A DNA stretch of 41,476 nucleotides, taken from Octopus sinensis. Taxonomy: Eukaryota. Numbering within the stretch: position 1 is the stretch's first letter; each line of letters begins with the position of its first letter. The translations under genes were made by a program, and so were the position numbers. The notes under the pieces were generated by a model, which saw only the letters and a list, made by a program, of their open reading frames with translations, did no database searches and was not told the DNA's origin. This document shows, in pieces, positions 1 through 41,476 of the stretch. The DNA is taken from positions 1 to 41,476 of the forward strand of contig NW_021835250.1 in NCBI RefSeq assembly GCF_006345805.1, read 5' to 3'.

Positions 1-89
1 GAGCGATAAGGAAACACGAACAACTTTTAATAAAAGAAAAAAAAGTATTGAAGTTAGAACTGAAGCAGTCTCGTTAATATATGTGTGCA

Positions 90-110
90 CGTGTGTATAT
101 ATATATATAT

Positions 111-145
<35 letters not shown>

Positions 146-367
146 TACGAAGAGCAAAATGCAAACTATTGTATTTATAAACAGTCAGCAATAAGGCTAA
201 AATGTCACAATATATATACGCATATACACACGTATACGCACACACCCAAAGACACATTCTCATATATACGGATGGTAGAAAACATATATATATGTATGAT
301 TGGTGTATATGGTACATATGTATATATGTGTATATGTGTATGCATGTATATATCTGTTTGTATACAC

Positions 368-411
<44 letters not shown>

Positions 412-464
412 TATATATATGTATATATATATATGTATATATAGGTAATATATATATGTATATA

Positions 465-522
<58 letters not shown>

Positions 523-552
523 TATAATATATATATCATATATATTATAATA

Positions 553-600
<48 letters not shown>
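90..600. repeat. (TG)n/(TA)n microsatellite block
   Basis: Direct reading. Confidence 0.97.
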
Positions 601-603
<3 letters not shown>

Positions 604-1082
604 ATGTTATATACGAACGATTAGCAGTAGGTATACATTTACTGACAGTGCAAATTTAAAATTACTTAAGTGTGCAATGTGTATGCACATAAGGCTCTAT
701 TTATAAACATTTATTAATGTACATACACACATATATACATACATAGATATATACATACATGCATGGACATATACGTACATTCATACACACACACTATGTA
801 CATACAGCAATATATGTGTTTATAAACTAACGAATAGCAGTGAGTACATATTTCCTGACTGCGCAAATTTAAAATTACTTAAGTGTGCAATATATATACA
901 TATATATATATATACGTATACATGAGTGTGCGTGTGTGTGTGTGTGTATGTGTGTATGAATGTATATATGTATATACGCATTCATGAATAAATATCGTAT
1001 ATATGTGGATATGTATATATATATATATATATACACATATATTCAACATACATACATATAGTACATATGTACACATACTGTA

Positions 1083-1128
<46 letters not shown>

Positions 1129-1230
1129 CCGAGAGTAAAACATAAAATGTGAAACAAGGTGGAAAAAAGAGTACTCAAATACCAGTTGTAGAGTAAATGC
1201 TTTATTTAAAGCAGCAGAAAATTCAAACAA

Positions 1231-1274
1231 AACCTGTTACTCTGAGTTTCACGCTGCCGTTCATCGGACAGTTT
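1231..1274 (-). ncRNA. Minimal type-I hammerhead ribozyme motif (U4C variant)
   Basis: Minus strand reads aaactgt CCGAUGA acg-gcag-cgt GAAA ctcagag UA^acaggtt. Stem I pairs 6/7, stem II is 3 bp with a tetraloop, stem III is near-palindromic ACUC-A-GAGU. Confidence 0.7.
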
Positions 1275-1281
1275 AGCCAAA

Positions 1282-1324
1282 AAACTATCGATGAACGGCA
1301 ACGGGAAACTCAGAGTAACAGGTT
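1282..1324 (+). ncRNA. Decayed hammerhead motif (inverted copy of 1231-1274)
   Basis: aaactat cGAUGA acg-gcaa-cgg GAAA ctcagag UA acaggtt. One core C is lost and stem II has a mismatch. Confidence 0.5.
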
Positions 1325-2070
1325 TTGTTGAATTTCTGCTGCTTTAAATAAAGTATATATGTATATACGCGTCTATATATAACTATATATATAAAAACAC
1401 ATACACATATATATATAAATGTTTGTATATATATGTGTATATATATGTGTGTGTATATATATATATATATATGTATGTATGCATGTATCTATATATGTGT
1501 GTGTATATATACATACATACATTCATACATACATAAATATTTTCCGAACAAAAATTAGGAGTTTGCGGCACATTACGAGGTCAAGGTACTTGATTCCACG
1601 CAAAAAATCCGTGATTTTTCTCTTTTCCTTAGTGAAAATCGTGCGAGTGTACTTACCAAAATTCACCTTACATTTTTGTCCCAAATCTTCCGACGTAGCA
1701 CACTTAAGGTGGAGGAACCACATATCGTGGAAAGTGGAGAAAAATTCCAATGCGTCAGCTCCAAGGATAGCTGAATCCCGAGGAAAAACTTCATCACAAA
1801 CCAAAATTATGATGCAAAAACTACTCTAAAGCTACTCTGAAAAAACAAATGGTAGCACAAGTTTATGGTATCACTGATGCCCATCAGGCGCTCGATTTCT
1901 TTGGTTTCACCCTTCGACAGTTCGTCTTTCGAGACACGGGTTGTTTTCTGTGTTAGCATTTTGCCTTTTTAATAGTAGTCCTCAGCCATTTTTTTTTTAC
2001 TTATGGGCCACTATGATTCCTTTTTTATTCGAATGGACCTACATAGCCATTCAATTTTTTTTAAATCCTC

Positions 2071-2197
2071 TTTTACTCTTTTACTCTTTTCAGTCATTTG
2101 ACTGCGGTCATGCTGGAGTACCGCCTTTAGTCGAGCAAATCGACCCCAGGACTTATTCTTTGTAAGCCTAGTACTTATTCTATCGGTCTCTTTTGCC
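2071..2197 (-). mobile_element. SINE family A, 3' fragment
   Basis: Near-identical to the 3' half of the copies at 4653, 18936 and 40807. Confidence 0.85.
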
Positions 2198-2344
2198 CTT
2201 GTGGGCAATAAAGAAATAAGTTCTGCTCCAGTTATAGTTTTTTTTCCTTGTATGAAGCATATATTTACGATCTCAAGACATTTACGTTCACATGTTTGGA
2301 CCTCCATATGTTGCCAAGAGGTCATGTGCAGATCTTGTGTTAAA

Positions 2345-2620
2345 AAAGTATGTTAGTAAAGTAAAGGTGAAGTGACCTTCTGGAGTCATACCGACTCATA
2401 AGGGCCTGTTAGCTGGTTTCCATGGCACATATATTCCCCCACCTGTACGGGACGCCTATCCGTTGCAGGATTATTCATTTTTGCCAGCTGAGTGGATTGG
2501 AGCAACGTGAACTGAAGTATCTTGCTCAAGAACACAACTCATCGCCCGGTCGAGGAATCGAAACCACAATTTTACGTTCATGAGTCCAACACCCTAACCA
2601 CAAAGGCACTCGCCTCCACA
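2345..2620 (-). mobile_element. tRNA-derived SINE (C/D-related)
   Basis: Minus strand ggaggcgagtgcctttgtggttagggtgttggactc...ggtttcgattcctcgaccggg; a related head lies at 34660-34797 (-). Confidence 0.75.
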
Positions 2621-2629
2621 CAAGGTATG

Positions 2630-3300
2630 TTCGGTACACTTCGGTACTTTCCTTCGGAATGCTGGAAAATATAGGATCCCATTGCGTATAGAACATTTCT
2701 TTCACGTTGTCATCCACATCAAAGGTCTGAGCGAATGCATTGATGACAATTGCATTCTGGAGTCTTGACAAGAGAAACACGCGGGATCATGAAGCATTCA
2801 TTGACACCGACAAGGATCTCGGATATCCATGGAAAACGAGTGATCTTTATGACAAATCCAACACCTTGAATTTCCTTGGAAGAAGACATTCCAAAAGAAG
2901 GTGTTGATTATTTTTGGTTCTTCTCCTGACCTTCTCATGCTCTTCTGGTTCCCCTCAGTTCGACGATGTCGAGTTCAAATTGTTTGAGTTTCTAAACAAT
3001 CAGCGTTTTTGTTTTCGTTGATCTTTTTGAACATTCGTATCCACCAAACTCTGGCAAGTTCCTGGTCCCGTATTTCATGCTTGTGTTTTGGACTGACAGC
3101 CATTGAGATCTTTGCTTGTATACCTGTGTGGCTGTGTGCTTCAGCGTTGAAGCATATTCTTTTCAATAGACACAAGATCTTGAGGTCGATCCTTCTTTTT
3201 GTGGTTTGTAGCAATAAGTTCTGAAAATGTAAATCCCTCACCTCCATACAAATCTGTCACAATACTGAGGCACACAGTACTGTTACCTGGTATCCCATAA
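2630..3300 (-). mobile_element. Decayed RTE-type LINE, apurinic endonuclease region
   Basis: Frameshifted minus-strand peptides TFFWN, QGVGFVIK...LVGVNECFM and VINAFAQTFDVDDNVKEMFY..WDPIFSSIPKE resemble RTE endonuclease motifs (GVGFAI, GINERLM, ISAYAPT..D..K..FY). Confidence 0.65.
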
Positions 3301-3544
3301 GTCTAGGGACCTAAGGCAAATCTAGGTATGCTGTGGCTATATAAAGAGAGGTTCCAGGGATATTGTTTACCAGAGAACCTAAAATGCTGTTAAGACGGCC
3401 ATGCTCCCACGTAAAAGAGGATAAGCCTTTGAAAATTAGCATCCCTAAGAACAGTATTGTGCATTTCTTTTAGATTTAAGTGACCTGATCCCTGTAGAAT
3501 TTAGTGTTAATGAAAGCCAATGTAGAAGGAGTTGGCGTGGATCT

Positions 3545-4128
3545 TTAAATACGGCTGGACACTCCGACGGTTACGAAACAAGTGTTCCAGTCGATCCAAA
3601 CAACGGAACAGCCTACTCGTGAAATTAACATGCAAGTGGCAGAGTATTCCACAGACGAGTGTCCCTTTAACCTTTTAGCACTTAAACTGGCCACATCCGG
3701 TTCAACAATTCTCCTTGTTTTATGTTCAAACTAGCCAAATCTGGTTTCAACACCTACCCTACAATGTCATTCTAAAAATAAACAACCACATTATCAAAAT
3801 CTCGAAGCTACAAGATAATGCGTAATTAATTTAAATTAAATTAATGCGTAATTAATTTTTAAAATGTGAATGAATAAGTCTTACATGTGACAGAAAAATC
3901 AAAATATTAAAGGGTTAGCCTAGTTCTCAGGAAGATTCGGTTTCACACACCAAATGTGACAGCACTGGCTCTTTGAATTACAGGTACTTCTCTTTTTGCC
4001 AGTTGAGTGAACCGGTGCAATGTGAACTAAAGCATCTTGTTCAAGGACACAACACACCGCCGGGAATCGAACTCATGACCTCATGGTCGTGGGCCGAACG
4101 CACTGACCACTAAGCCACGCGTCTTCAC
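3545..4128 (-). mobile_element. SINE family D interrupted by a MITE
   Basis: tRNA head at 4128-3920; tail 3666-3545 matches the reverse complement of the fragment at 34458-34608. Confidence 0.75.
3671..3914. mobile_element. piggyBac-like non-autonomous element (TTAA target)
   Basis: Flanks are TTAA (3667-3670) and TTAG (3915-3918); ends are ccttttagca... and ...tattaaaggg. It splits SINE D. Confidence 0.6.
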
Positions 4129-4320
4129 TTCTTTACCTACAACGCACGTGTAAATACATACACTCTTGCATACTTGCAGAGACACATCCAAATAAACATA
4201 CTGCACCTGGCATGTACTCACAGGCTATAAAGCAATCAGACTAATATACTCACAGACACTCAAATAAAAAGTGATTCATGCAACTAGATACATCCACATA
4301 CATACTTAGTCACATACCGC

Positions 4321-4405
<85 letters not shown>

Positions 4406-4452
4406 GTTTTGCTCCGCCTCTGTTCTGTTTTTGTTTTTTCCAACGGATTTCC

Positions 4453-4544
4453 TATTTCTTCCTGAAGAGAAAGACACAATATGATCCCATTATTCAATCG
4501 GATTTTGGTAAATTGTGCCTTTCGAAACACGTGTAGAATGAATA
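4453..4544 (+). ncRNA. Type-I hammerhead ribozyme motif, intact core
   Basis: tatttcttc CUGAAGA gaaag-a-cacaat...attgtg-c-ctttc GAAA cacgtg UA^gaatgaata. Stem I pairs 8/9, stem II is 11 bp with one mismatch, stem III is the perfect palindrome ACACGUGU; predicted cleavage at 4535/4536. Confidence 0.85.
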
Positions 4545-4590
4545 AAACGATTTCTGTTCAATCTGCGTTCAGCTCCGTTTCTTCATTCAC

Positions 4591-4652
<62 letters not shown>

Positions 4653-5020
4653 GGCGCAGGAGTGGGTGGTGTGGCAAGTAGCTTGTTTACTAACCACATG
4701 GTTCCGGGTTCAGTCCCACTGCGTGGCACCTTGGGCAAGTGTCTTCTGCTATAACCCTTGTGATTGGATTTGGTAGACGGAAACTGAAAAAAGCCCGTCG
4801 AATATATGTATATATATATGTATGTGTGTGTTTGTGTGTCTGTTTGACCCCCTAGCATTGCTTGACAACCGATGCTGGTGTGTTTACGTCCCCGTCACTT
4901 AGCGGTTCGGCAAAAGAGACCGATAGAATAAGTCCCGGGGTTGATTTGCTCGACTAAAGGCGGTGCTCCAGCATGGCCGCAGTCAAATGACTGAAACAAG
5001 TAAAAGAGAAAGAGAGAAAG
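4653..5020 (+). mobile_element. SINE family A (tRNA-derived head), near full length
   Basis: The head ggcgcaggagtgg..gtgtgg..ggttccgggttcagtccc has A/B-box-like sequence, followed by an internal (TA)n and a 3' (aaagag)n tail; multiple copies in the window. Confidence 0.9.
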
Positions 5021-5084
5021 ATATATATTGGCACTTCATTTTCTCATAAAAAAAGTTTTTAAAAATCCCAAGGCGTCCCCAAAA

Positions 5085-5480
5085 GAAAAATAGCCACCAG
5101 ACTGATTGACATAGAGTCGCTCAAGAAAACCCTCCAGCATTTGAGCCACAGACATGCCGGCTTCTCTCTCTGCTTTTCTACCACTACAACAATGGCCTTC
5201 GTTTGTCTGAACTGGCTGATATCCTCAACCTTAGACAAGCTCTACCATCTCACTTCTATACCGTCCTCTTATCCTCCTGTTCTCTCGCTCTCTACTCGCC
5301 TTCAGGTCCCACTCTAACTCCTTCACTCCTTTCGTCACAGAACGTTGATCCTTCTGGTATTCCATTCTTGCTCGTGCTTTTTAAAAATTTTTTTCGTCCT
5401 GCAGCCATCAACCTACAATCACTAAAGACAATTATTAATCGTGTTACAGCCACTGGTCTCAGAGAACCTGTGGAGGGCAT
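5085..5480 (+). mobile_element. Decayed CR1/L2/Jockey-type LINE 3' end
   Basis: Peptides ATRLID..LQHLSHR, FYHYNNG..SELADI and PAAINLQSLKTIINR resemble the LINE ORF2 C-terminus (LQ.L.HRR, FY.YY.G..SELA, YNLQ.FK..INR). Confidence 0.55.
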
Positions 5481-5689
5481 GGCAAATCGGCCCAAATCAA
5501 TATTTTAACGCTAAAAAATATGACGTCATAAGTCCCTGGTTTATGTCTTACATAATAGTGTTGTTTCATAAGCCTCCCTCTTTTACCATCATCATTAGCT
5601 GTTTTAGGTCACATTTGGCCGATATGAGACAAGCCAAGGAAGTGGTCTTTGCATGGATGCTCTACATGCTTGTTTACGTGTGCATGTGT

Positions 5690-5962
5690 ACGTATATATA
5701 TGAGTGTGCTTGTGTGTCCGTGTGTGAGCGTATGTGCGTGCGTGTGTGCGTATGTATTTGTGTATGTGTGCGTGTGTGTGTATGTGCGTGCGTGTATGCG
5801 TGTGTACATTTGTGTGTGAGTATGTGTGTGTGTGTGTACAAATATATTTACACATATATGGATTCATGTTTGTATATAGATATACATGCATATATATTTG
5901 TATACACATACATGAGCACACATGAGCACACATGCACACAGGCACGCGCGCACATACGCACA

Positions 5963-6055
<93 letters not shown>

Positions 6056-6060
6056 CCTCT
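5690..6060. repeat. (TG)n/(CA)n/(CT)n microsatellites
   Basis: Direct reading. Confidence 0.95.
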
Positions 6061-6664
6061 CTAACACATGGCCAGAAGGTTTGGGAGAAGGGCTTGAGTC
6101 GATTAAATCGGCCCCAGTGTTCAATTGGTAATTATTTCACCGACCTCAAAAAGCTGAAAGGCAAAGTCGATCTCAGCAGAATTTTAACTCGGAACGTAAC
6201 AGACGGAATTTCGCTTTTATTTATATAGATATTGTATGTTTTCATATATAACTTGCTAGCATTTTCAATAACATTTTTCGCTATGTTCTGTATTTGCAGG
6301 TGTGTTCCGTATGGAGCCATAAACATTTTGGTCAGTATGATGTTATCTTTATTATTTTGGGGGGGGTCTTTCAGAATAATATTGTGGGGGGGGTTCTTGC
6401 TTGTTTGTGCTGGGGGGGGGGGCGCCAGCATGTCAAAGAATAGACCCGACGTTTCCTCCTGCATGTCGTAAAAGGTGATTAAAAGAGGCCGAGGTGGGGT
6501 TTTGCACTCCGACCTCGTAAAAAAAAAATCCTTACTAGCAACCACTATCTAGACAGACCCATGGGTGAAGGGTTGTCCCCGGTTTGACGCAAAGGAATCA
6601 TCCATCAGTTGCAGGAGTAGGGAAATCCCCAACAAATAGTGGATGCAGCGACGCGCATGCCCTA

Positions 6665-6667
6665 TAT

Positions 6668-6711
<44 letters not shown>

Positions 6712-6946
6712 GCTTGTTGATGTTGATATTGTTTAGATATGATGGCGGAAGTGGTGATGCTAATGGGGACGCTGCTAGTAGCAGTTGTAGTAGTAGTGGT
6801 AGTTGTAGTAGTAGTAGTGGTAGTAGTAGTAGTAGTAGTAGTAGGAGGAGGAGGAGGAGGAGGAGGAGATGGTGGTGGAGCAGCAGCAGTTGTGGTGGGG
6901 GTTGGTGGTGATTGTGTGGTGGTGGGTGATATGATATTGTTGCTGC

Positions 6947-6998
<52 letters not shown>

Positions 6999-7025
6999 GG
7001 TGGTGGTCGTCGTCATTGTCGTGGT
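6665..7025. repeat. Compound trinucleotide repeats (ACT, GTA, GGA, GTT, GGT)
   Basis: Direct reading. Confidence 0.95.
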
Positions 7026-7769
7026 GTCCATAGTAGGAGGTTTGTTCAGAAAATAAGAAAAGTCAATCGTTGATCAGTCTGTGGAATGTTTAGTTACATG
7101 TCCACCCGTGACCATCCCGCCATTTTTTCCCATACAGTGTACCCAGAACTAATGATCGAATGTGTCCCCTTCTTTTCTCAAAACAACCACATACGATCAC
7201 ACACACACATACACACACACACATTTACTCTAAAAAACATTACACAACATCACTTTTGGAGGGTCATTAAAAACAAAATCGTAGATACATCGTCAAAAGA
7301 GACAAAAAGTAGGAAAAAAAACGACAAAACGAAAAATAGGCGAAAAAGTGAAAACAGAAAAATAAAAAAACAAGAACAAGAAACTCAAAACTAAAAACAA
7401 AATCAAACGAACGACAAACGATATAATTAAAAGAAATCAAATGACAAACAAAAAAAGTGAAAAAAAACCCCAACGATAATGATTAAAAGCAAACGACAAA
7501 AATAGTCAAAGAAACAACGAAAAAGGAAAGCTATAAAAGTAAAAAAATAAGAAACGAAAAACGAAACGGAGCTAAAACGTTAAAATTAGCGGAAAGTACT
7601 TAAAAGAAAATATTTATAGAAGCAAATCAAAAGTATGAGCAGTCGAAATAATTGTGCTTCTTACGGTGCCGGTTTGTTTACTTAAAAAGTTATTTAAATA
7701 CTTACTTTAAAAGAATAGCCAAACGTTTTTCTCATCATTTACTTCTTCTGGTCGTAATGCAAATATTCC

Positions 7770-7915
7770 AACAACAACAACAACAACAAAAGCAACAGCA
7801 AAAGCAACAACAACGACAACGACAACAACGACCACGACAACAACAACAACAACAACAACAATAATAATAATAATAACAATAATAATAATAAATAATAATA
7901 ATTATTATTATTATT

Positions 7916-8000
<85 letters not shown>
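7770..8000. repeat. Compound (CAA)/(TAA)/(GAT) repeats
   Basis: Direct reading. Confidence 0.95.
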
Positions 8001-8001
<1 letters not shown>

Positions 8002-8316
8002 GGCTGAGGGCTGGTTGCTACCTAACTCAGATACCATGAAAACCCCAAAATGGCAGAAATTCAAAAGATAGTGCTCATGGGAACTGCTCATATCCTACGC
8101 AAAATACTTTCTATGTAATCTCAAGGTTTAAAACAAACTTTTTTTATTTTTAAATTTTATTTATTAGACATTCACTAGTACAACACCAAAAAAAAACCCC
8201 AAATATATGGCACACTAGGCATAACAACAACGTGAACTTCCAACCTGTTGTCTCTTGAGGTCTCTGGGTTAGACTTGGAGCCAACTTGTACAAACATAAA
8301 GCAAAAGTCAAACATA

Positions 8317-8318
<2 letters not shown>
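8000..8318 (+). mobile_element. R4/Dong-like retroelement 3' fragment in (TAA)n
   Basis: 8044-8118 encodes PKMAEIQKIVLMGTAHILRKILSM*, similar to the C-terminus at 30311-30380; (AAT)n on both sides. Confidence 0.75.
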
Positions 8319-8390
<72 letters not shown>

Positions 8391-8944
8391 TTAAATGTAG
8401 AAATAAATATGTAAATGAAAATAATCGACATTGTAATAATTCAGAATTTGTAGGTGCAGCGTGCAACGTAAAATCGCCATGTTGAAATATTAACAATGTT
8501 AAGATGGCGTATATGTGTATACATATACATACACATATGTGTGTGTGTGTGAGTGTGTGTGTGTACGTATATATATATATACAAATATGGGAGGGCATGT
8601 GTGTCTGTATATGTACGTATATGCGCGTGTATGTGTGCATCTTTTATATTCATGTATATTTATGTATGCATGTGTGTAAATACATATGTATGTATTTGTA
8701 TTTTTTTCGCAAAATTCTTGATGCGAAACCGAGCTTTTAAAACACATATTGTATTTTGGGTGGGACATTTTTCCAATTACGGATGTGTTAGCATTTTTCT
8801 AATGGAGTCATTAGTTTGGCTCTACAGCTGATTATTTTAACCCAGGGCCGTAGTCGGTACCGCAGGAAATTTTGCAGCTTGGTTAGCCGTACGACAAGCA
8901 ATGGAGGATAAAGATCTGGTTTTAAAGCGAATCATTGAAATCAT

Positions 8945-9575
8945 GGCGGTGAGCTGGCAGAATGGTTAGCACGCCGAGCAAAATGTTTAGCGGTATTTCG
9001 TCTGCCGTTACGCTCTGAGTTCAAATTCCGCCGAGATCGACTTTGCCTTTCATCTTTTCGAGGTCGATTAAATAAGTACCAGTTACGCACTGGGGTCGAT
9101 ATAATCGACTTAATCCGTTTGTCTGTCCTTGTTTGTCCTCTCTGTGTTTAGCCCCTTGTGAGTAGTAAAGAAATAGGTATTTCGTCTGCCGCTACGTTCT
9201 GAGTTCAAATTCCGACGAGCTCGATTTTGCCTTTCATCCTTTCGGGGTTGATAAATTTAGAACCAGTTACGCACTGGGGTCGATATAATCGACTTAATTC
9301 GTTTGTCTGCCCTTGTTTGCTCCCTCTGTGTTTAGCCCCTTGTGGGTAGTAAAGAAATAGGTATTTCGTTTGTGGGTAGTAAAGAAATAGAAATAGGTAT
9401 TTCGTCTATCGTTACGTTCTGAGTTCAAATTCCGCCGAGATCGATTTTGCCTTCCATTCTTTCAGGGTCGATAAATTAAGTACCAGTTGAGTGATGGGAT
9501 CGATGTAATTGACATAGTTCTCCCCACCTCCACAAAAACTACTGGCCTTGTGCCAAAATTTGAAACCAATATGAA
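8945..9575 (+). mobile_element. SINE family B, tandem concatemer (about 3 units)
   Basis: ggcggtgagctggcag head, then three successive ggtatttcgtct..gagttcaaattccg..taagtaccagtt units starting near 8992, 9176 and 9396. Confidence 0.88.
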
Positions 9576-10564
9576 TCATTGAAATCTTAGTAGATAAACA
9601 TCGCATCCACAGGATATGGCAAAAATTTCGTCTTGCAGAAGCATGCCCTGTTCTTGATGGCATCAAAGTCATCTTGAAATTGTCAGTACTTGATGTTCTT
9701 AAAGAACGGAGCACCGCTTGAACACTCACCAGAAACTTGGAGGAAAGATCTGGTGTCCTTACAGCCACATGTTGCTGACCGTTCTAAATATCCCTCAGAA
9801 GAAGCATTTAACTGTACGACAGGTTTTTGGCAATCACTGATGTCATCAGAGAGAGAGAGAGAGGAGAGAGAGAGAGATGTACATTTTTGCAGGACATTGT
9901 AGGAGAGTTAAACCAGAACTCATTTGTAATTGTGTCCTCTTTTGAACCTATAAGTGACACTGTTGACAATCAGGATATTCGTTGTTTTAAATACGTTGTA
10001 CTACTGCTTGTGGTTTAGGTCTTGTAGAAGCCTAGTTCTAATCAATCAACAAGTGAGCTAGTGAAAAATATTCCCTGCAGAAATAAGCAAGGATGTTAAA
10101 TGGATGATGCCTTGATTGTTTTATTTCTGTAGTTTTAGTTAACAATGTAAGTAAACGGATAACCCCGATGTCTTCCAATGAAGATGCTTTTATAAAACAA
10201 CCAGGTATTATAATAAGGCGCTCAAAAATAGTGGGTTCTCCGACATGATAAGATATGAAAAAAATCAGTGAGAGCAAAAAGTTTATGAATAGGCTCAGGA
10301 AAAGGAATATTTTATGGAAAAACCCATATTTAAAATGTTTACAGTTGGATAGATAGACAAATATAGCAAAATAATTTGACAAAAAATGTGAATTTTTAAT
10401 TATTTTCTGAGATTTTACAAAAACAACAAAAATATTTTTTAATTCCACTCTAAAACTGATATAGTTACGAAATTCTTTTTTTGGCTGAAAGTAGCCAGGA
10501 ATCATGAAGTGACACATAATGTTGATTCTTAGAATGGTTTTTTTAAAGATGTTTAATTCGTGCA

Positions 10565-10654
10565 CATTCGCCTGAAGAAAGCATATTTTTCCCCATGATG
10601 TAATAATTCTATTCATTAATAACAAAAACGCGTTTGAAACAGCTGTAGTGAATG
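10565..10654 (+). ncRNA. Type-I hammerhead ribozyme motif, intact core
   Basis: cattcgc CUGAAGA aagc..(49 nt)..gttt GAAA cagctg UA^gtgaatg. Stem I is 7 bp, stem II 4 bp, stem III the palindrome ACAGCUGU. Confidence 0.72.
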
Positions 10655-10699
10655 AACCAAATTCTCTATCTATCTTATCTATCAATCAATCAATCAATC

Positions 10700-10730
<31 letters not shown>

Positions 10731-10734
<4 letters not shown>

Positions 10735-10948
10735 CAACTTATAAACAAGGACAAAAGAAAAAAATTCCAATACCAAATATGCCGAAAATAGACTTAAATC
10801 GTCAATAACCACATATAATTCATCACTATAAGTACGCGTCTCGAAGCTTATAGTGATAATTGTATATGGTTAATGACGATTTAAGTCTATTTTCGGCATA
10901 TTTGGCATTGGAATTTTTTTCTTTTGCCCTTGTTTATAAGTTGTTTAT
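10731..10948. mobile_element. Foldback element, about 100 bp arms, 14 bp spacer
   Basis: tatacaacttataaacaagg...atcactataag (10731-10832) is reverse-complemented at 10847-10948 with few mismatches. Confidence 0.85.
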
Positions 10949-11019
10949 AAATTTAAAGGTATTTTTTAATATGCTGGCCACTGATAAAATTTTTTCGAAA
11001 ATTTATCCTATATTAGATG

Positions 11020-11070
<51 letters not shown>

Positions 11071-11342
11071 CACCGATATGCGTTTCTAGCACGTTCCATA
11101 TTCTGAATAAAAATATTTTCAAACATTTAATGAGTTAAAGCACAACAAACTCAGATTATTAGTTGAAAGAGAAATAACGTGATACGCGAAGTACATGAAT
11201 ATTTGAGTCATTCAATTAAAATTTATTAAATTAATACTCTCCGTCTTTATGTACTCTGTTATGTAATTTATCACTTCTTAGTGATAAGTTATTTTTGGTA
11301 AATAAACACAGATATTCATGAGTGTGTATGAGTGTATATGTA

Positions 11343-11380
<38 letters not shown>

Positions 11381-11502
11381 CAGTGGCAACTGATATTCCG
11401 TACCAACCAAGGAAGAATGTATGTTGTATTGTGTGTGTGTGTGCGTGCGTGTGTGCGTGCGTGTGTGCGTGCGTGTGTGCGTGCGTGTGTGCGTGTGTGT
11501 AT

Positions 11503-11546
<44 letters not shown>

Positions 11547-12094
11547 TATGTGTATGTAAAAGTATGATAGACACAGGATGCAGATTGTAACATTTTTTTT
11601 CTACGCGCGTTTCGGCATTGTAGCTATTTGCATCCTTAGCAATGGGTTTTCGTTGAACACCCAAGTTTTCAGGGGTGAATTATTCAAACCCCAAAGAACC
11701 CCTTTCAACTTATGGCTATGGTGCTCCATAACTACTTCTGCTCCTGATCAGAGATTCACATATCGTCAACCCCTAAGGGACATGCTCAACTGGTAAAGGT
11801 CAAACAACTAACAAGCAAATCTGCAGTATTGAACAAAATATTTGATGTAGACCATCTTTTTATGCCAAGACAAATTACTATCATTATTCAGATGTCATTT
11901 TTATCACGTGCTTTCACTGCACTATCGAGCGCAGCTCTGTGTGCCTTGGGTATGTGCAGTGGTTTGTTGTGATGCTCTTATTTTCACTGTATTGAAAGTG
12001 TTTTACGTAGGATGTGTGCGATACCTAGTAGTGCTATTTTCTGTATGATATCTATAAATGTTATCCTGGTGTTTTTGTTATTATTTGTCTGAAT

Positions 12095-12120
12095 ATTTAT
12101 TATTATTATTATTATTATTA

Positions 12121-12156
<36 letters not shown>

Positions 12157-12166
12157 CATCATTATT

Positions 12167-12243
<77 letters not shown>

Positions 12244-12294
12244 CAGCCCATTCCCTTCCGCCGAAATTACTGGCGTTGTGCCAAAATTTTAAAC

Positions 12295-12351
<57 letters not shown>

Positions 12352-12380
12352 CATTATTATTATTATTATCGTCGTTATGG
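12095..12380. repeat. Compound (TTA)/(TCA)/(GTA) repeats
   Basis: Direct reading. Confidence 0.95.
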
Positions 12381-12744
12381 TTATTATTTCAAGATATTTA
12401 AACATCCATCCCATTTCTTTGGTTTAGAAAAGAAGGATCGTCCTAGGACATATTTATTTCATACGCATATTTTTTTGCAAACATCCGTTTTTTTTCTGCG
12501 TTTATTAGCCGTTGAATTTAGCCACCTCTGAGGAAGCGGGAGTAAAGGTTAGCAGTGAATATCCATCACCACCACCACCACCACCACTACCACCACTACC
12601 GCAGATTTAAAAGATTTTTCAAAACGGAAGAATATTTGTTTAATATAAACAAAAATGATAATTAAACAAACTGATATAGTTATTAGCTGAAGGTTACATT
12701 TTGACAAACTTAACGCAAACTTAAATCCTATAAACAAAACTACT

Positions 12745-13740
12745 TATAACAACAGCAACTCATTCTTTACTAACGTTGTAAATAATAGAAGCAATTCAAC
12801 GAAAAAGAGAAGAAAGGAATGACGTATGTTACAAAAGACAGTGCCTCTTTGCCTGGTGAATATATTCAGGAGAGAGCGAAGAAAATAAAATGATATATCT
12901 CCGTTTTCAAAAATGTAAAGGCTATCTCATGCCCTCAAAAGAGGATTTGGTCGAAGTCCAGACTGACGTCTGTTCCATGTTCCTGGAAAACAATAGCAAC
13001 TCGTCCTTTGCAAGCATTGTTAGTGATAAGGAGCTTCTTAGTACGAACAATCTCAATGAAAAGAAGATGAAATAGATGTGATATGGCCAAAAAATAGTAC
13101 CTCTTTCTGTGGTGAATATATCAAGTAAAGGGCGAAGAATGATATGACATTCCTCTGTTTCTGAAAGAAAAAAAAAACGGAAAGGCTTTTATATGCCCTG
13201 GAAAGTGGAGCTGGAAGGAACCCTAACTGTCGTCTGCTCCATTTAACTGGAAAACAACAGCAAATCATCTTTTACAAACGTTGTAACAAGGAGATTCTCA
13301 GTATGAGCCAGCTTAACGAAAAGAAGAAATGGGTGATCTGTATCACAAAAGACAATGCCTCCATACCTGGTGAATATATCCAGGGAAAAGCGAAGAAAGT
13401 GACATGTCTCTGTTTTAAATAACGAAAGAGGAATTGGACGTAGTTGACATGTACTCCATGTAACTGGGAAACAACAACAATTCATCTTTTGCGAATGTTG
13501 TAACAAAAACTTCGCAGTGTGAGATATATCAAAGTCGAAATGGATGAGGTACGTCACATAAGATAGTACCTCTCTCCTCGTACCTCCACCCTTCTCTGGT
13601 GAGTATACCAAGGAAAGAGCGAAGAGAGGTGACAGAGCCCGCTTTTTAAAAAAATGATAAGTTTTCCATAAGCCCCCGAAAGAGTAGCTCGACGAACTTC
13701 AGGCTGATGTGTATTCCATTTACATGGGTAATGCACATGG
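12745..13740. repeat. Degenerate tandem repeat, about 230-260 bp unit, about 4 copies
   Basis: Anchors aacaa(c/t)agcaa..tc..ttt...aa.gttgtaa near 12749, 12990, 13253 and 13471; ggtgaatata near 12855, 13110, 13369 and 13599. Confidence 0.8.
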
Positions 13741-13917
13741 AACTGTATAGAAAACCGTCGGCTAGATTGAACCTATAATTCGAAAGTTACAATTCATGCA
13801 TCTCTATGGTATTGAGCAGAATATTAGCTGTAGCCCATCTTTTATACCAAGACAAAATAATGTACATAATAACACTTCCAATCAGTTAAGCCACTGTCTG
13901 GTACTGCATCAGGGCAT

Positions 13918-13924
13918 TTATTAC

Positions 13925-13984
<60 letters not shown>

Positions 13985-13991
13985 TATTATT

Positions 13992-14074
<83 letters not shown>

Positions 14075-14100
14075 TATTATTATTATTATTATCGTTATTA
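13918..14100. repeat. (TTA)/(TCA) repeats
   Basis: Direct reading. Confidence 0.95.
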
Positions 14101-14334
14101 TCTCGAACGTCTCCTTCCTATTGAGGATTATACATTGTTGAATTTTTTCTTTCCCATTATGTTAAACTTGTTTACATGCAAATCCCACACACACACACAC
14201 ACACAACACACTTACACACACACACAACACACTTACACACACACACAACACACTTACACACACACACACGTTTGCTTTGTCCTGTACTGTCCATAATGTT
14301 TTTTCTTAATGCAGACCCTTTGTGGTCAATAAAG

Positions 14335-14377
<43 letters not shown>

Positions 14378-14389
14378 TATTATTTTTTT

Positions 14390-14600
14390 TTTCTTCTTCT
14401 TTCAAATTTGCTTCCATTTCTTGCCGAGCGTCTTCCCGACTCCTAGAGCAAAGAAACTCATAGTATACATTGGTAGGCCATTAAACCAAACTCAATAGTT
14501 CGTTCATTTTTTTAATTTTTTATTAAGGTTAAATTAAAATACATGGGCAATAACAGCTCTCACAGCGACAATGCTCTTCTCAATACGTGTGATGTACCAT
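14390..14600 (-). mobile_element. R4/Dong-like 3' fragment (last codons plus 3' UTR)
   Basis: GTSHVLRRALSL* plus a 3' UTR nearly identical to 30150-30350; trinucleotide repeats on both sides. Confidence 0.85.
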
Positions 14601-14675
14601 ATTATTATTATTATTATTATTATCAACATCATTACTATTATCATCATTATCATTATTATTATTATTTCATTATAG

Positions 14676-15052
14676 AGAAAATTGCCGGTGACAATTGTAC
14701 AATACAAAAACTGGAGTACACCGTGCCTTACGTTGCAGACATACGGGGTCAACTTCTGACATACATTTTACCAAGTAAGGGGCCGGATAGCGTATTGGAA
14801 GTTACACTAGATGGAGTCCCTACTGAAGTTCACGAAAATTTGCCGGATCATTTTAATGTGGCCTTCCGTTGGCGGAAAGAGAACCATGTACTGGTCCTTC
14901 GTAAAATTTCATTGGTTGCAGAAGATTTCTACATGGAATGGAAAGAAAATACGACAGACGTGAGGGAATTTACGTACCCAGAATGCAGTTACCAAGGTTA
15001 CATAGCCGGTATGGAGTCTTCCTATGCAGCCATTACGGTTTGTGATGGATTG
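14676..15052 (+). CDS. ADAMTS2/3/14-like: ADAMTS exon A: prodomain (reprolysin propeptide)
   Basis: Translates ..KIAGDNCTIQKLEYTVPYVADIRGQLLTYILP...FTYPECSYQGYIAGMESSYAAITVCDGL, matching the ADAMTS prodomain pattern C-x-Y-x-G...S-x-x-A-x-x-x-C-x-G-L. Donor TTG|GTAAGT at 15052 (phase 0). Acceptor is TATAG at 14675, or the NAGNAG-like alternative at 14677, so the start is uncertain by 2 nt. Confidence 0.85.
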
Positions 15053-15179
15053 GTAAGTCGATCTACTGTTTTTAATTGCTAGGTGTGCATGTTTGTGTGT
15101 GTGTGTGTGTGGTGTGTGTGTGTGTGTGTGTATGTGCGCGTGTGTGTGTGCGTGTGTGTATGTGTGTGTGTGTGTGTGT

Positions 15180-15218
<39 letters not shown>

Positions 15219-15228
15219 AATATAAAAC

Positions 15229-15552
15229 GATAAACGTCGCCCTTTACAAGCTTGGCCAGGCTAATGGCCCGGTTTCCCTGTTTCTGTGGCATATGTGTCT
15301 CCCCCCCCCCAGCTGGACGGGACGCCCGTCCATCGCAGCGTTACTGAAGAAACAGGAAGAGAAAGCGAGAGAAAGCGAGAGAAAGTTGGGGCGCAAAAGT
15401 ACAACAGGGGTCACCACCACCCCCTGCTGGAGCCTCGTGGAGCTTTTAGGTGTTTTCGCTCAATAAACACACATAACGCCCGGTCTGGGAATTGAAACCT
15501 CGATCCTCCGACCGCGCATCCGCTGCCCTAACCACTGGGCCATTGTGCCTCC
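15229..15552 (-). mobile_element. SINE family C, full length
   Basis: Reverse complement of 33926-34243; tRNA-like head ggaggcacaatggcccagtggttagggcagcgg. Confidence 0.9.
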
Positions 15553-15612
15553 ATATATAAATATAAATATATACATATGTGTGTGTGTATGCACATATAT
15601 ATATATGCATAT

Positions 15613-15750
<138 letters not shown>

Positions 15751-15767
15751 TATGTGTGTGTGTACAT

Positions 15768-16020
15768 AAGGACGCTTGGCCTAATGGTTGGGGTTTTGCA
15801 CCCACGATCGCACCATTGTGGTTTCAGTTCCGAGACAGGTGCGCTGTATTCTTGAACAAAGCAATTCATCTCATGTTGCAATGCGATCACCTCGACACTT
15901 GACACATGCTGCGCAGTGCACCTGTTCATGCAACGTCGATTTGATGGAGGGGTGTGAGCTAATGTGCAGCATGTACGTAAACAATAACTAAACGTTCATA
16001 CGTCGCCTTCGACTGGAGAG
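15768..16020 (+). mobile_element. tRNA-derived SINE, degenerate
   Basis: aaggacgcttggcctaatggttgggg...ggtttcagttccgag head followed by gtattcttgaacaaagc. Confidence 0.55.
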
Positions 16021-16430
16021 TCCATCATATGTGTGTCTGTGTGTGTATGTATGTGTGGAAGGATCTAGATTGATGGATGCATGCATGCATTGGTGGATGG
16101 ATGGATGGTTATGTTGGGAAGGCATTGAACAAAAGCAAAAAGAAATAATGCAACACAGGAGGAATAAGTTTTTAACAGTGTTTAATTGTGTTTAATGTTT
16201 TAAAAGGAAAGGAAAGAGCTTTAACGTTTCGGATGGTCAGGCTTTCATCATAAAAATGTATTGCAGAAAAATAAAGGAAATGTAAGAGGGAGTAGTGATG
16301 GCTGATAAGAGAGAGAAAGGCGGACGAGACCACGTGAAAATGCGAGTAGTTATATACACGTAAATGAGTGTATCCGTGTTTCGAGATAAGCATGAGTGGG
16401 GTTACAGTGTGCGTGTGTGTGCATGCGTGC

Positions 16431-16467
<37 letters not shown>

Positions 16468-17512
16468 CGTCTGTGTGAGTGTGTGTGTGTGCTGATGGAT
16501 GCAAGTATAGTAGTGTGCGTTAGTACGGAGACGTGTTTGAATGGTTATAAATTTGCTTCACGACCATGGCATCCCAGTTTCGATCCCACAGCGTGGTAGC
16601 TTGAACAGTGGTCATTTTCTATAACCTCAGGTGAAACTGGGTAGACAGAAATTCTATAGAAGTCTGTCGAGTGGATTGAACTCGTAGTTCGAAAATACGG
16701 ACTTGCTACACACTGTGTCACGTTGATCCTACCTAAGAATTGCATTAAGGTGACCCTCACGTGCTAATTTAAAGAGCAGTGTTAATTCTGTTTATCGAAC
16801 ACCCAAATCCTCATCGTCGAAACCGATGGAGAACCTCGTGATACATCTGTAAATATGTGTGTGTGTATACATACTTATCTAGTTATGTACACACGCATAT
16901 ATATATATATCTGTATACACACATACATATGTGTGTGTATTCATATATATCCACGTACATACATACATTTATATATATACAAAAATATATGTATATCCAA
17001 ATGTGTGTATGTCTATGCATATTTGTATGTATTTGTGTGGAGGATGTTTTCATATGTACATTCGTTTGCGCATGACTGCGCAAGCTTGTTTTTCCTGTGA
17101 TAACTAACACCAGCTAATTCATAGAGTAATAAAACACATCATTAAAAATTATACTGAAATATATTATGTCAAAAATATTTTTTTCAAATGAGATGATATA
17201 TATATATGTTTATGTATAACAAGCAGCCAAGTGTAAAAATTGCGTATTACAAGGGATATTTATTAATTCTACCAAATGTTAAACGACAGATATAACCTAA
17301 AAAATCCTAAGTGATTGGTGTTATTTTCTAGAAATAAAATAAAAGGAGAGAGAGAAGAAACATTTGCTCGAGACTACAAGGTTGTAAGGCTAGGATTTAT
17401 CTGCATTTTCAAAGCTTAGAACAAACTGGTTTCTACTCTATGTCTGTGTATCAGATGTGCTAGGGATCACTGTGTCATGTCTGAATAATTGTACCTCTAT
17501 CCTTATATATAT

Positions 17513-17680
17513 AGGCGTAGACGTGGTTGTGCGGTTAAGAGGTTCGTTTTGCAACCATGTAGTTCCGCGTTCATTCCTACTGCTTGGCACCTTGGGCAGA
17601 GTGTCTTCTACTATCGCTCCGGGTCGACCAATGCCTTATGAGTAGATTTGGTAGATGGAAGCTCTATGGAAATCCGTCGC

Positions 17681-17729
<49 letters not shown>

Positions 17730-17930
17730 TGTTTTTGTGTTTGTGGTTGACACTCCACACGGAATGTCGGTTTCTTTACGTCCCCGTATCTTAGTGCTCA
17801 GAGTTCAAATTCTGCCGAGGTCGACTTTGCTTTTTAATAAATTATTAGTTGAGTACTGGGATGGGGGTCGATGTAATCGACTTCCCTAGACCCTCAAAAC
17901 CACTAGCCTTGTACTAAAATTTGAAGCCGT
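17513..17930 (+). mobile_element. Degenerate SINE A head joined to SINE B body
   Basis: Family-A 5' half to about 17790, then gagttcaaattctgccgaggtcgactttgc of family B. Confidence 0.65.
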
Positions 17931-18684
17931 TATTCATCCATACAGCTTTGGTTCTTTGAAATTCACTCCTTGCGTATGTCCTTCTTGCAATTACGAACAT
18001 GCACCGACTTTAGAGGAACATTAGCGACATCAGACTTACCTGTTTTTGAGAACTTACAAAATTCTTGGACAATGCCCCTTCCTCCAAACCTATCATCTAT
18101 TAATTACCTCCAGACACTATTACCCTGTGTAACAATGTTTTTTTTTTATTTGGTCAGTAAATAATATTTCTTATTTACCTCTATCTATAAATCAAACGAA
18201 GTGACTACTATACCCGTCAAACTTTGCTTTTGTGACCTGGACATCATTCATTTGAAACTGGCCTATTTTTCCATTACATTTCAGACAGATTCAGCGCTGA
18301 GTTGCTGAAGCAGAAATATCGTTATAGCAAATACTCTGCTTAATGCTAGATTTGCTTGTCTGTTGCTTGACCTTAACCACTTGAGCCTGTCCTTTAGAAG
18401 CTGACACTATGTGCATCTATGATCATGAGCAATGATAGTGGGGAGCATTATAACCATATATTAAGAAGGATTCTTTGGGGTTTGAATAAATGTAACAAAA
18501 GCAAAGTTTGAAGGAAATATTAGCCATTTTTCATACTTCCTAAGGGGGTCAGCAAAAAGGGGAAATAATAGCTGCTACCCAAGGGCAAAAATCGTGTTAC
18601 ACAGTGTTACATTTGTTTCAGCCGTTGATTTTCTCGTTTGTTTTCGCTAAGCATTTATGAATGCTCTCCCTTTGCTCTCGACAG

Positions 18685-18856
18685 AAAGGTTTCATGCGGA
18701 CCAACGATGAGGATGTCTACATTGAACCAGTCAACAGCGAAACGCAGGTTGCAAAGAAGGGACGGCCACATTTCATCTACTCATGTAAGGAATCTCACCA
18801 TCAGAAGAAGGCTGTGGAGACCAATGATGAAGACCTTCGAAATACACATATCAAAA
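18685..18856 (+). CDS. ADAMTS2/3/14-like: ADAMTS exon B: prodomain
   Basis: Acceptor ctctccctttgctctcgacag|. Translates KGFMRTNDEDVYIEPVNSETQVAKKGRPHFIYSCKESHHQKKAVETNDEDLRNTHIK, with the typical G-x-x-x-x-x-x-E-x-Y-x-I-E-P...P-H-x-I-Y pattern. Donor A|GTAAGA; phase 0 to 1. Confidence 0.92.
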
Positions 18857-18935
18857 GTAAGACATCGTTGCTAAATTGTTTTTGTGCCATTTTCAAATGT
18901 ATTTGTGCTAAACAACATTTTTCTACTCCCACCTC

Positions 18936-19335
18936 TCTCTTTTACTTTTTTACTCTTTTACTCTTTTACTTGTTTCAGTCTTTTGACTGCGGCCATGCTG
19001 GAGCACCGCCTTTAGTCGAGCAAATCGACCCTGGGACTTATTCTTTGTAAGCCCAGTACTTATTCTATCGGTCTCTTTTGCCGAACCGCTAAGTGACGGG
19101 GACGTAAGCACACCAGCATCGGTTGTCAAGCAATGCTAGGGGACAAACACTTATATATACATACATATATACGACGGGCTTCTTTCAGTTTCCGTCTACC
19201 AAATCCACTCACAAGGCATTGGTCGGCCCGGGGCTATAGTAGAAGACACTTGCCCAAGATGCCACACAGTGGGACTGAACCCGGAACCATGTGGTTGGTT
19301 AGCAAGCTACTTACCACACAGCCACTCCTGCGCCT
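18936..19335 (-). mobile_element. SINE family A, full length
   Basis: Reverse complement of the 4653-5020 family. Confidence 0.9.
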
Positions 19336-19402
19336 CTGTATTACTTAACTGTGATAAACTATAATACTTGATTTGTGTGTTTTACCTGATCCTCTGAAAG
19401 TG

Positions 19403-19670
19403 CATGGCTCAGTAGTTAGAGGGTTGGGTTCACAATCGTGAGGTAGTGAGTTCGATTCCCGGACCGGGCTGCATGTTGTTTTCTTGAACAAAACACTTTA
19501 TTTCACGTTGCTCCAGTTCACTCAGGTGAGTTTACGTCCCCGTAACATAGCGGTTCGGCAAAAGGGGCGATAGAATAAGGACCAGGTTCAAAAATAAGTA
19601 CTGGGGTCGATTCATTCGACTAAAAATTCAAGGCAGTGCCCCAGCATGACCGCAATGAAGCAGATAAAAG
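19403..19670 (+). mobile_element. Chimeric SINE: family C/D-type tRNA head with family A 3' tail
   Basis: catggctcagtagttagag...gagttcgattcccggaccggg head, then tttacgtccccgtaacatagcggttcggcaaaag tail. Confidence 0.65.
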
Positions 19671-19699
19671 TGAAGAAATGAAATGACGAGTTTCATTTC

Positions 19700-19794
19700 T
19701 TTACTTCTCTGAAGAGAAGATTACATTGTTTTACACCAATTTATTCCTTTGGAATAATATCAGTGATATCTTCGAAACATGTGTCGGAAGTAAA
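19700..19794 (+). ncRNA. Type-I hammerhead ribozyme motif, intact, sense within ADAMTS intron
   Basis: tttacttct CUGAAGA gaagat...atcttc GAAA catgtg UC^ggaagtaaa. Stem I is 9 bp (extendable), stem II is 6 bp with internal hairpin ttattcc/ggaataa, stem III is ACAUGUGU (self-complementary with G-U); GUC cleavage at 19785/19786. Confidence 0.87.
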
Positions 19795-19837
19795 AGAACT
19801 TGAATTACACCTGCGTTAAACTCCATTTATATGTATA

Positions 19838-19922
<85 letters not shown>

Positions 19923-19995
19923 CATACATATATATACACATATATACTCACACTTATGCATGTACATATATATACATATATATACATATATATAT

Positions 19996-20054
<59 letters not shown>

Positions 20055-20277
20055 CATGCATATATATATATACATACATATACGCACATATTTACATATA
20101 TACTTATATACTTATACATATAAATATATATATATGTGTGTGTGTGTGTAATATTGTATGCGTGTACTTTCAGTGTCTGCCTCCCTCAAAAGAAAATCAT
20201 TTTTCACTTTCCTTTCTTTTTATTTCTTCTTCATATTGTTTCCGTATTTTATTCTGTTTTGTTTTAACCCCATACAG

Positions 20278-20453
20278 GAAGTAGGCACTATAAGATGAAA
20301 ACCCAGAGACAGCACCATCTACGGCAACATCGTGTACGAAGGGACATACCCGTTAACTATTACCTCGAAGTTTTGTTGGCTACCGATAACACTTTGGTAA
20401 AGTTCCACGGTAAGAGCCACCTGGAGCAGTACTTGTTGGGAATTATAAACATC
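20278..20453 (+). CDS. ADAMTS2/3/14-like: ADAMTS exon C: furin site RVRR (20331-20342) and start of catalytic domain
   Basis: Acceptor ttttaaccccatacag|. Translates (R)SRHYKMKTQRQHHLRQHRVRRDIPVNYYLEVLLATDNTLVKFHGKSHLEQYLLGIINI. Donor ATC|GTAAGT; phase 1 to 0. Too short for the ORF track. Confidence 0.93.
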
Positions 20454-20845
20454 GTAAGTCTCCATTGAATACTACTGATGCTATTAACGTGGTTATATTT
20501 ATTGTCGTTGCTGTTTTTGTTGTTCATGATTGTGGTTCGTTATTATCGTAGTCATTGCCGTTATCATTATCATCATTATCGCCGCCAACGTTGTCATCAT
20601 CGTTCTCTTAGTTGCGGATTAAATGTCGATAGTATTTAGATCATGGTCGTTTCACGTTGTCAACGGAAATCCAGAGATTCAGATGAATATCCGCTCCCTT
20701 CCCAGCGTCATCTATCCGTTCGGAGATCGTGATTGATCTTTTGAGTTTCGTTATACCTTTGATATACCTTTCCAATGTCTGTCACTGAAGAATACATTGT
20801 ATGCGAGAGGTTTTGCCAGGCTTCACCAACAATAGAATAAAGCGC

Positions 20846-21508
20846 GAATTATGAGGGATGATTCCTTAAAGAATTATGAGGATGATTCCTTAAAGAATTA
20901 TGAGGGATGATTCCTTAAAGAATTATGAGGGATGATTCCTTAAAGAATTATGAGGATGATTCCTTAAAGAATTATGAGGGATGATTCCTTAAAGAATTAT
21001 GAGGGATGATTCCTTAAAGAATTATGAGGGATGATTCCTTAAAGAATTATGAGGGATGTTTCCTTAAAGAATTATGAGGATGTTCCTTAAAGAATTATGA
21101 GGGATGATTCCTTAAAGATTATGAGGGATGATTCCTTAAAGAATTATGAGGATGATTCCTTAAAGAATTATGAGGGATGTTTCCTTAAAGAATTATGAGG
21201 GATGATTCCTTAAAGAATTATGAGGGATGTTTCCTTAAAGAATTATGAGGGATGATTCCTTAAAGAATTATGAGGGATGTTTCCTTAAAGAATTATGAGG
21301 GATGATTCCTTAAAGAATTATGAGGGATGTTTCCTTAAAGAATTATGAGGGATGATTCCTTAAAGAATTATGAGGATGATTCCTTAAAGAATTATGAGGA
21401 TGATTCCTTAAAGAATTATGAGGATGATTCCTTAAAGAATTATGAGGATGATTCCTTAAAGAATTATGAGGATGATTCCTTAAAGAATTATGAGGATGAT
21501 TCCTTAAA
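20846..21508. repeat. Minisatellite, 24-25 bp unit GAATTATGAGG(G)ATG(A/T)TTCCTTAAA, about 27 copies
   Basis: Head-to-tail units with no unique spacers. Confidence 0.97.
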
Positions 21509-21645
21509 TCTGAGTTCCTAGTGTCATGTGTTTTCTTCTTGACTCTCTTCTAGAAATTGTTCTCATTTATTTCACAACATGTGTGTGTGTGTGTACACAC
21601 TAAAAGGTATCGAGTGATTCTTCAGTTTAATGGTAAATTGTTTAA

Positions 21646-21930
21646 TATATATTGTCTGGAGAGAGTCATTTTCTTTTTGTGCCTTATAATGTAACACACT
21701 CACCAGTAAAATTTCCACTTATTTCTTATTTTTATTTTCCTAAAATTTTCGTTGCGTCTTGCAACCTTTTCAATAGTCTTGACTCTGTCCGTTGACATTG
21801 GAAAGGTTGCAAGACGTAACGAAAATTTTAGGAAAATAAAAATAAGAAATAAGTGGAAATTTTACCGGTGAGTGTGTTACATTATAAGGCACAAAAAAGA
21901 AACTGACTCTCCCCAGACACAATAGAATAT
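21646..21930. mobile_element. Foldback element, about 128 bp arms, about 22 bp spacer
   Basis: attgtctggagagagtc...gcaaccttttcaat is reverse-complemented at 21797-21930 with high identity. Confidence 0.88.
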
Positions 21931-22514
21931 GCTTCAACACACGAACTCATATAAAGAATCTTGCAAACCAAATCCAAAAACGAAATAGTTTAATATATAA
22001 CTTCACATCAAAACATGCATTAATATGTGAGTGGGTGAAATAGAAGGAGAGTGAAGGAATAAGAGATGTGTAAAAGTGATAGAGAAAGAAGTATAAAGAA
22101 TAGTTTTAAAACTCTGTCTTCTTAACATGTTTGAGCAAGCGACGTTCAAACCGTTCCACAACGCATTCCAAATTCTTTATAGAAGAAATTTCATTTTCCC
22201 TGCGTCAAATCAAGAAAAATCATAAGAAAAACTTTGAAAAAAAAGACACTAAAACCAACGCCGACTTACCCACCCTGTTCATCCACCCTGCCATATCACA
22301 ACATTTTTTTTTTCTCAGCCAGTTGTCTCGACAACACTGCTCACTCCCACCCTCCAACACCGCGTACTAACAAGTTGCATTCCGAGGAGAGAATGTATGC
22401 CCGAGAGTGCGTTTGTTAGTGTACGCAATATGTGAGATTGCGTGCGAATGTCTGTGTTTGTGCATATGCATGTGTTGTCTACGCTTATTTTTTGTTCTTC
22501 TCACTGTTGTTGCA

Positions 22515-22654
22515 GCATTGTTGTTGTTCTTCTTCTTCTTCTTCTTGGCCTTCTTCTTCGCCTTCTTCTTGGCCTTCTTCTTGGCCTTCTTCTTCTTCCT
22601 CTTCTTCTTCGCCTTGTTGTTGCTGTTGTTGTTGTTGTTGTTGTTGTTGTTCTT

Positions 22655-22685
<31 letters not shown>

Positions 22686-22872
22686 TTATTATTATTATAT
22701 TATTATTATTATTAATATTATTATTATTATTATTATATTATTATCATTATTATTACTATTATTATTATTATTATCATTATTATTGTTATTATCCTTATTA
22801 TTACTATTACTATCATCATCATCATCATTATCATCATTATTATTATTATTATCATTATTATTATTATTATTA

Positions 22873-22924
<52 letters not shown>

Positions 22925-23289
22925 CATTATTATCATTATTATTATTATTATCATTATTATTATTATTTATTATTATCATTATTATTATTATTATTATTAT
23001 TATTTATTATTATTATTATTATTATTATATGAAGTATTATTTTTATTGCCTGCTTTTATTGCACTACCAAACGCTGCTCTGTGGACCTTGGGAAAGGGCT
23101 GTTTTTGGTTGTCATCGTAATTATTGCTGTTGTTGTTGTTATTGTTATGGTTATTAATATTACAATTATCAGTAGTAGTAGTTGTAGTAGTATTATTAGT
23201 AGTTGTAGACCTCAAGTAACAGCAAGTTGGATGTTTTTGCTGTGGATATCCCCCTCCCCACCCTTCGCCCTTGCGGCAAATAAATAAAA

Positions 23290-23345
<56 letters not shown>

Positions 23346-23413
23346 TTACTACTACTACTACTACAACAACTACTACTAGTACTGCTACTGCTACTACCGC
23401 CACCACCACCACC

Positions 23414-23447
<34 letters not shown>

Positions 23448-23694
23448 TCGTTGTTTCTATTCCTACGACTATTTCGGCTTTGGACCCACTGCTATAGCAC
23501 TCAAAGCATAAATATTATTAAAACACCCACCCTTACCGCCACGAGCACTACCACCCCCACTACGACTACAACTATTACTACTACAACCACTACCACTACT
23601 ATTACTACTACTGCCGCCGCTGCTGGTGCTGAAGCTACTTCTAGTACCACTGCCATTAATTCTGTGATAACTGTTCCTGCTATGACCATTACTA

Positions 23695-23785
<91 letters not shown>

Positions 23786-23981
23786 GACTACTGCTACTGC
23801 TGCTACTACTACTGCATATCAAAAGATATGATTAAATTACTATAATTAAAGTGTCCTGAAATCTTGTCACCATATGTGAAAGAGGCAACCTTCAGCAGCC
23901 ACTCACACCAGCGCCACCACCACCAACAATAACAACAACAGCGGAAAACATCACTGTCACCACCACCTCCACTAGTACTAC

Positions 23982-24030
<49 letters not shown>

Positions 24031-24160
24031 CACTAGCATCACCAATACAATTCTACTACTACTACTGGAACCACAACCGCCACCATATTCATCTTCACCA
24101 CAACCACCACCACTACTACAATTACTATTATACTATATATATGTGTTATATATATATATA
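22515..24160. repeat. About 1.6 kb compound trinucleotide repeat field with short unique islands
   Basis: CTT, GTT, TTA, CTA, CCA, GCT and GAT runs. Confidence 0.95.
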
Positions 24161-24379
24161 TATATACACTCAACAACTGGTTCAGGAGCATCCGGCGGCG
24201 CAGATGTATCTCGTCGGCTGGTAAATATCGTTATAGGTATAAATATACCCTAAACAATTATAGAAAAATGGAGGAGAAAAAATGTTGAATCAAAATTAAA
24301 TATAATACAAAAGAGGATTCAATACATACGCGCGTTTCTTTCTCTCTTTTTGGACCCCTCAAAAAGTTTGAATTGTTCT

Positions 24380-24416
<37 letters not shown>

Positions 24417-24479
24417 ATATGTATTATATATGCATACATATATATACGTATCGTGTATGTTATATATGTATATGTATAT

Positions 24480-24514
<35 letters not shown>

Positions 24515-24534
24515 TTCATCAAATGTTTAAGATA

Positions 24535-24630
24535 TGACTATCTGGTGAAGCATCATTACATATTTAAACGGATTTGATTATTCTTGAAAAACTTACTTTT
24601 ATTAATGAAGCGGAAACGGCTGTAATTTAT
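24535..24630 (+). ncRNA. Decayed hammerhead motif
   Basis: CUGGUGA (A6G) at 24542, stem II agcatcatt/aatgaagcg pairs 7/9, then GAAA cggctg UA at 24613-24624. Stem I is poor. Confidence 0.4.
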
Positions 24631-24825
24631 GAGATGCGTCATTTGTTTGTATGAAATATTTAAATTGAATTGAATTTATAATTGTTCAATTTATTGTTTT
24701 GTTTTTCATTTCTGATATATATATATATATATAAGGGAAAGTTTACGAAAATAAACAAAAGACGATGACAGGTGGTGTACAAACAAACAGATATATTTGT
24801 ATAGCGCTCAGGAATAGAAAAAGTC

Positions 24826-24860
24826 TTTTACGTTTCGAGCCTATGCTCTTCTACAGAAAG
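24826..24860 (-). ncRNA. Minimal hammerhead-like motif with variant core
   Basis: Minus strand reads cttt CUGUAGA a gagc-atag-gctc GAAA cg UA^aaag. Stems I and II are perfect and stem III is the palindrome ACGU, but A6 is replaced by U and there is one extra A. Confidence 0.5.
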
Positions 24861-24929
24861 GTACACAGAAAAAACAAGGAGAGAAACAAGGAGAGAAAAA
24901 AATGTGTGTAATAGCTAACGATCTATCAC

Positions 24930-25080
24930 ACGGCGGGCTTCCACACTCTGTCCGTCAACCAAATTCACTCACAAGACATTGGACGGCCCGGGGTTATAGT
25001 AGAAGACACAGGCCCGAGGTGCCACGCAGTAGGACTGAACCCAAACCATGTAGTTATGAAACAAGCTTCTTAACCACACA
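24930..25080 (-). mobile_element. SINE family A, 5' fragment
   Basis: Matches the reverse complement of the family-A head region. Confidence 0.75.
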
Positions 25081-25929
25081 ATAACTGTAATATTTGGTGT
25101 CCTTCAGTTGTTCTCTGAAACTTCAAACCGGTAGGTCCAACACCTGCTTATCCCAGTAGGCAGAAGGGATTAAGCTCCTGGAAATGTGTTCCAGGTGCCT
25201 GACCCGATTTGCAGCTGCGGAAAACATGTCTGACTTAAAGGCGTCCAAATCGCTTACTGTCGAGAAATCTCTGTAGATTTTCCTACCTCATCCAATGCTT
25301 TCACACGTGTCAGCATATCAACAGAGAAAATTCATATCTTATGAAGAGGCACTAATATGGAAACACACACACACGCACTTTTGGTTTTTCGCTAAACATG
25401 CAGCCTTACTTTATATGATCGTTATCGTATCCATTTACGGTTTTCTATCTAAGTTGATAAACAGTTCATATTTTATATATCATATTTTATATTTTATACT
25501 TTACCAAGGCTGTTTAGCATGTTATATATTTTTTATTTGTAGCACTTGTGACGCTGTATGTAGCCTAAAAAAACATTTTTTAACTATTAACGAACGCACA
25601 GCATTCGCTCAATCATGCATGATATATTTTCGAGTTAATACACTTGTGACGCTGTATGTTGCCTTAGAAATATGTTTTTATCATTAGAAAACACACAGCG
25701 CTCACTCAATCATACATCAAAGGAGCACAGTATCAATTAATTTCACAGTTACAATATATCGTTTACGCTAGTTAGACCTCTCTTTTTTTCAAATCATTTT
25801 ATAAGTTGTTTAGGTGTATATTTATTTGAATTTATGTATACACACAAAAAAAGTAATTCATTATTTTGATATATCACACACTCATACGCATGCACGTGTG
25901 TATGTATGTGTGCATATATACATATAAAT

Positions 25930-26006
<77 letters not shown>

Positions 26007-26619
26007 ACAAACACATATTAAGAAGTCGATTATCGCTTATTTCACTAATTTTTGCATTAATATTCCTCTCTCTCACTCTCTCTCTCTCTCTCTCTTGCTC
26101 TATACACACGCACATATATATATACACACATTTGTATGTATGTATGAGTGTGCGCGCGTGCGTAATATATCAAAATAAATCGTCTGACATAAGGACATTC
26201 ATAGTGCTTACTGTTGAGAAACATCAGTGGATGCTTTTACCCTCATTCAATCTGCTTATACACGTGTCAGCATATCAACAACCAGAGCAATCTCAGACTC
26301 TTTGCTGGGGAAACTGATATGGAAAACACGCCGCGCGCGCATAGTTTTTCTACTTTAAAATATGGCCATACGTTACGATCTCTCTGACGAAGTGGGTATT
26401 GTAAGAAGAGACCATGTTGTAGAAAAGTGATAAATGCCAGAGTAGCCTTAGTCAGTTTATACGATTTAGTTCCTTCCTGTTGTAGATTACTCCAACCACC
26501 AGATCGAAATCTACGTGTCAGTCTTTCCATTTATCTACGTAACTGTATGCCTATCTAACTATGTGCGTACATGTATGTGTGAATGTATGTACATAGAGAT
26601 TTCATATTCTCTGTTTCAG

Positions 26620-26703
26620 ATGAACGCTGTCTACCAACACGGTTCTTTAGGAATGAAAATTGAAGTTGTCCTTAAAAGAATTGTTGTCTTGGAGGATCGG
26701 CAG
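26620..26703 (+). CDS. ADAMTS2/3/14-like: ADAMTS exon D: catalytic domain
   Basis: Acceptor attctctgtttcag|. Translates MNAVYQHGSLGMKIEVVLKRIVVLEDRQ. Donor CAG|GTAATT; phase 0 to 0. Confidence 0.92.
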
Positions 26704-26820
26704 GTAATTTATATGCTTTTTTTTTCCTTTTACTAATATCTCACTTTCTCTCTTTTTTTTCTTCTTTCTTTATATGCATACATATATATACATTCATACA
26801 CACACACACATACACACACT

Positions 26821-26854
<34 letters not shown>

Positions 26855-27641
26855 GTTATAATTACAGACAGTTTTATATGTAGCTATAACTATAACTGTA
26901 GTATATCAGTTATGTTTCCGACTCGTCAAAGTAAACTTCGCGAAGTGTTTACACTTATTGAACACCTCTGATCTTGCTTTTAAATACTCAAGTTTTATTA
27001 AGATTTACAACTATGAAAACTTTGTCAGAATTACATAATCTACAGTTTTAATTCCTTTTTATACGCCTTGCGTATATCGAAGAGCCTCTATGTTGTATAT
27101 ACTGCGTTCTTTCAGTAGACAAACATAGTTGAATGGTTTGATTAATCTCCTCTTAACTCTTTACATGAAAGAGAAATTCTCGTTGAAATACTGCAACTTA
27201 AATGTATCCTTCTCAGTTTCGACATAATGTTCACATTCGGTATCGAGGCTTACGAGATGTGTGGGGATGATCTTCGTATCATAAATAATCGCTTCGGCGT
27301 CGTTTAGATGGCATGCGAATTGTTTCTGCACGAACAATTTACCACGCTTACTTCTATTTAGATTAATTGTGAGAAGTTTCGGTTTTTCTTTTGAAGTATC
27401 GAAAATTCTACTATAGCTTACTTTTATGTTTTTTCTATTAAGTAATTTTCGATAACGATAATCACAGGGGAAATGCCTGTTCGTTAAAATTAAGAAATTC
27501 GAACAAATGCAAAGAAACACACACATATAATATAAGTATAAGGTGTGTTGTGAGTATTCATAGAACACGTATCCTATATAAGCTCAACAAACAATTAAAG
27601 ATGGAGAAGAGATGTTAAAAGTTTTATAAAATTTTAATCCA

Positions 27642-27757
27642 TGCATACGATCGTTTCAAATGGTAACACCAACATGTAAGAAACATAGGAAAAAATTAAA
27701 CTAATTTTAATTATAATTAAATTAATTTAATTACATATTACCATTCTCCTCAGTGCA
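27642..27757 (-). ncRNA. Type-I hammerhead ribozyme motif, intact, antisense to ADAMTS
   Basis: Minus strand reads tgca CUGAGGA gaatggtaa...ttaccattt GAAA cgatcg UA^tgca. Stem I is 4 bp, stem II 9 bp, stem III the perfect palindrome ACGAUCGU. Confidence 0.82.
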
Positions 27758-28015
27758 AAAAAAAAGAATTCATCAGAAAGGTAGTATCAGAAGAATATTA
27801 TGTTGTTACAGGAGACTATATGGAGCCAGTGTCACATAACGCATTCGGATATTCATATGACGTGCCACCATACATTCTCTGTGTCAGCATATTCTCTATT
27901 TTCAGCATTCTCAAACTGTCATTCTTTTCCCCTTTCAGGCTCTGAATCTGTTAATGACGTTGCTGAGTTATTTTTGCTTTCATTTTTATCGTTCTTTCCT
28001 TTGTTTAATCCCTAG

Positions 28016-28163
28016 ACTAGAGACATCATAAGCGAGGGAAACGCTCAGGCGACACTCGACCGCTTCTGTCAGTGGTCCACCAAGAAATATCATGAGAACC
28101 GTGGAACTGACACCAGTTACGATCTAGCAATTTTCATAACCAAGAGAAATATTGGACCTGCTG
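28016..28163 (+). CDS. ADAMTS2/3/14-like: ADAMTS exon E: catalytic domain
   Basis: Acceptor ttctttcctttgtttaatccctag|. Translates TRDIISEGNAQATLDRFCQWSTKKYHENRGTDTSYDLAIFITKRNIGPA. Donor G|GTAAGA; phase 0 to 1. Confidence 0.93.
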
Positions 28164-28989
28164 GTAAGAACATACCTATTACTTATTGGCAACAACAGTC
28201 ATAGCAGCAGCAGCAGCAGCAGCAGCAGCAGCTGTCACTTATTTGTCTCTTTTGCATACGTTTTTCATTAGAGTCGCAGGTACACACACACACACACACG
28301 CACACACACACACGCACACACATGCACAAATACATACATACATACACACATTTTTCTTTTCCTTCAGGGCTGCCGTAAAGACTGCACGTATCCTGTCTAT
28401 CACTCTCTCTCTCTCTCTCTCTCTCTCCTCTCTCTTCTATCTTTTCTCTTGTCAAAGAAAATATTTCTCCAGCGTTCGCTATTTTCCCCTCGTTCTGGTC
28501 TAACGACCCTCCATGTTTGTTTTCGTTCGGTTTCCTTGTATGTCTCCACTTTCCTGTTTCTGTTACCAACTTCGACCCTCCATAAATCCCAAATTTTATT
28601 TTGACTTTTGTGGGAGCAGCCGCCTTCGAAGACACATATTGTCGTTCAATGCTCGAAATGAGGAGTAGATGAACAGCCGACAACTGATGAAGGGTCGTTC
28701 TTTATGTTACTTGTCCTGTTTTCCATTTGTTCTCTCGTTGTTTGCATATTCAACTCATTTGTTTTCGTATTTCATGTTGTTTACTGTTTGTGACGTCTGT
28801 ACCCATATATGTGTATGTGTGTGTGTGTATTGTGTGTGTGTGTATATGTATTATATATATATATCTATATATATATATATATATCTATATGTATATATAT
28901 ATATATATACTATATTATATATATATATATATATTTATTGCTTGATTTATGCTTGTATATATATATCTATTTCTTGTGTCTTTGTGTCT

Positions 28990-29210
28990 GTGTTGTCTGC
29001 ACCATCGCTTGATAACCATTGTTGGAATGATTACGCTCCTATAACGTAACGGTTCGGCAAAGAGACCGATAGAATAAGTACCAGGCCTAGCAAAAGAAAA
29101 ATAATAATAAGTACTGTGATCGATTCATTGGACTAAAAACATTCTTCAGAGTGGTGTTCCAGTATGGCCACCGCCTAATGAGTGAAACAAGTAAAAGATA
29201 AAAGATAAAT
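28990..29210 (+). mobile_element. SINE family A, 3' fragment
   Basis: cggttcggcaaagagaccgatagaataagtacc...gaaacaagtaaaagataaaagata. Confidence 0.75.
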
Positions 29211-29305
29211 GAAAATCGTGGTTGTAGGTTCAAATTCGGCTCTTTCTATGCTACACATATCGCACATTTTACTTTTGTTTTTCAATTTGTTTTTTTCCTT
29301 TTTAG

Positions 29306-29411
29306 GTTATGCTCCAGTTACTGGTATGTGTAGACCTCACAGAAGCTGTTCCATCAACAAAGATGACGGCTTAACGTCTGCTTTTATCGTGTCTCATGAA
29401 GCTGCGCATGT
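29306..29411 (+). CDS. ADAMTS2/3/14-like: ADAMTS exon F: catalytic domain with first half of zinc motif (HEAAH)
   Basis: Acceptor ttttttcctttttag|. Translates (G)[34 protein letters not shown](V), closely resembling ADAMTS2/3/14 [12 protein letters not shown]....DG.SSAFVVAHETGHV. Best donor GT|GTAAGT (phase 2); an alternative GT at 29410 gives phase 0. Confidence 0.95.
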
Positions 29412-29641
29412 GTAAGTACGAAACTGTTACTTGTTTCTGTTGTTGTTTAAGCCAAAGGGAACCCCTAACCCAATGTTTTCCATCTCATTTTCCCTCAGGC
29501 CTAATCATAACTTTCCAGAAAAATGTGTATCCCTCCGGTGAAATACCCTTAAGGAAATATCCATACTAGGACACTAGAATAGCGTTATACTATAGCAAAC
29601 AGTTTTCACACAGTATGCTTGGCAGGAGGGATTGATTTGAA

Positions 29642-29870
29642 GGCGGCGAGCTGGCAGAAACGTTAGCACACCGGGCGAAATGCTTAGCGGTATTTCGTCT
29701 GCCGTTACGTTCTGAGTTCAAATTCTGCCGAGGTCGACTTTGCCTTTCATCCTTTCGGGGTCGATAAATTAAGTACCAGTTACGCACTGGGGTCGATGTA
29801 ATCGACTTAATCCGTTTGTCCTTGTTTGTCCCCTCTTTGTTTAACCCCTTGTGGGTAGTAAAGAAATAGG
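29642..29870 (+). mobile_element. SINE family B, monomer
   Basis: High identity to 8945-9177. Confidence 0.9.
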
Positions 29871-29889
29871 AGCGATTGGTTTGGCTCGG

Positions 29890-30125
29890 CTGAGTGCAGG
29901 TGTACTATGTTCGCTGCAAAAAGGCTTTTCCCATTTCCATCTCCCATGTTGGGGCCTGTTTTCATTATTGTGTTTTTTATAATTGTTTGTAGTCAGGCAT
30001 TGGTCTTGTGCAGCGAGAATCAGTCCTTCTGTTTCAGCTTTTAGTCCAGAGATTTTGAGCCATTGATGGTTTTATCGAAGTTCACCTCCTCTCTGTCAAG
30101 CCTTGCAGGATATTGGCCATTTCTT
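29890..30125 (-). mobile_element. R4/Dong-like internal fragment (pre-zinc-finger region)
   Basis: Minus strand NGQYPARLDREEVNFDKT(frameshift)HQWLKISGLKAETEGLILAAQDQCLTTNNY matches the HGQY...WL...L..ETEG...A.QDQ motif. Confidence 0.75.
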
Positions 30126-30130
30126 CTTCT

Positions 30131-30811
30131 TTTATTATTATTATTTTTTTTTTCTTTCAAATTTGCTTCCATTTCTTGCCGAGTGTCTTCCCGACTCCTA
30201 GGGCAAAGAAACTCATAGTATACATTGGTAGGCCATTAAACTAAACTCAATAGTTCGTTCGCTTTTTTTTATTTTTAAGTTAAATTAAAATACATGGGTA
30301 GAAATAGTTCTCACATCGACAATGCTCTTCTCAATACGTGTGATGTACCAGTTAAGACAATCTTTTGCACTTCTTGCAGAGATGGTAAGCCAGGGATCAT
30401 TCTCATATAATTTTCGGTTCCCTTCTTGATCATTCCTAGTGCTCCTACGATCACTGGTATTGTTAAAACCGCCTTGAGATGCCACATTTTCTCAATTTCA
30501 ATGAGCAGGTCTTTATATTTTCTGAGCTTGTCAAACTCTTTCGCTGAGATATTATGATCACAGGGGATGCTCATGTCGATCAATAAGCAAACTTTATTGT
30601 TTTGGTCTTTCACAACAATATCTGGTTTATTGGCTTTGATGGTTCGGTCTGTATGTACTGGAAAGTCCCACAGAATCGTTACATTTTCTCCTTCAGTTAC
30701 AGCTTCAGGGTGGTGATTATACCACTTGTCGGCAGTTTTGATATTGTAATGTCGACTTATTATCCAGTGTAGATATTGGGCCAACTCTGTCATGTCTTAA
30801 TTTATACTCCA
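30131..30811 (-). mobile_element. 5'-truncated R4/Dong-like non-LTR retrotransposon (restriction-like endonuclease domain)
   Basis: EYKLRHDRVG(frameshift)QYLHW...ILWDFPVHTD..IKANKPDIVV....CLLIDMSIP...KLRKYKDL...IPVIVGALG is the PD-x-D type RLE domain. The 5' end abuts (TAA)n and there is a 3' A/TAA tail. Confidence 0.9.
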
Positions 30812-30812
30812 C

Positions 30813-30863
<51 letters not shown>

Positions 30864-30921
30864 ATTATTATTATTATTATTATTATCATTATTATTATTA
30901 TTATCATCATCATTATTATTA

Positions 30922-30964
<43 letters not shown>

Positions 30965-30986
30965 CATCATTATTATTTTATTATTA

Positions 30987-31022
<36 letters not shown>

Positions 31023-31024
31023 CA

Positions 31025-31079
<55 letters not shown>

Positions 31080-31107
31080 CATATTATTATTATTATTATT
31101 ATTATTA
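30812..31107. repeat. (TTA)n/(TCA)n
   Basis: Direct reading. Confidence 0.96.
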
Positions 31108-31161
31108 AGGAAACTTTACTCATTTTCTCTCGCTTCATTTGTCTGTGTTTTTTTTTCTCAG

Positions 31162-31304
31162 GTTTTGGTGGCCCACGATGGTCAGGGTAATCATTGCTAC
31201 GGTACCAAGTACCATGGGAGCATCATGGCACCAATGGTGGAGTCAACCTTTGACACATACTACTGGTCGGACTGCAGTGCAGCCAGAATGAGATATTTCG
31301 CTTA
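31162..31304 (+). CDS. ADAMTS2/3/14-like: ADAMTS exon G: third zinc His, Met-turn
   Basis: Acceptor tttttttctcag|. In-frame translation VLVAHDGQGNHCYGTKYHGSIMAPMVESTFDTYYWSDCSAARMRYFA matches ADAMTS3-type HDGQGNRC...GSVMAPLV..F..Y.WS.CS. Donor TA|GTGAGT (phase 2). The 5' junction is frame-discordant with the best upstream donor (see findings). Confidence 0.9.
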
Positions 31305-31377
31305 GTGAGTAACTTACACAAGCGCAAGCACACACGAATACTGGCATATATACATATATATACATATATATACATAC

Positions 31378-31410
<33 letters not shown>

Positions 31411-31769
31411 ATATATTACACTCATGCGTACACATATGGACATACATGAACATACATACGCACACATACACACGAACATATACATACACTCAGATTCAAA
31501 CGCACACACGTGCACGCACATAAACACAAGCATATACGCATGCATACGTCCATACATATACACGCGCACACATTAATCCACAAATACAAACACGTGAACA
31601 TGCGCGTTAATACACACAGGCACACGTGCTCACATACAGACACATATACGTATACACACGAACATACACACATACACGCGTACATGCATACATACGCACA
31701 ATCATACGTGCATACACATGTATACATGCATACATACACACATGCATACATACACGTATATATATATGT

Positions 31770-31780
31770 GTATGTATGTG

Positions 31781-31814
<34 letters not shown>

Positions 31815-31907
31815 TGTATGTATGTATGTATGTATGTATGTGTATATGTATGTATGATGTATGTATGTATGTATGTATGTATGTATGTGTATGTCTGCAT
31901 GTATGTG

Positions 31908-31939
<32 letters not shown>

Positions 31940-31943
31940 TGTG

Positions 31944-31974
<31 letters not shown>

Positions 31975-32035
31975 GTATATGTATGTGTATGTATGTATGT
32001 ATGTATGTATGTATGTATGTGTATATGTATGTGTA
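31770..32035. repeat. (TATG)n
   Basis: Direct reading. Confidence 0.96.
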
Positions 32036-33189
32036 TAGTATAAAGTCTGTGTTAATGTACATATGTAAGGGAATAAAGAGCTGTAGATATCACCTACGTG
32101 AGTTTTCCACAGAATAGAACTGGAACGAGAAAGGGAGTGTGTTTGTATACACGTATGTGTATGCATATAAACTTTATATACATAATATAGACAGATGGAT
32201 TTGTGTGTGTATTATATATAGATATAATATATATTTATATATATATATATACACGTATATATGCATATGTATAAGCATAAATATATATGTTGCGTATGGG
32301 CATATGTTTGTATGTAAAATAGGTCGTGTGTTTTATATATAATGAAAAATATTTCAATAAAGAATTCACCAAAAGAGCATTTTCTTTTCTTTTCTTCATT
32401 TTCATCCATTTCTTTGTCCTGTCACTTACGGAGGGCCGAAATATTTGAAGAGAGTATGTTGTCAGAGTTAATATTTTAAGAAATTATATTCAAGAATCTA
32501 TCATGATTTGTCCGCATATTATTGATTGAATGGCAGTCTTTTAATGACCTGTTTTGTAAATAAATCCTGATTAGCAACTTGTCCTTGATACATGTTTTAA
32601 GCTGAAACTCCAATATCAGCGTATATTAATGGAGAATATCTAGTTGTTGAATATGGTTTGAGATAAGGTTGGGCAACGCTTCTTTTCGTCGGACTCTTTA
32701 AAAACTTGATAAACATTCGAAGGAATCTTGGTGCCACATGGCATGCTGCTTTGTCGCAGAACGAGAACTATTTCATATCTTAGTCACGGAACAATATACT
32801 CAAACCGTCAGTCTTTGTTGTCATCTTGGGAACAAAATCACCTTTTTTAGAGAAACCGGAATCTTGAAATTTTGTTGACTTTTTTCACTTCTTTGTATGC
32901 ATAAAGTATGTATGTATGTATGTATGTATGTATGTATGTATGTGTATGTCTGCATGTATGTGTATATGTGTGTGTGTGTATGTATGTATGCATGTATATA
33001 TGTATTTGTATATGTATGTACGTGTGTGCATTCATGTATGCATATATGTATATATAGACACGAGCATAGACATACACACACATACACTTATACATACATG
33101 CATACTTACATACGTACATGACTATATATGTATATATATACATGGATATACTCACACATACACTCACGCATACATACATGCCCACCTAC

Positions 33190-33600
33190 ATTCCTGCCTA
33201 CATACATACATACATACAGACATACATACATACATACATACATATACCACACATACATACATACATACACACATACATACATACATACATACATACATAC
33301 ACACATACATACATACATACATACACACATACATACATACACACATACATACATACATACATACATACATACACACATACATACATACATACATACATAC
33401 ACACATACATACATACATACATACATACATACATACATACATACACACATACATACATACATACATACATACACACATACATACACACATACATACATAC
33501 ATACATACATACACACATACATACACACATACATACATACATACATACATACATACATACATACATACATACATACATACATACATACATACATACATAA
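33190..33600. repeat. (CATA)n
   Basis: Direct reading. Confidence 0.97.
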
Positions 33601-33689
33601 CACAACAACATAACATAACCTAACAGAAGATTACAGCATAACAACAACAATAATACAACAAAGCCTATTCTTTCTTATCTTTAATCCAG

Positions 33690-33822
33690 CCACTTAACCT
33701 GTCTCCGAAACAACCCAAAGCGCCGTAGCTGGCCCTCAATGGCCACACCAATTGGTGTCGGCTGGACTTTGGATGCCCAGTGCAGACAAGAATTTGGTGA
33801 AGGCTTCCGTGTCTGTGGAGGG
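33690..33822 (+). CDS. ADAMTS2/3/14-like: ADAMTS exon H: end of catalytic / start of disintegrin-like domain
   Basis: Acceptor tttcttatctttaatccag|. Translates (Y)HLTCLRNNPKRRSWPSMATPIGVGWTLDAQCRQEFGEGFRVCGG. Donor GGG|GTAAGT; phase 2 to 0. Confidence 0.93.
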
Positions 33823-33925
33823 GTAAGTTGTGAGCCAAGGGCTTTATGTCAGAAATCAGACGTTACATGAACCTTAATATCATCTGCCGAATAACCTTTA
33901 AATTCATTCTACATTTTATCCCTGA

Positions 33926-34243
33926 GGAGGCGCAATGGCCCTGTGGTTAGGGCAGCGGACTCGCATCGGACGATCGCGGTTTCGATTCCCAGACCGGGCG
34001 TTGTGTGTGTTTATTGAGCGAAAACACCTAAAAGCTCCACGAGTCTCCGGCAGGGGATGCTGGCGACCCCTGTTGTACTCTTTCGCCACAACTTTCTCTC
34101 ATTCTGTCTTCCTGTTTCTCGAGTAACGCAACGATACGATGGACTGGCGTCCCGTCCAGCTGGCGGGAACACATACGCCACAGAAACCGGGAAACCGGAC
34201 CCATGAGCCTGGCTAGGCTTGAAAAGGGTGACGTTTATCGTTA
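33926..34243 (+). mobile_element. SINE family C, full length
   Basis: ggaggcgcaatggccctgtggttagggcagcggactcg...ggtttcgattccc. Confidence 0.9.
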
Positions 34244-34610
34244 TTTTATTACTAAACTTATATACTTCACGTGTCTTCTTCCGAGGTTACTCTTGCGGCC
34301 TTGTGTTCCGCTCATTCTATACTCATTAGATAATGCCCTTATCTAAAGCCACATATATACTTACACACCCACAAACATTGATTTACACACACGTCTGCAT
34401 ATATATACGTGTATGTGTAATGGTGTGTGTATGTGAGTATGTGGATGAATGTATATCCAAAGGGACCAGCCTTGTCACATTCTGTGTCACACTGAATCTC
34501 CCTGTGTCTGTGGAGTACTCAGCCACTTGCACGTTAATTTCACGAGCAGGATGTTCCTTTGATCGGATCAACTGGAACCCTCGTCGTCGCAACCGACGGA
34601 GTATTAGTTC

Positions 34611-34664
<54 letters not shown>

Positions 34665-35039
34665 ACTGGACACCAGTCCATCGCAGGATGGAGCAACAAG
34701 ATAGGAAGAGTTTTGCTCCAGAACATAACACATCACCCGGTCCAGGAATCGAAACCGCAATCTTACGATCATGAGTCCTGTACCCTAACCACTTAACACC
34801 TAATTTCCACTCATCGTAGATCAGAAACTTTCTTTTTATGACAATACAAATTAGTACAAATTCCCTCGGTTCTAATTAGCTAACGACACATTTTCTTTCA
34901 TTTTAGTGGGTGTCGGTTGTTTGAGAATCCGGTTATTTGAGAACCGGATAAGAGAGAGTTTACCCTACACTTATTCAAATGTTATATACTTTAACATAAT
35001 TTTCTCAATTTAAAAAAAATTTTTATTTTATAATTTCAG

Positions 35040-35153
35040 TTTCGACAGCTTGATCCTTGCACCCGTCTATGGTGCAGTCATCAGAGCACTATGCACATGT
35101 GCAGAACCAAAAATGGTCCACCACTAGAAGGTTCGAAGTGCGGATTCGGTCAG
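35040..35153 (+). CDS. ADAMTS2/3/14-like: ADAMTS exon I: disintegrin-like domain
   Basis: Acceptor ttttataatttcag|. Translates FRQLDPCTRLWCSHQSTMHMCRTKNGPPLEGSKCGFGQ (cf. FDPCKQLWCSHP...CKTKKGPPLDGT.C). Donor CAG|GTATGT; phase 0 to 0. Confidence 0.94.
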
Positions 35154-35304
35154 GTATGTTTTGTATAAAATTAATTTATTATTGACTGTTTTTTTTTTCA
35201 AATGTGTTTCACATCAATCCGGTTTTTTAAGAAAAAATTCATTTTCATTTCACCATCCGGTTTATCTTTCTTTTATTTTCTCCTTTATCATCAACTGCAG
35301 CAGT

Positions 35305-35598
35305 AGCTTCTTCTTCTTCTACTTCTTCTTCTTCTTCTTCTTCTTCTCCTCCTCCTCCTCCTTCTTCTTCTTCTTCTTCTTCTTCTTCTTCTTCTTCTCC
35401 TCCTCCTCCTCCTCCTCCTCCTTCTTCTTCTTCTTTTTCTTCTTCTTGCTCTTTTTGTTGTTGCTGTTGTTGTTGTTCTTCTTTTTGTTGTTCTTCTTTT
35501 TGCTGTTGTTGTTGTTGTTCTTCTTCTAGTTTCTTCAAGTTTCTTCAAGTTTCTTCTACTTCTAGTTTCTTCTTCCCCTTAGATTTCTTATTCTTTCT

Positions 35599-35638
<40 letters not shown>

Positions 35639-35640
35639 CA
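35305..35640. repeat. (CTT)/(CCT)/(GTT)/(CTA) repeats just upstream of the TSP1 exon
   Basis: Direct reading. Confidence 0.95.
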
Positions 35641-35656
35641 CTTTTGTCTCTCGCAG

Positions 35657-35799
35657 TGGTGCCTCGGTGGAGCCTGCCAGTACAAAAGCAACCTAATCCC
35701 GATCGATGGAGCGTGGGGTTCTTGGAGCAACTGGGGCCAGTGTTCTGTCAGCTGTGGATTCGGGGCGCGTTTCAGGCAGCGCAAATGTAACAACCCCAG
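35657..35799 (+). CDS. ADAMTS2/3/14-like: ADAMTS exon J: central thrombospondin type-1 repeat
   Basis: Acceptor cttttgtctctcgcag|. Translates WCLGGACQYKSNLIPIDGAWGSWSNWGQCSVSCGFGARFRQRKCNNP (WxxWxxW-CSxxCG-RxRxRxC). Donor AG|GTAAGT; phase 0 to 2. Confidence 0.96.
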
Positions 35800-35957
35800 G
35801 TAAGTGTAAAAAATAAAATAACGTATTCACCTGAGTACCCCTAAATATATTCGTCGGATATATGAGTATATTTATGGAATAACACACACACACACACACA
35901 TATACACATACACACACATATATACACACACACATACACACAGACACACATACATAC

Positions 35958-35993
<36 letters not shown>

Positions 35994-36180
35994 GTATATA
36001 TGAAATCATGATATGTAGGTAATCGTTTTATTTCGTAAATTTTCATTTACCTTGCTTTATGTTTTACATTTTGGAGTTTGCTGGGGTTTTTTTTTTTTGA
36101 GAACACACTCTTTGTGGTAAGGTGATTTGACGTCTATCTCTAGTGTATAGGAATCCACCTTAGTGTCATTCAACTTATTA

Positions 36181-36235
<55 letters not shown>

Positions 36236-36387
36236 TGGGCTGCTATTTCCAGCGTGGTGGTATCTCTTAGATACCCTAAATCATAATTTTAATAATAATT
36301 ATTACCTTTGAAGGTTTTTTATTCCCATGCTAGCCACTTGATTAGATCGATGTTTAAACAACGATCTTATCCATATTTATATAAATT

Positions 36388-36419
<32 letters not shown>

Positions 36420-36421
36420 GC

Positions 36422-36453
<32 letters not shown>

Positions 36454-36499
36454 ATGTATGTATGTATGTATGTATTATGTATGTATGTATGTATGTATG

Positions 36500-36705
36500 T
36501 AGGCGCATGTGGTAAGAAGCTTACTTTCCAACAACATGCTTCTGGGTTCAGTCTCATTGCGTGCCACCTTCGGCAAGTGTTTTCTACTATAACCTCAAGC
36601 TATATGTTACTTGTTATATATGTATATGCTTGTGTGTCTGTCTTTGTCCCCGCCCCCACAACCATCGCTTTACAACCGATGTTGGTGTATTTACGTCTCC
36701 GAGAA
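36500..36705 (+). mobile_element. SINE family A, degenerate
   Basis: taggcgcatgtggtaagaagc...ttcggcaagtgttttctactataacc. Confidence 0.6.
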
Positions 36706-37625
36706 ATCTTGTTCTATCCGTGGTACTTTTTGTCTCTACTACAACTGCAGTTTTTTTAAAGGAGTTGCACTTGCAACAGGAAATGTCAATAGAGCTTTCG
36801 TTACCTTGTTTTTATGCACATTATACTTTGTTTGAAACGAGGCACATTTTTTTTTGTATTTTTCACAAATTCTAGTAAAGCTTGGTACTTGAGGTAAAAA
36901 TTTAAGATTTTTGGTTTAACTGATGGATGCCTTTTGCCAAAGAAGAATTACCTTTTTTGCTAAAATCTTGACGAATTGTTTATTGAAAGGATCTTTCTTA
37001 ACTACATTCTTTTCTTTTTCTCATTCAAATAAAACACGTTTTAGTACGTCCTTGTAGTTTAACAAAACTCGCTCGCTAAGATCACATGGAGTGCCAAATA
37101 TTGGGCATTCAGTATCATGACCCGTTATTTACTTATGACTCATCACTGAATGCAAACAACACTAAATTTAACTCAATATTTAATTTTAATACAATGGCAA
37201 ATACAAGGTGCAAAGCAGAAAACTTCACACACGTACGACGTACGTCCACACATAATGACCTTTGCAGCGGTACTGGAGAGACGTTCACACTCCCTTTCTC
37301 TTATAGTCAATGCGGAAGTTCAAGATATTAGTCATTTGTATTGAAACTTGGTATGCAACCGCTTAAAAATACTATATTTACTGTTTTTGCATTCTGCTAT
37401 GTATAAATATGTATTCGTTACGACTTATAATCGATGAAGTACAAAATTCGAGCAAAAATACCGATTTTTAGAATTTTCAATTGCGTTGCGGAGCCTGAGA
37501 AAAATATTTAACCACAAAGTTCTTTATACAGCTTCCTTTAATCTTAATTCATAATAAAATATCATTTCTTAGTTACCAAATTTTTAAGATGCATTTTTCG
37601 CTCCACCCTAATATCCATATACTTG

Positions 37626-37669
<44 letters not shown>

Positions 37670-37800
37670 ATGGACACATACAAACATATACTCAAGCACA
37701 CACGCATGTCGGTACACAAGCCAATGGAAGTTCTAGGTCCAACATAGACAAGCTTCCATGTATGGTGCTTGCGTAAAATAAGAGCACAACTAAGTTAACA

Positions 37801-37887
37801 GTTCCCTACAGCTGTTTCAGGCGCATTATTTTTTATTGATGAATCGTTCGATTACCTGATGAAAAAACATGTTTTCTTCAGATTACT
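37801..37887 (-). ncRNA. Decayed hammerhead motif (inverted partner of 38070-38145)
   Basis: Minus strand reads CUGAAGA aaac...gcct GAAA cagctg UA gggaac. The core is intact but stems I and II are eroded. Confidence 0.45.
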
Positions 37888-38069
37888 GAAAATTCTTCTG
37901 GGGTAAAAAAAAAACTACAAGATGTGGATTGACCTTCTCGATTAGGGATCATTGAAGAGAGTGGAAACACATCGAGGGTTAGCTAGGTTTAACCGACTAT
38001 CAATGATACCTAACTGAGAGGCTTAGTCCGCATCTTGTGGTATTTCTTTTCTCTTAACCCAAATTTTAA

Positions 38070-38145
38070 TCACCTGAAGAAAACGATTTTTAATGATGTA
38101 ATCGGATGATTCACCAATAAAAAGGGTCTGAAACAGCTGTAGTGA
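38070..38145 (+). ncRNA. Type-I hammerhead motif, near-intact, sense in ADAMTS intron
   Basis: tcac CUGAAGA aaac...gtct GAAA cagctg UA^gtga. Stem I is 4 bp, stem II pairs 3/4, stem III is ACAGCUGU. Confidence 0.62.
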
Positions 38146-38164
38146 CCTTTAAAACATTTGTATG

Positions 38165-38206
<42 letters not shown>

Positions 38207-38638
38207 ATATATATATATATATATATATATAGATATATATATACATATATATTTGTATGTATTATATATCCATAATACATGCATGTGTTCATTCATTCAT
38301 TCATACATACATACATACATACATACATACATACATGTTTAAACACAAATTTGGAATCTGCTACATTCTATATAAATTCCCTAATGGGAATGACTAACTT
38401 TAAGAGAATCTTACATTGCTTATAAACTCTATATTTGGATGGACTCCTATTAAACTCTGTTGGACTTTTAGACTTTACTCATAGGATATTGGAATATTGC
38501 ATATATACCATTATGCCTAAAAAATGGATTTACAACTTCAATATCCATATATATCTTGCATCTATTTTCTTTCCTCTACATCACTCTCTATTTTGTATCA
38601 CATCGAAACTAACTATGACTTAACTTTCCTCTCACACC

Positions 38639-38690
38639 GTCTCCGATGAAGGGATATTATTAATTAATATCCTAGAAACATCTGTAAGAC
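38639..38690 (+). ncRNA. Type-I hammerhead motif (U4C variant), sense in ADAMTS intron
   Basis: gtct CCGAUGA a gggatatta-ttaat-taatatcct a GAAA catctg UA^agac. Stem I is 4 bp and stem II 9 bp; stem III is one change from ACAGCUGU. Confidence 0.6.
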
Positions 38691-38768
38691 CTTCTATCTA
38701 TAAATGCTCTAATATCTATACAGCCTTGGTTTTTTTATCTCATTACGCAAAAAAATCATCAACATACA

Positions 38769-38802
<34 letters not shown>

Positions 38803-38893
38803 CATACATACATACATACATACATACCTGCATGCATGCATGCATTCGTATGAACATGTATAACCACATGCACATATATTCTTATTTCTGTAG

Positions 38894-38957
38894 CCCAGCG
38901 TTTAAGGGAAAGGAATGTGAAGGTCGCCTTGAAGAATTCAAGATTTGCAAAACGGAC
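38894..38957 (+). CDS. ADAMTS2/3/14-like: ADAMTS exon K: end of TSP1 repeat
   Basis: Acceptor cttatttctgtag|. Translates (S)PAFKGKECEGRLEEFKICKTD. Donor GAC|GTAGGT; phase 2 to 0. Confidence 0.9.
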
Positions 38958-39297
38958 GTAGGTGGTATTATTTCTCATAGTTTACATATAAAAAAAAAAG
39001 TTTTTTAAAAAACCTGTAAAATTGAACATGGAACACCTGTCGTTTGTGTGAATGTAAACGGAAAACTATTGTGAGTATTTGAATAAATTTGAATATTTTA
39101 AAGTGAGATAATGTAGTGAATTATAACAGGAGAAAGTTCATCGCAGACGAGAAAACAAAGAAATAAAGAGAGTGAAAGATCATGAATGTATTACCCGTAA
39201 ATACACACACACAACACACAAACATACTCACGCGCGCATGTGTACTAAGCAAAATATATATGCAACATAAATATTTATACTTTGTCTACTTTATATA

Positions 39298-39344
<47 letters not shown>

Positions 39345-39361
39345 TATATATATATTATATA

Positions 39362-39414
<53 letters not shown>

Positions 39415-39545
39415 TATAAAATGAGATAGGGGTTGAAGTGTAGCTTTATGATGTATAAAGTTTTTTATATTTACATTTTTATATTTTTATATTTATATGT
39501 ATATGATTGTATAATATTTTTCACTATTATAACAAATTTATTTAA

Positions 39546-39655
39546 TTCTCTGAAGGCCGTGGGGCATCCTTGTTAATGCCCATTTATACCTGCCTTATGG
39601 CTTATAGGTTAAATGAGGTATGACTGTCCTCACTGCCGAAACAGCTGTCAGTTTG
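39546..39655 (+). ncRNA. Decayed hammerhead motif
   Basis: CUGAA followed by stem II ggccgtgggg/cctcactgcc (9/10) and GAAA cagctg UC. G8-A9 appears deleted and stem I is weak. Confidence 0.4.
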
Positions 39656-39885
39656 ATTTATTTGCATATTATTTGAAAATTTTTTACTTATATCTCTTTA
39701 TCTTGTTACTATTACTGTATATCTCATTTCATTTTATGTATTGCCTTTACTCATATGTAATGGTGTATTAAAGTATGGAGTGAGTATCATCGGATAGTTG
39801 ATGTTTTACTGATTTAAGTATATTTCCTCCATTCTCTAATTTTGTAGTATATATAATATATATTATATATATATATATATCTATA

Positions 39886-39917
<32 letters not shown>

Positions 39918-39992
39918 TATATACATTATATATTCCTTATAAATGTCCTGAAAACTCCTCACAGCCTTGGCTTTGTCATCTCATTTTGTCTG

Positions 39993-40024
<32 letters not shown>

Positions 40025-40072
40025 CACACATACATATATATATATATACTAATATAGATATATAGATATATT

Positions 40073-40121
<49 letters not shown>

Positions 40122-40577
40122 TATATGGGAGATAAGCACCTCTACCTAATGTTATATGATTTATGTGTATATATGTATATATACGTGTTTGTTGTGTGTG
40201 TGTGTGTGTGTGTATTTTGTGTGTGTTGTGTGTGTGTGGTGTGTGTGTTGGTGTGTGTGGTGTGTGTGGTGTGTGTGTGTGTGTGTGTGAGTGCGTATAA
40301 TGTATGTCGATGGGGTGCTGAAATTTCGGTGTCGCGAAAAGTCTGGTCAGCGGCCCAACCTCCTGAGTTCTTTTACAGGGTTTAGAAACCCGAAGGACCT
40401 CTGCAATAAGTGTGTGAATCTGAGACGGGAAATATGTTGAATGAAATCATAATTAACTGATACTTCTGTATTTTACCCAGGAACTTTTCAGCACTCCCCT
40501 CGTATATACCTATCAATGTGGATACACACATACATACATATATACATATATGCATACGTTATAATTTTTTGTTGTAG

Positions 40578-40683
40578 GTGTGTGTAAACAGCAGAGACAT
40601 GAGAGCTGAACAATGTGCACTTTTCGATGGCTATGTGATTGGAAACAACCAGCATACGTGGAGACCAACACAACTCGGAAACG
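40578..40683 (+). CDS. ADAMTS2/3/14-like: ADAMTS exon L: start of cysteine-rich domain (gene continues beyond window)
   Basis: Acceptor aattttttgttgtag|. Translates VCVNSRDMRAEQCALFDGYVIGNNQHTWRPTQLGN (cf. DFRAQQC...W.P). Donor G|GTAGGA; phase 0 to 1. Confidence 0.9.
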
Positions 40684-40806
40684 GTAGGATATTTTGTGCG
40701 TTTATTACACCCAGAATACTTAGTGAAAAGACGAAGTGTAGTTGATAGACGTGGCGTAAATTCGGAGACGTACACGCGAGGCAAAGTGTTTGATCTGAGA
40801 CCGTAT

Positions 40807-41067
40807 CTCTTTTACTCTTTTACTCTTTTACTTGTTTCAGTCATTTGACTGCGACCATGCTTGAGCACCGCCTTTAGTCGAGCAACTCGACCCCAGGACT
40901 TATTCTTTGTAAGCCTAGTACTTATTCTATCGGTCTCTTTTGCCGAACCGCTAAGTGACGGGGACGTAAATACACCCAAGCATCGGTTGTCAAGTGATGT
41001 TGGGGAGACAAACACATACATACAAAAACACACCCCACACACACACACACACACGCATATATATATA

Positions 41068-41117
<50 letters not shown>

Positions 41118-41280
41118 TATACGACGGGCTTCTTTCAGTTTTCGTCTACCAAATCCACTCACAAAGCTTTTCGGTCCGAGGCTATAGTGTAGAACACTTG
41201 CCCAAGGTGCCACGCAGTGGGAATGAACCCGGACTATGTGGTTGGTAAGCAGCTACTTATCACACAGCCACTCCTACGCC
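40807..41280 (-). mobile_element. SINE family A, full length
   Basis: Reverse complement of the 4653-5020 family, with an expanded internal microsatellite. Confidence 0.9.
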
Positions 41281-41369
41281 CATATGCTAAAGCTAAAACA
41301 TTACAGCATGGAAGATTGATATTAGCCATTCAAAACTCATACACACTCACACACACACACGATGACTGC

Positions 41370-41476
41370 TAACTTCGTTAGCACGCCATACGAAATTTAT
41401 AGCGGCATTCCTGAGTTCGAATTCTGCCGAGGTTGATTTTTCCATTTTGGTGGTTAACTAACATAAGTACCACTCA
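41370..41476 (+). mobile_element. SINE family B fragment
   Basis: gttagcacgcc...ctgagttcgaattctgccgagg...taagtacc. Confidence 0.65.

What the first reader, a model, noticed from the sequence alone, without database searches (positions are those of the whole stretch)
19700..19794. Fully canonical hammerhead in sense orientation inside the ADAMTS intron before the furin-site exon
Seen: all core positions intact (CUGAAGA, GAAA, GUC), a 9-bp stem I that extends further with bulges (ttca/tgaa), a 6-bp stem II carrying a branched insert, and stem III ACAUGUGU. It lies on the pre-mRNA strand about 490 nt upstream of acceptor 20278. Inference: cleavage would cut the nascent transcript in intron 18857-20277 and could affect splicing order or mRNA yield. 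Stem III dimer dependence might keep it silent unless a second copy (trans partner) is present, a possible concentration-dependent switch.
Basis: partly seen in the sequence, partly recalled or inferred. Interest (0 to 1): 0.7.

Follow-up and report, generated by a model that had tools for sequence, protein, structure and literature searches.

The report
Retroelement-derived hammerhead ribozyme relic in intron
The hammerhead ribozyme motif is really there and is not a chance match, but it is one of about ten leftovers of a ribozyme-carrying mobile element scattered through this stretch of octopod DNA, and this copy is predicted to be folded shut, so it is most likely an ordinary transposon relic and not a control device for the ADAMTS gene.

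Summary
Window 19700-19794 (+) has an intact type I hammerhead core: CUGAAGA, GAAA, GUC, with cleavage after C19785. Helix I is 9 bp, the base of helix II is 6 bp, and helix III is the self-complementary ACAUGUGU. It lies in the sense strand of the ADAMTS-like intron 18857-20277. None of 2000 shuffles produced a comparable motif.

The regulatory reading is not supported.
- The window holds 10 hammerhead helix-III signatures (0.6 expected). Six have intact cores, and all six carry an unusually long helix II (49-89 nt).
- This copy aligns end to end with a sibling at 4402-4590 (67% identity, z 9.4).
- Its 3' tail recurs in Octopus sinensis next to (TA)n.
- Several copies abut (TA)n microsatellites, and two form a head-to-head inverted pair. 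These are hallmarks of Penelope-like/retrozyme elements.
- A 19-nt inverted repeat just upstream, not seen in the one alignable sibling copy, forms a 17-bp hairpin. It sequesters the 5' strand of helix I and costs about 7 kcal/mol more.
- There is no tandem partner in the intron.
- Rfam Hammerhead_1 scores 22.2 bits, below the gathering score of 34.

Verdict: a solitary, probably inactive retroelement relic. Orthologous introns could not be reached, so conservation is untested.

The parts
18857..20277 (+). Host intron of the ADAMTS-like gene (phase 1). It separates the prodomain exon ending at 18856 from the exon that carries the RVRR furin site and starts at 20278.
   Evidence: Donor GTAAGA and acceptor ACAG|GA read. 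Downstream exons match ADAMTS-1/-5/-4 catalytic domains in the PDB.
19655..19835 (+). The whole inserted element, about 175-180 nt. It comprises a 5' inverted-repeat arm, the hammerhead and a 3' tail. On the left it is bounded by an inverted SINE fragment that ends at 19654, and on the right by a TA-rich microsatellite.
   Evidence: Self-BLAST puts the repeat borders at 19654. Sequence read. End-to-end alignment with the sibling at 4402-4590 gives 67% identity, z 9.4.
19666..19684 (+). 5' arm, an inverted copy of 19690-19708. With the 5' strand of helix I it forms a 17-19 bp hairpin (loop 19685-19689) and competes with the catalytic fold. The sibling copy c4462 does not have it.
   Evidence: The MFE of 19655-19835 (-42.2 kcal/mol, z -3.7) contains this hairpin instead of helix I. 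The hairpin alone is -18.9 kcal/mol, and the hammerhead-compatible ensemble is -34.3 against -45.2 kcal/mol. The c4462 fold has no such hairpin.
19690..19708 (+). Helix I, 5' strand: 9 contiguous pairs at 19700-19708, plus a bulged extension at 19691-19699.
19709..19715 (+). Core box CUGAAGA (C3-A9).
19716..19773 (+). Long helix II, 58 nt. The basal 6 bp are 19716-21 with 19768-73, a second stem is 19724-28 with 19761-65, and the apical hairpin is 19741-47 with 19751-57.
   Evidence: The fold of the insert alone is -12.3 kcal/mol, z -3.3. The sibling copies show the same architecture.
19774..19785 (+). GAAA (G12-A15.1), the self-complementary helix III ACAUGUGU (19777-19784) and C17. The predicted scissile bond is 19785/19786.
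   Evidence: Duplex energy of the helix III homodimer is -6.0 kcal/mol.
19786..19806 (+). Helix I, 3' strand: 9 bp at 19786-19794, then the bulged extension.
19795..19835 (+). 3' tail of the element, containing ATTACACCTGCGTTA (19804-19818). The tail is shared with the copy at 4402-4590 and with an Octopus sinensis insertion.
   Evidence: Tail-only alignment to c4462: z 6.4, 0/1000 shuffles. To O. sinensis L003 7598-7645(-): BLAST 87% over 39 nt and aligner z 9.1.
19836..20135 (.). TA-rich compound microsatellite ((TA)n, (GATA)n, (TACA)n). It is the probable insertion target or flank of the element.
   Evidence: The same juxtaposition is seen at the sibling copies 4462, 10572 and 38130 and in O. 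sinensis.
4402..4590 (+). Sibling element c4462, flanked by (TA)n on both sides. It has CUGAAGA, a 55-nt helix II, GAAA, ACACGUGU and GUA.
   Evidence: Rfam Hammerhead_1 scores 15.4 bits.
10565..10700 (+). Hammerhead relic c10572: CUGAAGA, 57-nt helix II, ACAGCUGU, GUA, 7-bp helix I. A tail follows, then (TA)n.
27646..27753 (-). Hammerhead relic c27646m, antisense to the gene: CUGAGGA, 89-nt helix II, ACGAUCGU, GUA.
37795..38161 (.). Head-to-head inverted pair of hammerhead elements. The arms are 37795-37955 (-) and 38000-38152 (+), about 72% identical, and both carry CUGAAGA ... GAAACAGCUGUA.

Best explanation
Window 19655-19835 is a solitary copy, about 175-180 nt long, of the 3'-terminal, ribozyme-bearing module of a hammerhead-carrying retroelement. 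The element type is Penelope-like element (PLE) terminal repeat or non-LTR retrozyme monomer. It inserted at a (TA)n microsatellite inside the ADAMTS-like intron.

In the parent element the type I hammerhead cuts the element's own more-than-unit-length transcript at GUC|G. The short, self-complementary helix III lets two neighbouring copies pair into an active dimer.

This copy is only carried along in the host pre-mRNA. Its core is intact, but three things argue against activity:
1. It has no partner copy in the intron.
2. As a monomer its helix III is 2 bp.
3. An inverted duplication of 19 nt at its 5' end, absent from the one alignable sibling copy, traps the 5' strand of helix I in a 17-bp hairpin that forms first during transcription.

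I therefore expect little or no self-cleavage and no dedicated role in ADAMTS expression.

Shown here: the motif, its non-random nature, the repeat family, the shared tail, the microsatellite association, and the predicted competing fold. Inferred: the assignment to PLE/retrozyme, the origin of the 5' arm as an insertion by-product, and the inactivity.
For: - Motif and statistics: (0 of 2000 shuffles).
- Family: 10 GAAAC-NNNN-GUH palindromic helix-III sites against 0.60 +/- 0.78 expected, with a maximum of 4 in 1000 shuffles. Six have intact CUGANGA, and all six have a 49-89 nt helix II.
- Pairing across the six copies: 78.9% of cells paired against 61.6% in shuffles (0/500). 13 of 19 pairs show changes on both sides. 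Slid controls give 31-44%.
- Homology beyond the ribozyme: c19709 against c4462 is 67% identical over 133 nt, z 9.4. The tails alone give z 6.4. The tail recurs in an O. sinensis insert flanked by (TA)n on both sides.
- PLE-like hallmarks: (TA)n flanks and 30-60 nt tails, and a head-to-head inverted pair about 310 bp apart. These match published descriptions: PMC8557442 for (TA)n targets, 30-40 bp tails, inverted 5'-truncated copies and a hammerhead near the 3' end; PMC4209133 for solo motifs as truncated PLEs and dual motifs 100-700 bp apart on opposite strands.
- Inactivity: the competing hairpin. The hammerhead-compatible ensemble is 10.9 kcal/mol above the total in context, against 3.6 kcal/mol without the 5' arm. 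Single PLE hammerheads showed no detectable cleavage in vitro (PMC4209133; PMC6765202).
- No orientation bias against the sense strand: 6 sites are sense and 4 antisense.
- Penelope-like elements are an abundant, old repeat class in octopus genomes (PMC13282606, PMC8967140).
Against: - No reverse transcriptase or GIY-YIG open reading frame lies next to any copy in the window or in the O. sinensis locus. The PLE assignment therefore rests on architecture, not on homology to a curated element.
- Three copies have similar lengths (about 175-190 nt). That fits a discrete short non-autonomous element better than random 5' truncation of a 3-kb PLE.
- No copy in the window is in tandem, so the retrozyme hallmark is missing too.
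- This copy is the best preserved of the ten. That could reflect youth, luck or selection.
- Invertebrate retrozyme hammerheads with a 2-bp helix III plus tetraloop do cleave efficiently as monomers (PMC7229834), so the helix III argument for inactivity is weak on its own.
- Nearest-neighbour folding ignores tertiary contacts, helicases and RNA-binding proteins.
Confidence: 0.75

Rival explanations
1. Same origin, but still catalytically active. The copy self-cleaves at some rate in the ADAMTS pre-mRNA as a monomer. This has no consequence, because the cut falls in an intron that is discarded anyway.
For: All invariant core positions, the G10.1-C11.1 pair and the favourable GUC triplet are intact. 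Without the 5' arm, the fold of the shorter stretch 19690-19805 shows the extended helix I and helix II. Helix III has 2 bp plus a tetraloop, as in invertebrate retrozyme hammerheads that cleave well as monomers (PMC7229834).
Against: The upstream hairpin is transcribed first and is about 7 kcal/mol more costly to displace. The 58-nt continuous helix II leaves no loop at the usual position for the loop-loop contact needed at physiological Mg2+. Changing stem lengths lowers activity by orders of magnitude (PMC3088659). Single PLE-type hammerheads were inactive in vitro (PMC4209133).
Confidence: 0.15
2. One reading: an exapted intronic ribozyme. Its cleavage, possibly gated by dimerisation with a second copy or by opening of the upstream hairpin, tunes splicing order or the yield of ADAMTS mRNA. 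Known parallels are the amniote intronic hammerheads and the CPEB3 ribozyme.
For: Sense orientation, 492 nt upstream of the acceptor. It is the best preserved of the ten relics. A hairpin/hammerhead alternative fold could in principle act as a switch. Intronic ribozymes that may act on pre-mRNA processing are on record (PMC6765202; PMC10919898).
Against: It is repeat-derived, and siblings lie in several introns on both strands with no sign of avoiding the sense strand. There is no partner copy in the same intron. The nearest sense copies are 9 kb upstream and 4.8 kb downstream, in other introns. No conservation data could be obtained. The 5' arm is absent from the sibling c4462, so it looks like an insertion by-product and not a designed switch.
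Confidence: 0.07
3. A chance match to the hammerhead descriptor in AT-rich sequence.
For: Rfam Hammerhead_1 stays below its gathering score (22.2 against 34 bits).
Against: 0 of 2000 shuffles reach the observed quality. Helix-III signatures are enriched about 16-fold. Compensatory changes occur across copies. Homology extends outside the ribozyme.
Confidence: 0.01

Closest known systems
Hammerhead ribozymes in the terminal repeats (pLTRs) of Penelope-like elements (Cervera & de la Pena 2014, PMC4209133; Craig et al. 2021, PMC8557442)
   Same: - Type I topology with a small, self-complementary helix III and a larger than usual helix II.
- Mostly dispersed as solo motifs, with occasional pairs 100-700 bp apart on opposite strands.
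- Located near the 3' end of the element, followed by a short tail.
- Insertion at (TA)n microsatellites.
- High sequence variability within one genome, with compensatory changes.
   Different: - Helix II here is far longer (49-89 nt, a multi-stem hairpin) than the 6-8 bp described.
- There is no unpaired nucleotide between A9 and 10.1.
- No RT/GIY-YIG ORF was found beside any copy.
- Three copies have similar lengths of about 175-190 nt.
Metazoan non-LTR retrozymes (Cervera & de la Pena 2020, PMC7229834; Li et al. 2026 preprint, 10.64898/2026.07.22.740005)
   Same: - Short (170-400 nt), AT-rich, non-coding units with a type I hammerhead.
- In invertebrates, helix III is 2 bp plus a palindromic tetraloop.
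- Dispersed monomers occur genome-wide, including in introns.
- They are proposed to derive from PLE pLTRs.
   Different: No tandem head-to-tail array exists in the window. circRNA expression is untested. The canonical 4-bp helix II with loop-loop contacts is replaced by a long hairpin.
Schistosoma Sm-alpha/Sj-alpha SINE-like hammerhead elements, and the newt and cave-cricket satellite hammerheads
   Same: Repeat-borne type I hammerheads with a weak helix III that favours dimeric cleavage.
   Different: They belong to different repeat families and have a canonical short helix II. No Pol III promoter was sought or seen here.
Conserved intronic hammerheads of amniotes (HH9/HH10 in RECK, C10orf118, DTNB) and the intronic CPEB3 HDV-like ribozyme
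   Same: Sense-strand self-cleaving motif inside an intron of a protein-coding gene.
   Different: Those are single-copy, conserved across orders of vertebrates and active as monomers. This one is a member of a dispersed repeat family, its conservation is unknown, and it is predicted to be misfolded.

Membership tests
Hammerhead ribozyme, type I (Rfam RF00163) | Invariant core: C3 U4 G5 A6 N7 G8 A9, G12 A13 A14, the A15.1-U16.1 pair, and H17 at the cleavage site. | tested here: met
   CUGAAGA at 19709-15, GAAA at 19774-77, U19784, C19785.
Hammerhead ribozyme, type I (Rfam RF00163) | Three helices around the core, with helix I open and helices II and III closed. | tested here: met
   Helix I is 9 bp, the base of helix II is 6 bp within a 58-nt hairpin, and helix III is 2 bp plus a tetraloop.
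Hammerhead ribozyme, type I (Rfam RF00163) | Score at or above the curated gathering threshold of the covariance model. | tested here: not met
   22.2 bits against 34, and the hit is seen only in a 171-nt scan (E 0.0023). The whole-window gathering scan finds nothing. The alignment has to span a 54-nt insertion in helix II.
Hammerhead ribozyme, type I (Rfam RF00163) | Helices supported by compensatory changes among relatives. | tested here: met
   Six copies in the window: 13 of 19 pairs change on both sides, and 78.9% of cells pair against 61.6% in shuffles (0/500). Caveat: four copies were ascertained with a descriptor that required 3-4 inner pairs, and all six were selected for a palindromic helix III.
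Hammerhead ribozyme, type I (Rfam RF00163) | The catalytic fold is the favoured structure in the native transcript. | tested here: not met
   The MFE of 19655-19835 pairs 19668-19684 with 19690-19706. The hammerhead-compatible ensemble is -34.3 against -45.2 kcal/mol.
Hammerhead ribozyme, type I (Rfam RF00163) | Site-specific self-cleavage giving 2',3'-cyclic phosphate and 5'-OH ends. | not testable with these tools
   Needs in vitro transcription or end mapping.
Penelope-like element (pLTR hammerhead) | Adjacent ORF encoding an RT plus a GIY-YIG endonuclease. | tested here: not met
   No such ORF or motif appears in six-frame translations of the window or of O. sinensis L003. At best these are solo or non-autonomous fragments.
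Penelope-like element (pLTR hammerhead) | Type I hammerhead with a small palindromic helix III near the 3' end of the element, followed by a short tail. | tested here: met
   The published description is in PMC4209133 and PMC8557442.
Penelope-like element (pLTR hammerhead) | Insertion bias for microsatellites, and inverted 5'-truncated partner copies. | tested here: met
   (TA)n flanks copies 4462, 10572, 19709 and 38130 and the O. sinensis copy. The head-to-head pair lies at 37795-38161.
Penelope-like element (pLTR hammerhead) | Sequence homology to a curated PLE consensus (Repbase/Dfam). | not testable with these tools
   No eukaryotic repeat library or octopus genome search is available.
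Non-LTR retrozyme | Head-to-tail tandem repeats of a 170-400 nt unit, each with a hammerhead. | tested here: not met
   No direct repeat of the element exists in or near 19655-19835, and there is no tandem copy anywhere in the window.
Non-LTR retrozyme | Expression as linear and circular monomer RNAs. | not testable with these tools
   Needs RNA data.
Conserved intronic regulatory ribozyme (HH9/HH10- or CPEB3-like) | Single-copy locus, not part of a dispersed repeat. | tested here: not met
   Siblings and tail homologues are shown.
Conserved intronic regulatory ribozyme (HH9/HH10- or CPEB3-like) | Conservation at the orthologous intron across species. | not testable with these tools
The protein search found nothing. 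Exact-ORF look-ups found nothing. The DNA scans gave 0 hits.

The most novel reading that the evidence does not exclude
The octopod hammerheads seen here form an undescribed structural class: a type I core with a 49-89 nt multi-stem helix II in place of the usual 4-8 bp stem-loop. This best-preserved copy may have been co-opted as a self-inhibited intronic ribozyme. Its 5' hairpin (19666-19708) would have to be opened, for example by a helicase or by A-to-I editing of the A-rich stem, which is plausible in a coleoid, before the ADAMTS pre-mRNA is cut.
Probability: 0.04. Interest if true: 0.6.

Novelty: new member of a known kind. Interest (0 to 1): 0.2.

Why it matters
On its own this matters little. 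It adds one more repeat-borne hammerhead to the many thousands already known in invertebrate genomes, and it warns against reading gene regulation into a well-formed ribozyme motif without checking copy number and flanking structure.

Two points are mildly useful:
1. Hammerhead relics are very dense in this octopod region (about one per 4 kb) and share an unusually long helix II. That is worth a genome-wide description.
2. Sense-strand copies sit in several introns of one gene. That makes this locus a convenient natural test of whether intronic hammerheads are tolerated because they are inactive or because intronic cleavage is harmless.

Tried and rejected
- Rfam at gathering thresholds on the whole window gave no hit. 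At E<=10 the list is swamped by microsatellite-driven miRNA-like matches.
- Orthologue hunt. A 330-aa concatenate of the ADAMTS exons found no protein at E<=1e-10 among 5.8 billion. Exact-ORF look-ups for 20295-20468, 18661-19050 and 19805-20119(-) found nothing on record.
- Family hunt in public DNA. Two metagenome scans with hammerhead-specific patterns gave 0 hits. The prokaryotic genome scan gave only a chance 21-mer inside a Halobacteriovorax ORF that starts MAIETYFSEEK, which I read, from recalled similarity only and without a test, as a hypoxanthine phosphoribosyltransferase gene.
- Harvesting octopod DNA through retroelement and SINE peptides. This gave one O. sinensis locus (useful), three loci from non-octopod ENA assemblies with no SINE and no hammerheads, and one Argonauta hians locus with no member of this family.
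- Type III reading, with the upstream hairpin as a closed helix I: rejected. Position 16.1 would be A, and helix III would not pair (inspection).
- Tandem or terminal-redundancy reading, with the 5' arm as the start of a previous 120-nt unit: rejected. Similarity between the 5' arm and the post-cleavage sequence is limited to the about 20 nt that must both complement the 5' strand of helix I. The conserved tail (ATTACACCTGCGTTA) has no counterpart upstream.
- The O. sinensis copy shares only the tail. Its upstream part is not alignable (z about 0), so it does not tell whether the 5' arm is a family feature.
- A search for RT or GIY-YIG motifs in six-frame translations found nothing.

Full report
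**1. The observation**

The sequence at 19700-19794 (+) reads UUUACUUCU-CUGAAGA-GAAGAU...AUCUUC-GAAA-CAUGUG-UC-GGAAGUAAA.
- All invariant hammerhead positions are present: C3-A9 at 19709-19715, G12-A14 at 19774-19776, the A15.1/U16.1 pair at 19777/19784, and C17 at 19785.
- The G10.1-C11.1 pair closes helix II, and the cleavage triplet is GUC.
- Helix I has 9 contiguous pairs. The pair next to the core is a G-U wobble. A bulged extension appears in the fold of 19690-19805.
- Helix II is a 58-nt unbranched hairpin (6 + 5 + 7 bp with internal loops; -12.3 kcal/mol, z -3.3), not a branched insert.
- As a monomer, helix III is 2 bp plus a tetraloop. ACAUGUGU is self-complementary (8 bp with two G-U pairs; -6.0 kcal/mol as a duplex).

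Rfam's Hammerhead_1 model aligns over its full length but scores 22.2 bits against a gathering score of 34. The hit is visible only in a 171-nt scan, and the alignment has to span a 54-nt insertion in helix II.

A descriptor scan of 2000 dinucleotide-preserving shuffles of the window never produced a motif with helix I >=6 bp, helix II >=4 bp and a compact helix III. The real window has two. The motif is therefore real and not a chance match.

**2. Gene context**

The donor GTAAGA starts at 18857. The acceptor is ACAG|GA and the exon starts at 20278, phase 1. The downstream exons match ADAMTS-1/-5/-4 catalytic domains in the PDB at E about 1e-12. The hammerhead is on the pre-mRNA strand, 492 nt upstream of the acceptor.

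**3. It is a member of a repeat family**

Hammerhead 3' halves of the form GAAAC-NNNN-GU[A/C/U] with a palindromic helix III occur 10 times in the window. The expectation is 0.60 +/- 0.78, with a maximum of 4 in 1000 shuffles.
- Positions on the + strand: 4524, 10636, 19774, 24613, 38130, 39638.
- Positions on the - strand: 37818, 27657, 24338, 11613.
- Six of them keep an intact CUGANGA box upstream. Three others carry a single core substitution: CUGGUGA, CUGAAGG, CUGAAAA.
- All six intact ones have an unusually long helix II of 49-89 nt. It folds as a long hairpin in the better-preserved copies.

On a register-fixed alignment of the six copies (A3), 78.9% of helix cells pair against 61.6% in shuffles (0/500). 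13 of 19 pairs show changes on both sides. Slid controls give 31-44%. There is a caveat: four copies were found with a descriptor that demanded 3-4 inner pairs, and all six were chosen for a palindromic helix III.

The copies at 10572, 37818(-) and 38130 are homologous by BLAST (69-77% identity). The last two form a head-to-head inverted pair, with arms at 37795-37955 and 38000-38152.

The finding's own copy has no BLAST-level homologue in the window. It does align end to end with the element at 4402-4590: 67% identity over 133 nt, z 9.4. The 3' tails outside the ribozyme give z 6.4 on their own.

The same tail (GAAAGUAAAA..AUUACACCUGCGUUA) also ends an insert of about 175 nt, flanked on both sides by (TA)n, in Octopus sinensis (L003 7598-7776, minus strand). 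BLAST gives 87% over 39 nt and the aligner gives z 9.1. In that copy the ribozyme part has decayed beyond alignment.

The window's SINE (18945-19341) is 80-90% identical to copies in that O. sinensis locus and 86% identical to a fragment in Argonauta hians.

**4. What kind of element**

Four copies in the window (4462, 10572, 19709, 38130) and the O. sinensis copy end 30-60 nt after the cleavage site at a (TA)n microsatellite. Copy 4462 and the O. sinensis copy have (TA)n on both sides.

The combination of features matches published descriptions of hammerheads in Penelope-like elements and their non-autonomous derivatives:
- a type I hammerhead with a small palindromic helix III near the 3' end;
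- a short tail;
- microsatellite targets;
- mostly solo copies;
- occasional inverted pairs a few hundred bp apart.

The sources are PMC4209133, PMC8557442, PMC6765202, PMC7229834 and the 2026 preprint 10.64898/2026.07.22.740005. Penelope-like elements are an abundant and old repeat class in octopus genomes (PMC13282606, PMC8967140).

Three things are missing:
- no RT/GIY-YIG ORF lies next to any copy;
- there is no tandem array;
- no comparison with a curated consensus was possible with these tools.

I therefore file it as 'PLE/retrozyme-type' by architecture and not as a proven member.

**5. Would this copy work?**

Immediately upstream, 19666-19684 is an inverted copy of 19690-19708. When the 45 upstream nucleotides are included, the MFE (-42.2 kcal/mol, z -3.7) pairs 19668-19684 with 19690-19706, and helix I does not form.

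Constrained folding gives these ensemble energies:

| Context | Hammerhead-compatible ensemble | All structures | Penalty |
|---|---|---|---|
| 19655-19835, with the 5' arm | -34.3 kcal/mol | -45.2 kcal/mol | 10.9 kcal/mol |
| 19690-19835, without the 5' arm | -25.4 kcal/mol | -29.1 kcal/mol | 3.6 kcal/mol |

The arm thus costs about 7 kcal/mol more, and it is transcribed first. The sibling at 4402-4590 has no such arm. I read it as a by-product of this insertion, a small snap-back or inverted duplication. That is an inference.

Further points against activity:
- No second hammerhead lies in the intron. The nearest sense-strand copies are 9 kb upstream and 4.8 kb downstream, in other introns.
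- A single PLE-type hammerhead showed no detectable cleavage in vitro, and dimers cleaved only weakly (PMC4209133).
- The long continuous helix II leaves no loop at the position where loop-loop contacts normally confer activity at physiological Mg2+. Altering stem lengths lowers activity by orders of magnitude (PMC3088659).

Against this, invertebrate retrozyme hammerheads with a 2-bp helix III do cleave as monomers (PMC7229834), and thermodynamic folding ignores proteins and tertiary structure. I therefore keep a 15% rival in which the copy still cleaves, harmlessly.

**6. Is its intactness a sign of selection?**

If the 5' arm was a perfect inverted copy at insertion, its three non-Watson-Crick positions in 38 nt suggest about 8% divergence since then. 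At that level the chance of keeping 13 specified core bases is roughly 0.6. That is my own estimate from very small numbers. One well-preserved copy among ten relics is also what neutral decay predicts.

The 67% identity to the sibling includes compensatory helix changes. Most of that divergence therefore arose in active source elements, before insertion.

Six of the ten sites are on the sense strand of the gene, so there is no visible avoidance of sense insertions.

**7. Verdict**

- The regulatory interpretation is unsupported.
- The most likely account is a solitary, probably inactive relic of a hammerhead-bearing retroelement at a (TA)n microsatellite in an intron.

The decisive tests could not be run here: genome-wide copy number and consensus, presence at the orthologous intron, and cleavage assays with and without the 5' arm.

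Novelty: a new member of a known kind. The long-helix-II architecture and the high local density of relics are the only mildly unusual aspects.

Noticed in passing
window 4462-4535(+), 10572-10647(+), 27646-27753(-), about 37802-37881(-), about 38070-38145(+); decayed sites at 24613(+), 39638(+), 11613(-), 24338(-): Besides the copy in the finding, nine further hammerhead-derived sites lie in the window. Five have an intact CUGANGA box and a long helix II. Three others carry a single core substitution.
   Followed up: yes
window 37795-37955(-) and 38000-38152(+): Two hammerhead elements form a head-to-head inverted repeat: about 160-nt arms, about 72% identical, 45 nt apart. The right-hand arm ends at (TA)n. 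This is the arrangement described for inverted 5'-truncated PLE copies.
   Followed up: partly
window 18945-19341(+), 19525-19654 (inverted fragment), 40807-41280, 2057-2197, 4646-5019(-), 17507-17705(-), 24951-25080: An abundant SINE-like repeat. Copies are 76-91% identical within the window, 80-90% identical to copies in Octopus sinensis (L003), and 86% identical to a fragment in Argonauta hians (L007). This places the window in an octopod genome.
   Followed up: partly
window 30314-30796(-): A 161-aa open frame (DMTELAQYLHW...PDIVVKD...LIDMSIPCDHN...). It is 73% identical to O. sinensis LOC115230721 and has more than 100 relatives, some beside RVT_1 ORFs. It looks like the C-terminal part of a retrotransposon protein, not a PLE endonuclease.
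   Followed up: partly
window 20823-21500: A minisatellite with a 25-nt period (about 25 copies) in the intron after the furin-site exon. In one frame it reads ...DDSLKNYEDDSLKNYE....
   Followed up: no
window 22400-24100: More than 1.5 kb of low-complexity trinucleotide and homopolymer-like repeats. The open frames are made of runs of L, S, Y, I and T. It lies inside the long intron between 20460 and 28016.
   Followed up: no
L007 (Argonauta hians) 15593(+), 15313(-), 14956(-): Three copies of a repeat containing ...GAGUUCUGAUAUUGAACGAAACUAUAGUC.... It has a hammerhead-like 3' half with a palindromic helix III, but no canonical CUGANGA box.
   Followed up: no
L003 (Octopus sinensis VCDQ01003308.1) 7598-7776(-): An insert of about 175 nt flanked on both sides by (TA)n. 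Its last 47 nt are homologous to the tail of the element in the finding. The part where the hammerhead should be has decayed.
   Followed up: yes
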